A DNA stretch of 64,000 nt, from positions 1,290 to 65,289 of IMG/VR virus record IMGVR_UViG_2540341127_000002. One strand, written 5' to 3'. The DNA comes from a virus. Lineage: Duplodnaviria; Caudoviricetes. Shown here in pieces: positions 1 through 64,000 of this stretch (position 1 is its first letter; every line of letters starts with the position of its first letter). Position numbers and translations under genes: made by a program. Below the pieces are notes generated by a model. That model made no database searches. It saw only the letters and a program-made list of their open reading frames with translations, and had not been told where the DNA came from.

Positions 1-8
1 GCGACGGC

Positions 9-524
9 TCATGGTTTTGCGCTATGCTCTGTCAATGGCAGCGGGCAACCAGCCCCGATCCATTCATTGAGTCTGCCAGTATTTCTAAACCACTCGCCTT
101 TCAGCCTATATCGTGCGAATTTGCGATGCAGCGCTCTTTCGAGCGCAATATCTCCTGGCAAATATTTGTAGACCTTGATCTCTTTTGGCGCTGAGGTCTG
201 AAGGGATAGGATCCGCGCGCCTCTTGATGCCGCCGAGAACCCGATCTTGACGTAATGATCATAGCCAGCGACATAGACGCGGCCGGTTGGCGCGGAACTA
301 AATTCATCAATCTCTTCAAGTTTCTCCGCAAGACGAGCGAGCGAAGCCTTGTAGCGCTTGAGTCTCTGTGGATCGAACGTCCATATCGCCCCAATCTTAG
401 CCGCTCCAGGCAAATCGCCTCGCGCGGCAAGCGCATGGACGCCGCGGCGCGAGACGCCCAGCATAGCGGCCGCCTCTTCGGCGCGGATGCGCTGCGGGGC
501 AGGGCGGCTAGCGCGCTGGGTCAT
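9..524 (-). CDS. Excisionase-like HTH fused to GIY-YIG/T5orf172-like domain
   Basis: N-terminal AEEAAAMLGVSRRGV...KIGAIWTF (HTH_17 type); C-terminal VYVAG..YVKIGFS...LERALHRKF..RLKGEWF. Confidence 0.75.
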   Translation of the reverse strand: MTQRASRPAPQRIRAEEAAAMLGVSRRGVHALAARGDLPGAAKIGAIWTFDPQRLKRYKASLARLAEKLEEIDEFSSAPTGRVYVAGYDHYVKIGFSAASRGARILSLQTSAPKEIKVYKYLPGDIALERALHRKFARYRLKGEWFRNTGRLNEWIGAGCPLPLTEHSAKP

Positions 525-793
525 GCGGCCGCCTCGCGCTTCAAACGGGCGTGACGCAGGTATTCCTCAGGCGCCTCAAGACCCGCATCATTAATCTCGT
601 ATTCGTCGTAAGGCGCTCCAGATGGAAATGCGCCGATCTTGCCGTTAGCCGACACCCAGCCGCGCGCGATAATTGCGCGATCGGTTGGTGTGACATAGTT
701 CTCTCTTCGCGACGCGTGGATCACGCCTCCATATTGTCCGCAGAACAGGCCGGCGAGCCTCTTCGCTTGAGATGACGTGGCGCGCTTGGTCAT
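521..793 (-). CDS. Hypothetical phage protein
   Basis: ATGA-coupled to both neighbours; start MTKRATSS. Confidence 0.55.
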   Translation of the reverse strand: MTKRATSSQAKRLAGLFCGQYGGVIHASRRENYVTPTDRAIIARGWVSANGKIGAFPSGAPYDEYEINDAGLEAPEEYLRHARLKREAAA

Positions 794-1176
794 GGCGCGA
801 CCTCTTCGCAGATTGGAAGATTGGCGAGTTCGAGCAGAACGTCGGCGTGGCAAGGCTCGCCCATAGCGCACCAGCATGCGAGGTTCTTGCCGCGGAGCGA
901 GACAATCGCGTCTATTGAAGCGTCATTAGTCGCCGCTCGCTTAACGAGCGCGCGCCTGAACAGCGCAACCGCCTCTTCCGCGGTCTCGACACGCTTAGGT
1001 GTGAATTCAGTAAATGGCCATGCCGGTTTTTCGCCAATGACGAACGGATTGCCGAACGGACCCGGCCGCGCACAATTCACCGCTGGCAGTCCATTAACCG
1101 AACGCGCGCACTCTTGCAGGTTGAAGCCTTTGGCGCGCGAGAGGCGAAGGCGGACGGGGCGCGGGGCGTCATTCAT
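790..1176 (-). CDS. DUF4326-family protein
   Basis: RPGPFGNPF and LRGKNLACWC...CHADVLL motifs. Confidence 0.85.
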   Translation of the reverse strand: MNDAPRPVRLRLSRAKGFNLQECARSVNGLPAVNCARPGPFGNPFVIGEKPAWPFTEFTPKRVETAEEAVALFRRALVKRAATNDASIDAIVSLRGKNLACWCAMGEPCHADVLLELANLPICEEVAP

Positions 1177-1474
1177 GGAACCAATCCATCGTCGAGTTGC
1201 CCCATGACTCTGGGTTTCCAGCTATCTGCGGCGCAGCGATGCGATCGGTCGCGAGATAGGTCTTCGCGCTCACGTCATAGACCAGCAGTTTTGGAAAGCG
1301 CGCCTTAATCTCGCGAAGATCGATCGACGCCTGGGTCACAGAGACCTCGCCGAGGCGGCGAATATCAGCGCGGTTGATCGTCCCGGTGATCTGCGCGTGA
1401 TTGATCGCGCGGGCGAGACGCTCCCGCACAGACAGGCGTAGTCCTTCGAGGCGCTTGTCAGAGGCGTCGATCAT
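1169..1474 (-). CDS. Hypothetical protein, possibly winged-helix
   Basis: INRADIRRLGEVSVTQASIDL; coupled start MIDASDK. Confidence 0.55.
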   Translation of the reverse strand: MIDASDKRLEGLRLSVRERLARAINHAQITGTINRADIRRLGEVSVTQASIDLREIKARFPKLLVYDVSAKTYLATDRIAAPQIAGNPESWGNSTMDWFHE

Positions 1475-1977
1475 CCCGCCTCCGCCTTTCTCTCGACCTC
1501 TATCGCATGCGTGACATGCCAGCCGCCCGTCGCGCGCGGGTAGTTGGCGCAGAGCAGCGGCGCGATCACCCGCTCCCAATCGGCGAGCGCGCACCCGCCC
1601 GTGCCATTGTTCATGCAGTTGATGTCGAACACGCCGCGTGAGGTTCGCCCTTGGAAGTGCCCGATCCAATGCGTGTAACGATAGCGCGCCGCCATCGGCA
1701 CGCCGGGCTGCGTCCAGGGTCCTTCCCATTGAACGCGCACAAGCCCGTAATCAGGCCAGTTCGCGCCGATCTTCCGCCAAGGCTTGCCGACAATACGCAG
1801 TGCAGCGTTCATCATGGCCGGATTGGTGTAGCGCCGGCCCTCGAAGCCGACAGCAAGCATGATCGGCTTCACCTCGTCGAGCGTCATGTCCATGATCGCG
1901 GCGAGCGCGCCGGGCCCGCAGTTCGCGCCCCATTCGTCATGCGCACGATCGGCGTCGTGGATGGTGAATCGGGTCAT
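1471..1977 (-). CDS. Hypothetical phage protein
   Basis: NCGPGALA and THWIG motifs; ATGA coupling. Confidence 0.65.
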   Translation of the reverse strand: MTRFTIHDADRAHDEWGANCGPGALAAIMDMTLDEVKPIMLAVGFEGRRYTNPAMMNAALRIVGKPWRKIGANWPDYGLVRVQWEGPWTQPGVPMAARYRYTHWIGHFQGRTSRGVFDINCMNNGTGGCALADWERVIAPLLCANYPRATGGWHVTHAIEVERKAEAG

Positions 1978-2276
1978 GGCGCCGCCTCGCGCTCACCCTC
2001 ACGAAATCCCATCGTCTCTTCCATGCTGCGCTTCATGATGCAGAGCATGTCGTAGACGTCGCGCTTCTCCAGGCCATACGTCATGAGCTTCAACTCGCTG
2101 ATCGGCAGGCGCGCCTTCGCGCCGGCGGGACACAGCTTCGCAATCTGGACAAAGCCTTCGATGCGGCCCGACTCGACAAGCGCTTCGAACTCCTCGATCG
2201 CGCAGTCGATATCGACCTTAGGCCGCAGCTGGGTCGGGCCGATGCCGACAAGCGCCTTGCGCTTCTGCTCACCCAT
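1974..2276 (-). CDS. Hypothetical phage protein
   Basis: Tightly packed ORF in leftward operon. Confidence 0.55.
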   Translation of the reverse strand: MGEQKRKALVGIGPTQLRPKVDIDCAIEEFEALVESGRIEGFVQIAKLCPAGAKARLPISELKLMTYGLEKRDVYDMLCIMKRSMEETMGFREGEREAAP

Positions 2277-2586
2277 GGTGGGACTCGCTGTCAGTAGCGG
2301 CGATGGCCGCGCGCAAACTTCGGTTGGCTTCTACTTTCGACATCCTCCGCCACGGACGATCTTCTAGGATCGCAACGGCCTCGCAGGCCGATAGCCCGCC
2401 GCGGCTTCGAGGCTGTGCCAGAGATTGACCGTGATTTGTGAGAGCCTGCGCTTCGTGCGCGGAGAGCAGGCTCATCGGGACTGAGATAACGAGAAAGGAT
2501 TCTCCGCCATCTCTGATCTGGCGAATATTTTCCTCGGCTCTATAGCCTCCGAGCATTATCGGCATGACGTCGTTCGCCTCACCCAT
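2269..2586 (-). CDS. Hypothetical phage protein
   Basis: HEAQALTNHGQSL...RGGLSACEAVAILEDR; tightly packed. Confidence 0.6.
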   Translation of the reverse strand: MGEANDVMPIMLGGYRAEENIRQIRDGGESFLVISVPMSLLSAHEAQALTNHGQSLAQPRSRGGLSACEAVAILEDRPWRRMSKVEANRSLRAAIAATDSESHHG

Positions 2587-2986
2587 GGCGGGACTCCCGT
2601 AGCGTGGTCAAGGCGCGCTTGCGCTTCGCGACCTCGCTTCGAAGGGCGGCCTCAGCGTCGACGAGACACTTCCAGAAGTGATAGATCGGGTCGCAACCGA
2701 TATCGCTGCCGGAGGCGATCAAGCTCTGTGACTTCATCTTGCGAACATCGCGCAGTTCCCAATATGACGCGTCGCCATCGCAATCCACGACATAGGCTTC
2801 CAAACCGGCGCCACGAAAGCGCGCCGACTCGCCGTCGCGATGAAGGCGAAATTGCCACTGCAAATCGAGATAATCGTCCGGGAATGGCCCGCGGACCATG
2901 ACGGCGCCGAATATCGTCGTTGCGAGGCGCGGCGGGCTTTGGCGCTTTAGTGAGTAGAGGCCAGGCATGATCGGTCGTGGCCCCAC
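2579..2986 (-). CDS. Hypothetical phage protein (start uncertain)
   Basis: Protein-like ORF in operon; overlaps upstream ORF. Confidence 0.45.
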   Translation of the reverse strand: MGPRPIMPGLYSLKRQSPPRLATTIFGAVMVRGPFPDDYLDLQWQFRLHRDGESARFRGAGLEAYVVDCDGDASYWELRDVRKMKSQSLIASGSDIGCDPIYHFWKCLVDAEAALRSEVAKRKRALTTLRESRHG

Positions 2987-3225
2987 GATTTCGCGATCCT
3001 GACGAATTCGTCATAGCCTGGCTCACCTGGGCGTCCGCTCAATTGGGAGATCGGCGTTCCGAGTTTGCGAGGCCCTCCAGGATTGCAGCCGGGGCAATCT
3101 GCGAACATCGCGCCTGCTTCGCCCTCGAAGTAATAGACATCACCTTCGGGCAACTCCGGCCCGATTCCGCAGGCGAAGCGACGCTTGCTGTTCATCTCTT
3201 CGTTGTCGATGCGAATGTGGATCAT
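2947..3225 (-). CDS. Hypothetical phage protein
   Basis: CPGC motif; coupled to upstream ORF. Confidence 0.55.
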   Translation of the reverse strand: MIHIRIDNEEMNSKRRFACGIGPELPEGDVYYFEGEAGAMFADCPGCNPGGPRKLGTPISQLSGRPGEPGYDEFVRIAKSWGHDRSCLASTH

Positions 3226-3455
3226 CAGTCCGCGACCATTCTGTAATCGAAGGAAACAAGTTCTCTGCGGACCGGCGGCAAGGCTTTTAGTTCTTTGTCG
3301 AAGACGGCGAGCTTTGCCTCGTCATGCGTCTGCGGCTGGACGCAGCGGACGAAAGCCAAAATCTCGACGCCAGCCTCCGTCGATCCTTTCCAGACGCGAC
3401 ATGGTGCGCCTTCGAAGGTCCTCATTTCATCTGTCGGTTCAAGCGTGAGTTTCAT
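3225..3455 (-). CDS. Hypothetical phage protein
   Basis: Coupled small ORF. Confidence 0.55.
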   Translation of the reverse strand: MKLTLEPTDEMRTFEGAPCRVWKGSTEAGVEILAFVRCVQPQTHDEAKLAVFDKELKALPPVRRELVSFDYRMVAD

Positions 3456-4831
3456 CTCGCCTCCGGGAATTCGCTGTATTCCTTGCCGTCGAGCAACCGG
3501 CCGGCCTTCCCGGTCTTTGCGAGATGTCCGTGGCCGTCAGCCCAATAGTCGCGCCAGATCTTGCACGGCTCTCGTCCTTCTTCTGCGGCGCACAGAACGA
3601 TGTCGTGTCCGTCAGAAACGATGCGGAATTCATCGCCGTCGGGGAATCGCCAGAAATTCGTTCCCTCTTCGCGGTCGCCAAGCTCTTCGGCGATCTCCCA
3701 ACGGCCCCATTGTTTAAAGAAAAACGGGACTTCGGCGGCGGAGCATTGATCGCGCAGCGATCGCGCCCAGGCGGGGTGCATCGGCCGCGCGGCGGGGCCG
3801 CTCTCGCCGCCGCAGATGACCCAATCGATGTATGGATTGGGGGTCTGCCACTGGCCAGCTGAGACGCAATGCACATTCCCTGCCTCGTCAATCACGCGAC
3901 CGATGTTATTCCAAGCATGGACGAAGCGGCCTTCGACGAGTGGCTCTCCGTTGCGGACAACGTGGTATTTGCCGATCGTTCCGAGTGGTGGATGGCCGTT
4001 CTCGATTGATGAGCGCAGCCATGCGCTCGGGCCCCTGTTCCAATCCTTTCGCCAGAAATCCATAACTTGTTTCTGGACGATTTCCGGAACCCATGAGGGC
4101 CAGTCGAAATCTGCCCAATCGCGCTCGCTGCGCCGCGTGGCGCGAATATAAGGCGACATGTCGATTGCGCCCAGCATCGGCTCGATCGAAACGAAGCGCA
4201 TCGCCGCCGGCGTCGCGAGAAGGTCTGGGATGCGCTCGTCGGCGCGGGGCTGGTCTTCGGCGGTGACGCCGAGCCAGACATTGGGGAGAGGCCAGTCGCA
4301 ATCCTCAAACAAACCAGCTGCACATGGACTGCCTGTCAGCTCCCCCGCCAGCGCCTCCATGTCTTCGCGCCATTGGCCGCTTGCGTGAAAGCACTCGACT
4401 GAACTTTGCAGATAGCTACGCATTCGCTTCGGCCGCTTCGTCAGCAACGCGAAACGATGCTTCGGGCAGAGCGCCATGACGGCGAAGATGCGATCAAGCC
4501 ATTCGTCTTTGACCCAGTCGCCGAAAATATCGCTCATGCTGCAAACGAACACCCCGCGCGGCGCGCGCCATGACAGCGGCTGCAGCAGCGTCTTTTCGTC
4601 TAGAAAGATCTCGACGTCGCCCCTCTGGCGATGGCCAGGCTTATAAGGCAGGCCGGTGCCGCCGGTGTCGCCGGCCTTGACGTTGAGCGCTTCGGCGTAG
4701 CAATGTTCGCAGGCCGGCGAGACCTTCTCGCAATGCCAGCCGCGCTTGCCGGTCATGACATTGCGCGCGCGGATCGGGTTCCAGGTGACGCCCTTGGGCA
4801 GGCCGAGCGACGCCCATTCGATCTTGGTCAT
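3452..4831 (-). CDS. Phage Gp37/Gp68 (DUF5131) family protein
   Basis: TKIEW, WNP, CEKVSPACEHCYAE, SMSDIF, LLTKRP, VSIEPMLG, DWVICGGESG, FFFKQWG. Confidence 0.92.
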   Translation of the reverse strand: MTKIEWASLGLPKGVTWNPIRARNVMTGKRGWHCEKVSPACEHCYAEALNVKAGDTGGTGLPYKPGHRQRGDVEIFLDEKTLLQPLSWRAPRGVFVCSMSDIFGDWVKDEWLDRIFAVMALCPKHRFALLTKRPKRMRSYLQSSVECFHASGQWREDMEALAGELTGSPCAAGLFEDCDWPLPNVWLGVTAEDQPRADERIPDLLATPAAMRFVSIEPMLGAIDMSPYIRATRRSERDWADFDWPSWVPEIVQKQVMDFWRKDWNRGPSAWLRSSIENGHPPLGTIGKYHVVRNGEPLVEGRFVHAWNNIGRVIDEAGNVHCVSAGQWQTPNPYIDWVICGGESGPAARPMHPAWARSLRDQCSAAEVPFFFKQWGRWEIAEELGDREEGTNFWRFPDGDEFRIVSDGHDIVLCAAEEGREPCKIWRDYWADGHGHLAKTGKAGRLLDGKEYSEFPEAR

Positions 4832-5424
4832 GAGCCGGATCGCTCTTTCAGCGCCTCGGCCCGCGCGCGATTGAGTTCGGCCATCGCCTCGTCAGAGCCG
4901 CCGCTATCGGGATGCGCGGCCTTGGCGCGATGCTTGTAGGCGGCCTCGATCATGAATTCTTCGCTCTCGCGCGGGATGCTGAGAACTTCCCACCATGGCT
5001 TTTCGCGCACCGGCGGCGGAAGCGCTGCGAACCCGTGGAACGCGCGCTCAAGCAGGGCCCCGCCGCCGTGGCGCTCAAGCGCGCGCAGAGCGGCGATCGC
5101 GAGTCCGATCGAGCGGAGATTGTCATGCACCGTCAGGAAGGCGTCGCGCGCCATGACCATCTGCTTTTCCTTACGCGTGAAATAAACGGCGACGCCGGGG
5201 TCTTCGATATTGCGCCGGGCCTGATCAGAGCGCGGCGATCCGTCGCGGTTGAGCGGCAACCAGGAGGAGATCACGATCCCGCCCGCGCCAAGAAGCTCCA
5301 GTTCGTGCAGAAGATCGCGGCGCGCCTTATCGAACGTCGTTTGAAAATGCGTGTTGTGGCGCCGGCGCTCGATCGGCGTATGCGGCCAGCCTTTAGGCCA
5401 TTGCAGTGGATAGGCCTGTGTCAT
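4828..5424 (-). CDS. Phage J-domain-containing protein
   Basis: AYPLQWPKGW N-terminus; C-terminal WWEVL...AAHPDSGGS..MAELNRAR with HPD motif. Confidence 0.88.
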   Translation of the reverse strand: MTQAYPLQWPKGWPHTPIERRRHNTHFQTTFDKARRDLLHELELLGAGGIVISSWLPLNRDGSPRSDQARRNIEDPGVAVYFTRKEKQMVMARDAFLTVHDNLRSIGLAIAALRALERHGGGALLERAFHGFAALPPPVREKPWWEVLSIPRESEEFMIEAAYKHRAKAAHPDSGGSDEAMAELNRARAEALKERSGS

Positions 5425-5750
5425 CTTTTGAGATCCATGGTTTCGGCGCGCTGACTCGCCTGTTCGACCACGGCTTCGATCTGTGTGTCGAAGGTTTCGA
5501 CGAGGCGCTGCCCGGCCTCATAGAGCGGCGCCATGAGGTCGCTGACCGCGCGCTTCTCGCGGTCAAGATAGAGGCCCGGCGCGAGGACGGGGCCGAAGCT
5601 CTCCATGTCGGCGCGCTCTTGCTTGAACGCCTCGAACAGCGCGACATGCGGGCGCAGAATGCCTACCGCGGCGTTGAGCGCCAGAGAGGCGGCCTGTAAG
5701 GCGGCGCGTCGCTCGTCGAGCGTCAGTTTGGCGAATGACGACGCGCTCAT
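5421..5750 (-). CDS. Hypothetical phage protein
   Basis: ATGA-coupled ORF. Confidence 0.6.
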   Translation of the reverse strand: MSASSFAKLTLDERRAALQAASLALNAAVGILRPHVALFEAFKQERADMESFGPVLAPGLYLDREKRAVSDLMAPLYEAGQRLVETFDTQIEAVVEQASQRAETMDLKR

Positions 5751-6295
5751 GGCTGCGCTCCTCGAAGCGCTGCAAGGATGCGCTCGGCGTGGCGCGCCTG
5801 GGCGATCGCGTCGTCGAGCGCGTTGTGCGCGGTTCCGAACGGCTCGAACGCAATGTCGGGACGTAGGTTCTTTAAGGTGCGGTAGCAGCGCTCGTTGCGG
5901 AAGGTCCAGGGCGCTTCCATGCCGAGCCGTTCGTAGGCTTGGCGCAGCACGACATTATCGAAGCTTGCGCCATTGCCCCAGACCTTTGGTTCGCTGAAAA
6001 GCGAGCAATGGGTTGCGAAACGCCGCAAGGCTTCGCCGATGCCAACCGCAAATTCATCATTAAGCGCCGCCCGCGCAGCATCCGATTGCTTCGCCCACCA
6101 TTGCACCGTGCGCGCGGTGATGCATCCGCCTTCGTCCTGCGAGCTTTGCGGATCAACGGCGACGTAGAATTTTCGGCGCGGAAGAAATGCATTATCCTGA
6201 TTGGAACCGTCGTCTGAAAACGTCGCCGCGCCGATCGCGACAATGCAGGCGTCTGGCCGCGAGGATAGGGTTTCGAGATCCAGCATGATGTTCAT
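5747..6295 (-). CDS. DEDDh 3'-5' exonuclease
   Basis: MLDLETL, WGNGASFD, HNALDDA. Confidence 0.9.
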   Translation of the reverse strand: MNIMLDLETLSSRPDACIVAIGAATFSDDGSNQDNAFLPRRKFYVAVDPQSSQDEGGCITARTVQWWAKQSDAARAALNDEFAVGIGEALRRFATHCSLFSEPKVWGNGASFDNVVLRQAYERLGMEAPWTFRNERCYRTLKNLRPDIAFEPFGTAHNALDDAIAQARHAERILAALRGAQP

Positions 6296-8268
6296 GGCGC
6301 GTCGGCCTTTCCCTTGCGCGCGGCGCGCGCCTTCTTCGCTGGCGCCGGCGGGTGCGCTTCGTCGTCCGCGATCGCCGCGGACATGGCCGCCGCGAGCGTC
6401 GTCTCGCCACCGACGTGGATCGCGTCGACGCCGGCGTCGGGCAGTTCCCGCGCCGCGGCCCAATCGGCGAAGGGCGCGGGCAGATGGCCTTTGTCATTGG
6501 ACAGGCGCGCGACATAGTCGCCGAGCGCGCCCTTCTTCATCGTCTTGACGCGACCGGCTTCGCCCGCGCCGATCAGCCCCGTGACGCAGCCGAGCGTGAC
6601 GGATTTCGGCGCGGTCTCGAAGAAATCGCGCCGGTCGAGCGCGACGTCGAACGCGCCTTTGAGATCGCCGCCGCGCGCCCGCACCGCGGCGCAGATCGCG
6701 CCGATCGTCTCGAACCGCGCCTCGCGCGTGTCGATCGCGGCGGCGATGAGACGAAACAGCGCGACGGAAAGATCGCAGGTCGGCGCGCCCGCGCAGATCT
6801 TGAGGGCCGCGTCGAAACGCGCGCCAGCGATTTCGGCCAGAAGGCTGTCGACCGGCTCCTCCGGCGCGCCGAAGGCTCGCGTGTTCAGCTTGACGACCTC
6901 GGCGCCATACTGACAGCCGAGCGCCGCGACGGCGAGCATCAGCGCGATGTCGCCGCGCCGACGCGTCACGTCGCGCAGCGCCTGCGTCACCGCCGCGTCG
7001 ATGACGCCGCGCAGCGCTCTGCCGGGCTCGGCGAGCGGGTCGGGGATCGCCGCTTCGGCCTTGGCGCTCACCCCACCCGGCTCGCTCGGCTCGCCACCCT
7101 CCCCGTCAGAGGGGAGGGAATCGCCTTCGATTTCGTCACCGCCTTCGCCGGCTTCCGTCTCCGGTTCGGGGATCGGCAGGCCGCGCGTGAAACGGACCCG
7201 GCCATAATGATCGAGATCGGCCACGATGGCATATTGCGCACGCTCTTCGCGTTCGATCATGCGCAGCAGCGCGTCGCGATAAATCATCTCCTGTTCGTCG
7301 TGCATCTCACGCGCACGCATGGGATCGGCGCCGTGCGTCTCTTTGTTGATTTCCTCAAGCCGCGCTTCCTCGGCGACGGAAAAGTCGGGCTCCGGCTCAT
7401 CGCCGTCGTAATCGTTCTCACCCTCGATCAGCGCCGCGCCCCAACCCTCTTCGGACTGGACGCGCGCGGCTTCGGCGCGCAGCGCGTCATTGACGATCCG
7501 ATGCGCGATCGCCGGGTCGCGGATGACGATCTCGTCTTCGAAGAGGTTCTCCTCGATGCGCCCGCCGGCGGCGACATAGGCTTCGACGCGCGTCTTGTCG
7601 GCGAGCAGGAACTTGCCCTCGGGGCCGCTGTTCGACAGCGTCTCGCCGCGCAGCTTGCGGCGGATGCCGACCGCGCCCCATTCATAGTTCGGCTGGCCGG
7701 CAAGCGTGTCGAGCAGCGCCTCCTGCGCCTCGATCGGTCCGGCGGTGAAGGCGATGGCCTGCTCGCGATCGATCTCGCCCAGACGCCACAGGCCGCGCAC
7801 GCGCGGGCTCAATCGGCCCAGCGCCAGGCGCTGCCGGACGTGGCGCGCGTCCTGGCCGAAATGCGTGGCGATCTGCTCAACGCTTGCGCCCGATTCCTCG
7901 AGACGGGCGAAGCTTTCATATTCCTCGACAGGATGCAGCGGCTTCGGCGAGACGCTCAGCATCAGCGCGACCTCGCGCGCTTCGATCTCGTCGCCTTCGA
8001 CGCGCGTCGCCAGCGCGTCGCGCTCATCACCTGCCGCGGCGAGCGCGCGTAGGGCACGCCAGCGCCGACCGCCGTCGAGCACTTCGTAGCTGTGCGGATC
8101 CTCGGGGCAAGGGCGCAACTTGATCGGCGATTGCTGGCCGCGGGCGGCGATCATCGCGGCGAGATCGGTGACGTCGCTCTCCATGTCCTGGCGCGGGTTG
8201 AGCGGCGAAAGACGAATGATGCGGTCGAGCGAAACGGCGACGATCTGTGCGGTGGGTTCGATGGTCAT
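6292..8268 (-). CDS. Long ParB/RepB/Spo0J-family protein
   Basis: LSPLNPR, VLDGGRRWRAL, LHPVEEYESF, HTH IATHFGQDARHVRQRLALGRLSP. Confidence 0.9.
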   Translation of the reverse strand: MTIEPTAQIVAVSLDRIIRLSPLNPRQDMESDVTDLAAMIAARGQQSPIKLRPCPEDPHSYEVLDGGRRWRALRALAAAGDERDALATRVEGDEIEAREVALMLSVSPKPLHPVEEYESFARLEESGASVEQIATHFGQDARHVRQRLALGRLSPRVRGLWRLGEIDREQAIAFTAGPIEAQEALLDTLAGQPNYEWGAVGIRRKLRGETLSNSGPEGKFLLADKTRVEAYVAAGGRIEENLFEDEIVIRDPAIAHRIVNDALRAEAARVQSEEGWGAALIEGENDYDGDEPEPDFSVAEEARLEEINKETHGADPMRAREMHDEQEMIYRDALLRMIEREERAQYAIVADLDHYGRVRFTRGLPIPEPETEAGEGGDEIEGDSLPSDGEGGEPSEPGGVSAKAEAAIPDPLAEPGRALRGVIDAAVTQALRDVTRRRGDIALMLAVAALGCQYGAEVVKLNTRAFGAPEEPVDSLLAEIAGARFDAALKICAGAPTCDLSVALFRLIAAAIDTREARFETIGAICAAVRARGGDLKGAFDVALDRRDFFETAPKSVTLGCVTGLIGAGEAGRVKTMKKGALGDYVARLSNDKGHLPAPFADWAAARELPDAGVDAIHVGGETTLAAAMSAAIADDEAHPPAPAKKARAARKGKADAP

Positions 8269-8282
8269 AGTCTCGTCGTTCC

Positions 8283-9098
8283 TCATGCGGCGGGTTGTGA
8301 CGGATCGAGCCTGATCGGCAGACCGAGAAATGTCGTCCAGCGCGCCCGCACGGCGGCGTTCGCGCCCGGCGCCTTGGCGGCAGGCGCCGGCGGATTTATC
8401 CAATCCGGATAGTCGGCGTCGATGTCGGCGCGCATGGGCATGATCAACCCGAAAGCGTCTAAATCGTGCTGCGCGGCGCGCACGAGATGCGGCGCATGTT
8501 TTCCGCTCGAGACGATCCTGATCGCCCTGGCTTGCGCATCGCCGCACAACGCCCGGGACAGTCGCCGCAAGTGATGGTGACAGATCGCATCAATCGGGAG
8601 CGCCTCGTCAGGCTTCGCGGCAAGAAGCCCGCGCCAGCTTGGATATGTTCCGTCGATGACGGGCTTGTCCTTGAACTGCACGAGTTGGATTTTCTCGTTC
8701 AGTTCGGCGAGCGCCGCGAAACACGCTTCTGCGCGGTCTTCCATCATCTCTGGCGCAGGCGTCGTGATGAGGCCGGCCCGGTCGGATGTGACGACGATCT
8801 TGTAATTATGGTTGAGCGTTCGGATGGCGTGCGAAACGTCGGCGATGAAGCGCTTGTTGAGATGCACGATCCCGGAACCATTTTCCACGAAGGCGTTTTT
8901 ATCGCGGATCGCCACGAGCTTATAGCCGTCGGTCGCGACAAGCACGGCGCCGCCCTCGGCGATGGGTTCGATATTAACGCCGGTGAGATGATAGCGCGTC
9001 TCTTCTTGGCCGACGCAGAGATGGGCGCGTAGCAGCAGGCCTGCGTCGACAATGCAGCGGAAGGCTGGTTTTTGCGGCTTCGGTTGATCTTCGCTCAT
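8283..9098 (-). CDS. DNA polymerase III beta-clamp-like protein
   Basis: EETRYHLTGVNIE, LVATDGYKL, IDGTYPSWR, GLIMPMR. Confidence 0.8.
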   Translation of the reverse strand: MSEDQPKPQKPAFRCIVDAGLLLRAHLCVGQEETRYHLTGVNIEPIAEGGAVLVATDGYKLVAIRDKNAFVENGSGIVHLNKRFIADVSHAIRTLNHNYKIVVTSDRAGLITTPAPEMMEDRAEACFAALAELNEKIQLVQFKDKPVIDGTYPSWRGLLAAKPDEALPIDAICHHHLRRLSRALCGDAQARAIRIVSSGKHAPHLVRAAQHDLDAFGLIMPMRADIDADYPDWINPPAPAAKAPGANAAVRARWTTFLGLPIRLDPSQPAA

Positions 9099-9409
9099 AC
9101 TGACAATTCTCCAATCCAAGAGGGTCTGCGCGCGGAACGGCGTAGGTTCGGCGCGCTGATGAAAGCGCGGCGCGCGGCGTCATAGTCTCGCGCCGCATCG
9201 AGCTGGCGATGGGCGAGTTTCCATGCGGCGAACATCGCGGCGGACCATGTCCGCGCACGTCCGGCGCGAAATTCGCTGCGCGCCTTGCGGGTGATCGCGC
9301 CGCGATTAAAGCGCCCGTCAGCATGGATTAGCGGACGGGTCAGCGTCGCATGGGCGGCGGGAGAGATGCGCGCCGTTTGTGTGACAGAGCTCATCTCGGC
9401 GGCCTCCAC
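9095..9409 (-). CDS. Hypothetical phage protein
   Basis: Coupled ORF. Confidence 0.5.
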   Translation of the reverse strand: MEAAEMSSVTQTARISPAAHATLTRPLIHADGRFNRGAITRKARSEFRAGRARTWSAAMFAAWKLAHRQLDAARDYDAARRAFISAPNLRRSARRPSWIGELSV

Positions 9410-9810
9410 TGTTCTTCAAAAGCGCCGCCAACCGGAACAATCGAGCGCTTCCAATTCCATTTACTAAGGATTGTCAGCATTCCGTCTGTCATCGCCTCGA
9501 CGATAACCGGCGTCATCCCTTCTGACTCGATTCCAGCAACCAGTTTTCGCAGCGCCCCGGCTCCTGGCGCCTTCGCAGCAATGGCGACGATCCGAACCTC
9601 TCGCGCCGCGTCGTCAATAGCGACAACGCCATCATGCCAAACGTTAGAAGCGAACCAAGGCCGCTCGTCGAGATCCAAAGGTCTGCGTCCGAATTCTATC
9701 TCGTCGCGTTTCATGGCGTCCATCGGCGATACGCCGTTGAGAAGATCGGCAAGGCATTTCTGTAGAGCGGCGCGGCCTGCGCGCTGCTCCGACGTCGCGC
9801 TGCGCGTCAT
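9391..9810 (-). CDS. Hypothetical protein, possible GNAT-like C-terminus
   Basis: VRIVAIAAKAPGAGALRKLV; coupled start. Confidence 0.5.
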   Translation of the reverse strand: MTRSATSEQRAGRAALQKCLADLLNGVSPMDAMKRDEIEFGRRPLDLDERPWFASNVWHDGVVAIDDAAREVRIVAIAAKAPGAGALRKLVAGIESEGMTPVIVEAMTDGMLTILSKWNWKRSIVPVGGAFEEQWRPPR

Positions 9811-10028
9811 GCGCAATCCCTCCATTTCGCGGTGTAGCGCGTCTCGCGCGGCCATTTGCCGTCCGGCGTCTGGTAAAAACGCGGCGCGTCGGGGTTGGCG
9901 AGCAGCAGGCGATTGTCGATCGTCAGCGCCAGCGCCCGCTCGGTCGTGTCGAAGCGTTCAGCGGCGCGGTCGAGCGGGCCCGTATAGGCAAGTCGGCCGC
10001 AGCAGTAGATGTTGACGACGCGCCGCAT
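9807..10028 (-). CDS. Hypothetical phage protein
   Basis: Coupled small ORF. Confidence 0.4.
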   Translation of the reverse strand: MRRVVNIYCCGRLAYTGPLDRAAERFDTTERALALTIDNRLLLANPDAPRFYQTPDGKWPRETRYTAKWRDCA

Positions 10029-10345
10029 CACGCTCTGCCCTTTTCGTAGTGGGCGTCGAGCTCTGTGAGTGCCTTGCGCAGCACGTCGCGAAGATCTCGC
10101 TTGCCCCAAAAGGTCACGGCGCTGCTGTCGTCATCGCCTGGCCTGTGAATGAACGGACCTTTGAGTTCGAATGCCTCGCCGTCTTCCTTCACCGATACGG
10201 GACGAACGCCGCCATCAATCATCGGCTTGTAAGAGACGGGTAGCTCCAGATAGAAACGCAGCCCGGTGAATGAGTGGCCGTCGATCTCCTTCGAAATGAT
10301 CTCGATCCGGTCCGTCATTTCTTCTGCGTAAACATTCACGCGCAT
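10028..10345 (-). CDS. Hypothetical phage protein
   Basis: RBS upstream; protein-like composition. Confidence 0.65.
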   Translation of the reverse strand: MRVNVYAEEMTDRIEIISKEIDGHSFTGLRFYLELPVSYKPMIDGGVRPVSVKEDGEAFELKGPFIHRPGDDDSSAVTFWGKRDLRDVLRKALTELDAHYEKGRA

Positions 10346-10365
10346 TTCGATCTCCTACGAGGCTC

Positions 10366-10608
10366 TCAGACATGAAAGATTTCGATCGTCACAGGACCGT
10401 TGCGCATGTCGCCGGTCATCTGGCCGTCGAGCATGGCGCGCTCGCGCGGCGTCAAATTCCGGTATTTGGCGATACGCACGTCGCCGCGCATGATTCCGCA
10501 TGGGCAACCGACGCAGGATGATCCGACGCTGTAGCCGTTCTCGTGCAGCCATTGCTTGGCGGCGGCTTGGGCGGCGAAGTCGCCCTGATCGTGAAATGTC
10601 TTGATCAT
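10366..10608 (-). CDS. Hypothetical phage protein
   Basis: GDFAA..A..WL..NGYSVG, IAKYRNL, GDMRNGPV. Confidence 0.65.
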   Translation of the reverse strand: MIKTFHDQGDFAAQAAAKQWLHENGYSVGSSCVGCPCGIMRGDVRIAKYRNLTPRERAMLDGQMTGDMRNGPVTIEIFHV

Positions 10609-10620
10609 CGTCGTTGTCTT

Positions 10621-10851
10621 CTATCTGCGCGCCGGCATGCCCGGCGTCTCTAATTCCGCAAGTCGATTGGCGCGGCGGTGAAGCTCTGCGAGCGACGCGC
10701 GCTCGGCTTCGCTGCGCGGCTTCGCCTCTCTGCAGGCGATCATCACCGCGCGCGGCCCGGCGTCGCAGAGCCAGAAAGAACGGACCAAGCCGAAGGCTTC
10801 GATGACGGCGCGATTGAAGTCGCGCGCCACGGATGGTTCGCGCGCGCTCAC
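10621..10851 (-). CDS. Hypothetical phage protein
   Basis: ORF in operon orientation only. Confidence 0.35.
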   Translation of the reverse strand: MSAREPSVARDFNRAVIEAFGLVRSFWLCDAGPRAVMIACREAKPRSEAERASLAELHRRANRLAELETPGMPARR

Positions 10852-11085
10852 GGGTTCGCCCCGTGAAAGGCGGAGTAGAGGCCAAAGGCCGCGATCGCGA
10901 CCGGCAGGAAGGCGACAAGAATTGCGTCGATGTTTTTCATCTGATCCAACACCTTCCCTGAAAGGCGCAATCGCGCGAGGAGAGAAAATCGAGATGTCGT
11001 CGGCGCGGCTTGACCCAGAGCGAGTCCGCCGCGTAGGCGAGCGCCATAACGACGATGAGCGCGAGGTGAAAGCGCGGCGCGGCCA

Positions 11086-11358
11086 TCACGCGCGCCCTTT
11101 CATTTCCGGCTGGCCTTCGAAGCGAGCGATCTGCTCCTTCATCATCGTCACGATGTCGCGACGATCCGCGCCGTTCGAGATGTAGTTGCAGCGCCCGTCT
11201 TGCGCGCCGAAAGGGAAGACGAGCAAAACGAAACCCGTCTTGCGGTCAGATCCCTTCGCCTCGCCGTTGAGGAATTCGTCGAGCGTCCGCGCGATCGCCT
11301 GCATCTTTTCGCGGTAGCTGTCCTCAATCGGCGCATCGCCGAGTCTTTCCTTGCTCAT
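11086..11358 (-). CDS. Hypothetical phage protein
   Basis: GFVLLVFPFG...CNYISNGADR; ATGA coupling. Confidence 0.7.
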   Translation of the reverse strand: MSKERLGDAPIEDSYREKMQAIARTLDEFLNGEAKGSDRKTGFVLLVFPFGAQDGRCNYISNGADRRDIVTMMKEQIARFEGQPEMKGRA

Positions 11359-11750
11359 CGCGCAATCCTCGCTTCGTAAACTCCGCGTCTTTGCAGTGGC
11401 GCGAGTTCGATGCGCAGCTTCCTCGGACGCTTCGGAAATGGCCTGACCGCGATCTTCCGCTTCGGCGGAATGAACGCGCCGACGTGATTTGCCTCTCGGC
11501 GCTTCGCCTTGGCGATCGCGGCGACGTCGTCTTTCGTCTTCTCGGCGTGGCAGGGGATGCAGAGAATGCGGGCGTTCTCGAATGTCGGCTCGCCCGTCAA
11601 TCCGTCCGGATCGTCATGGTCGCATTCATAGGCGCCCGGCTTGACGACGGCGTAGCAGCGCGTCCCGTTCTCAAGAACGCCCTCGCATCTGCCGCCGCAA
11701 TGCTTGTAGCGGGCGACGATGATCGAGCGTTTGAAGTTCTTGCGGGCCAT
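11355..11750 (-). CDS. HNH endonuclease
   Basis: CGGRCEG...ECDHDDPDGLTGEPTFENARILCIPCHAEKT. Confidence 0.85.
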   Translation of the reverse strand: MARKNFKRSIIVARYKHCGGRCEGVLENGTRCYAVVKPGAYECDHDDPDGLTGEPTFENARILCIPCHAEKTKDDVAAIAKAKRREANHVGAFIPPKRKIAVRPFPKRPRKLRIELAPLQRRGVYEARIAR

Positions 11751-12646
11751 CACTCCGCCTCCTCGACGAACTCGCCGGAGGCGTTGAGCGAATACCAAAT
11801 GCCCGCCTTGATGCCGTTCTCGCCGACCTTGCTCGCGCGAATGGCGAGGATGTCGCCGTCCTCATCGCGACAGACGAGGCAGATCGCGCCGCCTTCTCCG
11901 GCTTTCGCTTTCGATCTACGCCCGAGTGCGGCAGCAACAGAATTCTTGCCGCTGGTGGCTGCGTTCGACCCGTAGCCGCTGGTGGCTGCGTTCGCCCCGT
12001 CGCCGCTGGTGGCTGCGTTCGCCCCGTCGCCGCTGGTGGCTGCGTTCGACCCGTAGCCGCTGGTGGCTGCGTTCGCCCTGTCGCCGCTGGTGGCTGCGTT
12101 CGCCCTGTCGCCGCTGGTGGCTGCGTTCGCCCCGTCGCCGCTGGTGGCTGCGTTCGCCCCGTAGCCGCTGGTGGCTGCGTTCGCCCCGTCGCCGCTGGTG
12201 GCTGCGTTCGCCCCGTAGCCGCTGGTGGCTGCGTTCGCCCTGTAGCCGCTGGTGGCTGTCGATTCCTTCTCGACCGTCGCCTTGTCGAAAATCCATCTCA
12301 CCGCGCGTGAGACGATCTCGCCGATCGAAAGCTCGACGCCGATCGTGATCGTGGCGCTGGCGATCTTCGTATCTTCGTCGTGACGCGCGAGATCGCCGCT
12401 CTGCTCGACTTCATGAAAGCGCGAGACGCCGACGGGATAGTAACGAAACACGTCGAGCGGGTTTTCGCAGGCATGCCAGCCGTTCTGGCAGACGACGATC
12501 GGTCCTTCGACGGAATAGGTTTTACCGACCTCGAACTGAAAACCGCGACACTTCAGATCGCGGTCGAAGCCCTTCACCGTCTTGACGACGACGGGCGCAG
12601 TCGGCGCGACCGCGGTGATTTTGGTTTTTTTCGACTTGCGCGCCAT
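11750..12646 (-). CDS. Phage protein with 9-aa tandem repeats (DUF7666-like)
   Basis: KGFDRDLKCRGFQFEVGK, GWHACENPLDV, (ANAATSGDG)n, VGENGIKAGIWYSL. Confidence 0.88.
   Translation of the reverse strand: MARKSKKTKITAVAPTAPVVVKTVKGFDRDLKCRGFQFEVGKTYSVEGPIVVCQNGWHACENPLDVFRYYPVGVSRFHEVEQSGDLARHDEDTKIASATITIGVELSIGEIVSRAVRWIFDKATVEKESTATSGYRANAATSGYGANAATSGDGANAATSGYGANAATSGDGANAATSGDRANAATSGDRANAATSGYGSNAATSGDGANAATSGDGANAATSGYGSNAATSGKNSVAAALGRRSKAKAGEGGAICLVCRDEDGDILAIRASKVGENGIKAGIWYSLNASGEFVEEAE
11948..12258. repeat. 27-nt coding tandem repeat, about 11.5 copies
   Basis: Unit gccgctggtggctgcgttcgccccgtc with few variants. Confidence 0.95.
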
Positions 12647-12784
12647 TACTTCCTCCGAATGCGGCGCGGGGCGACCCGCAGACGCAGCGCCGCAAGCCGG
12701 TCGGCGACGAAAGGCGCGAGCGCCGAAGCGAACATGGCGATGTCAAGCAGGTTCATGACGGCGACCTCCCGGCGCGGACGGCGA

Positions 12785-12952
12785 TCAGCGCGCGCGGCGC
12801 GCGGGGACGCGGACGCGGCGCAGCCGGGCGAGCTCCGAGCGGATCGCGACATATTGGGCGATCAAGCCGCCGACGCAGAGCGCGAGAAACGGCAGCGAAA
12901 AAAGCAGGGTCGCGAACTGCTGTTCGGTGAGCAATGAATGAAGGAAGGACAT
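12785..12952 (-). CDS. Small membrane protein, first gene of the leftward operon
   Basis: GGAG RBS; one hydrophobic helix. Confidence 0.5.
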   Translation of the reverse strand: MSFLHSLLTEQQFATLLFSLPFLALCVGGLIAQYVAIRSELARLRRVRVPARRAR

Positions 12953-12994
12953 GGTCTGGTCTCCACAGGCGAAGCGCCTATGGAGGGATGATAG

Positions 12995-13040
12995 GTTGTA
13001 ATTTTCCAACTCGTCAATAGGAAAGTTGGAAATCTTCAAC
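12995..13040. promoter_or_regulatory. Putative left operator/promoter: two GTTG-N8-CAAC palindromes
   Basis: gttgtaattttccaac (12995-13010) and gttggaaatcttcaac (13025-13040); TTGACG on minus strand between them; same motif between CI and Cro. Confidence 0.8.
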
Positions 13041-13078
13041 TTATTATTGCGCGCGGTCTAGTTGCGGGCTACGGTCGG

Positions 13079-13642
13079 TTGGAAACGGAGGCGGGGATGG
13101 CTGAAGGAATGCTTACGCCCGGGGATATGGAAAAGCTCGCGATTAACGAGCGGGTGGCGCGGGAGGCGTTCGATCTGGGTCAACGCAGGCTCGCCGATGC
13201 GCTTGAGACGAAGGCGCACTTCGACCATAAGGCGACGACGATATTCACCGCCTTCGTCACAATCTCGCTTGCGGTTTTCGGCGTGGGGGCGGCGATCCTA
13301 CGAGACCCGCTCTTGCGCGAAACGGCATGGGCGTTCTTTTGCTCCGGGACGTTTTTCGTCGCCGCCGCTTTCGTTTCAGCGTGGAGCATGCGCGGGATGG
13401 AGTATGGGTATATGGGCTGGGCCCCTGAAGTGTGGTTGCGGTCAGGCGTCATCGACGGCGACGACCAAACTGTTGGCCATATGCTCGCCTATGGCGCGCA
13501 CAGAACAGTTCACCTAATCGCGCAAAGCCAAGCGTCGAACAGCGCGAAAGCCGCACTGCTGCTGAAGGCCGTCATCATCGGCGCGTGTGGCGCGCTGGCG
13601 TTCGGCGCGTCGGTAGGGCTGACGCTCTGGTCTATCGGGTGA
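13079..13642 (+). CDS. Multi-pass membrane protein (immunity-region cargo)
   Basis: Three hydrophobic segments; start may be ATG 13097. Confidence 0.7.
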   Translation: METEAGMAEGMLTPGDMEKLAINERVAREAFDLGQRRLADALETKAHFDHKATTIFTAFVTISLAVFGVGAAILRDPLLRETAWAFFCSGTFFVAAAFVSAWSMRGMEYGYMGWAPEVWLRSGVIDGDDQTVGHMLAYGAHRTVHLIAQSQASNSAKAALLLKAVIIGACGALAFGASVGLTLWSIG

Positions 13643-13758
13643 TTAGCCCGCCACCGATATCTTTCTTGCCGGTATCGCTCGGTTGTTCCGGCGGCGGCGG
13701 AGGCGGGTCCTTCTTATCGCTCATAATGGTCTCTGAGGCTTTAGATCCAAAGGGGGAG

Positions 13759-14055
13759 TTAATGGCCGCGAGCATGCTTGTTTTCGAGGGTGAAGGCGGC
13801 GAACTCGCTTCTTACCTTGGAGTCGATTTTAGCGAAGCCGCGCCGTCGCGCGAAAGCGAGGAGCTGATCAGGGTCTATTATGATTCGTTCGATCAGGACG
13901 CGGGACCCCTGCCGCCGAAGGTCGTCGATTTTCTGACGCATCTTGGCTTCCCACTGGTCGAAGGCGGGGATCATTGCATCGTCGCAAATCTCTTTAATGC
14001 GCTCATAGTCCTCGCGCCGAAACCAGGCGACGGCGACCGCCCTTAACGCAGCCAT
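13759..14055 (-). CDS. Hypothetical protein
   Basis: GGGAG RBS before MAALRAVAVAWFRREDY. Confidence 0.6.
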   Translation of the reverse strand: MAALRAVAVAWFRREDYERIKEICDDAMIPAFDQWEAKMRQKIDDLRRQGSRVLIERIIIDPDQLLAFARRRGFAKIDSKVRSEFAAFTLENKHARGH

Positions 14056-14154
14056 CTTTTTCTCCCGTTGGGTTTCCGGGTCACCGCCCGCCACAGCAGC
14101 GCCAAACATAACATTTCTGTTGACTTGATCAAGCACAACATATATGTTGCGTCC

Positions 14155-14343
14155 ATGAACAGTAGGCAGGCCAAGCGCTATCTCGCCCAAAAGGGAGCGA
14201 CGTTCTATCCCGGCAAAGGCGGACACCTTCACGTCACGCTTAACGGCAAGCGCTCGGTCCTACCGCAGCATGGCGGATCGAAAGACATTCCCAAGGGGCT
14301 CTGGCTTTCGATCCTCAAGCAGCTCGGCATAGAGGAAAAATAA
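14155..14343 (+). CDS. hicA: HicA-family toxin
   Basis: GKGGHLHV...SVLPQHGGSKDIPKGLWLSILKQLG; TTGACT upstream. Confidence 0.9.
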   Translation: MNSRQAKRYLAQKGATFYPGKGGHLHVTLNGKRSVLPQHGGSKDIPKGLWLSILKQLGIEEK

Positions 14344-14345
14344 TC

Positions 14346-14762
14346 ATGCGTTACGCCGTCACGCTCACCAAAGACGGAGACGGGATTTCCGTTTGCGTCC
14401 CCGACATCCTGGAAGCCCTTACCTTTGGTGAGGATCGGGACGATGCGCTCGCCCGCGCGTCTGATGCGATCGAAACCGCCCTCATGGGCTATATGGCCGC
14501 CCGTGAAGACATTCCGGCGCCAAAGGCGAAAGGGCGTCACTACGTCACGCTGCCCGCCCTTTCCGCAGCGAAGATCGAACTCTATTCGGCGATGCGCGCC
14601 GCCGGACTCGGAAAGGCCGCGCTCGCCAAGCGGCTCGGCGTCGCCCTGCCGCAGATCGACCGATTGCTTGATCTCGGCCATGCCTCGCGGCTCGACGCGA
14701 TCGAGCGCGCCTTTGCCGTGCTCGGCAAGACCATCAGCATCGAAGTGCGCGACGCCGCGTAG
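14346..14762 (+). CDS. hicB: HicB-family antitoxin
   Basis: VCVPDILEALTFGEDRDDALARASDA; C-terminal HTH. Confidence 0.9.
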   Translation: MRYAVTLTKDGDGISVCVPDILEALTFGEDRDDALARASDAIETALMGYMAAREDIPAPKAKGRHYVTLPALSAAKIELYSAMRAAGLGKAALAKRLGVALPQIDRLLDLGHASRLDAIERAFAVLGKTISIEVRDAA

Positions 14763-14775
14763 GAATTACCCGCTT

Positions 14776-15396
14776 TTATTGTCCCGCCATGGCGGGAGCG
14801 CGGGTCAGGGGCTTGCTCAGCGCCGGGGCGAATTGTTCCGGCGGCGGCGCGTCGGCGCCGGAGCTGGTCGGCCCGCACAATCCGCCTAATGCGCCGACCG
14901 GGTTCTGGCCGGCGGCGCGCGCTTCGGCAATCGCATAGGCGCAGTATCCCCAGTCTGGCCGGCGGCCGAGCACATAGTCGACGCGCTTCCAAAACAGCCG
15001 ATAAAGCGGAACATTGTCCATCTGGCCTTCGAACGTCGATCCGCCACTCCCCTGTCCAGCTTCGGAAATCGACACGCTCGCGACCATTTCCCCGGGCGCT
15101 TCCTCGACGGTGAACTCCCATTTTTCCCGGCCCGTCGCGGCCGCAAGAACGGCATAGATGAAATATTTGCGCAGCGCGGTGAACCCGTGGGCGGTGTGGC
15201 GTATCTCAACGTCCTCGGGGTCTGAATGCTTCATCACCGTTTCCGCGGCGCGAATGATCCGCTCGCGGTCTTCCCCCTTGTAACGCCGCGTCGCTTCGGC
15301 GAGAAAATCGTCCCGATCGACGATCCTGTGCGAATTGCAGCCCGCGAGCGTCGCTACGGCGATCACAGCTGCAAGCGGCATTATGAATTTCAACAT
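14776..15396 (-). CDS. Lipoprotein
   Basis: Signal peptide with lipobox LAGC. Confidence 0.8.
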   Translation of the reverse strand: MLKFIMPLAAVIAVATLAGCNSHRIVDRDDFLAEATRRYKGEDRERIIRAAETVMKHSDPEDVEIRHTAHGFTALRKYFIYAVLAAATGREKWEFTVEEAPGEMVASVSISEAGQGSGGSTFEGQMDNVPLYRLFWKRVDYVLGRRPDWGYCAYAIAEARAAGQNPVGALGGLCGPTSSGADAPPPEQFAPALSKPLTRAPAMAGQ

Positions 15397-15448
15397 CTTT
15401 GTAACCCCCGTGCGCTTTAATCAGGTCTTGCGTAAGCCCTACGGGCGG

Positions 15449-16348
15449 TTAGCCCGCGTCGGCAACTGCGTCATGGAAATCGTGCTCATGGACGATAAGA
15501 AGTCGCGCGCCAGCTTTGCGTAATTCGACCGCCTTCTCCACCTTGCGCCCATAGCAGGCATACATCCAGCAAGGGTTTCCCTCGGCTCCAACTATCAGAT
15601 ATTGCAGGTTTGGCGAGACGCCGTGCAATGGCCTACCCCCTCGTTCGATGACGAGATCGAAAAATTCCGCCCTCGTGTATTTTTCCGACGCGCCAGTGAA
15701 ACAGAATGTCGACCCGCCAAACGAAATCTCCGGCTGCACAGCGCACACGCCGACGATGCGCGCGCCTTCCAAAAGAAGCGGCTGTTTGATTGTCCTGTCG
15801 TCCAGAACGGCGATAAATTCAGCGAAGAAACCCCGAAGCGTTTGATGCGTCGCCGCATCAATGCCTTCTCCCGCCAAAACCCCTGTGACGAGGCTCGAAA
15901 CCTCATCATATGGCCATAGCGTCCTAAGATGATCGCGCTCCTCGAGCCAGTCGGACAGGCCCCTCAGTTCCTGCTCTGTAATTTTGCCATCGGCCATGAT
16001 CCCACCCAAGACTGCGTGCAGCCTTTGCATGTCCGCCGCCGTCCCCCCGGTGAAATCTGACGAGCGCAACTTTTCACAAAGCCATAGGATGTCCTGCTTC
16101 TCTTCGTCTGAGATGACACCGTCAGCAATTGCGTTTCTGACCACAGGCGCCAGCTCATTAAACGGGTGAGTATCCGTGACGGCGCGATGTTCAAGCAGCC
16201 ATGTTTCTAGAAAGGCGACCTCGTCACTGTTTATCTCGCCGTCGATGGTGATGCCTTCGACGATTCCGATGAGCGAATTTAAAGACTTCTCTAGCCGAGA
16301 CCGTCGAGTGAATTTGAAATACTTGGTATGATCCGCGTGCATGATCAA
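15449..16348 (-). CDS. BRCT-domain protein with TerB-like N-terminal repeats
   Basis: Two DG(E/K)I...E motifs; FCFTG...GG...VSPNLQYLIVG...W..CYGRKVEKAVEL. Confidence 0.85.
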   Translation of the reverse strand: MIMHADHTKYFKFTRRSRLEKSLNSLIGIVEGITIDGEINSDEVAFLETWLLEHRAVTDTHPFNELAPVVRNAIADGVISDEEKQDILWLCEKLRSSDFTGGTAADMQRLHAVLGGIMADGKITEQELRGLSDWLEERDHLRTLWPYDEVSSLVTGVLAGEGIDAATHQTLRGFFAEFIAVLDDRTIKQPLLLEGARIVGVCAVQPEISFGGSTFCFTGASEKYTRAEFFDLVIERGGRPLHGVSPNLQYLIVGAEGNPCWMYACYGRKVEKAVELRKAGARLLIVHEHDFHDAVADAG

Positions 16349-16365
16349 CCTCCATGCCGGCCCTC

Positions 16366-17085
16366 TCAGAGCCTTGAAATTCTCCCCGCTACGCGACCGA
16401 TAATCGCGACATTTTCGCCATCCAGAATGAGTTCGAAAGGCTCATATTTCGGGTTGGACGATCGGCAAATGATCCGTGGCGGATCGCTGTTGCGCATCAA
16501 CTGGACGTGCTTAACGATCACGCTGTCACCATCCCTGATCGCGAAGATGGCGTCTTGTTTTGGGTCTTGGTTCGAGCGATCAATGAGAACCCGATCTCCA
16601 GGCGAGAGGTCCGGCAACATCGAAGGGCCATCAATGGAGATGATGTCCGTGAACTGTGAGCTGAGCCGCATTTCTCCCTTCAGCCACGAGGAAGGAAAAA
16701 ACCATTGGTCCTTCACACGCTCTTGCGCTTGTCCTGCCGAATGATCCCCAGGCAGCGCATAACCCCCTCCGTAAGATGCGCCACCGCGCAAGTCGTATTC
16801 CGGGATGCCGCGTGTCTTGTTTTCAACAATCGGTTCCGACGGCTCTTGGTGCGGGCGATTGAGTCCCCTCGTTTCGCCGAACTGCGATTCGGTGAGCTGC
16901 TCCGGCGTCCAGTCCAGCGCCTTAGCAAGCTTCGCATAATTACCGCCTTGAATACTCGTCTTCCGGTCGATCAAAATATCGTTTACGAAGCCCTTCTTCA
17001 GGCCCCCAATCCTCTCGGCCTCGAACTTGTTTCTACCAAGCTCAACCAAGCGGTCTGAAACAATTTCCTTCAAAGACTTAGCCAT
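16366..17085 (-). CDS. CI-like repressor (HTH + S24 peptidase)
   Basis: GPSMLPDLSPGDRVLID, IVKHVQ, SSNPKY; divergent from Cro-like gene. Confidence 0.9.
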   Translation of the reverse strand: MAKSLKEIVSDRLVELGRNKFEAERIGGLKKGFVNDILIDRKTSIQGGNYAKLAKALDWTPEQLTESQFGETRGLNRPHQEPSEPIVENKTRGIPEYDLRGGASYGGGYALPGDHSAGQAQERVKDQWFFPSSWLKGEMRLSSQFTDIISIDGPSMLPDLSPGDRVLIDRSNQDPKQDAIFAIRDGDSVIVKHVQLMRNSDPPRIICRSSNPKYEPFELILDGENVAIIGRVAGRISRL

Positions 17086-17165
17086 ATTGGATTTATACAA
17101 CACGCCGTTATGGGTTTCTGGTTGTATTTTTACACTTGACATGGTTGGATTTTTACAACCATATT
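17086..17165. promoter_or_regulatory. Right operator/promoter: three GTTG-N8-CAAC-like sites plus TTGACA
   Basis: attggatttatacaac 17086, gttgtatttttacact 17121, gttggatttttacaac 17144; TTGACA 17136-17141, CATATT 17160. Confidence 0.82.
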
Positions 17166-17171
17166 CCAGTC

Positions 17172-17456
17172 ATGGAAAAGGAACTTGTCGCCAATCTCAG
17201 GGCTGTTTTCGACGCCTTCGCAGCTGTCTCGAAACTGAAGGCCTCGACGACGTGGGCAAGAGCGGTTGGCGATGCGCGGTTCATGGACCGGCTCTCGTCG
17301 GGATCCAGCTTCACGATCAAAACCTACGACAACGCGATCAAATGGTTCTCCGACAACTGGCCTGACGGCGCTGTTTGGCCTGCGGATATTTCGCGGCCGA
17401 CTCCTTTCGTCAAACAAACAGCATCCGCCTCCCCTTTCACAGAGGCCGCGCCGTGA
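17172..17456 (+). CDS. Cro-like regulator
   Basis: Divergent from CI; WFSDNWPDGAVWPADISRP signature. Confidence 0.8.
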   Translation: MEKELVANLRAVFDAFAAVSKLKASTTWARAVGDARFMDRLSSGSSFTIKTYDNAIKWFSDNWPDGAVWPADISRPTPFVKQTASASPFTEAAP

Positions 17457-17668
17457 CGATCCACGTCCTGCATCGCGCCGAAGTCTTGACGGTCGCCGCC
17501 GGCGACGACGGCGAGATCGCGATCACCTTCCGCTCGCGCGACGACAAAACCAAGATCGAAGCGATTGGTCTGCAGGCCGCCGACGCAGGAATCTTGATTG
17601 AAGCACTCTCAACTGTGCACGACGGGCGCTCGCCGCGCGTCACCATTCGCGAAGAGGGGAATGCCTGA
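17453..17668 (+). CDS. Hypothetical phage protein
   Basis: GTGA-coupled to Cro-like gene. Confidence 0.55.
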   Translation: MTIHVLHRAEVLTVAAGDDGEIAITFRSRDDKTKIEAIGLQAADAGILIEALSTVHDGRSPRVTIREEGNA

Positions 17669-17970
17669 TGTTTCGGATCAAACACGCTTTCTCGCATCTC
17701 CTCGATCGCTTCTGCATGGCGGTCTACCGCCGCGGCGAGCGCGCTTGGAAAAACTCTCCCGAGCGCGCCGCTCGGCGCGCCGCCTGGCTGGCGTCGCCGG
17801 AGCGCGCAGTGGAAAGACTGAGAATAAGGGCGGAGGTCTTTGCTGAGCATCAAATCCTCCGCCATCGCCCTAGCGACGGGCCTGTTCCAGACCGAGAGCG
17901 GCTAATAGCCGACTGGCTTCTTTCTTTTGAGCGTCAGGCGTCCATGCGTCCTGGAATGCGCGCGCAATGA
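17668..17970 (+). CDS. Hypothetical phage protein
   Basis: Coupled start with RBS; overlaps an antisense ORF. Confidence 0.45.
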   Translation: MFRIKHAFSHLLDRFCMAVYRRGERAWKNSPERAARRAAWLASPERAVERLRIRAEVFAEHQILRHRPSDGPVPDRERLIADWLLSFERQASMRPGMRAQ

Positions 17971-18139
17971 GCGCCTCGCGAAACCTCTCGGCGAAGGAGT
18001 ACTCGTGCTCGATGAGCGCCGTCGCGATTGCGACGATCGCATCGAAATGCGCTTCGCCAGTGAAAAGAAGATCATCCCGCATCGTCGAAACTCTCATGGC
18101 AAGGTCTTCGACGCGCGCTTCCAGTTCTTCGATATCCAT
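17870..18139 (-). CDS. Hypothetical protein
   Basis: GAGGA RBS; helical acidic protein. Confidence 0.45.
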   Translation of the reverse strand: MDIEELEARVEDLAMRVSTMRDDLLFTGEAHFDAIVAIATALIEHEYSFAERFREALIARAFQDAWTPDAQKKEASRLLAALGLEQARR

Positions 18140-19181
18140 GGTTCGTCCTCATAGGTTGTCCAAGCCTTCCCATGATGGCGAAAGCCGCGGGGCGCGCAAG
18201 CGTTCCGCGGCGCGGTTTCAAGACGATCGCGACCCGCAATGGGGCGTCTTCGTCTGGGGCGCTGTGATGTTCGCATTCTGGATCGGCGTGTTCATCTGGT
18301 GGAAGGCGTCATGACCGATCCCGACGACATTCGCCTGAGCACGCGCGCCTCGCTGATCCTCATCGGCTGCGCCGGCCTCGCGCTCGGTCTGTTTCTGTAT
18401 TTCGGCAAGGTCGCGATCGATGAGGCTGTGCGCCTCATCTTCGGGCCAGGCTGATCGTGAGCTTCGCGGCGATTTCGGATCCCGCCGCGTCGTCCTGCGC
18501 CGCAAGGAATGTGCGGCTCGCGTTGCGGTGAGAGTCGCAACGCTCCGTTGAGCCCTCCTTGGGCGTTTCCTCCCTCAACTGCCGGGCGCTTCGGCGTCCG
18601 GCTCTTTTGGGGAACTGAATTTGTATCTGCTCTTCCGACTGGCCAGTTGGCCCGCAAATAAACCGAGCATCGTGTTTCGAAGCGGAACTAGGAACGCGCC
18701 GAGCCATGGACGGCATCATCAGGTCTGACCGGAGGCCAAAGAGGATTCCATGGACGACGGCGGTTTGGAGGCGGGTGTGCATCTCGACCGTTCGTTACTG
18801 GTGACAGCGGGAGAGACTGCACGGAATTTTGTTTCGACGGGCTCCTTCGAGACGCCGCTTCGCGGCTCCTCATCAGGTGAGGTTTCGAAGGCGGCGGACC
18901 GGCCTGTCGTTCCTGTGTGCGTCGCATCGCGTTGCGTCTGATTGGCGTCTCCGCGTCGCGTTGCGTCGAGTTTCGTAAAGGAGTTTGGGGAGGCGGACGC
19001 AAAACCTTTCGCCGCCCCGCGTTTGACTGGGGCTGTCATTCAGAATTCGTTCGATGACGCGCGCGGCGGGCTGGCCGATCCGCGTCCAACTGTCCGAGTG
19101 AGCGTCTATCTCGTCTTCGTCCATGTCCCGATAGGAGCATGTCGACGCATGACGAATCGTCAGAGATTTGAGGACAAACGC

Positions 19182-19517
19182 ATGAGCATCGCGGCGACCG
19201 CCGAAAAGATCATCCGCGAAACCATGGCGGAGCGCGGGCTGAAAAAGCCGGACGCGCGTCGCGTCGTGGCGCGCGAGGTCGGCGTCAAGCCCGGCGCGTT
19301 GGAGCGCCTGGGCAACGGCTCGCTCGTCCATGTCGAACGCATTACCGATCGGATCAACGCCTATGTCGTGCAGCGGCTGGAAAGAAAGATTGCGGATATT
19401 GAGCACGAACTGGCGCTGGCTCGCCTTAAGGCTGATCGCACTGTTGAACCTGACATTGACCGCGCGCGGGCTGCGCTCGAAGACGCGAGGCGGGCGCTGC
19501 GCCATGACGGAAAATGA
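19182..19517 (+). CDS. Putative DNA-binding protein
   Basis: GAGGA RBS; ARRVVAREVGVKPGALERL HTH-like plus coiled coil. Confidence 0.65.
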   Translation: MSIAATAEKIIRETMAERGLKKPDARRVVAREVGVKPGALERLGNGSLVHVERITDRINAYVVQRLERKIADIEHELALARLKADRTVEPDIDRARAALEDARRALRHDGK

Positions 19518-19851
19518 ATTGGAGCGCGCGATCGTCGGCTATCTCGACATCCGGCTGCAGAAAGGCCATTGCGCGCTGGCGCTGCCGAAGGGCGAGAGCC
19601 TGTCCGGATTTTGGCGGGAGCGCGCCTCGCCCGCCCTGCTACGCGCCGGCGCGCCGCGCCTGGCGATTGTCGGCGCGGGCAAAATCTATCTGATCTTCAC
19701 GCGCACCGAGGGCGACGACCTTTCCGAACTTGAGGAGGAATTCAAGGCGTGGTGCGCGGCGCATGACACGCCTTATTGCGTGGCCCGCTGCGTCGATGAC
19801 ATTCGCGTCGCGCTCGACCATTGGCGTATCCCGGTGAGGGCTGCGGCATGA
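19504..19851 (+). CDS. VRR-NUC-like protein (degenerate)
   Basis: [20 protein letters not shown]....[13 protein letters not shown]. Confidence 0.55.
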
Positions 19852-20111
19852 GCGACAGGGTAGACGGCGGACAGTTGCGCGCCTTCATCGAGCGGATCGA
19901 GAAGCTCGAAGAGGAAAAGCGCGCGATCGGCGACGACATCAAGAGCGTTTACGCGGAGCCAAATCGACCGGATTCGATCCGAAAGCCATGCGCGCCATCG
20001 TGGCGATGCGCCGGCAAGACAAGCATAAGCGCGAAGAATTCGAGGCGATCCTCAATCTTTACATGGACGCGCTCGGCATGCTCGGCGACACGCCGCTGGG
20101 CCGCGCCATGA
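19848..20111 (+). pseudogene. gapR: GapR/DUF2312-family gene with a frameshift near 19958
   Basis: [29 protein letters not shown] continues in the -1 frame as [17 protein letters not shown]...[11 protein letters not shown]. Confidence 0.8.
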
Positions 20112-20440
20112 CCGGGCGTCGCCGCCTGCCCAACCGCCGCGCCGGCGAGACCCGCGCGATGATGTTCCGCGACCGCGAATATCGTCTGACGGTCGGGCGC
20201 TTCGACGACGGCGGGCTCGCCGAAATTTTCATCGACGCGGAAAAGGCCTCGACCGATTCCGCCGACGACGCGCGCGACGCGGCGCTTTGCCTGTCGCTCG
20301 CCCTGCAATTCGGCGTGCCGTCGGAAACGATCCGCCAGGCCGTGACCCGCGCCAGCAATGGCGCGCCGGCCGGGGTGATCGGCGCCGTGCTGGACGCCTT
20401 GGCTGTCGACGAAACAAGGGAGCCGCATCGTGACGCATGA
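20108..20440 (+). CDS. TSCPD-like protein (resembles class II ribonucleotide reductase C-terminal domain)
   Basis: [32 protein letters not shown]. Confidence 0.75.
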
Positions 20441-21314
20441 GCCGCGCGCGGGCAGTAAATTTGCGGAGGTGTTGCGCCGCGCCCGGCAAGGCGCGACGCA
20501 AAAGCAGATCGCGGCGCAGACCGGCTTTGAATATTTTTATGTCGGCGTGGCGCTGGCAAAGCTGCGTGGCCGTGGGCTGCTGGCGAAGCCCGATGAGATC
20601 TGGACCGACGCGGTGCTTGAAGCGCTGCGCGTCGCCATTGTCGTCGATGGGCTGAAAGGCACGGCGGCGGCCGCGCGGCTGACGCAGCGGTTCGAGCGGC
20701 CGTTCAGTCGCGATCAGGTCGTCGGCGTCGCGCTGCGCCGCGGCTGGCGCGCGGGCGCTGTCGACGCAGGGGCGGGCCTCGCCAAAAATCCGCCGCGCTG
20801 GACGGCGGCGGCTGAAGCCGCGTTGCGCGCCGCTGTCGCGGATAAATTGTCAGGCCGCGAAGCCGGCGTGCGCCTCACCGAGATGTTCAAAATTCCCTAT
20901 TCACGCAACATGTGCATCGCCAAAGCGCAGAGGCTAGGCCTGCAATTTATCAGCGAACCTGGACCGCGCTGCGCAAAATCAGCGCCTCAAGCGTCGGCGC
21001 GCCGGGCCGCGCGCCAGAAGAAACGCGCGCCTGCGGTCGTCTGCGGCGAAGCGCAAGAGGCCTGGGCGCCGCAGCGGCTGGCGCTGCTCGATATGCGCCC
21101 GGGCGACTGCCGCTACCCGCTTGGCGACCCGGGCGCGGAAGGCTTCGGCTTTTGCGGCGCGCCGGCGCGGCCCGGCGAAACCTATTGCGCCCATTGCGCG
21201 CGCATCGCCTATGAGACGCCAGCGCAGCGCCGCAAGCGGCGCAAGGAATGGTGCGACGCGCGCGGCCTGCGCGTCGAGCGCGAATGGACCGGGCGCGAAG
21301 GGAGGCCGGCGTGA
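20430..21314 (+). CDS. gcrA: GcrA-family regulator
   Basis: WT..., SRNMCIAKAQRLGL; LLDMRPGDCRYPLGDP...FGFCG...YCAHCARIAY. Confidence 0.82.
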   Translation: MTHEPRAGSKFAEVLRRARQGATQKQIAAQTGFEYFYVGVALAKLRGRGLLAKPDEIWTDAVLEALRVAIVVDGLKGTAAAARLTQRFERPFSRDQVVGVALRRGWRAGAVDAGAGLAKNPPRWTAAAEAALRAAVADKLSGREAGVRLTEMFKIPYSRNMCIAKAQRLGLQFISEPGPRCAKSAPQASARRAARQKKRAPAVVCGEAQEAWAPQRLALLDMRPGDCRYPLGDPGAEGFGFCGAPARPGETYCAHCARIAYETPAQRRKRRKEWCDARGLRVEREWTGREGRPA

Positions 21315-21910
21315 CGCGCCGCGCCAATCCGGCCGTGGCGCCGCAGGAGATGGTCGACGCAGCGATCGCGGCGGCGGCCAAGATATTCGGGGCGACGCCG
21401 CGCGAGGTGCGGCGCGGGTCGCGCCGGCACGCGGCGCGGCGGGCCAGCATCGTCGCCGTGGCCGGGCTCGCCGCGGCCTGTCCCGAGGCGACGCTGACCA
21501 GCGTCGGGCGGCAGTTCGGCTATTACGCCGACGGGCGCGGCGCGATCGAGCGGGTCTGCGTGGCGCGACAGGCGACATGGTGGCGCGACGATGCGGTCGA
21601 GCGGGTCGCCGAGGCGGCGCGCGCCGCGCGCGCCGCGCCGATCTCGCCGCCGATCTCGCCGCTAATCGTCGCGCCAAGCGTCGCGCCAGCGCCTACGCCA
21701 GGCCAAACGCCAGGCCAAACGCCAGGCCAAACGCCAAGCCAAACGCCAAGCCCAGCGGCGCGCGGGCCGCGCGTCGCGCGACTCCGGCCCGCGCCGCGGC
21801 CCCGCGACGTCGCGCCGATCCTGTGCGGCGATCCGCCCAAGGGCCGGCGCGAGCTGCTCGAGGCGCTGGCGAGTCCCGACTATGGACGCAGCAACGGCAG
21901 GTGGGCGTGA
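21311..21910 (+). CDS. Hypothetical protein with Pro-rich repeat
   Basis: GTGA coupling; ILCGDPPKGR end motif. Confidence 0.6.
   Translation: MTRRANPAVAPQEMVDAAIAAAAKIFGATPREVRRGSRRHAARRASIVAVAGLAAACPEATLTSVGRQFGYYADGRGAIERVCVARQATWWRDDAVERVAEAARAARAAPISPPISPLIVAPSVAPAPTPGQTPGQTPGQTPSQTPSPAARGPRVARLRPAPRPRDVAPILCGDPPKGRRELLEALASPDYGRSNGRWA
21695..21752. repeat. 12-nt coding tandem repeat (TPGQ/TPSQ), about 5 copies
   Basis: acgccaggccaa x3, acgccaagccaa, acgccaagcc. Confidence 0.9.
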
Positions 21911-22632
21911 TGGCCGGCCTTGGCGAATTTGGCGAACATATGCGCCGGCAAGAGATGGATCTCGCGCGGAATCGAAACGCGCTTGTCGGCCGCGTCGACA
22001 TGGCGCGCAAGCCGCCTGGTCCGCTCAGCGCGAGCGGCGAATGGCTGTGCGGGCATTGGGCGCAGACCGCCTCGGGCCGCGTCTTTTATCCGCTCGATCC
22101 GCGCGTCGAAGACATCTGCATTTACGACATCGCCGCCGGCCTGTCGCGCCTATGCCGCTACGCCGGGCAGCTGCGCGACGACGTCGAGCATTATTCGATC
22201 GCCGAGCATAGCGTTTGTCTTGCGCGCTATTTTTACGCGCGCGGCGAGATCGATCTGGCGCGCTGGGCGCTGATGCATGACGCCGCCGAATTCTGCGGCG
22301 AATTGATCCGCCCGATCAAAAGCGCGGTTTCCGAATATCGCACGATCGAGGCGCGGATCATGCGCGTGATCTGCGCGCGCTTCGGCCTGCCGCTCGTTGA
22401 GCCGGACGCGGTGAAACGCGCCGATCTGCGCATCCTGCTCGATGAGCGCGCCGCGGTGATGGCGCCGCCGCCCGCGCCCTGGGACGTCGACGATATGGCG
22501 CCGCTCGGCGCGATCATCCTTTGCTACCCGTCGCGCATGGCGCGCGCTGCGTTCCTGCATTGGTTCGGCGTGCTGTTTCCGAATGAACAGCTCAGCTTCG
22601 CTTCACGTGAAACATCATCAACGGCGAGGTAA
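21910..22632 (+). CDS. HD-family phosphohydrolase (5'-deoxynucleotidase-like)
   Basis: DIAAGLSRLCRYAG, YSIAEHS, ALMHDAAE, VKRADLRILLDE. Confidence 0.88.
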   Translation: MAGLGEFGEHMRRQEMDLARNRNALVGRVDMARKPPGPLSASGEWLCGHWAQTASGRVFYPLDPRVEDICIYDIAAGLSRLCRYAGQLRDDVEHYSIAEHSVCLARYFYARGEIDLARWALMHDAAEFCGELIRPIKSAVSEYRTIEARIMRVICARFGLPLVEPDAVKRADLRILLDERAAVMAPPPAPWDVDDMAPLGAIILCYPSRMARAAFLHWFGVLFPNEQLSFASRETSSTAR

Positions 22633-22637
22633 TCAAA

Positions 22638-23051
22638 ATGAATGAGAGAATCATCGGAACATTCCTAGCTTTCTTTATAATTTTCATCATCTGCGCGGGG
22701 CTCGCCGGATGCCCTCAATATGGCGTCTATCAACAACGCCTCGCCGGCGAGGCGGAACTCGCCAAAGCTGAGTTCTCTAAACGCATCGCTGTTACCTCCG
22801 CCCAAGCCAAATTGGACGCCGCGAAACTCGAAGCCCAAACGGATGTTGTGCGCGCAGAGGGCGTAGCGAGCGCGAACAAAATCGTCGCCGACAGTCTAGG
22901 CGGCCCAGAAGGTTACCTGCGCTGGAAATATATCGAAATGCTCGAGCGCTCCGATGCTGCCGGGCATGACGTCATCTATGTCCCCACTGAAGCCGGCCTC
23001 CCGATCCTCGAAGCCGGCAAGCGCCAGCGTAAAGAAACCGGAGGCCAGTGA
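22638..23051 (+). CDS. Membrane-anchored protein (SPFH C-terminus-like)
   Basis: TM helix; GEAELA, RAEGVA.AN, IYVPTEAGLPILEA. Confidence 0.75.
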   Translation: MNERIIGTFLAFFIIFIICAGLAGCPQYGVYQQRLAGEAELAKAEFSKRIAVTSAQAKLDAAKLEAQTDVVRAEGVASANKIVADSLGGPEGYLRWKYIEMLERSDAAGHDVIYVPTEAGLPILEAGKRQRKETGGQ

Positions 23052-23052
23052 G

Positions 23053-23514
23053 ATGGATGACGGATTCGAGTGGTTTGCGACCCAGGATCGCGAACGATGG
23101 CTGGCGACATACTGCATCACACGCGAAGGCGCGATCCACGTCGGCAGGAAGAGTTTCGACGGCGCGTTCTATATTTACCAGGCGCGCCGCGAGGAGATTG
23201 ATCTGCGCATTAAATCTTGGTCGCTCATGGAGCTCCTCACGGCGATCAATGACGAACGCGTCGATCCTGACGGCGACGGCTCGGTGTTTCGGCCTGCGCC
23301 GAGCGAGGCGCAGCTTTCCGACCTGGAATCCTGCGTCGAAACGGCCATCCGGCAATGGGCGTGGAAGCACGAACTCGCGCCGGAGGCCTGGGCGTTCGCC
23401 GAAAGGCGCAATGAAGAGCTAATCCCAGATGAGCGCGACTATCCGCCAGATGTTCGGGCGCGCTATCATGCTCTCGTCGCACGCATGGGCGCTCCGAAAG
23501 AGGCGCGCGTGTGA
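23053..23514 (+). CDS. Hypothetical phage protein
   Basis: GGAGG RBS; coupled to next gene. Confidence 0.6.
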   Translation: MDDGFEWFATQDRERWLATYCITREGAIHVGRKSFDGAFYIYQARREEIDLRIKSWSLMELLTAINDERVDPDGDGSVFRPAPSEAQLSDLESCVETAIRQWAWKHELAPEAWAFAERRNEELIPDERDYPPDVRARYHALVARMGAPKEARV

Positions 23515-24674
23515 TGCTACTGATCCCCAGCCACCCACTCGCGAATATCTTCCCAATGATCGAAGGCGAGGATTTCGCCGCGCTCACCGAAGATATTCGC
23601 GCGAACGGGTTGCGGGAGAAAATCAAGCTCTATGACGGCATGATCTTGGATGGGCGCAATCGCTATCGCGCCTGCCTGGAAGCTGATGTCGATCCGGTCT
23701 TCGAGCTGTTCGACGGCGACGATCCCGTCGCATATGTCATTTCACTCAATTTGCGCCGCCGACAGCTTGATGAATCGCAACGCGCCATGGTTGCGGCGCG
23801 GCTGGCGAATATGCGTCAAGGCGCGCGGACGGATTTGAGACCTTCGGCAAATTTGCCGGAAGTTTCGCAACCGCTGGCCGCTCAACTGACAAATGTCAGC
23901 GAGCGGAGCGTGCGCAGCGCGCGCAAGGTGATCGAAAGCGGTGATGACAATCTCGCTGCGGCGGTAGACCGAGGGAAGGTGGCTGTCTCGATCGCAGCGA
24001 AAATCGCCGATATGCCGGCGGCAGATCGCGAGAAAGTTATGGCTGCCGCCGCGCCGGAACACGCGGTCAAAAAGGTTGCGCGGCAAAAGAGGGAGGAGGA
24101 GCTCGCCGACAAGCAGCGCGCGCTCCCCAACAAGAAATATGGCGTGATTTACGCCGACCCGGAATGGCGCTTCGAGACCTATTCGCGCGAGACCGGCATG
24201 GATCGCGCCGCCGACAACCATTATCCGACAAGCGAGACGCAAGACATTTGCGCGCGGGGCGTCGTAGCGATCGCGGCGGATGATTGCGTGCTGTTTCTCT
24301 GGGCGACGGCGCCCATGCTCCCGGACGCGCTGCGCGTCATAGCTGCCTGGGGCTTCGCCTACAAGTCACACTGCATCTGGGCGAAGGACAAGATCGGCAC
24401 GGGCTATTGGTTTCGCAATCAGCATGAGCTTTTGCTGATCGGGACGCGCGGCAATGTTCCGGCGCCGGCGATGGGTGGCCAATGGCCGTCGCTGATCGAA
24501 GCGCCGGTCGGCGCGCACTCCGCAAAGCCGGAAAAATTCGCCGAGATGATCGAAGCCTATTTCCCCAATCTGCCGAAGATCGAATTGAACCGGCGCGGCC
24601 CGCCGCGGGACGGATGGGACGCGTGGGGGAATGAGGCGGGACAAAGCACAGGTTTGGAGGTCGGCGACGCATGA
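23511..24674 (+). CDS. ParB-like N-terminus fused to MT-A70 adenine methyltransferase
   Basis: HPLANIFP, ILDGRNR, SLNLRRRQL; IYADPEW, LFLWAT, GTGYWFRNQHE, HSAKP. Confidence 0.9.
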   Translation: MMLLIPSHPLANIFPMIEGEDFAALTEDIRANGLREKIKLYDGMILDGRNRYRACLEADVDPVFELFDGDDPVAYVISLNLRRRQLDESQRAMVAARLANMRQGARTDLRPSANLPEVSQPLAAQLTNVSERSVRSARKVIESGDDNLAAAVDRGKVAVSIAAKIADMPAADREKVMAAAAPEHAVKKVARQKREEELADKQRALPNKKYGVIYADPEWRFETYSRETGMDRAADNHYPTSETQDICARGVVAIAADDCVLFLWATAPMLPDALRVIAAWGFAYKSHCIWAKDKIGTGYWFRNQHELLLIGTRGNVPAPAMGGQWPSLIEAPVGAHSAKPEKFAEMIEAYFPNLPKIELNRRGPPRDGWDAWGNEAGQSTGLEVGDA

Positions 24675-26488
24675 GCATGCAGATGCTTCTCTGTCCTCCA
24701 TCACCGCCCGTCGATCTGCCAGACTATGGCGAGTTGCCGCCCTATCTGCGCCGGCCCGACGCGAGCGGCGCTATTGCGACGCTCGAATATGTCGCGGCGC
24801 ATTCGGGCGAGAAAGAGGATATCCCGGCAAAATGGCGCTTGAGCGGATCATCCGCCGTCATCTTGATGGCCGAGAAAATGTTCAGCGGCGCGCATGCTTC
24901 GGCGCGGCGCGACACAATTCTGTTCTTCGCCTGGTCAGCGAATTTCGACGATCTGCTCGCGATCATGCAGCGCTATCCGGTCGCCATAGATGATGGGGCC
25001 CGCGCGGCATGGGAAGCGCAATATGCCGAGGCGATCAGATCCTATCGCTTCCGCGCACTCGCCCCGAGCGCGGCCGCGGCGAGTCGGGGGCGATTCAAGG
25101 GAGAGTTGAAGCCGTTCCAAATGGAAGGCGTGCAGTTTCTGCTCTCCAATGCGCGCGGCATTCTCGCTGACGACATGGGCCTTGGCAAGACGGTGCAGGC
25201 GCTGGCGGCGGCGGAAGCGCTAGACGAATGGCCGGTCGTCGTCGTGGCGCAGCCGCATGTGCAGTCGCACTGGATCGGCAAGATTCCAGAGTTTCTTCGC
25301 GCGGAGAAGGCGCGATCGGGATTTTTACAAGACGCTGGCGCGCTGACATTCGCCGATCTACGCGGGATGAAGGTCGACGCGTCAATTCCAGCGGCCGACA
25401 TTTACGTCGTTCACTATCTCGTGCTGCATGCCTGGACGGAATTTCTGATCGAACGGGGCGTCAAGGTCGCGATCTTTGACGAAGTGCAAGAATTTCGCGC
25501 CAAGGGCACGCGCAAGCGGGCGGCTTTGGAAGCGCTGGTCAAGGCGTCGCGCTGCGCGTGGGGCCTGTCGGGAACGCCGATCTACAATCACGGCATTGAG
25601 ATGCTGAACGTCATGGATGGCGTCAATCCGGGCTGCCTCGGCACGCGCGTCGACTTCCAGATGCGTTGGTGCGATCACCGCGACCCGCGTGTCGTCAAAG
25701 AGCCGGAAGCCTTCGGCGCCTATCTCTCCGCCCGCGGGCTGCTGCTGCGCCGGCGCAAAAAGGATGTGCAAGCGCAGCTTCCGTCGAAAATGCGGGTGAT
25801 CGAAGCCATCGACGGCGACAACGCGTCTTTTGCCGAGATGATCAAAGAGGCGGTCCGCCTCGCCAAGGAAGCTGAGTTCGAAGACGCATTCGAGCGCGGC
25901 CGCAAGGAAGCGGAAGCGCTTCGCTGCGCCAGGCAAGCGACGGGCCGCGCGAAAGCTCCCGCGGCGGCGGCGTTCATCACGTCGCTGCTTGAGGCTGATC
26001 AACCAACGCTTGTTTTCGCGCATCATCACCTCGTGCATGACGCGCTGCTTGCGACGCTGGCAAAATTCGGCCCCGTCTCGATCACCGGGCGCGAGTCCAT
26101 GGCGGAGAAAGACTACAACCGCCGACTCTATATGGACGGCGAGACGAATGTCTGCATCCTCGCGCTCCGAGCCGCGACCGGCATCGATGGGCTGCAGCAT
26201 CGCACGCAGAATGTCGTTTTTGTCGAATTCGACTGGTCACCGGCGGTGCATGCGCAGGCCGAAGACCGCGCGCATCGCATGGGCCAGCAGCATCAGGTGA
26301 TGGTCTATTACCTGAAATCAGATCTCGGCACTGACCCCGAGATGATCTCGCTGCTTGGCGTGAAAGAGGCGCAGGCGCTCGGAATCCTTGGCGATAGCGG
26401 AGATTCGCAACAAGACGCGAATATCGCGCGCGAGACGGCGGAAGAGAAGAAGAGCGCCATCCTCGACATGCTGCGGAGCATGCGCTGA
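24671..26488 (+). CDS. SNF2-family helicase/ATPase
   Basis: LADDMGLGKT, FDEVQ, LSGTP, QAEDRAHRMGQ. Confidence 0.93.
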   Translation: MSMQMLLCPPSPPVDLPDYGELPPYLRRPDASGAIATLEYVAAHSGEKEDIPAKWRLSGSSAVILMAEKMFSGAHASARRDTILFFAWSANFDDLLAIMQRYPVAIDDGARAAWEAQYAEAIRSYRFRALAPSAAAASRGRFKGELKPFQMEGVQFLLSNARGILADDMGLGKTVQALAAAEALDEWPVVVVAQPHVQSHWIGKIPEFLRAEKARSGFLQDAGALTFADLRGMKVDASIPAADIYVVHYLVLHAWTEFLIERGVKVAIFDEVQEFRAKGTRKRAALEALVKASRCAWGLSGTPIYNHGIEMLNVMDGVNPGCLGTRVDFQMRWCDHRDPRVVKEPEAFGAYLSARGLLLRRRKKDVQAQLPSKMRVIEAIDGDNASFAEMIKEAVRLAKEAEFEDAFERGRKEAEALRCARQATGRAKAPAAAAFITSLLEADQPTLVFAHHHLVHDALLATLAKFGPVSITGRESMAEKDYNRRLYMDGETNVCILALRAATGIDGLQHRTQNVVFVEFDWSPAVHAQAEDRAHRMGQQHQVMVYYLKSDLGTDPEMISLLGVKEAQALGILGDSGDSQQDANIARETAEEKKSAILDMLRSMR

Positions 26489-26823
26489 TGCTCCGCATAA
26501 CCTTCGAAATCTTGCCCGGCGGCTCTGAGGCCAAGAAACGCACGATCGGCTTGATGGAGCTCGCGCTGATCAAGCGGCATCCGAACGGGACGGCGGATTA
26601 TGCGGTCGTGATGACGAAATGTCCGCCGTTCAAGGGCGCGCTGAAAGCCGCCTGGCGCAAAGGCAGCGTGACGTCTGACGGCGCGGCGATGAATCGCGTC
26701 ATGGCCGGCGAAGACGAAGAGCTGATCGTCGCGCTGGCGGAGGGCCATCACCGCACGCGGCGCGGCTGTTACGATCTGCTGCTGCGCGCGCTGAAGGGCT
26801 GCGGCATGGAGGCGCGGCAGTGA
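26488..26823 (+). CDS. Hypothetical phage protein
   Basis: Coupled ORF MLRITFEILPGG. Confidence 0.65.
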   Translation: MLRITFEILPGGSEAKKRTIGLMELALIKRHPNGTADYAVVMTKCPPFKGALKAAWRKGSVTSDGAAMNRVMAGEDEELIVALAEGHHRTRRGCYDLLLRALKGCGMEARQ

Positions 26824-27083
26824 GCGATTGGGCGAAGAAAACAGCTGACAAATACATTCGCTCAGACGGACGGCCGCCGGACGGGAGAAAGGCCTCATCT
26901 TATCACGACGCTGCTGAAGCCGCATGGCGCGCGAACGCTGAAATCGTGCACCGTTTTCTGCGGCGAAAAGAGAATCTCAACGATGCGGAGGGGCGCGAGG
27001 CGCTGTTCGCATTTCAGAGGATTGGAGACGGCGTCAATCGCCAGCATAAGAGATTTCTCAGCGAGATGGCGGCCCGGCAGTGA
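26820..27083 (+). CDS. Hypothetical phage protein
   Basis: GTGA-coupled. Confidence 0.55.
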   Translation: MSDWAKKTADKYIRSDGRPPDGRKASSYHDAAEAAWRANAEIVHRFLRRKENLNDAEGREALFAFQRIGDGVNRQHKRFLSEMAARQ

Positions 27084-27304
27084 CCCAATCGCGCACCGAC
27101 TCCCTTCGAGAAACCCTTGCGCACACGCTGGCGCGCTTTGTCGTCTCGGCGCTGGCGACAGCCTATGTGCTGCCGCTCGTCGGCGTCGATTTGCCGCTCA
27201 CGCAAAATCTCACAGCGCGCGCGGCGATGACGGCGATTCACGCCGCGCCGACTTACGCGATCCGCCGGGCGTTCAATGCGCGCGTGGGGAGGTCGGCACT
27301 ATGA
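27080..27304 (+). CDS. Small phage membrane protein
   Basis: QSRTDSLRETL...YAIRRAFN. Confidence 0.65.
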   Translation: MTQSRTDSLRETLAHTLARFVVSALATAYVLPLVGVDLPLTQNLTARAAMTAIHAAPTYAIRRAFNARVGRSAL

Positions 27305-27597
27305 GTGTGGCGCCGGCGCGGATCATTCGCGAAGCTATGATCGGCCATCCCATGGTTGGGGATCCGCGCTTTGACGACAGCGGCAAGGATGGCTTGCTCA
27401 TTCGCCGCGCCTGTCAATATGCAGCTGGAATTTTGAAGAAACGCGGCCTTCTGCCCGACGACGCGAGTCATTTATCGGCCACATGGATTCCGCAGCAGCG
27501 CTGCGTGATCTTTTGGCGCGACGGCGTCATCGCCACGATTTACCGCATTCCCGATTACGTCATGGATTACGACCCGAAGAGGGCGCTGCTGCCATGA
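27301..27597 (+). CDS. Hypothetical phage protein
   Basis: GGAGG RBS; ATGA-coupled. Confidence 0.55.
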   Translation: MSVAPARIIREAMIGHPMVGDPRFDDSGKDGLLIRRACQYAAGILKKRGLLPDDASHLSATWIPQQRCVIFWRDGVIATIYRIPDYVMDYDPKRALLP

Positions 27598-27630
27598 CGA
27601 AGCGCTCGTGAAACTGAGAGGAGAACTAAA

Positions 27631-27978
27631 ATGAGTATGCAGGCATTGCAATGGGCGCATGAGCAGAAAGTCGGCCACCCAGAGGCAAAACTCGTCTTGA
27701 TCTTACTCGCGGCGGCGAGCGGCTGGCCCGAGGCCGCCTGTTTTCCGGATCTGGGAAAACTCGCCGAGCAAGCTGAGATTCGCTCGGCTTATGAGCTGCG
27801 GTTCATTCTCTCGCGGCTGAAGCAGCAAGGCTTGGTCGTCGAGATCGAACCTGACTTCGGATTCCTGATCTTGCCGTCTGACGAGGACTCCCGCGCGCTC
27901 GCGGCAGACCCAGATCGCGCGCGGCGGGAGTTCGCCGACTATCTCCCCTCGCGCCGTCAGATGAACCCGCAGAAATAG
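27631..27978 (+). CDS. HTH protein resembling a replication-initiator N-terminus
   Basis: MSMQALQWA, AKLVLILLA, CFP....LAEQAE. Confidence 0.7.
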   Translation: MSMQALQWAHEQKVGHPEAKLVLILLAAASGWPEAACFPDLGKLAEQAEIRSAYELRFILSRLKQQGLVVEIEPDFGFLILPSDEDSRALAADPDRARREFADYLPSRRQMNPQK

Positions 27979-28016
27979 CAGCATCATCTTTTTCCTTAAC
28001 AGTGGAGGCCAAGAAA

Positions 28017-29123
28017 ATGGCGGAGGCGATGGTGCGCATTCACCGCGCGGCGCGACGACGGTCATACACGATCGTCGACAACGCCATTCTTGCCGGCGGC
28101 GCGCTCTCGCTCGAGGCTATGGGCCTTTTGGCGCATCTCTTGTCGCGTCCGGACGACTGGAATGTTTCGCTTGCGCAGCTCGGGCGCCTGCATGGCGTCG
28201 GGCGAGATCGCATCCGGCGGATCATGCACGAAATCCGCGACGCCGGGTATGCGCGGCTGGAGACGATCCGCGACCCTGAAACGGGCCATTTGCGCGGCAC
28301 AGTGTGGAACGTGATGGAGCTGGCGGAGACGGACGAAGCCTGCGCGGCGCGTGTCGCCGCCGACGCTCACCGAGAGCCTGAAAACCCGTCTCTCGGTGAA
28401 GAATCAACAACATCCACCGAGAGCCTGAAAACACCGACGCTCGGTGAAAACCGACAGTCGGAAAACACCGACGCTCGGCGAAAACCGACTGTCGGTTTTC
28501 AGGGCGCCAACCAATTAATATATAATAAACCAATTACTGACTCTGAGAACCAAAGCTCTCTCTCTGAAGATTCGGTTGAATGCCGCGAGCGAGAGAGAGA
28601 GGATTTTCCAGAGCCAAATTTAGAAGCTCCTGTGGATTCACCACAAGCGGCGCGATCGCTTGTCGAGCATGATTGGGATAAATTCCGCGAGCGCTGGAGA
28701 TGGCGCGCCGATGAGGCCGAAGACGTCGCGAAATGCGTGTTCGTCCATCTGGGCCAGGCCGATCGGGCCGCCGCGCTCCGCCATGTGCGCTATTACCTTG
28801 ACGACAAGGCGAAGAAAGGCAAGCCGACCCTTTACGCTGGCAATTGGTTGAAAAATCGCGGCTGGGAAGAATTTGCTGAGCGAGAGGCGAGGGTCGCTGA
28901 GGCCGTTGCCCGGCGCAGACGCGAAGAGCGCGAGAAATACGGCGGTGTGATCATCCGACAAGGAACGCCACAGGCGGCGGCGTGGGCGCGCCACGACGGC
29001 GTTCGTCTCAAGTTCGGCCACGTCGGGCCGTTTTACGACGCCGTCGTGAAGCCCAGCGAATGGCCGCCATCTGCGACACATGGCGACGCGCCGCAGACCG
29101 AGCCGAGGCGCGAGGCAGGGTGA
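28017..29123 (+). CDS. Phage replication initiator protein
   Basis: YTIVDNAIL, LSLEAMGLLAHLLSRPDDW; internal iteron-like repeats. Confidence 0.8.
   Translation: MAEAMVRIHRAARRRSYTIVDNAILAGGALSLEAMGLLAHLLSRPDDWNVSLAQLGRLHGVGRDRIRRIMHEIRDAGYARLETIRDPETGHLRGTVWNVMELAETDEACAARVAADAHREPENPSLGEESTTSTESLKTPTLGENRQSENTDARRKPTVGFQGANQLIYNKPITDSENQSSLSEDSVECREREREDFPEPNLEAPVDSPQAARSLVEHDWDKFRERWRWRADEAEDVAKCVFVHLGQADRAAALRHVRYYLDDKAKKGKPTLYAGNWLKNRGWEEFAEREARVAEAVARRRREEREKYGGVIIRQGTPQAAAWARHDGVRLKFGHVGPFYDAVVKPSEWPPSATHGDAPQTEPRREAG
28368..28540. repeat. Iteron-like repeats plus AT-rich stretch; putative replication origin
   Basis: caccgagagcctgaaaac twice; gaaaacaccgacgctcgg twice; aaaaccgactgtcggtttt palindrome; then ccaattaatatataataaac. 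Confidence 0.75.
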
Positions 29124-29191
29124 GGCGTTGGGATGCGGGAGGGTGTGGCGTGTGGCGTTTGCGTTAGGCGGACATTGGGGAGCAAGCGCGC

Positions 29192-29851
29192 ATGGCGGGC
29201 GAAGGGGCAAACTCAGTGGAAAAAAAAGAACCCCTGCCGTTGGCTGAGGCGGGCAAGAATTGGCGGGAGCGTCGCCGCACCGAGGCGCAGTGGTATATCG
29301 TCGAGGCGGTCGAGGGGAAGGATTTCAGGGTTTACGGCGAGCTCGCCGCGATGGGCTATGAATGCTTTCGGCCGGTCGATAGGGTGATCATCACGCGACG
29401 GGTTATGGTCGGCGGCGTGTTGAAGCCGCAAAAGACCGAGCGCAAGATCCCGCGCTTCGGGCGCTATGTGTTTCTGCACCACGTCATGTCTGCGTCGGTG
29501 CGTTCGGCCATCCATGATTTGCCGGAGGTGAAGCGCTTCGTCTGCCTTGCTGGGACGGAAGAGCCGGCGAGCATTCCGGATGCGCTGATCGAATTCTACC
29601 GCAAAGGATTTGAAGGCGAGGCCAAGGAAATCGATCGCGAGTTCTCGCCGACCGATAAGGTGCGTATCGCGATCGGGCCGGCGACAGGCGTGATCGGCGT
29701 GGTGAAGGGGATTTCAGGCCTAGCGGCGCGGTTTGAACCGCGGGACAAGGCGTGCGGACCGCTGGTCGTGCCGCTGGCGCATCTCGAACTGGTTGAGAAG
29801 GGCGTCGGGCGGGTCGCCGAGGCGCATAAGCGCAAGGTCGCGCATGCGTGA
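29192..29851 (+). CDS. NusG-like antitermination protein
   Basis: WYIVEA, PRFGRYVF, IPDALIE, DKVRIAIGP (KOW); position before late genes. Confidence 0.82.
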   Translation: MAGEGANSVEKKEPLPLAEAGKNWRERRRTEAQWYIVEAVEGKDFRVYGELAAMGYECFRPVDRVIITRRVMVGGVLKPQKTERKIPRFGRYVFLHHVMSASVRSAIHDLPEVKRFVCLAGTEEPASIPDALIEFYRKGFEGEAKEIDREFSPTDKVRIAIGPATGVIGVVKGISGLAARFEPRDKACGPLVVPLAHLELVEKGVGRVAEAHKRKVAHA

Positions 29852-30211
29852 AACGGCGTTGTCCACAAGGCGACGCCAAGCCTGGCAAAGGCGTCGGCGT
29901 CAACCCGGTCAAACGATCTTTAGTCGCGAGTTGACTCTTTCGCCGAGTCGGGCGTAACCCTAAAAACATTCGGCGGCGCGTCGTCGAGTCGAGTTTGAGA
30001 CGCGCTACCGCAGAACCGGGCGCTAGGCGCCGGCGATGAGCCGGAGGTCTCCGAAGGGGAAGCGGGACAGACGCCGAACCATAGGCTCTCGGCCGCCACG
30101 CAAATAGGTCGAGACGTATCGCGCGGGCGCCATGCTCCGCATCCGAAGCGCGATACGTGAACGCCGCAGCCCCGCGCAAGCGCCGGGCGCGAAGTGCGAA
30201 GCTTTCCAGAC

Positions 30212-30577
30212 ATGTTGAGATCAAGGCGACATAAGCTTGCGCCGAGTCGCGCTGGCAAACTCGTCGTCCGCAAGCGGGCGGATGAGTTTTATCTCTCGAA
30301 AGCCTGGAAGGATTTTGGGGCTGGGATCATCAAGGCGCGTGGGCGGCGCTGCGAATCCTGCGGCAAGACGCGCGAGGCGGACGGAACGCCAGTGAAGCTG
30401 GTCGTCGATCACACCATCGAGCGGCTCGATGGCGGCGATGATCTTGATCCAGGCAACGTCAAGTTGATGTGCGTGCGCGAAGGCGGTAATGGCCAGCCAC
30501 ATGCGGATGGTGTGCTGGGCTGCTGTCATCCGCGCAAGACCGCGCAGGCGCGCGCCGACCGGTTGAGGCTCCTCTGA
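30212..30577 (+). CDS. Packaging-associated HNH endonuclease
   Basis: FYLSKAW, RCESCG, VDHTIERLDGG..LDPGNVKLMC, CH.RKT. Confidence 0.85.
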   Translation: MLRSRRHKLAPSRAGKLVVRKRADEFYLSKAWKDFGAGIIKARGRRCESCGKTREADGTPVKLVVDHTIERLDGGDDLDPGNVKLMCVREGGNGQPHADGVLGCCHPRKTAQARADRLRLL

Positions 30578-30660
30578 TGGAGGGGGGGTCAAATCTCTAG
30601 CACCCGAAGGGGTCTTCACCACATAGGTTTTCATGCGCGCAAAATTTTTTTGGAGAGCAA
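30578..30660. other. Probable cos region
   Basis: ggagggggggtcaaatctcta...cgcgcaaaattttttt between HNH and terS, the usual position in HK97-like phages. Confidence 0.55.
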
Positions 30661-30699
30661 AAGGTTTGATTAGGTGCGTTTGATTGGCGGAATTCAAAG

Positions 30700-31344
30700 A
30701 TGAGTAACGACGCCAGCGGAAACAGCCCAAAATCAAAGCGCGGCGGCAAGCGACCCGGAGCCGGCAGGAAGCCCAAGGGTTATGTGAAGCCGGCTGCGAT
30801 TAGCCAATTGAATCGGGTTCAGGCGCTTGCTTCAGAGCCGCCGGTCGAAATCGACAGCGTGGCGCAAACGCATGCCAAGGACGCGATCGAGGCGTTCGTA
30901 AAAATCCTATTCAATGGCAGCAGCGAGCCGGCCCGGATCTCCGCGGCGAAAGAAATCCTCGATCGCGGTTATGGAAAGCCTGCGGTAGAGATCGGCGGCG
31001 ACGCGGCGCCGATGCTGCCTTTCATGATGCGGCCGACCAGCAACGATACGATCTCGGTCACCGAGGAGGTCAGACTGGAGGCGCGCCGCTACGCCAATCT
31101 GGCGATCAAGACGCTGCACACAATTGCCACCAACGGCGCAAGCGAAACTGCCGTCGCTAGCGCCGCTAAAGCCCTTCTTGACAGGGGCCTCGGCACAGTC
31201 GGCAAAGCGCGTATGATCGAAGATCAAAAGCCCGACCGGCTCGGCAAGAAAGAGGAAATTCGTCGCGCCGCCGTCGAGGCCACCGCCTCCGGCATCTTCT
31301 CGCCGCGCCAGCCGCCGCGAAATCCTGTCGCTAGAGCGCAATGA
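30700..31344 (+). CDS. terS: Terminase small subunit (atypical, internally duplicated)
   Basis: RGGKRPGAGRKP start; LGKKEE end motif; coupled to terL. Confidence 0.75.
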   Translation: MSNDASGNSPKSKRGGKRPGAGRKPKGYVKPAAISQLNRVQALASEPPVEIDSVAQTHAKDAIEAFVKILFNGSSEPARISAAKEILDRGYGKPAVEIGGDAAPMLPFMMRPTSNDTISVTEEVRLEARRYANLAIKTLHTIATNGASETAVASAAKALLDRGLGTVGKARMIEDQKPDRLGKKEEIRRAAVEATASGIFSPRQPPRNPVARAQ

Positions 31345-33110
31345 TCCGATGGTCGACGGCGTGCCCGGACTGGCAAGAACGCATTGTCCAGGGCCGCTCG
31401 CTTATCCCGTTCCCGCCGCTCTTTCCGGAAGAAGCGCGGGTCGCGCTCGACCTTTTCAAATCGCTGCCGATCGTCGACGCGGTCGGTAAGCCGACATTCG
31501 GCCAATGCGCGCGCCCGTTCATCACCGATTTCGTGAGCGCGATTTTTGGATCATACGATCCCGAGACCGGCGAGCAGCTGATCAATAAATTCTTCGAGCT
31601 GATATCGAAAAAAAACGGAAAAAGCACAAAGTCCGCCGGCATCATGCTGACCGCGCTGGCGCGTAATTTTCGCGAGTCGGGCGAATTTTACATTCTCGCG
31701 CCATCTAAGGAAGTCGCCGACAACGCCTATACGCCGGCACGCGACATGGTGAATTCGCATCCCATGCTCTCGGCGATCATGAAACCGCGCCCAGGCCGCG
31801 TCATCGAACATCTGACCACCGGCGCCTTCATCAAGGTCATCGCGGCCGATACCGAAGTCGTCACCGGCAAAAAGACGATTGGCCTGCTGGTCGAAGAACT
31901 GCATGTGTTTGGCCAGATGGCGCGCGCCGCCAATTTGTTGATGGAAATCGAAGGCGGCCTGGCGTCGCGGCCGGAAGGCTTCGTGATCTATCTGTCGACC
32001 ATGGCCGATGGCCCGCCGAGCGGCGTGTTCGCTGAAAAGCTCGAGGAGTTTCGCGCGATCCGCGACGGCAAGATTGTCGTGCCGAATAGTCTTCCCGTTC
32101 TCTACGAATTTCCATCCGATCTCTTAAAAAATGACGCGTTCCGCCGACCTGAAAACTGGCATGTCACCAATCCCAATCTCGGTGTTTCGGTCAGCGAGTC
32201 CTATCTCGCCCAGAAACTTGCGGAAGCCGAACGCGCCGGCCGCGCGCGCCTGAACGGGTTCTTCGCCAAGCATCTCAACGTCCAAATCACCATGGCGCTG
32301 CGCGCCGATGGCTGGACCGGTGCGTTGATCTGGGCCCGCGGCGGGGCGCCGGGGCTGACGCTCGACGATATCCTGGCGCGCTGCGAAATCGTCACGGTCG
32401 GCATCGACGGCGGCGGGTTAGACGACATCCTCGGCGTCGCCGTCGTCGGCCGCGAGAAAGGCACGAACCGCTGGCTTGCCTGGACGCACGGGTTGATTTC
32501 GACGATCGGCGTCTGGCGGCGTAAGGCCAATGCCGCGGAATATCTGTCGTTCAAGAGGGCCGGCGACCTGACTGTGTTTCGCTTCGGCCATATTGACGAG
32601 CGGGAAATCGACGAAGACTCCGACCTGGCCGATATTTTCGCTGACGTCCCGGCGGCGGTCGACGATCCTGAAGCGCTACCGCACGACATTCAATTCGTCG
32701 TCGATCTCGTTGCGCGGATCCGCGACGCGGGACTTTTGGCTGAGGTCGGCGTCGACGCGGCCGGCATCGGCGCCATCGTCGACGCACTGGCCGGCATCGG
32801 CGTCACCCAGGACGCCGGGACGCTGGACGCGGTTCGCCAGGGCATTGGCTTGATGGGGCCGATCAAGACCGTCGAGCGCAAACTCGCTGACGGCAGCTTT
32901 CGTCACGGAGATCAGCCCTTGCTGAATTACTGCGTCGCCAATCTCAAAATCGTCCCGACCTCGACGGCGATTCGCGTCGCGCGTGACGAAGCTGGTCTCG
33001 GCAAGATCGACGTGGCGATGGCGATGTTCAACGCTGTTTCGCTGATGACGCTGAACCCAGAATCATCGAGCGCCATTCCCGATGATTATGACCTGGCGGT
33101 GTGGGCGTGA
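31341..33110 (+). CDS. terL: Terminase large subunit
   Basis: SKKNGKST Walker A, LVEELH Walker B, GIDGGGLDD nuclease motif, KID. Confidence 0.95.
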   Translation: MIRWSTACPDWQERIVQGRSLIPFPPLFPEEARVALDLFKSLPIVDAVGKPTFGQCARPFITDFVSAIFGSYDPETGEQLINKFFELISKKNGKSTKSAGIMLTALARNFRESGEFYILAPSKEVADNAYTPARDMVNSHPMLSAIMKPRPGRVIEHLTTGAFIKVIAADTEVVTGKKTIGLLVEELHVFGQMARAANLLMEIEGGLASRPEGFVIYLSTMADGPPSGVFAEKLEEFRAIRDGKIVVPNSLPVLYEFPSDLLKNDAFRRPENWHVTNPNLGVSVSESYLAQKLAEAERAGRARLNGFFAKHLNVQITMALRADGWTGALIWARGGAPGLTLDDILARCEIVTVGIDGGGLDDILGVAVVGREKGTNRWLAWTHGLISTIGVWRRKANAAEYLSFKRAGDLTVFRFGHIDEREIDEDSDLADIFADVPAAVDDPEALPHDIQFVVDLVARIRDAGLLAEVGVDAAGIGAIVDALAGIGVTQDAGTLDAVRQGIGLMGPIKTVERKLADGSFRHGDQPLLNYCVANLKIVPTSTAIRVARDEAGLGKIDVAMAMFNAVSLMTLNPESSSAIPDDYDLAVWA

Positions 33111-34429
33111 AATTTTGGCAAGGCTGGTTTGGGGGCGCCGAGGCCTCGGACGACCGCTATGTCGACGACTGGCTCAAGGGAATGGAGCGCGGTATCGCGT
33201 CCGCGACCGGTCTGCGCGTGACTGTCGAGAACGCGTTGACGGTGCCCGGAATCTCCGGCTGCGTTCAGGTGCAATCCGAGGATATCGCGAAAGTTCCGCT
33301 GGAGCTCAAGCGGCGGTCCGACGATGGCTATGCGCCTGCGACCGAGCACCGGCTCTATTCGCTCCTGAAATATGGTCCGGCGCCGTGGCTCTCGCCCTAT
33401 AAGTGGCGCAAGGCGATGGCGCATGTTGTCATGACCAGAGGCAACGCCTATTCGCGCGTCTGGCGCGACAGCATCGGTATGACCGAGAAAATCACGCCGG
33501 TCCAAACCGGCCGTTGCTCGGTGCGATGGGCGGATGACGGCGAACCCTTCTTCGACATCACATTGAAGGGCGTCGTCGAGCGCGGATTGACCTGGCAAGA
33601 CGTTATCCACGTCGGATACCGCGACTCCGATCAATGCGCCGAAAACGGCGGCGTCATCGGCGTTTCGCCGATTGAGCAGAACAAGGAGACGGTGGCGCTG
33701 ATGATCGCGGCGGAGCGCTTCGCCGCGGCATTCTTCGCGAACGGCGCGCAACCGTCGATGATTCTCGAATATGACAAGAAGCTGCCCAATGACGAAGTCG
33801 CGAAGCGCATCCGCGCCGGCATTGAACGCGTCTATGGCGGGCTCGACAACAAATGGAAGGTCGCGATCCTCGAGCTGGGGATCAAGATGCGCGAGACGTC
33901 CTTTGATCCGGCGAAAACGCAGCTGGTCGAAACCCGCAAGCTCGGCGGCGAGATGGCCTGCACGATGTTTCGCACGCCGCCGCACAAGATCGGCATTCTC
34001 GACAAAGCGACGTTCAGTAATATCGAGCAACAAAGCATCGACTATGTGACTGGTCCGCTCTCGTCGCTCGCCAAGTCGATCGAGTCGGCAATTACGATCG
34101 CGTGCCTGACGCCGCCGGAGCGCGAGATTTACAAGGTCGAGCACAATCTCGAAGGCCTGATGCGCGGCGATCTTCTTAGCCGCTATCGCGCTTATGCCAT
34201 GGGTCGTCAGTGGGGCTGGCTGTCGGTCAATGATGTGCGTGACCGCGAGAATGAAAATCGCATCGGATCTCAGGGCGACGAATATCTCGTGCCGCTCAAC
34301 ATGATACCGGCAAACGACAAGCCGGACCAGCGCGACGACCAGAACGCATGGATGGAAGGTGACGTCCGCTATGCGTCGCCGCCGGCGCAAGTCAATGGCC
34401 GCACACATCTCCCCAACGATCTGAACTGA
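33107..34429 (+). CDS. HK97-family portal protein
   Basis: RGNAY, GVSPI, FFANGAQP, ATFSNIEQQ, SVNDVR. Confidence 0.95.
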   Translation: MKFWQGWFGGAEASDDRYVDDWLKGMERGIASATGLRVTVENALTVPGISGCVQVQSEDIAKVPLELKRRSDDGYAPATEHRLYSLLKYGPAPWLSPYKWRKAMAHVVMTRGNAYSRVWRDSIGMTEKITPVQTGRCSVRWADDGEPFFDITLKGVVERGLTWQDVIHVGYRDSDQCAENGGVIGVSPIEQNKETVALMIAAERFAAAFFANGAQPSMILEYDKKLPNDEVAKRIRAGIERVYGGLDNKWKVAILELGIKMRETSFDPAKTQLVETRKLGGEMACTMFRTPPHKIGILDKATFSNIEQQSIDYVTGPLSSLAKSIESAITIACLTPPEREIYKVEHNLEGLMRGDLLSRYRAYAMGRQWGWLSVNDVRDRENENRIGSQGDEYLVPLNMIPANDKPDQRDDQNAWMEGDVRYASPPAQVNGRTHLPNDLN

Positions 34430-34438
34430 GGTCACACC

Positions 34439-35449
34439 ATGGACGAGAATGGAGGCGGGCTGCCGGACGGCGGCGCGGTGACGCTTGCTGCGACAGCGGC
34501 TACTTCGGACAACCGGTCGGCGCCCGCGCCATCGCCCGCGCCCGGCGTGCGCCGCTATCCGCGCGTCGCCAGCGCCCTCACCGGTGAACCCTGGGCGATC
34601 GTTCCTTCCGAGCTCCATAAAATCGCGGCGATCGTTTCGCGCCATTCGATTGACGCCGGCAAGCAGGACGGCCCGCCCGCCTATATCAAGCGCGATTATG
34701 AGGTCATGGCTGGCCCTGGTGCGCAAAAGCTCCCCGGTGCGAGTCGCGCCTTTCTGATCGACGGCGTCGCTATTCTGCCAATCACCGGCCCGATCTTTCC
34801 GCGCGCCAATATGATGACGGAATTCTCCGGCGCGACATCGATCAGCACGCTGACCGACGATTATCGCAAGGCGCTGGAGAGTCCAGATGTCGGCGCTATC
34901 CTGCTGATGCTCGACAGCCCCGGCGGCGCCGTCTCTGGCGTCAACGCTTTCGCGGACATCGTGTCGGCCGGAAAGAAGAAGAAATACACCACGGCCTTCG
35001 TCGCCGGCGCCGCCGCGTCTGCGGCCTATTGGATCGCGAGCGCTGCGAGCGACATCGCGATGGAGCGAACCGCAATGGTCGGCTCGATCGGCGTCGTCGC
35101 GGCGATCCCCGCGCAAGTCGCTCCAGACGCCGACGGCGAGCTATGGATCGAAATCGTCTCCAGCAATGCGCCGAAGAAGCGGCCGGACCCGCTTTCCGAA
35201 GACGGGCGTGGTGAAGTCGTGTCGATGCTCGACGCGATCGAGGCGCAGTTCATCGCCGATATCGCGCGCGGCCGCGGCGTCTCGGTAGACAAGGTCAAAT
35301 CTGAGTTCGGTCAAGGCGGCGTGATGATCGGCGCCGCGGCGGTGAGGGCGGGCATGGCGGACAAGGTCCAGAGCTATGACGCCACCCTCTCCGGGCTGCG
35401 CCGCATGGTCGCCAACAATCGAAAACTATCAGCCCTCAAAAGGGCCTGA
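34439..35449 (+). CDS. S49-family prohead protease
   Basis: LDSPGG, AASAAYWIASA, VGSIGV. Confidence 0.93.
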   Translation: MDENGGGLPDGGAVTLAATAATSDNRSAPAPSPAPGVRRYPRVASALTGEPWAIVPSELHKIAAIVSRHSIDAGKQDGPPAYIKRDYEVMAGPGAQKLPGASRAFLIDGVAILPITGPIFPRANMMTEFSGATSISTLTDDYRKALESPDVGAILLMLDSPGGAVSGVNAFADIVSAGKKKKYTTAFVAGAAASAAYWIASAASDIAMERTAMVGSIGVVAAIPAQVAPDADGELWIEIVSSNAPKKRPDPLSEDGRGEVVSMLDAIEAQFIADIARGRGVSVDKVKSEFGQGGVMIGAAAVRAGMADKVQSYDATLSGLRRMVANNRKLSALKRA

Positions 35450-35491
35450 GCTGGCGCATTCGCGCTTTTTACTGGCCGAAAGGAGACTCCA

Positions 35492-36826
35492 ATGGCCGAT
35501 ATCGTGACCCTTCGCCAGAACCGCGCGAAGGCATATGAGAAGATGGAAGCGAGCCTCGCGGCCGACGATTCCGACACGCGTCAGGCGGACTTTGACGCTG
35601 CCGCGGCGGAGGTCGAAGCGCTCGATCGTGAGATTGCCAACGCCGAACGCGTCCAGCGCCTGAAGGGCGACGGCGCGGTCGGCACGCTCGAGTCTGGCGA
35701 TCCGAACGCAATTCCGGCGCGCGGTTTTATGGCGAAATATCGCAACATGCCGGGGGCGAATGAGAAGCGCCCGGGAGCCATCCTTACGAGCGCGCAGTCG
35801 GCAGCCTTTGGCGATCTGTTGATGGCGACGCGCCGCGCCAAAATCACCGGCCAGGTCGATCCGCTGCTTATTGAAGCTTCGCAGGGTGCGAATGAGGCTA
35901 TCGCCGAAGACGGCGGGTTCCTTGTCGAGAAGGACATCGCCGATGGTCTGCTGATGCGGACCTTTGCGCAGGCCAATCTTGCGAGCAAAGTTCGTCGCAT
36001 CCCGATCTCGGCGCGGTCCAACGGCGTCAAGATCAATGCGCTCAAGGACGATTCTCGCGCGACCGGCGCGCGCTGGGGTGGCATGCAGACCTATTGGATT
36101 GGCGAGGGCGACTCCCTCACCCCGACGCGTCCGAAGTTCCGCCAGATGAACCTTCAGCTCAAGAAGCTCGCCGGCATGCTGTATGCGACAAGCGAAGCTC
36201 TCGCGGACGCGACGGCGCTGTCGTCGATTATCTCTGAGGCGTTCCCCACCGAATTCTCTTTCATGATCGACGATGCGATCTTCGAAGGCGGCGGCGTGTC
36301 CAATCCGCTCGGCTTCATGAATGCCGGCTGCAAGGTGACGGTCGCCAAAGAGGCGGGCCAGGCCGCGAAGACGATCGAATTCGACAATATCACCAAGATG
36401 TGGGCGCGCTTGCCGGCGCGTTCGATGGCCAGCGCGGAGTGGTGGATCAACCAGGACACGCTGCCGCAGTTGATGGGCCTGAACATGGTCATTGGCACCG
36501 GCGGCATTCCGGTCTACCTGCCGCCCGGCGGGCTGTCGCAATCGCCTTATGGCACGCTGATGGGCCGCCCGGTGATTCCGATGGAATACTGCTCGACGCT
36601 CGGCGCCGAGGGCGACATCGTTCTCGCCGATCCGACGAACTACGTCATGATCGACAAGGGCGATATCCAATACGCCACGTCCATTCATGTCGCCTTCGTG
36701 ACCGATGAGCAGGCGTTCCGGTTTATCTACCGCTGTGATGGACAGCCGGTCGACGACAAGCCGATCACGCCGTTCAAAGGCACCGACAAGCAGTCGACCT
36801 TCATCACGCTGGCGCCCCGCGCTTAA
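35492..36826 (+). CDS. HK97-fold major capsid protein
   Basis: DGGFLV, WIGEG, GTLMGRPV, FVTDEQAFRF..RCDGQP. Confidence 0.95.
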   Translation: MADIVTLRQNRAKAYEKMEASLAADDSDTRQADFDAAAAEVEALDREIANAERVQRLKGDGAVGTLESGDPNAIPARGFMAKYRNMPGANEKRPGAILTSAQSAAFGDLLMATRRAKITGQVDPLLIEASQGANEAIAEDGGFLVEKDIADGLLMRTFAQANLASKVRRIPISARSNGVKINALKDDSRATGARWGGMQTYWIGEGDSLTPTRPKFRQMNLQLKKLAGMLYATSEALADATALSSIISEAFPTEFSFMIDDAIFEGGGVSNPLGFMNAGCKVTVAKEAGQAAKTIEFDNITKMWARLPARSMASAEWWINQDTLPQLMGLNMVIGTGGIPVYLPPGGLSQSPYGTLMGRPVIPMEYCSTLGAEGDIVLADPTNYVMIDKGDIQYATSIHVAFVTDEQAFRFIYRCDGQPVDDKPITPFKGTDKQSTFITLAPRA

Positions 36827-36911
36827 TCCACCGTCCAACGACACGATCATCTGACGCCCGGACGCTGAGTCCGGACGTCCTTCCCAACTTTCCTCCAGGA
36901 AGGATTTGCAT

Positions 36912-37385
36912 ATGTCGAATCTTACATTCGGCGCGCGCCATATCGTCAAGGGACTCGACGCTGTCGCCGACGCCTTCGCCGGCACGGTCTATTCCGACGT
37001 CGTCAATATGAAAGCGTATGCCGCCGCTCGGTTCATCGTCCATAAGGGCGTCGGGACCACCGGCACGTCGACGCTCACGCTCGAAGCATGCGACGATGCG
37101 GCTGGCAACAATCCCGTCGCGATCCCGTTCAGCTACCAGGTCTACGCTGGCGCTGACGATGTTCCCGCTGACGTCGTGAACGCCACTGCGGCCGGATTTG
37201 CGACAACTGCCGGCTCAAGCCAGCTCTATGTGCTCGAGGCGGAGTCGCAGCGCATGCCTGCGGCGAAGCCATGGTTGCGGTTGAAAGCTGTCGAAGTCGT
37301 GGATTCCCCCGTGCTTGGCGGCGTTTTGATCGAACTGCTGAAGCCCCGCTATGCGCGTCACGTTCCGGATACCGCGATCGCCTGA
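36912..37385 (+). CDS. Putative capsid accessory protein
   Basis: Position after capsid gene; RBS. Confidence 0.65.
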   Translation: MSNLTFGARHIVKGLDAVADAFAGTVYSDVVNMKAYAAARFIVHKGVGTTGTSTLTLEACDDAAGNNPVAIPFSYQVYAGADDVPADVVNATAAGFATTAGSSQLYVLEAESQRMPAAKPWLRLKAVEVVDSPVLGGVLIELLKPRYARHVPDTAIA

Positions 37386-37456
37386 TCTGCGGCGCCCTGG
37401 CCCCCCTGTTTCGCTTTCACAGCGGCCCGTAAGGGTCGGAACAAGGATTCTTCATT

Positions 37457-38164
37457 ATGGCCACTCGTTCACGATTCGCCGCCGGCATCCTGACGTTCTT
37501 CGATCGCACGACGCGGGAAACGGTTCTTCCGCTTGCGCCGGTGTTCTTCGAAGATGATTTTCTCGGGCCGGCGCTCGACACCACGAAATGGACGGCGCTC
37601 GACACTGGAGCCGCGACGGAAGCCGTCGTGGCCGATTTGGCCAACGGCGCCGTCGGCCTCGCGCTCGACGCAACAAACGAAGTTCAGCTCGCCGGCATTT
37701 CTTGGAATGACCAGCGCACACTGGCGCTCGCCCAGGGCCTCATTCTTGAGGCGCGGTTCCGTCTTTCTGTCCTCCCTTCAGCGGCGAGCGTGATTGCGGT
37801 GATCGGACTGCAGGGCGATCACAACGCCGCCGTCGACACGGTCGCGGAGTCGATTTGGTTCCGCGCCGACGGCAATGGGCAGATCACGGTCGAGAGCGAC
37901 GACACGAGCCATGAAACGTCGAAAGTCGCCACTGGCGTCACCGTCACCACGGCGGATTGGGTCATTGGCAAGATCGACTGCACAGACATTGCCGATGTGA
38001 AATTCTACATCAACGGCAATCGCGTCGCTGAAGGCACGACCTTCAATATGAGTCAGGTCGCCGGCTTGGCGCTGCAGCCGGTCGCGCGCATCAGCAAGAG
38101 CGCCGCGACGTCGGTCGGCACGCTGCAGGTCGACTATATTCGCGCATGGATGAACCGGGCGTAA
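37457..38164 (+). CDS. Putative virion protein (beta-rich)
   Basis: FFEDDFLG; VDYIRAW; position. Confidence 0.65.
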   Translation: MATRSRFAAGILTFFDRTTRETVLPLAPVFFEDDFLGPALDTTKWTALDTGAATEAVVADLANGAVGLALDATNEVQLAGISWNDQRTLALAQGLILEARFRLSVLPSAASVIAVIGLQGDHNAAVDTVAESIWFRADGNGQITVESDDTSHETSKVATGVTVTTADWVIGKIDCTDIADVKFYINGNRVAEGTTFNMSQVAGLALQPVARISKSAATSVGTLQVDYIRAWMNRA

Positions 38165-38170
38165 TCGCCG

Positions 38171-38800
38171 ATGTTCGCCATCTCTGCGCCAGCGTCGGAT
38201 CGCAATCTACTGACGCTCGAAGAGCTTCGCGCCGCTCTCGATCTCGACGGGACAGAAAGCGACGCGAAGCTTCTCTCGATCGGGCTGGAGATTTCCGACG
38301 CGATCGCGAATGCTTGCCGGGTTCCTGTCGACGGCGTGATCCCGGCGACGCTTCGCCGCGAAACCATCATCGATACAATGCGACTGTGCCGCGACCAGGA
38401 GCAGCTGATCATGACGCGGCGCTTCGTCGACACGATTTCCAACATCACGGTCAACGGGATCGCTCTTGATCCTGCAGAGTTTGAAGTCGACAAGGCGGCG
38501 GGGCTGGCGCGCCGCCTGTCGTCGTCAGGCTATTACGCATGCTGGCCGAGCGGGATTATCGTCATGACCTATACCGCTGGGTTCGAGACGGTCCCAAGCG
38601 CGTTGAAGGACGCGGCGAAATTGGAGCTTGTCGCGAGATGGTCGTTGTCCGATCGCGACCCCGCCATAAAAAGAGATCGCACGCAGGGACTTGGAGAAAC
38701 TGAGTATTTTCCGAGCTCCTCAGAGGAGACGGATTCGCCGCTGATCTCCCCGGATGCGCGCGCAAAAATCAGCTCATACAGCTATCAGCCGACGGTGTAG
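38171..38800 (+). CDS. Head-tail connector protein
   Basis: LLTLEELRAAL; YTAGFETVPSALKDA. Confidence 0.78.
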   Translation: MFAISAPASDRNLLTLEELRAALDLDGTESDAKLLSIGLEISDAIANACRVPVDGVIPATLRRETIIDTMRLCRDQEQLIMTRRFVDTISNITVNGIALDPAEFEVDKAAGLARRLSSSGYYACWPSGIIVMTYTAGFETVPSALKDAAKLELVARWSLSDRDPAIKRDRTQGLGETEYFPSSSEETDSPLISPDARAKISSYSYQPTV

Positions 38801-38803
38801 GAC

Positions 38804-39217
38804 ATGATCAGGCCGGGACTCTACACGATCGCCGATTATGCCCTCACAACCGCCGTGGCGGCGTTGGCGCTCTCGCCGATCGTTGATCTTGAGGGCATGG
38901 AAGAACTGTCGGTCGAGTTCAATTTCGCCTATGGCAGCGGCGGAACGAGTTTGAAGGCGTGGTTGCAGACATCGCTTTCACAAGGCACGCGCTGGCGCGA
39001 TCTCGCCTGCTTTACCGCGACAACCGCTTCCAAGAACCGCGATTTCAGCCTACGCCGGACCGCCGACACAGGATTCTGGACGCCGGGCAGCGGAACGCTC
39101 CCCGACGACACGATCGCGTCGAGCATCGTTTTTGGCGATAGGCTGCGGCTCCTGATGACGTCCGTCGGAACCTATGCCGGCGGGACTGTGCTTTCGGCGC
39201 GCGCGGCCGCCACGTGA
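38804..39217 (+). CDS. Hypothetical virion protein
   Basis: Position; FAYGSGGTS. Confidence 0.65.
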   Translation: MIRPGLYTIADYALTTAVAALALSPIVDLEGMEELSVEFNFAYGSGGTSLKAWLQTSLSQGTRWRDLACFTATTASKNRDFSLRRTADTGFWTPGSGTLPDDTIASSIVFGDRLRLLMTSVGTYAGGTVLSARAAAT

Positions 39218-39600
39218 ATATCCATCTAGCCCGGCTCAATCGCGATCTGAAGCGGAAAGGCGAGCGCATTAAACTCCGGCGCTACGCCGGAACGAACACG
39301 CAGATTTTCACAGAAGTGGACTTATTGGCGTTCGTTCGCGGCTATACGCCGCAAGAACTCGCGGCCGGCAGCGGCATTCAGGCCGTGGACAGCTTCGTGA
39401 TCCTCTCGCCAACGGCTCTATTTGCGGCGCAGTGGCCTGGCGGCCAACAGCCTCTGGAGCCGCCATTCAACCCAGATCCGCATCTGCCGAAGAAAGGCGA
39501 TCACGCCATCATTCAAGGGCGCGCGCGGACCGTGGAAGTTGCGTCGCCGATCTATGACGTCGACGAATTGGTCAGGATTGAAATGAGGGTTTTGGGTTAG
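39214..39600 (+). CDS. Putative head-closure protein
   Basis: VRGYTPQEL; LVRIEMRV; position. Confidence 0.65.
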   Translation: MNIHLARLNRDLKRKGERIKLRRYAGTNTQIFTEVDLLAFVRGYTPQELAAGSGIQAVDSFVILSPTALFAAQWPGGQQPLEPPFNPDPHLPKKGDHAIIQGRARTVEVASPIYDVDELVRIEMRVLG

Positions 39601-39618
39601 GCTGGGTTGGAGGATTCT

Positions 39619-40011
39619 ATGAACCGTCGTTCCTTTATGCGCAAAGCAGTGGTTGCTGTGGCTCTAGCGCCTGTCGTCGCTTTTGCCGCCGTTCGGTCAT
39701 TTTTTGATGAGCGCCGCGCCGTCGAACGGCTCTGGTTCGATCTTAAGAGCGTTCCACGCGATTTGGCGCGTCCGCGGGCTATCGACGTGGTGCGCGCATT
39801 GCAGAACATCGCCCTGAACGGCCGGGATGAAATTGCGCGCGTCATGGCGGCGCAGTCGCTCTTAGATCGCGGTTTCGGCAATCCGAGCAAAGCGCAATAT
39901 GCAGTCGTGAGAATCGATGGGGAGGGGCTCGGCGCGCTCGGCGCGATCTGCTGCGTCGATTTGAAGGGCCGGTCAATCGAAGAATTTCGGCTGATCAACG
40001 TTTCAGTCTGA
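39619..40011 (+). CDS. Protein with twin-arginine-like leader and TerS-like motif
   Basis: GGAGG RBS; MNRRSF plus hydrophobic helix; ARVMAAQSLLDRGFGNP matches TerS ARISAAKEILDRGYGKP. Confidence 0.65.
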   Translation: MNRRSFMRKAVVAVALAPVVAFAAVRSFFDERRAVERLWFDLKSVPRDLARPRAIDVVRALQNIALNGRDEIARVMAAQSLLDRGFGNPSKAQYAVVRIDGEGLGALGAICCVDLKGRSIEEFRLINVSV

Positions 40012-40237
40012 CGCCTGGGCCGCCTTCGCGCGTGTCGCCAGCATCAAGAAAGACAACGCCGGCGGTCTCAAGGGCCGACTTGATGGCGGCAAGGTTCTTG
40101 GTTTGCATGTTGGGCATGTCGTCGACCGCCTCGGCCCGCTGAAGGGCTGGGTAGGAAACGCCGCTGCGTTCCGCCAGGTCGCGGCCGGACCATTTGAGTA
40201 GAGCCCGCGCCGCCCTGATTTGCGCCCCTGTAAGCAT
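39995..40237 (-). CDS. XRE-family HTH regulator
   Basis: MLTGAQIRAARALLKWSGRDLAERSGVS...ALETAGVVF...GPGVRL. Confidence 0.88.
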   Translation of the reverse strand: MLTGAQIRAARALLKWSGRDLAERSGVSYPALQRAEAVDDMPNMQTKNLAAIKSALETAGVVFLDAGDTREGGPGVRLKR

Positions 40238-40329
40238 GGCCGCAAAATCCATAGGCGGCACGGGCTTGGCAAGGACAGTTTTTGGCATTCGTGACGCCCG
40301 CGTCGGCATGGTTGATATGGTTGCCATGG

Positions 40330-40354
40330 CTAATGATAAAAAACTTATCATTAG
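40330..40354. promoter_or_regulatory. Perfect 10-bp inverted repeat; putative operator in the divergent XRE/RAMP promoter
   Basis: CTAATGATAA-aaaac-TTATCATTAG in an AT-rich intergenic region. Confidence 0.7.
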
Positions 40355-40417
40355 AGCTTGCAATTGTGCATAAAATGATGAATATAACAACCTCCAAATT
40401 CGATCGGAGGTTGGGCT

Positions 40418-40999
40418 GTGAAAACGATCATCGCAACGCTGCGGGGGGTGTCACCGTATTCTCAATCGCGCCACTACGTGCGAGAGCTGGAGCAAGGCGA
40501 GTCAGCGGACGACAATTATCGGCGCACATGGCGTAACCATCTGCATACGGATAATTCCGGGAATGTGATCATCCCGGCGAATTCTCTGAAGAATTGCCTC
40601 TCAGAGGCGGCAAAATTCATGAGCATATCGGTTCCCGGAAAGGGAAAAGCGACCTATACGAAGAACTTTGAGGCTGGCGTGATGGTCGCTAAGTCGCCGA
40701 CGATCGGCCTAAGCAAAGACGAGGTCCAAATGGAGGCGCTGTTCCTTCCTTCCGACGGAAGGCGCGGCGGCCCCAAGCGGGTCATGAAATATTATCCGAT
40801 CATTCCCGAGTGGGAGGCGGATGCAGAATTCATCATCGTCGACGAAACCGTTTTACAGTCGTCACTCAAGGACAAGAGCCGGACGGTGTTTCAGGATGTT
40901 CTCGAAGGGGCTGGACAGTTTATTGGGATCGGGCGCTTTCGGCCTCGGAACAACGGCTATTATGGCCGGTTCGAGGTTGTCGGCATCCGAGAAATCTGA
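40418..40999 (+). CDS. Stand-alone RAMP/Cas7-like protein
   Basis: GGAGG RBS; N-terminal strand IIATLRGVSPY, IIPANSLKNCL (cf. RAMP IPGSSLKG), PIIPEWEA, Gly-rich loop AGQFIGIGRFRP...GYYGRFEV. Confidence 0.8.
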   Translation: MKTIIATLRGVSPYSQSRHYVRELEQGESADDNYRRTWRNHLHTDNSGNVIIPANSLKNCLSEAAKFMSISVPGKGKATYTKNFEAGVMVAKSPTIGLSKDEVQMEALFLPSDGRRGGPKRVMKYYPIIPEWEADAEFIIVDETVLQSSLKDKSRTVFQDVLEGAGQFIGIGRFRPRNNGYYGRFEVVGIREI

Positions 41000-41082
41000 C
41001 GTCTCGCGACGCACCATGACGCAACGCGATGCTTCTCGGCGCCGCGCGCCGCCCTGTAATGCGCCGCAACGCAACGCAACGT
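41000..41082 (+). repeat. Pentamer tract 1: YRY-NN, 17 triplets
   Basis: cgtCT cgcGA cgcAC catGA cgcAA cgcGA tgcTT ctcGG cgcCG cgcGC cgcCC tgtAA tgcGC cgcAA cgcAA cgcAA cgt. Confidence 0.9.
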
Positions 41083-41140
41083 CTCTTCGCCAGCGACAAG
41101 CAGGCTACGGCCTGCTTCCCGGTGGCGAAAGTCACCAACT

Positions 41141-41245
41141 AGCGTGCCGCTTCACCGCGTGTCGCATCGCTTCATATCGCGTTGTATTTCCCGTCATTGT
41201 GTCGCTTTGCGCCATATCGCACCGCTGCGCACCGTTTCGCAACGT
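41141..41245 (+). repeat. Pentamer tract 2: NN-YRY, 21 units
   Basis: AGcgt GCcgc TTcac CGcgt GTcgc ATcgc TTcat ATcgc GTtgt ATttc CCgtc ATtgt GTcgc TTtgc GCcat ATcgc ACcgc TGcgc ACcgt TTcgc AAcgt. Confidence 0.9.
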
Positions 41246-41271
41246 TATTCTCTCCTATCATCGGAAAGCAC

Positions 41272-41787
41272 ATGGCAAAATCTCGCTTTGAGACATCCGC
41301 AGATGTTGAGACGTGCGTCGAATATCTGCGCAAACATCAGAACTCAGGACTCATCGCTTATGTCGAGTTGTCCAAAACCACTGGACGCGAGATAGAAGGC
41401 AAGGATCGATACATCCTGGCGTCTGCGCGGCGCATTCTCGAGCGCGAAGGCATTTTTTTCGTGACCGAGACGGGCAATGGCGTGAAGCGCGCTGATGACG
41501 CTCAGCTCGCGAAGCTATCGACGGAAGAACCCATCATCAAAACCCGCCGGATCGCTAAGAGAGCGCGTAAGCGCCAAAGCTCAGTAAACATCCAGGGGCT
41601 TACAGACGAGCAGCGCATGGCGTTTTGGATTGGCAGCGCTATCCTTGGCGCTATCGATCAGGCGGCGAGTCGTGTGTTCCGCAATGCCGTGGAAGAGGCG
41701 TCGAACACATCCGACAGCCAAATCTCGCTCTCGAAGACGATTGATCTCTTCAATAAGATGAAATCGTCGAGTGACAGGCCGCAGTAG
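41272..41787 (+). CDS. Accessory protein between pentamer tracts, possible winged-helix
   Basis: GGAAAG before ATG; IAYVELSKTTGREI...ASARRILERE.IFF.TETGNGVKR; basic helix. Confidence 0.8.
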   Translation: MAKSRFETSADVETCVEYLRKHQNSGLIAYVELSKTTGREIEGKDRYILASARRILEREGIFFVTETGNGVKRADDAQLAKLSTEEPIIKTRRIAKRARKRQSSVNIQGLTDEQRMAFWIGSAILGAIDQAASRVFRNAVEEASNTSDSQISLSKTIDLFNKMKSSSDRPQ

Positions 41788-41794
41788 GTTTTTC

Positions 41795-41884
41795 AGCGTA
41801 TCGTGTCGCAGCGCGACGCGTCGCGCCGCCCGGCGTTGCACGACTCCGCGTCGCAGCGCAGCGCTTCGTAATGTAACGCAACGT
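41795..41884 (+). repeat. Pentamer tract 3: NN-YRY, 18 units
   Basis: AGcgt ATcgt GTcgc AGcgc GAcgc GTcgc GCcgc CCggc GTtgc ACgac TCcgc GTcgc AGcgc AGcgc TTcgt AAtgt AAcgc AAcgt. Confidence 0.9.
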
Positions 41885-41940
41885 TCCATTTTCCCAACGC
41901 CGAGTCGATTGTTGTCGATTGGGCGGCGGGAAACCGCTTT

Positions 41941-42065
41941 GTCGCGACGTATCGTGTCGCACCGCAACACAGCGCGGCGCTCCACGCTATATAGTTCTGA
42001 GACGCGTCGCTTCGCGACGTAACGCGCCTCCCCGCATCGCGGCGCTAAGCTACGCAACGCAACGA
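41941..42065 (+). repeat. Pentamer tract 4: NN-YRY, 25 units
   Basis: GTcgc GAcgt ATcgt GTcgc ACcgc AAcac AGcgc GGcgc TCcac GCtat ATagt TCtga GAcgc GTcgc TTcgc GAcgt AAcgc GCctc CCcgc ATcgc GGcgc TAagc TAcgc AAcgc AAcga. Confidence 0.9.
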
Positions 42066-42091
42066 TTTAAGATCAATAGGGGATACCTGCC

Positions 42092-43045
42092 TTGGATCAT
42101 CCACCGATCTCCTTCGCCCGCCCAGACTGGCGCGAGCGCATCATGGCTGGCCAGTCGCTGTTGCCAGATTTCCCGATTGACAGGCTATCAACCAAGTCTG
42201 CCGACCGCGCTTTGGAGATATGGCGCGATCTCAGAATTCCGGATGTTGCTGGCGACCCGACCTTTGGCGAAGTCGGCGCGCTATGGTTTAAGGATTTCAT
42301 CTATTCGATGTTCCTTATGAAGGGCGCGAGCCGCGTTGTCCGTGAGGCGTTCGTGATGACGCCAAAGAAATCCGGCGCGAGCACGAATTGCGCCGCGCTG
42401 ATGCTGACGGCTCTCGTTTTGAATAGCCGGCCGAACGCCGTGTTTGGGCTTTTTGGCGTGACGCAGGCTGTTGCGGAGATCGCTTTCTGTATGATGAAAG
42501 AGACGATCTCTCTCGACGATAAGCTATCAGCGCTGTTATCCGTTCGGCACCCACGCGAAATTCACCACCTGACGACTGGCGCTAGGGTTGTCGTGAAGTC
42601 TCTGAGCTCTGAAACGCTTGCATGTGAATATCTGAGCGGCGCTCTTATCGATGGTGCGCAATTGTTCCGGCATGAACGATGGGCTGACGCCCTAAGCGAT
42701 CTTCGCAGCGCTCTGGATGGGTATGAGGATTCCTTTCTCATTCTCAACGCGACGCAGTCCAGAGAATTTCCGACCGGGCCGTTCGCGCGAGAATTGATGC
42801 GCGCGCGCGCGATCCGCGACGGCGTATGTAATGCCGGCGTCTTGCCGTTGATCTATGAACCGCCGGAAGGCGTCGACTGGCAGGATCCGAAGAACTTCCC
42901 ACTGCTCCATCCTGGCGTCGGACGCACCGTCGCGGCTGAATTTTTGGAGCGCTCGAAGGAACGCGCGGAGCAAGACGGATATTTGGCTCATTGGGCCGCG
43001 CAATGGCTCAATGTGGAAACGAAGCCAATGGCGGCCGTCTCCTAG
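42092..43045 (+). CDS. Truncated terminase-large-subunit paralogue (ATPase domain only, degenerate motifs)
   Basis: PDWRERIMAGQSL, PTFG, LMLTAL, HLTTGA, RAIRDG, LPLIYE align with TerL; PKKSGAST and LIDGAQ replace Walker A/B. Confidence 0.85.
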   Translation: MDHPPISFARPDWRERIMAGQSLLPDFPIDRLSTKSADRALEIWRDLRIPDVAGDPTFGEVGALWFKDFIYSMFLMKGASRVVREAFVMTPKKSGASTNCAALMLTALVLNSRPNAVFGLFGVTQAVAEIAFCMMKETISLDDKLSALLSVRHPREIHHLTTGARVVVKSLSSETLACEYLSGALIDGAQLFRHERWADALSDLRSALDGYEDSFLILNATQSREFPTGPFARELMRARAIRDGVCNAGVLPLIYEPPEGVDWQDPKNFPLLHPGVGRTVAAEFLERSKERAEQDGYLAHWAAQWLNVETKPMAAVS

Positions 43046-43050
43046 CGCCA

Positions 43051-43710
43051 ATGATCTCGACCAAATACGCGCCTTTCGATCGCGACGTGCTGTTCGACCT
43101 CGGCGGCATGTCGCCGGAAGAGCAGAGCAAGGCGTTTGCCGCTTTCGCCCGTCAAGAAATCGCCACTGCCGATGCGCAGAACGAACGCGCGCTTGGGCGC
43201 GCCGTTTCATATGAAACCATCGTCGATCAGCGCCGTGGCGCCGCGCTCGAGAGCGTCTCGCCAAATGGCGTGATCGTCGCGAACTTCGATCTCGGGTCCG
43301 ACGTCGTTGAATGGATTTGGGCAAAGCTGATCGCTCGGTCACCATTTCTTTCCGGCGCCTTCATAAAATGGATGCTCGTCTATGCCGATGGGGTCGAAGT
43401 TGACGGTCCGGAAAATATTCCGCCGGATGCGCAGGAAATCGTGATTCTGTCGGCTGTCCCCTATGCGCGCAAGATCGAAAGCGGAAGCTCAAAGCAGGCG
43501 CCGGACGGCGTGTTCGAAGCCCTCGCGGCAATGGCCGCCCAGCGCTATGGCAATCAGGCGAAAATCCGGTTCTCGTATCGCTCGCCGATCGGTGGCGGCA
43601 CGCCGTTGGACAAATGGGCGAGCGGCAATGCGGCGAAGGCGGGTCGCAAGCAGCGCCAGCAATTCGCCAAGAACACGCGCCAGCCAGCGATCATCATCCA
43701 ATTCCGCTGA
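43051..43710 (+). CDS. Putative neck/tail-completion protein
   Basis: RSPFLSG, PYARKIE.GSSKQAPDGV, RQPAII. Confidence 0.75.
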   Translation: MISTKYAPFDRDVLFDLGGMSPEEQSKAFAAFARQEIATADAQNERALGRAVSYETIVDQRRGAALESVSPNGVIVANFDLGSDVVEWIWAKLIARSPFLSGAFIKWMLVYADGVEVDGPENIPPDAQEIVILSAVPYARKIESGSSKQAPDGVFEALAAMAAQRYGNQAKIRFSYRSPIGGGTPLDKWASGNAAKAGRKQRQQFAKNTRQPAIIIQFR

Positions 43711-43716
43711 GGGTAT

Positions 43717-44130
43717 ATGGCCTCTCTCGCCGTTATGAGCGCCGTGGAGGCGCGATTGCGCGCCGGCTGGAGCCGCGCGCCGATCGTCAGCGAAGCGAAT
43801 ACCGAGGGCGCTCAGCCGCTTGATGGCGGTCCGTATCTTACGGTCACCTACCCCGTCGCGGACGAGACGCAAATCAGCGTCGGCGCGCCTGAGTCCAACA
43901 CCTATCGGGAGGAAGGCGCGATCCGTTTCGTGCTTTCCGTGCCGTTCGGCACAGGGCTCCTGCAATGGGCTGCTTGGATCAACGAGCTACGCGATTTGTT
44001 TCGCGGCAAGGCATTTGACGGTGTCGTGACGTGGGAGGCCCCGCCTTTCGCCGTCAATGACGATACGGAAAGTGCGACGCGCTTCGAGCTCAGTTTTGCG
44101 GTCCCCTATCGCTACGACCTTTTTGCGTAA
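43717..44130 (+). CDS. Tail terminator-like protein
   Basis: YREEGAI, LRDLFRGKAF, VPYRYD. Confidence 0.75.
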   Translation: MASLAVMSAVEARLRAGWSRAPIVSEANTEGAQPLDGGPYLTVTYPVADETQISVGAPESNTYREEGAIRFVLSVPFGTGLLQWAAWINELRDLFRGKAFDGVVTWEAPPFAVNDDTESATRFELSFAVPYRYDLFA

Positions 44131-44244
44131 TTCGGCCTATGGCCGTCCGCCCATACGCGCCCTTGGGCAAGGCGTTGGAGCGCTGTGAAGCGCCTCGTCC
44201 CGCGGCCCGTCGTGAGACGTCCGCAATGAGAAGGAAGCCCTCCT

Positions 44245-45171
44245 ATGTCGATTGCGCCGACCAGCCGCACGCGCGTGGCGTATATTGCTGAATCTGCATT
44301 CGCCACGACGCCAGACACGCCGACGTTCCTTGAAATTCGTCGCACTGGCGGCAATCTTCGCACGCGAAAGGCCACGGCTGTTTCCGAGGAAATCCATATC
44401 GACCGCAATGTGCGCGCCGAATATCAGCTCGCCCAGGACGTCGAAGGGTCATATGATTTCGAGCTGACCTATGGCTCCTATGACGACATCCTGGAAGCGG
44501 CGCTCGGCGGCGCATGGTCGACGAACGTTCTCGTCAATGGCTCCGTTGAGAAAAGCCTTACCTTCGAAGAGACGATCGATGTTGGCGGCGGTAGCTTCGC
44601 CTATCACCGCTTCACCGGCGTCGAGGTCGACTCGCTCTCGCTGAACTTCACCGCGCGCCGCGGCGTCACGGGCTCGGTCACCCTGCAAGGCAAGCAGGAA
44701 GCGCTCGATACGGCGATCATCTCCGGGGCCACCTATACGGCGCCGAACACGAACGTCATCGAAACGGCGAACAGCGTCGCGTCGCTCGCTGTCGCCAGCC
44801 TGTCGCCGGTCCCGATCGTGCGCAGCCTCTCGCTCAATATCGCCAACAATCTGCGCCGGCATGAAGTTCTGGGCTCGCTCTATACGAACAGCTTCGGCTC
44901 CGGCCAGTTGGACGTCACGGGCACGCTGGAAGCCTATTTCACGTCCAACGCGCTCTATCAGGCGGTGCTCGACCATGGCACGGGCGCGCTGGCGCTGACG
45001 ATTGGTTCGGTGACGGCCAAGAAATACACAATCTCGCTTCCCGTCATTCAGTTTCTCGACGGGGCCAAAAGGCTCGGCGGGAAGAACGATGACGTCATGG
45101 TGTCGATCCCGTTCCGCGCGGTCGCTGACTCGGCGCCGAAGTCGATCTCAATCACGAGGGCCGTTGCGTAA
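44245..45171 (+). CDS. Tail tube protein
   Basis: AYIAESAFATTP, FTGVEVDSLSL, VTGTLEAYF. Confidence 0.88.
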   Translation: MSIAPTSRTRVAYIAESAFATTPDTPTFLEIRRTGGNLRTRKATAVSEEIHIDRNVRAEYQLAQDVEGSYDFELTYGSYDDILEAALGGAWSTNVLVNGSVEKSLTFEETIDVGGGSFAYHRFTGVEVDSLSLNFTARRGVTGSVTLQGKQEALDTAIISGATYTAPNTNVIETANSVASLAVASLSPVPIVRSLSLNIANNLRRHEVLGSLYTNSFGSGQLDVTGTLEAYFTSNALYQAVLDHGTGALALTIGSVTAKKYTISLPVIQFLDGAKRLGGKNDDVMVSIPFRAVADSAPKSISITRAVA

Positions 45172-45368
45172 TGAAACAGGTCGAAATCCTCACCACCTTC
45201 CGAGGCTATCCCGACGACACGGTCGCCTCGGAAACGGTCTATGTGGCCGGCGCGAAGGTCTCACTGCAAGACGCCTTCGCCGACCTCATCATCAAAAAGG
45301 GCCTCGCCAGGGAAATCGTCGATCACCCCGCCCGCGCCGCCAATGTCAAATCGGAGCCTGCGCCGTGA
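45171..45368 (+). CDS. Small hypothetical protein
   Basis: Coupled on both sides; FRGYP. Confidence 0.65.
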   Translation: MKQVEILTTFRGYPDDTVASETVYVAGAKVSLQDAFADLIIKKGLAREIVDHPARAANVKSEPAP

Positions 45369-45844
45369 AGCTTTCGGACATCAAAAGAAACGTCGCCGCC
45401 GAGAAATCCGGGCGCTGGATCGATATCAAACAGCCTGAGTTCGATGGCGTCGCCCTCAAGGTGCGCGGGATCGGCAACCCCGATTATGAGGCGCTGAAAG
45501 CCCGGCTGATCGAGATGCGCGCGCCAGCCGATCGAGAAAAGGACCTCGACGCCAATGAAATCGCGCAGCTGCTCGGCGAGACGATTTTGTTCGGCTGGCG
45601 CGGCATTTTGAACGACGACGCGACGCCCTTGGTTTTCGACGTCGCGACGGCCATGCGATATCTCGCCGACCCGGAGTATGGCGACTTCCGGTCTGCCGTG
45701 ATCTGGGCGGCCCAGAACGTCGGGCGCGACCGCTACGCCAGCGCGGAGCAAGACGCAAAAAACTCACCGCCGCTCTGCGCTGGACGCTCGAATGGGGCGG
45801 GTCGGCGGACTGGCTCGCCGATGCCGCGCAAGAGCAGGGAATAG
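45365..45844 (+). CDS. Tail assembly chaperone (gpG-like)
   Basis: LKVRGIGNPDY, ILFGWRGI; slippery A AAA AAC at 45757-45763. Confidence 0.8.
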   Translation: MKLSDIKRNVAAEKSGRWIDIKQPEFDGVALKVRGIGNPDYEALKARLIEMRAPADREKDLDANEIAQLLGETILFGWRGILNDDATPLVFDVATAMRYLADPEYGDFRSAVIWAAQNVGRDRYASAEQDAKNSPPLCAGRSNGAGRRTGSPMPRKSRE

Positions 45845-46098
45845 AGCCGAAGGCGCTGGCCGATCGCGTCGACCCGGCCCAACATCTTCTCATCGTCTGG
45901 CGGGCGTTCTGGGCGCTGACGAATGATCGGCCCTTCGGCGCGATGGGCGGGATGGGCTACATCCCGTTCCTCGCGATCGATCGCTACGCGGCCCGCTACG
46001 GCATTTCCGACGTTGATGAATTTGAGCGGTTCCAAACGCTGCTGCGCCAGATGGACGACGACTATCTTGCCTGGATTGTCGAACATAAGGACGATTGA
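45757..46098 (+). CDS. -1 frameshift extension of the tail assembly chaperone (gpT-like)
   Basis: -1 frame open from the slippery site: ...WRAFWALTNDRPFGAMGGMGYIPFLAIDRYA...; stop just before tape measure. Confidence 0.8.
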   Translation, partial: KKLTAALRWTLEWGGSADWLADAAQEQGIEPKALADRVDPAQHLLIVWRAFWALTNDRPFGAMGGMGYIPFLAIDRYAARYGISDVDEFERFQTLLRQMDDDYLAWIVEHKDD

Positions 46099-46101
46099 TT
46101 T

Positions 46102-49100
46102 ATGGCCGTGACGATGGAAGTCATCCGAACGTTGACGACGCGCGCACGCACGGAAGGCGTCGACGCGGCGCGGCGCGAGCTTGAGTCCTTCGCCAAGGCG
46201 CAGGACGGCGTCTCGAAAAGCAATGACAACGCCGCGCGCAGCGTGCTGTCGGCGGCGAAATCCTTCGATGCGCTCGAGCGCTCGGTCGATCCTGTCGCCA
46301 AGGCGAACGCCCGCCTCTCCGTGGAGCAGGCGAAGGTGCAGCGCGCGCTGAACGAAGGGTCTGTTTCCGCCGAGCGTGCGGCGAAGGTGCTCAACCTTCT
46401 CGGCGCCCGCCATGAGGCGGCGATCGCGGCGACGCAGCGCCACGCCGGCGCGACCAGCGATTTCACGGCGCGCCTGTCGGAGTGGAGCAGACAAACCAAT
46501 TCCGTCGCGGCGCGCATGTCGCAAACGACGCAGGCGACGAACGACAATGTCAAGGCGGTCGGCCTTGCGCGTCACGAATGGACGAATTTCGGACGCCAGG
46601 TCCAGGACGTCGTGACGATGGGCCTTGGCGGCGCCTCGCCGCTGCAGATCGCCTCAACGCAGGGCGCGCAGTTTTTCGACATCTTCACGTCCAGTTCGGC
46701 GGGCGCCAGCGCGGCGCTGAAGGACGTCGGCGGGGTGGCGCTGCGTCTAGTGCTGAATCCTGTGACCGCGATCGCCGCTGCGGCGGGAACGGCAGCGCTG
46801 GCGATGTTTCGCTGGAAGGAACAGACCGACGCCCTGACGTTCTCGCTTAACGGGCTCGGCCGCCAAAGCGGCATGACGGTTTCGCAGGTCAATCGCATCG
46901 CCGAGGCTGGCGCGGCGGGTGCCGGGATTTCCAATGCCTCGGCGCGCGGCCTCGCCGGTCAGTTTCTTAGTGCCGGCGTCCCGGGCGGAAGCCTGCAGGG
47001 CGCGATCAGCGCCGCGCGTGGCCTGTCGCGTGGTCTTGGCGTCGATCTTGATGACGCCGGCAAGGAGCTCGCCGCCGCGCTTGCTGAGCCGGTTAAGGGC
47101 GCTGACGATCTTGCCAGGAAATACGGCATCGTCTCCTTCGCCGAGCGCGAGCACATCAAGCAGCTTTCGGCTGTTGGCGATCGCGCCGGCGCGTCGGCGA
47201 AGCTGCTTGCCGTGCTCGGCGACCGAATTTCACAGATGCAAGATCCGACGACGGCGTGGGGACGTCTGTTGGACGGCATCGGTAAGCGTATGTCAGACCG
47301 TCTCGACAAGCTCGGGCAGGAAATCGAGGGGCCGAAGACTTTCAAGCAAGTCTTCGATCCACTGCGCCAGGCTGCGGAAAACGAAAAGCGCGCCCAACAG
47401 GATATCGCTGCGGCGCGAGGGCAGGAACTTGGCCGATTGCGCGAGGATTCGGCCTTCGCGGTGCGTGAAATCCAAGCGCGCACATTCGCTGAGCGCGAGG
47501 CTGTAGCGACCGAGCGCGCCCGCACGCAGGTCATGCGGGAAACCCATGACGCTGTGAAAGCATCGATTGCCGCCGAAAGCGAGCGCGCCAAACTCATGGC
47601 GGAGTCGGCGCGCAAGGTCGACGACCTCGCCAGGACATCGGCAGACAGCCTTCGTCTGTCAAAAATGATGCCGTTCGATCGCCGCATGGCGGAAATCGAC
47701 ATCGCCGAACGGGATTTCCGACGGGAAAACCTTCCGAGCGCGGCCACGCCGATGGCGGCGGAGTTCAATACGGCCGGGAGCGCGGCCAAAAACCTCGCCG
47801 CGGCGCTGAATAGTGCAGCAAGCCTCATCTCCCATGAAGGCGGCAGACGCATCATCGGCATTTCCCGTAGCGGCTCTCCGGATGATCCGCGCGGCCTGTC
47901 GGATTTCATCCGGTCGGAAGCGGCGCGGATCGGCATTGATCCGAATGTCGCGCTGCGGGTCGCGCGCAGCGAGGGTCTGAAGGACTTCACCGGAGATAGC
48001 GGCTCATCTTTCAGCGCTTTCCAGCTGCACCGCGGCGGCATCGCCAAGGGCGGCAATGCGGTCAGCGGGCTCGGCGACGACTTCTTTCGCCAGACGGGCC
48101 TCGACCCGAGCAACCCGGCCAATGAGCGCGCCGCGATCACCTATGCGCTCGAGGCGGCGAAGCGCATGGGCTGGACGCCGTTTCACGGCGCGGCGCGCGC
48201 CGGGATCGGCCGATTCGAAGGGATCGGGGCCAACGATAACACTGGCCTCTCGGCGCGCGCTGCCGGCGCGTTCAATGATCAGCGCGAGGCGGCCCGCTTC
48301 GAAGCGATGGTCAAACCGCTTCAGGACGCGAACCGCGAGATCGAGCGCCAGCGCGCCGCGCTGCAATCGCAGGAATCCGCGCTCGGTCGGGCGACGGCGG
48401 AAGTCGCCAAGGCGTCGAAAGAGCAGGAACTGCTCAATCAGATGCAGGCGCAAGGCGTGCCGCTGACTGATCAGCTTCGTGCCTCGATTGGCGCGACGGC
48501 TGAGAATTACGGACGCCTCGCCGCCGAGACGGAAGCCTTCGCCGACAAGCAGCGTCTCATCGTCGGACTCATGGACACGGTCCGTAGCGGCGCGAGCGAA
48601 GGTCTCGGTGGCGTCGCTTCGGCGCTGCTCCGCGGCGCGGATGCCGGCAAGGAACTCGAAAATTCCCTGCAGCGCATCGCCGATCGCCTCGCGCAACTCG
48701 CTATCGACCGATCGATCGAAAGTATCTTCGGTAAAACCGGCTCGGCAAGCGGCGGCATTCTTGGCGGGCTTGTCGGAAGCCTGTTTGGCGGTGGCGGCAA
48801 GGGCACGGGATATTTCAGCGCGCCACTATTCCCCTCGCTCGACATTGGCGGCGTCGTCGGCGCGCCAGGCGGGAAGCACGTCGCTGCGCCGATGTCGGCG
48901 TTTATCGGCGCGCCGCATTTCGCCGCTGGCGGCGCCGTTCCGGTGATCGCGCATGCCGGCGAGGTCATTCTCAACGCCGCGCAGCAGCGCAGCGTCGCGG
49001 CGGCGCTTACTGCCGCGCGTGGGTCGGGCAATGACAGTCGCGGGAGAGAGTCCGCACCCGTCTATGTGAACATCCAAAACGCCCCAGCCGGCGCCCGCGT

Positions 49101-49242
49101 GCGCGAATCGACGGACCAAAAAGGCGGCAAGCGCATCGATATTTCGTTCCCGGAGATGGTCGCGCGCTCCATCGGAGATCCTCGTGTCATGGAAGCTCTG
49201 CGCGCGGCCAATGGCGGCGCCGGCATCGCGCGGAAGTGGTAA
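46102..49242 (+). CDS. Tail tape measure protein
   Basis: 1046 aa Ala-rich helical; QVQDVVT...SPLQIASTQGAQ; internal lytic-enzyme-like segment. Confidence 0.92.
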   Translation: MAVTMEVIRTLTTRARTEGVDAARRELESFAKAQDGVSKSNDNAARSVLSAAKSFDALERSVDPVAKANARLSVEQAKVQRALNEGSVSAERAAKVLNLLGARHEAAIAATQRHAGATSDFTARLSEWSRQTNSVAARMSQTTQATNDNVKAVGLARHEWTNFGRQVQDVVTMGLGGASPLQIASTQGAQFFDIFTSSSAGASAALKDVGGVALRLVLNPVTAIAAAAGTAALAMFRWKEQTDALTFSLNGLGRQSGMTVSQVNRIAEAGAAGAGISNASARGLAGQFLSAGVPGGSLQGAISAARGLSRGLGVDLDDAGKELAAALAEPVKGADDLARKYGIVSFAEREHIKQLSAVGDRAGASAKLLAVLGDRISQMQDPTTAWGRLLDGIGKRMSDRLDKLGQEIEGPKTFKQVFDPLRQAAENEKRAQQDIAAARGQELGRLREDSAFAVREIQARTFAEREAVATERARTQVMRETHDAVKASIAAESERAKLMAESARKVDDLARTSADSLRLSKMMPFDRRMAEIDIAERDFRRENLPSAATPMAAEFNTAGSAAKNLAAALNSAASLISHEGGRRIIGISRSGSPDDPRGLSDFIRSEAARIGIDPNVALRVARSEGLKDFTGDSGSSFSAFQLHRGGIAKGGNAVSGLGDDFFRQTGLDPSNPANERAAITYALEAAKRMGWTPFHGAARAGIGRFEGIGANDNTGLSARAAGAFNDQREAARFEAMVKPLQDANREIERQRAALQSQESALGRATAEVAKASKEQELLNQMQAQGVPLTDQLRASIGATAENYGRLAAETEAFADKQRLIVGLMDTVRSGASEGLGGVASALLRGADAGKELENSLQRIADRLAQLAIDRSIESIFGKTGSASGGILGGLVGSLFGGGGKGTGYFSAPLFPSLDIGGVVGAPGGKHVAAPMSAFIGAPHFAAGGAVPVIAHAGEVILNAAQQRSVAAALTAARGSGNDSRGRESAPVYVNIQNAPAGARVRESTDQKGGKRIDISFPEMVARSIGDPRVMEALRAANGGAGIARKW

Positions 49243-49677
49243 ATGGCGATACCAGACTGGCCGTCTGATCTGCCGCAACGCGTCCTGCGCGATCCGTTTC
49301 GGGATCAAGGGCCGCAAAACCGCATCTTCAACAGGATGGACAATGGGGGCGAGCGTGTCCGGCTCGGGCTCAAGCGCGCGATCAGGAACGTCAATTGCGT
49401 GTTCCTGATGCGGGAAGATCAAGTATTTCGCTTCGAACGCTTCTATAAGGAAGAGATCGGCGAGGGCGTCCGCCAGTTTTCGATCCCGGACCAACGCAGA
49501 GACGGACGCCAGATTCTGCTCAGCGACGGAACGGTGTGGACCGATGACGACGGCGTGCCGATCACCGTCGTCGCCAACTGGCGCGCAAGAATATCCGAGG
49601 AAGGATATGAAATCGTTCCTTTCGGTCTCGACTTTACGGTGAACTTCACGTTGAACGTCCTGGAGGTGTCGCTGTGA
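49243..49677 (+). CDS. Distal tail-like protein
   Basis: WPSDLPQ, MDNG, FERFY...G; follows tape measure. Confidence 0.7.
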   Translation: MAIPDWPSDLPQRVLRDPFRDQGPQNRIFNRMDNGGERVRLGLKRAIRNVNCVFLMREDQVFRFERFYKEEIGEGVRQFSIPDQRRDGRQILLSDGTVWTDDDGVPITVVANWRARISEEGYEIVPFGLDFTVNFTLNVLEVSL

Positions 49678-50174
49678 CGCGGCCGGATCGAGACACGCGC
49701 GCCACGCTCTACGCGCAGGAAAGCGACAAGAAACACGTTCATCTGATCACGATCGCCCATGCCGATCTCGACGCGCCGATTCGCGTCGCTACCGGCAACG
49801 CCGATCTTCTTTCGGAAGATCCCGAGATGTTCGGGACGATCTCGAACGGCGCCGCCTATCAATATATCGCGATGTCGCTGAAGCTCCCCGATGTCCGGCA
49901 AAGATCGCTGCCGATCGGGTCGATGACGATCGCCAACGGAACCGGCGTCATCGCGCTGTTGCGCTCCTTCGTCGCGCCGCCGGCGATTGTCGATATCGCG
50001 ACGGTGTTCGCCGATGCGCCGGACGTCGAGTTTCAGCGGTGGGAAGGCTTCACGCTGCGCGAATTCACCTCGGACTTTCAAAGCGTCACCTTCGATCTGC
50101 GCTACGACCAGCTGTTCAATGAGCCCTACGGGCTCATCATGAGCTACCCGCGCCTGCCGTCTATCCACTACTGA
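49674..50174 (+). CDS. DUF1833-like minor tail protein
   Basis: LITIAHADLDAPIR; LKLPD; APDVE. Confidence 0.75.
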   Translation: MTRPDRDTRATLYAQESDKKHVHLITIAHADLDAPIRVATGNADLLSEDPEMFGTISNGAAYQYIAMSLKLPDVRQRSLPIGSMTIANGTGVIALLRSFVAPPAIVDIATVFADAPDVEFQRWEGFTLREFTSDFQSVTFDLRYDQLFNEPYGLIMSYPRLPSIHY

Positions 50175-50182
50175 GCGTGTCC

Positions 50183-50371
50183 ATGAGCCATCGCATTTGC
50201 GAATATGTTCGGCGCGATGAGCGCGCGGCCTTCGAAGCGCTCGGCTGGACGTTCAAGCTCGATCTCGGTCTGCCGGACGGTTTCGATTCCGTGCTGATGG
50301 AATGGGACGGCGCGACTCCGCCGGCCTATCCCGTGCAAGGCCCCGCGCAGGAAGGCGGAGAAGGCGCGTGA
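50183..50371 (+). CDS. Small hypothetical protein
   Basis: YVR....AFEALGW; SVLMEW. Confidence 0.55.
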   Translation: MSHRICEYVRRDERAAFEALGWTFKLDLGLPDGFDSVLMEWDGATPPAYPVQGPAQEGGEGA

Positions 50372-50691
50372 CCGAGAAAGCAGGAATGCGCAGGTTCAGA
50401 GAGCATCGCGGAAGTCTCGACGAAGCGCTCGAAACGACTTTCGCCTTCAAGACCATCGCGGGTCTGGAGGCGCATATACGCCGTCTCGGCGCGCATAATC
50501 ACGAGCCCATCGTGACGATTGCAGTCGAGTTTTACGGTCGACCCGGCGGATCCGGCGACGATGCCAGGATCGGCTGGAAAAACGTCCATCTCGTATATGT
50601 CAACGGCGTTCCGTTTGGCTGGATGGAAGGGCCATGGACCGACGCGTGGACGCCGTGCGTCGACGTCGCGGGCCGCCAGGACATGGCATAG
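50368..50691 (+). CDS. Hypothetical protein
   Basis: RFREHRGSLDEALET; DARIGW. Confidence 0.6.
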   Translation: MTEKAGMRRFREHRGSLDEALETTFAFKTIAGLEAHIRRLGAHNHEPIVTIAVEFYGRPGGSGDDARIGWKNVHLVYVNGVPFGWMEGPWTDAWTPCVDVAGRQDMA

Positions 50692-50694
50692 CGC

Positions 50695-51102
50695 ATGTCG
50701 CATTGGTCCACCGCCTACATCGGCCTGCCGTTCGCGCATGGCGGGCGCACGCGCGACGGGCTCGATTGCTGGGGGCTGGTCCGCCTCGTCTATGCCGATC
50801 AGCTCGGCATAGAGCTCGACCCGCTCGACGGCTACGCGACGCGGCTTGAACGGCTGCGCATCGCCGGCATGCTTTCCGAACAGGCGGCGCAGGGGCCGTG
50901 GCGGCGTCTCGCCGGCGAGAAGATCAAACCTTTCGACGTGGTCTCTTTCACCATCGCCGGCGCCGCCTCTCATGTCGGCGTCGTCGTCGATTGGCGCGAC
51001 ATGCTGCATGTCACCGAGGGCGAGACGTCAGGGCTCGCCCCGCATTCCGAGGGACAATGGGCGCGACGACTGATTGCGGCTTACCGGCACGTCGACCGTT
51101 AA
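50695..51102 (+). CDS. NlpC/P60 tail protein
   Basis: YIGLPFAHGGR..DGLDCWGLV, HVGV, MLH. Confidence 0.92.
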   Translation: MSHWSTAYIGLPFAHGGRTRDGLDCWGLVRLVYADQLGIELDPLDGYATRLERLRIAGMLSEQAAQGPWRRLAGEKIKPFDVVSFTIAGAASHVGVVVDWRDMLHVTEGETSGLAPHSEGQWARRLIAAYRHVDR

Positions 51103-53909
51103 ACGCGCCGGCGCCGCCGCTGCACGGCGAGCTGCTCGATCCGGAAGACGGCGCGCGCATCATCGTCGCGGATTATTTCCGCTCGGCGCGCCGCGAGTTC
51201 CGCGCCCCGGCCGGGGCGACCATCGCCGAAATCGTCGCGCATGCGCTGCCTGGCGCGAATGAATCGATCTGGCCCTATCTCGCGGTCTATTACGATCTCG
51301 ACTCCGCGGCGCTCGATCGCAAGTTCTGGCGGCTCTATCGGCCTAAGCCCAACGCGACCTTGCTTATCGCCATGGCGCCGGGCCGGGGCGGCGTGCTGCG
51401 GTCCGTGCTGGCGATTGGCGTCGCCGCCCTCGCCATCGCCGCGCAGCAATATTGGGCCGTGTCTTTGGCGCCCGCCTTCGGGCTTGGCGCGGCCGCGACG
51501 ACGGTCGGCTCCGGCATCATCACCGCCGGCGTCACGATCGGCGGCCTGGCGCTTGTCAATGCGCTTGTGCCGCTGAAACGCGAATCGCAAACCCTCGGCC
51601 TGCCGTCCAGCCCGACCTATGCGACGTCGGGCTTCTCCAACGCCATCAATCCAAACGGCGTCTTTCCAAACCCTCTCGGGCGCGGGCGCGTCGCGCTGCC
51701 CTATATCGTCCGCCCCTATTTCTATGCCGCCAACGGCCAGAACTATGTCGCCGGGATTGTCGGCTGCCAGGGCCCGGTCGAAATCTCGAACATCAGAATC
51801 GGCGACACGCCGATCGAGCGGTTCCGCGACATCCAATATGAGGTCCGGCAAGGCCTGCCGGATGACGAACCGTTCACCATCGTCACCGAAAATCTCGCCG
51901 AGGAACGGCGCGAGCCGATGGGTCTGCGCCGCGCCGACACCGCCACGCATGGCCCGCCGTGGCGATTTACGGCGCGGGACTGCACGAGAGTCGAACTGGA
52001 CGTCACCGCCAACGGCGGCCTTTTCGTGATGGTGACGACGACGTTCGGGTCGACGACAAGCACGAACCCGTTCCCCGTCACCGTTCCGCATGTCATTCGC
52101 TACCGCAAAGCCGGAACGACGCCTTGGACGGAAGTTGGATGGGACGTCGGCGGCTATTCCAGGCGCGAAATCACCTTCACGCGGTCGATCGATCTGCCGA
52201 CTCGCGATGTTTACGAATTTCAGCTTGAGCGTCTTCTTGGCGACGTCGACGACCTCAACGCCTGGAACCAAAACCAGCAGTGGCAGACCGAATGCGTGTG
52301 GACGGCGATGCGCTGCTGGCGCCCGGAATATCCGATCAACATGCCGGTTCCGGTGGCGGGCATCGCCTTCAGGCTGCGCGCGACGGATCAGCTCAACGGC
52401 GCGCTGCGCGACTTGAATTGCGAGGTCGCGACGATCGGCTTGGACTATGATGCGGAAACCGAAACATGGGTCGAACGGGCGATCGACAGCCCGGCGTCGC
52501 TCTATCGCCATGTGCTGCAAAGCGCCGCCAATCCGCGCCCGCTCGCGGATGCGAAGATCAATCTGGCGCAGCTCGAAAACGAGACGCATCCCTTCTGTCT
52601 TGAGAACGACATCAGCTATTTTCGCTTCATCGATTATCCGACGACGACATGGGAGGTGCTTCAGGACGTCTGCGCCGCAATGTTCTCGATTCCCTTTTTC
52701 GACGGGGCGAAATGGGGCGTCGTCACCGACTGGCGCAAGGATAAGGTCGTCGGCATGGTCAGTTCGGCCAACGCGTGGAACGTGTCGATGCAGAAACGGT
52801 TCATCGACGCGCTCGACGGCGTCGTCGTCAAATTTTACGACGAAGAAAATGATTTTAAGGAAGCCAATCGCATCGTGCCCTGGCCGGAATTTGCCGGCGA
52901 CGTGATCCGAACCGAACAGATCGAACCCGCCGGCGTCGTCGATGCGCGTCTGGCCTATTGGCACGGTCGCAAGCGCGAATATGAAGCGCTTCTGCGGCCC
53001 GAAACCATCTCTTTCGACATGGACGTCGAGCACATCACCTTCCAGATCGGCGACCGCCTGTCGGCGTCGTTCGACATGCTGACCAGCGAACAGGCGTCGG
53101 GAACCGTGCTGCATGTTTCGGGGTCGATCGTGCAGCTCGATATCGCGGTCGAGATGATCGAGGGCCAATCCTATGTGCTGCGGCTGCGCAAGCTCGCCGA
53201 AACCGAGGACGAAGACACCGATCGCGTCATTGACCGCACCGTGACGACGGTTCCGGGACGAACCTCAGCGCTGTTTTTGACCGGGACCGGCGAAGCGCCG
53301 GCCGAAGGCGATCTCTTCCAATTCGGGCCGTCGATGCATTTTGCGGAAGACGTCATCCCGATCGGCAAGGAGCCGGCCGAAGGCCTGACGTGCAAAATCC
53401 ATGTCGTGCCCTATGCCGGCGCCATGTTCGATCTGATCGAAGACGAAGAAATTCCAATATGGACGCCGCGCGTCGGAGATATTTACGACCCGACGATCGT
53501 CGCGCCGCCGGTTCCCGTTCTCGGGGTGATCATTTCCTATGTGGTCGAGGCGACGCTGGTGTTCGTGCCTGTCGAGACGGGCGCGGGCGGCGGCGAAACG
53601 ACGGCGTTCGAAATTCAGCATCGTCTGGTCGGCGCGGGGTCTTGGACGACCGAGACCATTCCCGCCGGCTCCGGGGGCTTGGAAATTTCCGGCTATGCGC
53701 TTTACGACAGCGTCGAAATTCGCGCCCGCGCGGTCGGCGTCGGCGGATCGCCGCTTTACAGCGCCTATACGGCGACGGCGCTGCATGTCGTCTCCATCAA
53801 CACGACATCGGATTTCGGCTCGATCGAAGACGCCGCCGATGTCCTGGTCGATTTCGGCTCGATCGCTTCGGACGAGGATCAAACCAATGATTGGGGCGTG
53901 ATGGCATGA
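51099..53909 (+). CDS. Tail tip / host-specificity (J-like) protein; start uncertain
   Basis: NIRIGDTPI, ATDQLNG, DGAKWGVV.D; C-terminal FN3-like segment. Confidence 0.85.
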   Translation, partial: LNAPAPPLHGELLDPEDGARIIVADYFRSARREFRAPAGATIAEIVAHALPGANESIWPYLAVYYDLDSAALDRKFWRLYRPKPNATLLIAMAPGRGGVLRSVLAIGVAALAIAAQQYWAVSLAPAFGLGAAATTVGSGIITAGVTIGGLALVNALVPLKRESQTLGLPSSPTYATSGFSNAINPNGVFPNPLGRGRVALPYIVRPYFYAANGQNYVAGIVGCQGPVEISNIRIGDTPIERFRDIQYEVRQGLPDDEPFTIVTENLAEERREPMGLRRADTATHGPPWRFTARDCTRVELDVTANGGLFVMVTTTFGSTTSTNPFPVTVPHVIRYRKAGTTPWTEVGWDVGGYSRREITFTRSIDLPTRDVYEFQLERLLGDVDDLNAWNQNQQWQTECVWTAMRCWRPEYPINMPVPVAGIAFRLRATDQLNGALRDLNCEVATIGLDYDAETETWVERAIDSPASLYRHVLQSAANPRPLADAKINLAQLENETHPFCLENDISYFRFIDYPTTTWEVLQDVCAAMFSIPFFDGAKWGVVTDWRKDKVVGMVSSANAWNVSMQKRFIDALDGVVVKFYDEENDFKEANRIVPWPEFAGDVIRTEQIEPAGVVDARLAYWHGRKREYEALLRPETISFDMDVEHITFQIGDRLSASFDMLTSEQASGTVLHVSGSIVQLDIAVEMIEGQSYVLRLRKLAETEDEDTDRVIDRTVTTVPGRTSALFLTGTGEAPAEGDLFQFGPSMHFAEDVIPIGKEPAEGLTCKIHVVPYAGAMFDLIEDEEIPIWTPRVGDIYDPTIVAPPVPVLGVIISYVVEATLVFVPVETGAGGGETTAFEIQHRLVGAGSWTTETIPAGSGGLEISGYALYDSVEIRARAVGVGGSPLYSAYTATALHVVSINTTSDFGSIEDAADVLVDFGSIASDEDQTNDWGVMA

Positions 53910-54310
53910 CGACGCAGGTCCAGAGGCGCCGCGGCACGGCGGCGCAGCACGCTTCATTCACCGGCGCGATCGGCGAGCTCACCGTCGACACGACGAACAA
54001 GCGCGTCGTCGTGCATGACGGGTCGACGGCCGGGGGATTTCCGGCGGCGAAGCTTTCGGAAGCCGTTCTGAAGGCCGATACGAGTTATTCCATTTCAGGA
54101 AATCAGGTCGTCGGCCCCCGGATCACGGGATGGGGCGCGCCGTCAGGGACGTTGGACCGAACGGCATGGACGTCCTATGCCGGACAAACCGTCAGCGTGG
54201 GCTATGTGCAGGCGGAGGCGCAGGCGACCGACGATGCGGTCAAGAAAGTTTCGCAAGAATTAGCCGCGCTAATCACCGATCTCCGAACGCACGGATTGAT
54301 CGGAACCTGA
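53906..54310 (+). CDS. Short tail-fibre-type protein
   Basis: VQRRRGTAAQHASFTGAIGELTVDT...VVHDGSTAGGFP. Confidence 0.78.
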   Translation: MTTQVQRRRGTAAQHASFTGAIGELTVDTTNKRVVVHDGSTAGGFPAAKLSEAVLKADTSYSISGNQVVGPRITGWGAPSGTLDRTAWTSYAGQTVSVGYVQAEAQATDDAVKKVSQELAALITDLRTHGLIGT

Positions 54311-54429
54311 TTTCTCACAGGGCTCATTGAAAGTCCGCGTCGCCTAGGCGGCCACCCTCAACAAACTCTTGGACCATTCACGCCGCTGCGCATCCGCGCG
54401 GCGCGACGACTCGCATCTGAGGACGACAC

Positions 54430-57108
54430 ATGGGCACATCGCCAAATTTCCCGCAGGTGGCCTTTCTTGATCGGTTTATTGGCAATTACGATCCCGGCAC
54501 GGGCCTGGAAGGCCCAGTGCAAGCTTCGAAGGAAAGCATCGCTGCGCAGATCGAAACGATCAACGGGCTCACCTCCGGCGTCATTTCCATCGTCGACAAG
54601 GATCTGACGGCGCCGCCTGTCTCACCGGCGATCGGCGCGCGCTACATCGTCGCCGCGACTGCGACGGGCGCCTGGGCGACGCACGAAGAAGACATCGCCC
54701 AATATAGCGCGCTCGGCTGGACGTTCACCGACCCAACCGGCGCGACCGTCTATGTCGAGGACGAGGCGGCGATCTACCACTATCTCGCCGGGACGTGGAC
54801 GAAACAGGCGTCCGACGCGGCCGCGGCCGCCGCGGCCGCCTCGGCGGCGGCCGCTCTTGTCAGCGAAAATAATGCCGCGGCCTCCGAAGCAAACGCCGAT
54901 GACGCCGAGGCGGGCGCGATCGCCGCCCGGCTGGCAGCCGAGTCGGCGCGCGATACGGCGCTCGTCAATGCGAATATCTACACCAGCACGGGGGCGGGCA
55001 TCTCCGCCACGACGAATGGTCAGCAATTCGGCGTCGTCGACGGCGAATTCATCCAGCGCTACGTGAACAACAGCGGCGTCGCCGATCCGGTCCCTGGGGC
55101 GAAAATTCCGACAGCCGCTTATCTGCGCAAAACGCCGATCACGATCACGGCGAGTCGGGCGTTGACGACGAGCGACGGCAATCGCCTCTTGCATGTCAAC
55201 ATTCCGGGGCCCGTCGACAACTCGATTGCGCATCTGCGCATCCCGACGAACGCTGCTGATCCAATCTCCATAGGAGAGTCTTATGAAATTCTGCGCGTGG
55301 GCGGAAGCATCGCGCGCGTCGTGCCGGACGCCGGCGTCGCTCTTACGAAACCAGTGGCGGCCGATCTTGTCAGCGATTTCTCATGGGCCAAGCTGCGCAA
55401 GACGGGAACCGACGCATGGACGCTTTACGGCGTTGTGAGCGCCGCGCCTTCTGGCGCGCACACTTCGAAAATCTGGTTTGATCCGTCCGACCTTTCAACG
55501 ATGTTCGTTGAGCGCACCGGAGCGTCCGCGACGACTCCTGCGTCCGTCGATGGGCCGGTCGGCTCATGGCGCAACAAAGGTGTGATCGGCGGATGGGCGA
55601 CAGCTCCCGCTGACGACCGCAGGCCGACATTGCGGACGGATGGCACATTTTATTGGTTGGAATTCGATGGAAGTCTTACGGCGGGACAGGGGGACGAGCT
55701 TCGCCTGCCCCTGCCTGCGCTCGATCTCGCAACCATCGAAATGTATATCGGCGTGGAGGTTGCAAGCTGGGCGTCAGGCCAGTCGGGCATCGTGACTTTC
55801 GCGCCTGTGCCAGTAGGGACGCCAGGAGTCGACATTTTATCTGACGCCGGCATGGCGTTTTTCATCAACAACGCCGAACATCTCATCGCCTGCCGGGGTC
55901 AATCCATGTTGGTGGAGACGCGCGGCGTCATGCCGGCCCCGCATGTCTACGAGTTCAAAAAGCCGAACAACTCTACGGCGAGTCTGTCATGCGACAATTC
56001 TTTGGTGAGCGTCGGCGCCGTCGACAGCACCATTACGCATACTTTCACGGCGATGGGCGGAGATTTGATTATTGGCGCCCGCTACGGGTCAGGAGCGCCT
56101 CCGGCTCCTTATGCGCACGGAAATATGAATCTCTATCAGCTGATCATCAAAAACGAGGTTACAGCCGATTCTACGCCCCTGAGAGAATATGTGGAGCAGA
56201 AAACCTACGGAACGGTGCCTGTCTATCCGACGATCTCCGATACGACGGAACTGGAAGCCGCACGCGCGACGCTCATCAGTGAGGTGTTCGCCACCGTAGG
56301 TGGCGTGATCCCGACCGATGTTGCGACAATGGACTTGGAAACGCCGCCGGTGTCTGGCCTGACCAGCCTTGCGACCTGTCATAAGCTGACGATCCCCGGC
56401 TATGCCGCCCGTCCACGCCTATGGACGCCGACATCGCCGCGCGATGACGCCATCCTGTTCGTATGCGCCGGACACAGCGCCACGCTGACCAACAACGCTC
56501 TTTCCTCTGTGCCGCTGCAATCGGCACTGACCCGTGGCGTGCGTGTCGTCACCTTCATGCTTCCCGGCGGACCAAACGATCTGACCAGCGGCGGTCCCGC
56601 AGATCATGAGTCTGCGCATCCTCCAATGTCGGATTGGGCCGGCCCCGTCTCCATCGTGATCAACACGCTGGAGGCGATGTTCCCAACCGCTGCTTTCTAT
56701 GTCACTGGAATCAGTGGCGGCGGCTGGATGACAATGCTCTGCGCTGCGACTGACGTGCGGTTCAAAGGATCGTATCAGTTCGTCGGCACAATGCCTGACT
56801 ACTACTACTACGAGAGAGACTGGGAAGGGCGGCGCCCTGGTCTCACCGCCACCAACATGGATATGTATTTGATGGCCGGGTGCCCGTCGCCGCGTCGCCA
56901 CAAGCACATCCTCCACGAAAACGACGGTGACGTGTTCAAGCGAACGCTCTACGAGACGCGTCCGCCATGGGACGCGCAACTCGCGATACAGGCGGCGTCG
57001 ATCGGCGGCGGTTATTACGCCTTGGTGTGGGACAACTGGAACCAGCACGCGTTCCACAACCCGTTCTTCACGACGAACGTCTTGGACGAAATCGCGCCGT
57101 TGCCATAG
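54430..57108 (+). CDS. Tail fibre/spike with DUF2793-like N-terminus and alpha/beta-hydrolase-like C-terminus
   Basis: DLTAPP.SP..GARYIVA..ATGAW; WFDPSDLSTMF; VTGISGGGW nucleophile elbow. Confidence 0.8.
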   Translation: MGTSPNFPQVAFLDRFIGNYDPGTGLEGPVQASKESIAAQIETINGLTSGVISIVDKDLTAPPVSPAIGARYIVAATATGAWATHEEDIAQYSALGWTFTDPTGATVYVEDEAAIYHYLAGTWTKQASDAAAAAAAASAAAALVSENNAAASEANADDAEAGAIAARLAAESARDTALVNANIYTSTGAGISATTNGQQFGVVDGEFIQRYVNNSGVADPVPGAKIPTAAYLRKTPITITASRALTTSDGNRLLHVNIPGPVDNSIAHLRIPTNAADPISIGESYEILRVGGSIARVVPDAGVALTKPVAADLVSDFSWAKLRKTGTDAWTLYGVVSAAPSGAHTSKIWFDPSDLSTMFVERTGASATTPASVDGPVGSWRNKGVIGGWATAPADDRRPTLRTDGTFYWLEFDGSLTAGQGDELRLPLPALDLATIEMYIGVEVASWASGQSGIVTFAPVPVGTPGVDILSDAGMAFFINNAEHLIACRGQSMLVETRGVMPAPHVYEFKKPNNSTASLSCDNSLVSVGAVDSTITHTFTAMGGDLIIGARYGSGAPPAPYAHGNMNLYQLIIKNEVTADSTPLREYVEQKTYGTVPVYPTISDTTELEAARATLISEVFATVGGVIPTDVATMDLETPPVSGLTSLATCHKLTIPGYAARPRLWTPTSPRDDAILFVCAGHSATLTNNALSSVPLQSALTRGVRVVTFMLPGGPNDLTSGGPADHESAHPPMSDWAGPVSIVINTLEAMFPTAAFYVTGISGGGWMTMLCAATDVRFKGSYQFVGTMPDYYYYERDWEGRRPGLTATNMDMYLMAGCPSPRRHKHILHENDGDVFKRTLYETRPPWDAQLAIQAASIGGGYYALVWDNWNQHAFHNPFFTTNVLDEIAPLP

Positions 57109-57228
57109 GGCCGCAAATGGATGGCTTTAGGCCATCTGGCGCGTTGACGCGACGCATCACACGCCGACCGAAGAAACCCGCCGCCGGAGCGGTCAATCCC
57201 GGCGATCTCCCGCAAAAGGAATGAACCC

Positions 57229-57477
57229 ATGACCGAAGCCGAACAGGCTGCGCTCGATCTGATCGCCGAGATGCGGCAAACGATGGTGGCGATGCAGGAA
57301 ACCGCGATCGAAAAGAACAGCGAAATTTCGTCGCTCAACGAACAGCTCGCCGCGTTTCAAACGACGGATGCGGCTGCCGCCGTCGCGCAGGAGCGCGACT
57401 GGTTTGACGCCTTTCGCGGCGCCGTGTTTCCAGTTCCTGCGCCCGTTGCGCCGCCGGCCGAAGAAGTCGTCGGCTGA
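57229..57477 (+). CDS. Hypothetical protein
   Basis: AAGGA RBS; coiled-coil-like. Confidence 0.6.
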   Translation: MTEAEQAALDLIAEMRQTMVAMQETAIEKNSEISSLNEQLAAFQTTDAAAAVAQERDWFDAFRGAVFPVPAPVAPPAEEVVG

Positions 57478-58387
57478 CCCATCGCTTCATGAGCCGGAAA
57501 TGCGCATCATCAGCGTCGCTCTTTGCACGGTCGTCGCGATGCTGATCGCGGCGACGATCCTGCACTGGGCGTTCTGATGCGCGAGCGGCTGTTCCGGGCG
57601 GCGTTCTGGGTGTCGATCACCATACTCGCCGCCTGCTTTCTCAACGGAATGAGGCGCATGTGATGACGACAGCCGTGAACATTCTCGCGCTGATCGGCGG
57701 CCTTTGGGTTGGCGCGAAAGCGGTCGGCTTCCTGCGCTGGCGCTGCTTCATCAATCGCGACGGAAGCTCGGGGCGGTCCGGCCGGCACTGGAGTCAAGAG
57801 CGATGATGTTCCCGCCCGACATCGAGCGGAACGGCAAGCTGCTCTTGCTCGCCGTCATGCTGATCTTTGTCGCCAGCCACGCGCTGCAGATCGCCAAGGC
57901 GGTCTACCGCATAGCCTTCTGAAGGAGCGCGAAGATGATCGAGCTTTCCTGCGTCGTTGCGCTGGCGGTGATTTTCTGCATCGTCGAGCGCTGGATCTGC
58001 TTCAACCGCGCGTGATGCTCCCCGCCGATCCTGACACGAAGCTGGTCTGGGGTCCTGTTTCGTCGTCTCGCGCCACAAGGATGGGCGCGGGCTTTCGGAC
58101 ATTCTCGCCGAGGCGAAGCGCTGGCGCATGCCGATGACGCGCGCCGACGCGCTCCAAATCCTGCGCCGCTACGTCGATATGTTCGACAAGGACGTGCGGC
58201 AGACGCGCGGGAAGTGAGCTAGGAGCGGGCCGGGCGCTGCTCCGGCGAGCGGGCTAAAGTGCATGGCAAAGCCACGGCGCTTACATCAGCTTATCCGCGT
58301 AGGGCGCTTCTACTGCGTGTCTTGAGCGTCTTCCACGCCGCCGCTCCCGCGCATTTTCTACCAAACACCAGACCATAAGGAAAGACC

Positions 58388-59359
58388 ATGACCGCTCTTA
58401 GGATGAGCGCGGACGGCCGCGCCAAATTGATGCAGCGCGAGGGTGTGCGCACGAAGGCTTACCGCGACTCGGTCGGCGTCTGGACGATCGGCGTTGGCCA
58501 CACCGCCGCCGCCGGGCCGCCGCATCCTGTCGCCGGCATGGAAATCTCGCGCGCCGAGGTCGACAGGCTTCTTTCGCGCGACCTGGGGCAGTATGAGAAT
58601 GCCGTCAATGGAGCCGTGCGCGTGCCGCTTACGCAAGGGCAGTTCGACGCTCTGGTATCGTTTTGCTTCAATATCGGCATCGGCGGGTTCAAAGGTTCAA
58701 CAGTCGTCAAGCTGCTCAACAAGCGCAACTACCGCGGCGCGGCCGATGCTTTCATGAAATGGGTCAAGCCGCCGGAGATTCGCGGCCGTCGCGAGTCCGA
58801 GCGCCAGCAATTCGTGCGCGCGACCTATGCGCAGAAGGCGGAGCAATCTGGCGGGGCGCTGACCGCCGCTGACCTGCGCGCGGCCGGCTCCCGCACGATG
58901 GACGGCGCGGCGATGGCTAAGACTGGCGCGACGGCCGCCGTAGGGCTCGAGGCGCTGTCCGGCGGCGCCGACTATCTCTCCAAGGCGTCGGACGCGGCGG
59001 ACACCGCCTCCAACATCGCCGCCAATGTCCAGAACGTCCATCAGGCGGCTGGCGCGGCGAGTCAGTCGGCGACGGGCGTTCTTGCATGGTTGCACGCCCA
59101 TCCCGGCGTGCTGTTCGGACTGGAGCTCGCCATCACGCTCGGCGCGCTGGCGGCGATCGGATACACGCTTTACGGCGTCTCGAAAATCATCCGCGCCAAG
59201 GTCGACGACACCAATGATCTGCTTGCCGCGCCGATCGAGGAATCCTTCGAGGACGCAGCGCTCGACGCGGGCGACTATCCAGGCGCCGACTTCGAGGAAG
59301 CGGTCGAGGAACTGAATTACGTCGACGCGCGCTCCTCTGACGATCGGAAGACGGCGTGA
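58388..59359 (+). CDS. Endolysin (GH24 lysozyme) with C-terminal hydrophobic segment
   Basis: REGVRTKAYRDSVGVWTIGVGHT, QFDALVSFCFNIG, RRESE. Confidence 0.93.
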   Translation: MTALRMSADGRAKLMQREGVRTKAYRDSVGVWTIGVGHTAAAGPPHPVAGMEISRAEVDRLLSRDLGQYENAVNGAVRVPLTQGQFDALVSFCFNIGIGGFKGSTVVKLLNKRNYRGAADAFMKWVKPPEIRGRRESERQQFVRATYAQKAEQSGGALTAADLRAAGSRTMDGAAMAKTGATAAVGLEALSGGADYLSKASDAADTASNIAANVQNVHQAAGAASQSATGVLAWLHAHPGVLFGLELAITLGALAAIGYTLYGVSKIIRAKVDDTNDLLAAPIEESFEDAALDAGDYPGADFEEAVEELNYVDARSSDDRKTA

Positions 59360-59466
59360 GCCATGACTGGCGTTGATCCGAACCGCCGACCCCGGATCTG
59401 GCCGGCGGTCGTCGTCTGTGTGCTTCTGACCGCCTTTCTTGCGGCGAAAGTAGTGGGGTTCGCGCA

Positions 59467-59946
59467 ATGAGACTGCTGGGCTATTTCGCCGCGCAAACAT
59501 TCACCGCGGCCTATCAGCGCGTCGCGCCGATCTTCGACTTCGCTGGCGATCATCGCTACGGCACGATCGCGCTGCTGTTCGCGATCGGCGCCGTCGCGGC
59601 GCTGTTCCTGATGCCGGTGTTCAAGCGGCAAGTCGCTGCGGGGCTCGCCTTCATCGCGCTGCTCGTCGCGATTTACGACGCCGGCTACAGCCGCCGCGCA
59701 AAGATTGATCGCGCGGCCTGGGCGCAGGCCGAAGCCGCCCGCAAGGCGGCGGAGGACAAGGAAGAACAACGCCGAGAGGATGTCGTCGACGGAGCCTTTA
59801 CATGGGCGCGCGAAGCGGCGCAGCGACTCTCGGCCGAAGAGGCAAATCGCGCAAAACAAACCAAGGAGATCGACGATGCGGCTCGCAGTAGCCATCGCCC
59901 TGGCCTCAGCCTTCCTTTCGTCCTGCAACTCGACAAAATACGCTGA
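59467..59946 (+). CDS. Inner-membrane spanin-like protein
   Basis: TM helices then coiled coil; overlaps lipoprotein gene. Confidence 0.65.
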   Translation: MRLLGYFAAQTFTAAYQRVAPIFDFAGDHRYGTIALLFAIGAVAALFLMPVFKRQVAAGLAFIALLVAIYDAGYSRRAKIDRAAWAQAEAARKAAEDKEEQRREDVVDGAFTWAREAAQRLSAEEANRAKQTKEIDDAARSSHRPGLSLPFVLQLDKIR

Positions 59947-60277
59947 TCACGCGCCGGTCGTCGTGCTGTCGACGCCAAAAGCTCAACCACCAAAAAAGCT
60001 GACGCAGCCCTGCGTTGGAAATGCGCGCCTGCCGCATCGAGCGCTTGACGAGGGCGAAACGGCGAGCCTGTGGGGGCATGATCGCAAAGCGAACGCCGAC
60101 TGTGGGCCGCGCCACAGCGCGCTCGTCAAATGGCTGCACAGGCGCGACGCCGGGCTCGCCGGGAAGGCGCTCCCCGAGCCGCCCAAAGAGCCGATCGAAC
60201 CCGACCCAGTCGCGGCCGAGCCTGCAATCCGCAATCCGCTGTCCAGCCTGTTCGGCGGCGCTGCAACCGAGGAATGA
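59876..60277 (+). CDS. Outer-membrane spanin-like lipoprotein
   Basis: AAGGAG RBS; MRLAVAIALASAFLSSC; Pro-rich; WGHDR....DCGPRH. Confidence 0.75.
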   Translation: MRLAVAIALASAFLSSCNSTKYADHAPVVVLSTPKAQPPKKLTQPCVGNARLPHRALDEGETASLWGHDRKANADCGPRHSALVKWLHRRDAGLAGKALPEPPKEPIEPDPVAAEPAIRNPLSSLFGGAATEE

Positions 60278-60284
60278 TCTGACC

Positions 60285-60548
60285 ATGCCGACACCGACCT
60301 GCCACAGCCTATCAAGCATCCTCGGCGGCATGTTCCAGTCGACGTCCGACAGGATCGCCTTGGCGGCCTCCGGTGTCGCCAGCGCGCCGCTGCTGCTGCA
60401 AAATCACCTGAAAGACGCCAATGAATTCGTGGTGTTCGTCGCCCCGACGCTGGCAAGCGTCTTCCTCGCGCTGAAGATCATCCTCGTCATCCCGCAGATT
60501 TTAGCGGAGTGGGGAAGGTTTTTGAGCAAGTGGTGGCGTAAGGAGTGA
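60285..60548 (+). CDS. Small membrane protein, possible holin
   Basis: GAGGA RBS; hydrophobic helices; basic C-terminus. Confidence 0.55.
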   Translation: MPTPTCHSLSSILGGMFQSTSDRIALAASGVASAPLLLQNHLKDANEFVVFVAPTLASVFLALKIILVIPQILAEWGRFLSKWWRKE

Positions 60549-60968
60549 GCGCTCGTCGCCCGGCGATGTGCTTGCGCCTTTCGATATCGCCACATCCTGG
60601 TATTGTCGCTCATGGTGGATTTCGATCCATCCATCTCTGGTCAGACATGCGGCGCCCCTGCTACAATCGCGCAGATTCCAATATCCCCACCGCGCGAACC
60701 GCAAAGGTGCGCCCAGCGAGTAAGAAGCGCATTAAAAATCAAAGAGCCATTTTTGGGCGCACCTTCACGTAAGGCATTGTCCTGTCGACGGAAGTCAACA
60801 TCTACTTCCCCCACCATTTGCTCTAAAGAATATGCTGATCCCTGGGCCCTCAACGGCGCGGGCTAGACCTTGTCAATAGCGCCAAAGGGCGGCAAATTTG
60901 CCTGCGGACGGGAGCCCATCCGGGGAATGCCGGCTCATCTGCGCTGAACCCTTACGCGGGAGGGGGTC

Positions 60969-62558
60969 ATGGGGAGATCAAATTCAAACCAAATTGTCGC
61001 TCGATCGCGCGAACTTTGGGTCGCGATGCCCAGTTGGGCGCGCGTCGCCGCTATTTTGTTGATAAGCTCGGTTTGTTCTTCGACGGCGAAAGCGGGCTCA
61101 GGTCCGCTTTATCCTAAAGGCGCGAGCGTTTTTATCCCGTTCGTCAACGCAGCCGATGTCAGTAAGTCCTATGCCAGCCCTCAAATCCGGGTCGGGTTCA
61201 GCAATAACTACAACTCTTCCTTCACTGTCACCATGGACACCGGTTCGATAGGCATTATCGTAGGCAGAAATTATTTCACTCCACCGGCAAAAGGGAGAGC
61301 GGATCCAAGTTTTATCGGTCCAGGATCCGAAACGCTTACCAGCAGCGGCTATTACTTCACCGGAGACTGGTATAGAACTACTGTGCATTTATATAACGAC
61401 AAAGCCGCGGTCGCAGTCTCGACAGTGCCTGTCATGGCTGTCACCAACGTATCTTGCATAGAGGGCGCCAGAGATTGCCATATAGTTGATCACAACGGAG
61501 TCGATGTACATTATTTCGGCGTCGGTTTCGCCGGGGGGTCGGGTGTGCCTCAGGGAACGCCGGACAAGAACGCTTTTTTAAATGTCACGAAAATATCGGA
61601 GAGCAGCTCACTGCCTTCGCCAGGCTATATTTTATCCACGCAAGGCGCGCATATCGGTTTAACGTCAAACAATACCAAAGGTTTTGCTTTTATTAAACTG
61701 GAGCCGCTGTTGGCGCCGACTCTTGCGCAATGGCAATCCGCCCCTGCATCTCCAAATGTGCTGACCGATTGGCAACATGCGCGGGGGACGATCACGGTGA
61801 ATGGCGTATCGGGACGCGGCGGCATCTTGTTCGATACCGGGGTGAACACTGGTTTTTTGACGCCGCCCATCGGGGTGACCGTGATGACTGGAATGGGGCC
61901 AACGACGCCCCACAAAGCTGAGTGCAACACGAACCCGCCGACCTGCGCTGTAAGCGGAACGACGGTGCAGGTTTCGTTTCCGGATCAAACTCAGCCGGTT
62001 GCTTCGTTAAACTATACTGTCGGCCCCAATAATGGCGCTCAAAAAGGAAATCCAGTTTCGCCCTATGCCGTGTCGGTCGACCACACTGGCGCGCCTTTTT
62101 TGAACACGACCGTTCGCATCTTGCAGGGGTTCGCTTACCTCTATGACGCCGCTAACGGTTTCGTTGGCCTGAAAGCCACAGGTAACGCGCCTCCTCGATT
62201 TGCTATTAGTAAGCCTTGGGGTGTGGCGGTTGAGGGCGTTTTTCAATGTTTTTTCGGTTGGGCTAAAGTTAATTTTGGTCCCCGACCAACGACGGGCTCC
62301 CTCTCCAGCACCTTCGTGGCTACGGCGTCCCGACCAAATCCCTTCCAGCCTACGGAATACAGCTGGCCTTATACCTATGTTTACGATTCATATAATCGTA
62401 AGTACATCGGAATTTCCTCTGGCGTTCCGGCTTCCGACAATATGCCCGCCGCTACTAGCCTCGCCAACAATGTATACACTTGGGGGGCTTCCGGCCCGTC
62501 TAATGGTACGAATGAAGGCGCTTTAGCGCCTTGGTTGGCTGCCGCAGGTTGTCAATAA
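60969..62558 (+). CDS. Secreted pepsin-like aspartic protease-fold protein
   Basis: Signal peptide; two DTG motifs (VTMDTGS, ILFDTGV); visibly lower GC. Confidence 0.7.
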   Translation: MGRSNSNQIVARSRELWVAMPSWARVAAILLISSVCSSTAKAGSGPLYPKGASVFIPFVNAADVSKSYASPQIRVGFSNNYNSSFTVTMDTGSIGIIVGRNYFTPPAKGRADPSFIGPGSETLTSSGYYFTGDWYRTTVHLYNDKAAVAVSTVPVMAVTNVSCIEGARDCHIVDHNGVDVHYFGVGFAGGSGVPQGTPDKNAFLNVTKISESSSLPSPGYILSTQGAHIGLTSNNTKGFAFIKLEPLLAPTLAQWQSAPASPNVLTDWQHARGTITVNGVSGRGGILFDTGVNTGFLTPPIGVTVMTGMGPTTPHKAECNTNPPTCAVSGTTVQVSFPDQTQPVASLNYTVGPNNGAQKGNPVSPYAVSVDHTGAPFLNTTVRILQGFAYLYDAANGFVGLKATGNAPPRFAISKPWGVAVEGVFQCFFGWAKVNFGPRPTTGSLSSTFVATASRPNPFQPTEYSWPYTYVYDSYNRKYIGISSGVPASDNMPAATSLANNVYTWGASGPSNGTNEGALAPWLAAAGCQ

Positions 62559-62680
62559 GGCGGACGGCGCCCACTCCTTGAGTGGTCGTCGCCGTGCGGA
62601 TTTCACCCTTCCGTCCGCCGTCCCAGCGAAGGCGCTGCATTGTAGCCGATTCGATCAGTGAAATTCTCCCGATGCGTCGA

Positions 62681-64000
62681 TCAGCGAAGGACGCGCAGCC
62701 GCGCGCGCAGGGCGTCGTAAAGCGGCGCGTCGCTCATCAGCGTCGGGATGAGCATGGCGGTGAAACAGGCCGCCAGCATCGGCAGCAGCAGGAGCGCGCT
62801 GCCGGTCATTTCCGTCGCCAGCACGAGCCCGGTCAGCGGCGCCCGCACCACGCCCGTAAAGAAGGCGGCCATTCCAACCGCCGCGAAAGCCTCCGGCTGA
62901 ATGGGAAGGTCCGGGAACGCCAATCCGCAACCGGCGCCAAAGAGGAGTCCCAATTGCGCGCCCAGCGCCAGCAGCGGCGCGAAAAGACCGCCCGGCGTTC
63001 CCGCCGAATAGGACAAGGCGCCGAACCAGAACCTCAGTTGAAAGAGGAACGGCAGGACGAAAAGGCCGGGCGCCCCAAGCAGCGCGTTCTGGGTGAGACG
63101 ATCTCCCCCGCCGACGCATTCCGGTCCGAACCAGGCGAGAACGCCCGCGGCGGCGCCGATGGCGGCGGCGCAGGTCTCCGCCGGCAGGCCGCGCACGAGG
63201 TCGACCGCGGCCAGCGTCGCGAGCACCGCCTTATTATAGGCGATGGCGACGGCGCCGCAGACGACGCCGAGGACGAAGAACAGCGGGCCGATCGCCGGCG
63301 CCGGATAGGCCAGCGGCGGCAGTTGGAAATCCGGCGCGTCGCCCAGAACAAGATGCGCGACGGCGATCGCGGTCGAGGACGCCGCCAGCGCGGCGATCGC
63401 TATCCTGTGCTCGAATTTTTGGACGAGCTCTTCGAGGACGAAAACCGCGCCGGCCATCGGCGCGTTGAAGGCGGTCGCGAGGCCTGCGCCCGCGCCCGCC
63501 GCCAGCAGAACGCGGCAATCCGGCCAGTCTCGGCGGAAGGCGCCGCCGAAGAGATGGCCGAGCACCGCGCCCATCTGCACGCTCGGTCCTTCCCGGCCGA
63601 GCGCAAGGCCCGAGCCGATCGCCAGCCATCCGCCGACGAATTTCACCGGCAGCAGGACAAAGGGCGACGGCGCCGCGTCACCGCGCAGGACAGCCTCGAC
63701 ATGCGGAATCCCGCTCCCGGACGCGTGCGGCGAATACCGCCGCACCAGCCAGGCGGCGACGACGGCCGCCGACGCGCAGCCGCCAACGAGCAGAATAAAG
63801 CCCGCGATTGAGTGGCCATGCGCCCAATCGATAACGGCCGCGCGAAAAACGTCGGCCCGCTGCAGCGCAAGCCGGAAAAGCGCGCAGACGAGACCAGCGA
63901 CGGCGCCGACCAGCAGGGCCAATGTCGCGAGGACCGTCAGATTGCCCTCTGAAGACGCCAAGGCCGTCGAGCGGGCCTTATGAAGGTCGCGATAAAGCAT
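62681..64000 (-). CDS. clcA: ClC-family H+/Cl- antiporter (host gene)
   Basis: GSGIP, GREGP, AFNAP, GLFAP signatures. Confidence 0.92.
   Translation of the reverse strand: MLYRDLHKARSTALASSEGNLTVLATLALLVGAVAGLVCALFRLALQRADVFRAAVIDWAHGHSIAGFILLVGGCASAAVVAAWLVRRYSPHASGSGIPHVEAVLRGDAAPSPFVLLPVKFVGGWLAIGSGLALGREGPSVQMGAVLGHLFGGAFRRDWPDCRVLLAAGAGAGLATAFNAPMAGAVFVLEELVQKFEHRIAIAALAASSTAIAVAHLVLGDAPDFQLPPLAYPAPAIGPLFFVLGVVCGAVAIAYNKAVLATLAAVDLVRGLPAETCAAAIGAAAGVLAWFGPECVGGGDRLTQNALLGAPGLFVLPFLFQLRFWFGALSYSAGTPGGLFAPLLALGAQLGLLFGAGCGLAFPDLPIQPEAFAAVGMAAFFTGVVRAPLTGLVLATEMTGSALLLLPMLAACFTAMLIPTLMSDAPLYDALRARLRVLR

Follow-up and report, generated by a model that had tools for sequence, protein, structure and literature searches.

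A putative VIPR-type cassette with a CGC/NN guide scaffold in a siphovirus-type prophage, with guides probably directed at head genes of a satellite-like element

The DNA studied here is a stretch of 64,000 nucleotides from a Caudoviricetes record (IMGVR_UViG_2540341127_000002, positions 1,290 to 65,289), which we call the window. Between the head and tail genes of this siphovirus-type prophage sits a VIPR-type cassette of ~2 kb. Its central gene, vipr (40418..40999, + strand), begins with GTG, ends with the TGA stop at 40997-40999 and encodes a 193-aa single-RRM RAMP protein with thumb and G-loop. The first-pass annotation had seen this reading frame followed directly by four tracts in a 5-nt register, and indeed the first pentamer stands at 41000, immediately 3' of the stop. 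Inside the array lies a vap-like gene (41272..41787, + strand) for a 171-aa protein with a predicted N-terminal winged helix and a C-terminal helical bundle. The AF2 model is confident (pLDDT 91), its winged-helix matches are middling (Z 7.4-8.0, Foldseek E 0.04), no Foldseek match reached E ≤0.001, and neither Pfam nor the PDB sequences gave a match. At 41/113 other loci a homologue lies about 1 kb or less from vipr, in the same orientation. Upstream, a divergent HTH regulator gene is read from the - strand (39995..40240; start uncertain, ORF open up to 40390). It scores just at the Pfam cut-off for HTH_3 (E 7.9e-5, 23.1 bits, cut-off 23), falls among the transcription regulators in PHROG and is kept beside vipr only in the closest relatives (93% in L034/L141, 76% in L001/L035). 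In the AT-rich divergent control region, a perfect inverted repeat (10 bp, 5-nt gap; 40330..40354) looks operator-like and may serve as such. A hairpin with a 10-pair stem (40388..40413, + strand) includes the GGAGG just 5' of the vipr GTG and might have a role in translation control; it was also scored as terminator-like on the - strand. The promoter and terminator scan predicted no sigma-70-type promoter and no terminator on the + strand, and its sole promoter-like (40427-40454) and terminator-like (40388-40413) sites, which lie at the start of vipr, belong to the - strand. Over 39900-42300, Rfam matched no family, hammerheads included.

At its right edge the cassette carries the 5' part of a broken terminase large-subunit gene of foreign origin (42092..43045, + strand; 317 aa, ATPase domain only), which matches phrog_9 (E 1.2e-33) over profile positions 179-456 of 812. 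Its identity with the TerL that the prophage itself encodes (31341-33110) is only 32%, and it has no similarity to the TerL of the satellite-like element described below. Both this fragment and tract 4 are missing from the otherwise collinear locus L034. RNA-seq contigs from three culture studies span the whole 10-kb region, late genes included, and carry no information on ends, strand or levels; the same is true of a soil metatranscriptome, in which only five short contigs fall on the region.

The fold of Vipr was predicted with good quality (AF2 pLDDT 86, pTM 0.81). Foldseek places type VII Cas7 and Csm3 at the top (E 4.5e-7, TM about 0.5), and 88 PDB chains match at E ≤0.001, with Cas7/Csm3-type subunits among the matches listed. 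By its model, Vipr is thus a Cas7/Csm3-type RAMP, as had been suspected from sequence motifs. The sequence points more closely to a phage protein. In the PDB sequence search the only significant match was entry 36pp, "SUSP1 Vipr protein" (E 0.0054 with the single sequence, 1.9e-4 with a profile; next E 0.27), and hhalign matches Vipr to a Vipr-like protein of Shigella phage Z31 (Felixounavirus) at 96.1% and E 3.7e-9, whose gene has GGT/NN arrays downstream. These sequence matches span only the part from the thumb to the C-terminus. The protein belongs to phrog_4652 (E 1.1e-12); Pfam holds no family for it. Together with the fold and the association with tracts, the SUSP1 matches bear out the resemblance to phage VIPR that the first-pass annotation had suggested. 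Both the vipr and the vap ORFs are intact, 42/42 invariant family residues of our alignment A1 are kept, and the G-loop motif is invariant in that alignment.

The four tracts run to 17, 21, 17 and 25 units, 80 in total. The first-pass counts of 17, 21 and 25 held; the third tract, given as 18, has 17, and the claimed 71 YRY triplets of 81 become 70/80. YGY is found in 63/80 and exact CGC in 43/80 units. Position 1 of the unit is C in 64/80, position 2 is G in 68/80, position 3 is C in 57/80 and T in 21/80, and positions 4-5 show a mixture of bases. As reported before, each of the four tracts closes with CGCAACG, and terminal units with NN = AA, two or three in number, are present across all scaffold classes. 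Chance can be excluded as the source of this pattern, because YGY occupies 9.9% of window positions while sites with at least 10/15 YGY in register are restricted to the four tracts. The same holds for the + strand of the 3.77-Mb host genome, the basis of the whole-genome scan, at a threshold of at least 9/12; two borderline 9/12 sites occur elsewhere, on the - strand. Tandem Repeats Finder misses the tracts since their units are less than 70% alike.

These observations bear on the idea that Vipr is an orphan Cas7 from a degraded class 1 CRISPR-Cas system next to CG-rich sequence that is periodic by chance. Its best structural matches are indeed Cas7 and Csm3 of types VII and III, but the 64-kb window has no further cas gene (Pfam and PHROG searches) and no repeat-spacer array, as the first-pass annotation had noted for the neighbourhood. 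The sequence match is to Vipr and not to Cas7, and the tracts are unique in the genome and recur beside homologues. By these findings the orphan reading is already refuted, and we give it practically no credence.

All tracts are read here as candidate vrRNAs on the + strand. Tract 1 (41000..41081) has 16 units plus CG, tract 2 (41143..41244) 20 units plus CG and tract 3 (41797..41883) 17 units plus CG. Tract 4 is broken at units 10-11 (41988-41997), and from its sequence it probably represents two RNAs: tract 4a (41943..41987), with 9 units and without the constant 3' end, which may be a remnant, and tract 4b (41998..42064), with 13 units plus CG and a TATATA-like stretch before it. A pseudoknot like that of SUSP1 is not evident at the tract 3' ends. 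Between tracts 1 and 2 lies a conserved stem-loop (41085..41131, + strand; MFE -37 kcal/mol, z -3.8, 1/200 shuffles equally good) that is nearly identical in L034, while the surrounding NN positions differ. A 3' tail, a terminator or a processing site are candidate roles for it.

Comparison of loci argues that the two parts of the unit have separate roles. When the window arrays are set against the orthologous arrays of L034, the scaffold is identical at 96/132 positions and NN at 30/88 (Fisher p 1.8e-8). Together with the in-frame NNx gene matches described below, this supports the view, already put forward in the first-pass annotation, that specificity would reside in NN and that CGC would be the scaffold. 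Association of gene and tract is widespread: a tract lies within 3 kb of the vipr homologue at 147/192 loci, or 125/166 after dereplication, and gene-proximal DNA contains 368 tracts against 5 in the distal DNA, despite the greater extent of the latter (0.80 vs 0.99 Mb). In relatives 45-57% identical to Vipr, canonical GGC/NN arrays are present on the gene strand, and GAC/NN and CTC/NN scaffolds are also found in relatives. On a tree of 120 proteins, the scaffold switches within one Vipr clade between GGC, CGC, GAC, CTC and others, with at least 24 changes. Residues of the thumb and G-loop vary along with it: V110, F126 and R41 track position 1 of the scaffold, and R173, E106 and S15 track position 2; the direction of co-variation is consistent, but the independent pairs are too few (3 and 9; median p 0.25 and 0.125). 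It is conceivable, if rather doubtful, that the fixed triplet is an evolving address label, by which each phage's Vipr would load its own vrRNAs only and be insulated from decoy guides borne by rivals or satellites. If true, scaffold switching would offer a way of escape in an arms race, and orthogonal programmable VIPR pairs could be drawn from it.

One may also ask whether the tracts act as DNA rather than as guide RNAs, serving as rows of sites bound by the winged-helix or the HTH protein or used in packaging. Two 5-nt units span nearly one helical turn, the array encloses a gene for a DNA-binding-type protein and a terminase fragment adjoins it. Yet iterons would have no need of NN positions that are hypervariable and, under a 3-nt period, spell codons of foreign genes in frame, the tracts follow the RAMP gene whether or not a vap is detected (vap at 41/113 loci, tracts at 125/166), and the RNAs of homologous systems are made and co-purify with Vipr, according to the VIPR paper. 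Arrays of DNA sites are therefore a very improbable reading, and the reading as guide RNAs is the one we follow.

The guides were matched under the published 1-nt-skip (NNx) rule, which allows either strand, to a database of TerL neighbourhoods of the genus (1.09 Mb). Units 1-14 of tract 2 match the capsid domain of an HNH-capsid gene at 26/28 positions in the elements of two species (G011, G078), at 24/28 in a third (G061), and at 20/28 and 19/28 in two more (G020, G077), the skipped base falling on the wobble position. The best windows of tract 2 reach 18/18 and 23/24. For comparison, 40 shuffles gave at most 16/18 and 20/24, other skip rules at most 15/18 and 18/24, and 279 foreign guides at most 17/18 and 22/24; a foreign guide of L007 with 22/24 on L239 was treated as chance. 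Over its whole length tract 2 matches at about 70%, less than the 80% whole-guide criterion of the VIPR paper. Units 3-11 of tract 1 match the HNH-capsid gene of the G061 element at 17/18, and units 12-20 of tract 4 (4b) match one homologous portal site at 17/18 in G078 and G077, 16/18 in G061 and G020, and 15/18 in G011. A score of 17/18 is not significant singly, since 9/279 foreign guides and one other skip rule for each tract reach it, and for tract 4 also 1/40 shuffles. For tracts 1 and 4b, too, the best match lies in the element family hit by tract 2, and all three sites are in codon frame. The matched portion comprises 14/21 units of tract 2, 9/17 of tract 1 and 9/25 of tract 4. Judged from these alignments, at least one guide (tract 2) and probably three appear to spell capsid or portal codons of the element.

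Other searches stayed at background. Tracts 3 and 4a gave 13-14/16 against the five elements. The own genome contains no self-target (full-guide identity 0.58-0.71, at most 19/24 in 12-unit windows, the same as with other skip rules). Loci flanking VIPR genes in viruses, genomes and metagenomes (a set of 1.47 Mb, later 2.3 Mb; masked and unmasked) gave only background with the window guides, as did 0.38 Mb around TerL relatives in IMG/VR, and a query with the prophage helicase found nothing in IMG/VR. When 311 guides were matched to the 2.3 Mb, a score of at least 19/20 was reached by three guides at skip 1, by none at skip 0 or 2 and by one at skip 3, the last rejected as an unmasked homologous tract. 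Two of the three skip-1 guides, from L001 and L154, match rival vipr genes perfectly and in frame; a 19/20 match of an L044 guide on L116 was rejected as a low-complexity chance match (23/42 overall). The first guide of L001/L035 matches the vipr of L034 at 24/24 and its own vipr at only 19/24, and in the window it matches the G-loop codons of vipr (40940..40975, + strand) at 22/24.

A real VIPR cassette could be decayed or idle in the lysogen, with degenerate relic guides of which only tract 2 would reflect past targeting. Exact CGC in just over half of the units, the interruption of tract 4, the want of a target for tracts 3 and 4a, the broken terL fragment next to the cassette and the absence of Vipr from all 60 relatives examined would fit such a history. 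However, vipr and vap are intact and every one of the 42 invariant residues is retained, the orthologous array keeps its scaffold against randomised NN, and one preprint describes internal degeneracy as frequent in working vrRNAs (10.64898/2026.04.26.720920). We regard decay as unlikely.

The target element is a tail-less unit of ~12 kb that is found in five other species of the genus (G011, G078, G061, G020, G077) and is missing from this genome. It carries genes for an integrase, TerL, HNH-capsid, protease, adaptor, portal and an AlpA-type HTH protein (HTH_17 below the Pfam cut-off; PHROG 25900, E 1.9e-11), in the order TerL-capsid-protease-adaptor-portal, with HNH fused to the capsid gene. 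No tail, holin or lysis gene is among the 16 ORFs called in island L239 (3552-15426), seven of which are without annotation, and neither terS nor a primase-replicase was recognised in the element with Pfam and PHROGs. Set against the capsid-forming PICI (cfPICI) satellites (PMC10085698), the integrase, AlpA-type HTH, HNH, TerL, capsid, protease, portal and head-tail adaptor within about 12 kb, with no tail or lysis gene found, are a likeness, whereas the lack of a recognised terS or primase-replicase, the HNH-capsid fusion and the gene order set the element apart. It can be called satellite-like, with cfPICIs as the closest known kind. Seven tested proteins of the 16 ORFs showed no tblastn similarity to the prophage at E ≤1e-3, and a helper-satellite pairing with this phage is hence conjectural.

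Taken together, we consider it highly probable that the locus is a VIPR cassette carried as a moron by an integrated siphovirus-type prophage, with guides against head genes of a satellite-like element. It would comprise the divergent HTH regulator, vipr, the vap-like gene with its predicted winged helix, and vrRNA genes numbering four to five. Each vrRNA unit would combine a fixed CGC (YGY) with two free bases, and constant xxCAA units would form the end of each vrRNA. If the solved complex of the homologous SUSP1 system is a guide, Vipr protomers would polymerise along the vrRNA, one per 5-nt unit, with thumb and G-loop holding the triplet and the NN pairs exposed. These pairs would read double-stranded DNA two bases at once, skipping every third base, and transcription would be blocked. 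The phage might in this way silence the head genes of a satellite that would otherwise steal its tails or compete with it. How the system works, that its RNAs are expressed and that phage and element are helper and satellite are all inferences.

VIPR biology, described in 2026, rests so far on enterobacterial and Pseudomonas examples, and the window locus, whose host is distant from these and rich in GC, adds an independent case. The gapped code apparently aims the prophage guides at head genes of a capsid-forming satellite-like island. These satellite targets and the L001 and L154 guides against rival vipr genes support the view of VIPR as a general weapon in the conflict of mobile elements. 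The compact CGC cassette and its scaffold-variant relatives are also material for studying triplet reading and for orthogonal guide-protein pairs.

Among known systems, the fold recalls class 1 CRISPR-Cas. Cas7 and Csm3 polymerise on the guide with periodic base flipping, and Vipr shares with these type III and type VII subunits the RRM, the thumb and the G-loop. In contrast, the locus has no CRISPR array or other cas genes, its unit is 5 nt and not 6 nt, and its code is gapped. Vibriophage ICP1 encodes a CRISPR-Cas that is aimed at the PLE satellite, a full system with acquisition and cleavage. The likeness lies in a phage-borne RNA-guided system against a parasitic satellite, whereas here a minimal binder with hard-wired guides is inferred.

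The closest relatives are the VIPR (Viral Interference Programmable Repeat) systems, first described in 2026 bioRxiv preprints, with Escherichia phage SUSP1 and a Pseudomonas fulva prophage as type II exemplars (10.64898/2026.04.26.720920; 10.64898/2026.04.26.720927; 10.64898/2026.10.15.759431). As VIPR is already in print, the locus is not a new kind of system. Shared with SUSP1 and P. fulva are a small single-RRM RAMP with thumb and G-loop on a phage or prophage, a vipr gene paired with an accessory gene (a putative vap in the window) and accompanied by vrRNAs on both sides, 5-nt units that join a fixed triplet to two free bases, a constant 3' end, coding-region matches with a 1-nt skip on the wobble position, and targets on a satellite-like element or, in relatives, in rival vipr genes, with a weaker self-match. 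The window Vipr and SUSP1 Vipr are only about 30-40% identical in the C-terminal third, and D177, W178 and R138 of SUSP1 align with R173, F174 and Y126. The constant end in the window consists of xxCAA units, two or three in number, and shows no evident pseudoknot, unlike that of SUSP1. Its vap-like gene encodes a putative winged-helix protein of 171 aa; the published set is vap1-6.

The triplet is CGC (YGY) and not the defining GGY. The definition in the VIPR paper, however, admits GGY or "a related consensus", YNNNG included, and NNNGG, YNNNG and NNNNG are listed in the methods as alternative repeats (10.64898/2026.04.26.720920). Written as a YNNGG-type word, CGC/NN becomes C-N-N-C-G and fits YNNNG; in contrast to the first-pass claim of a distinct variant, CGC/NN is probably not undescribed. 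The GAC/NN and CTC/NN scaffolds of relatives fit none of the three listed words. The published exemplars target a satellite's excision recombinase, whereas the window guides seem to target capsid and portal genes; what appears new here, from sequence comparison, is the tract 2 capsid match in a tail-less element of ~12 kb.

The locus is a genuine VIPR system, of a kind that is already known. VIPR has been described in three 2026 bioRxiv preprints (10.64898/2026.04.26.720920; 10.64898/2026.04.26.720927; 10.64898/2026.10.15.759431), and in the first of them it comprises a Vipr RAMP protein and vrRNAs, which consist of GGY/NN units with a constant 3' tail, usually together with a vap gene (10.64898/2026.04.26.720920). 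The ORF and the four downstream tracts that the first-pass annotation had pointed out were confirmed, the ORF lying at 40418-40999 (+) and encoding 193 aa. Pfam gave no match for this protein, and its PHROGs match is an unannotated family (phrog_4652, E 1.1e-12). The AlphaFold model (pLDDT 86, pTM 0.81) matches Cas7 and Csm3 backbone subunits; a type VII Cas7 ranks first (E 4.5e-7) among 88 chains with an E value of 0.001 or better. This match bears out the RAMP character read from its motifs. The likeness to VIPR that had been suggested also holds: the 'SUSP1 Vipr protein' is the sole significant match among all PDB sequences (E 0.0054 with the single sequence, 1.9e-4 with the profile; runner-up E 0.27). 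A homologue from Shigella phage Z31 (Felixounavirus), which is followed by plain GGT/NN arrays, aligns with the Vipr profile at an hhalign probability of 96.1% (E 3.7e-9). Its family is a large one, with 2830 clusters at E 0.001 or below; relatives of the protein are encoded in 156 of 207 pattern-matched IMG/VR stretches and in at least 477 metagenome stretches. No Vipr homologue was found in the 60 related genomes examined, 36 of which belong to the same genus.

The tracts lie at 41000-41081, 41143-41244, 41797-41883 and 41943-42064. The earlier counts of 17, 21 and 25 units stand for tracts 1, 2 and 4, while tract 3 has 17 units instead of 18 and the total is 80 instead of 81. Recounted in unbroken 5-nt register, 70 of the 80 triplets are YRY (71/81 had been given), 63 are YGY and 43 are CGC. 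Positions 4-5 of the unit are mixed, as had been seen by eye, and the common ending CGCAACG closes all four tracts. YGY occupies 9.9% of positions in the window, and a scan of the window for at least 10/15 YGY in register returned the four tracts only, as did a plus-strand scan of the whole 3.77-Mb genome at 9/12 or more; this genome holds one vipr and one vap. Tract 4, interrupted at units 10-11, probably represents two predicted RNAs (4a, 41943-41987; 4b, 41998-42064). A strong stem-loop (41085-41131, z -3.8) follows tract 1, and none was seen after the other tracts; it is near-identical in the homologue locus L034 (about 10245-10292), though the adjacent guide bases differ. RNA-seq contigs span the whole region, and ends and levels are not readable from them. 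In a soil metatranscriptome (run X12) five short contigs fall on the prophage within window positions 36000-41500; four are identical to it, including one at 41234-41471 that covers the end of tract 2 and the start of vap, and the fifth differs by one letter. Soil samples therefore contain this phage or one very closely related to it.

The cassette sits in a siphovirus-type prophage that looks complete, between its head-tail genes and its tail genes. This prophage encodes TerS, TerL, portal, protease, capsid, adaptor, tail terminator, tape measure and endolysin. Between tracts 2 and 3 lies a 171-aa ORF (41272-41787). Of 113 other loci, 41 carry a homologue of it on the vipr strand, at most about 1 kb from that gene. 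The model of the protein (pLDDT 91) combines a winged-helix-like N-terminal domain with a C-terminus made of helices, with middling structural scores. Upstream of vipr is a divergent HTH gene, and the interval between the two contains a perfect 10-bp inverted repeat with a 5-nt gap (40330-40354). A 10-pair hairpin (40388-40413) covers the ribosome-binding site, with the GGAGG that precedes the vipr start inside it. The inverted repeat and this hairpin resemble control elements of the cassette. The right edge carries the 5' fragment of a foreign terL (42092-43045; 317 aa, the N-terminal ATPase part), which shares 32% identity with the TerL of the prophage itself and runs into the start of the neck gene at 42991. 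L034 has neither this fragment nor tract 4. Several relatives have the cassette 1.3-4 kb upstream of terL or portal, so that the fragment resembles a scar left by a transfer. Elsewhere in the window, a 27-nt unit repeated in tandem about 12 times, its copies 95% alike (11894-12298), encodes a 9-residue protein repeat inside a DUF7666 gene (11750-12646, minus strand). A HicA/HicB-type toxin-antitoxin pair is located in the early region of the prophage (14068-14762). Iteron-like direct repeats of 17/34 nt (28416-28495) follow a replication-initiator-like ORF (27631-27978) and possibly mark the origin of the prophage.

The association of gene and tracts recurs among homologues. Three collections yielded 192 loci with a full-length Vipr homologue, of which 166 remained after dereplication, and at least one tract was called within 3 kb in 147 of the 192 and 125 of the 166; the 41 dereplicated loci without a called tract have a median flank of 3.8 kb out of 6 kb. 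Of the tracts, 368 are close to the gene and 5 distant, even though the distant DNA is the larger part. On the gene strand the triplet is GGC in 80 of the 166 loci, CGC in 44, GAC in 21, CTC in 6 and others in 15. This puts the canonical form on the strand of the gene and thereby sets the direction of the RNAs. The final two or three units have AA as free bases in all scaffold classes. L034 is collinear with the window (Vipr 91% identical, DNA 77%), and between the two arrays the scaffold is identical at 96/132 positions and the free bases at 30/88 (p 1.8e-8). On a tree of 120 proteins at least 24 scaffold changes are needed within one Vipr clade, and the window's VIPR belongs to this clade of unusual scaffold diversity. 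Thumb and G-loop residues may co-vary with the scaffold; the direction is consistent, the independent pairs too few. On one viral contig (L082, 9121-9315) a 39-unit GGC/NN array stands 4.3 kb from vipr, perhaps as a solo or distal vrRNA array.

VIPR is reported to read double-stranded DNA by a 1-nt-skip code (10.64898/2026.04.26.720920). When 311 unique guides were scanned against 2.3 Mb in 10-unit windows, three guides reached at least 19/20 at skip 1, none at skip 0 or 2 and one at skip 3, the last being an unmasked homologous tract. The first guide of the CGC-type locus L001 (4589-4703; same in L035) corresponds to the G-loop codons of vipr, its skipped base falling on the wobble position: it matches L034 at 24/24, the window (40940-40975) at 22/24 and its own gene at 19/24, the differences from its own gene falling mainly in the Arg codon family. 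A guide of L154 (722-791) matches five related vipr genes at 20/20 on the opposite strand.

For the window's own guides no target match was found in their own genome or in the 2.3 Mb. We then searched 57 regions (1.09 Mb) around TerL genes found in 22 of 77 other genomes of the genus. Units 1-14 of tract 2 match one homologous site in five genomes of other species (G011 and G078 26/28, G061 24/28, G020 20/28, G077 19/28). The best windows score 18/18 and 23/24, against at most 16/18 and 20/24 for 40 shuffled guides, 15/18 and 18/24 for other skip rules, and 17/18 and 22/24 for 279 guides of other loci. Units 3-11 of tract 1 reach 17/18 in G061 and 15/18 in G078 and G077; units 12-20 of tract 4 reach 17/18 in G078 and G077, 16/18 in G061 and G020 and 15/18 in G011. 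Each of these is weak alone, because 9 of the 279 foreign guides reach 17/18. The best matches of both tracts fall in the element family of tract 2, about 5% of the searched database. By arithmetic on called ORFs, all three sites (tracts 1, 2 and 4) keep the reading frame, and the skipped base coincides with the wobble position; those of tracts 1 and 2 are in an HNH-capsid gene and that of tract 4b is in portal. We regard this as a credible natural target of the window's VIPR. A guide of an unrelated GAC-type locus (L007, 4566) reaches 22/24 at 1-nt skip in the G061 element (L239, 6119), which we provisionally take as chance.

In G061 the element forms a ~12-kb island with low GC3, flanked by an aldehyde dehydrogenase gene and mscL. 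The island encodes an integrase, an AlpA-type HTH protein, portal, head-tail adaptor, protease, an HNH-major-capsid fusion, TerL and small unannotated ORFs, and no tail or lysis gene was found in it. The TerL-to-portal block is syntenic in the five genomes (49-81% identical). Seven element proteins compared with the window showed no similarity to it; the pairing of the element with this particular phage is therefore one that we infer.

The first preprint places VIPR loci mostly in phages and proviruses, and gives satellites, prophages and other VIPR systems as natural targets (10.64898/2026.04.26.720920). The architecture of the target element is that of capsid-forming PICI satellites, as these are described in PMC10085698, although terS and primase were not recognised. 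Published vipr-targeting guides likewise have a weaker self-match, as in L001. The CGC/NN motif had been proposed as a distinct variant; written in the preprint's notation it is C-N-N-C-G and therefore fits YNNNG, which the methods list with NNNGG and NNNNG as alternative repeats (10.64898/2026.04.26.720920), so that this claim probably falls. In the SUSP1 triplet, according to the VIPR structure preprint, G1 is assigned to H17 and D177, G2 to R138 and W178, and Y3 to a narrow pocket; in a HMMER alignment D177, W178 and R138 correspond to R173, F174 and Y126 of the window's Vipr. The GAC and CTC scaffolds of its relatives match none of the repeat words that the methods of the first preprint list.
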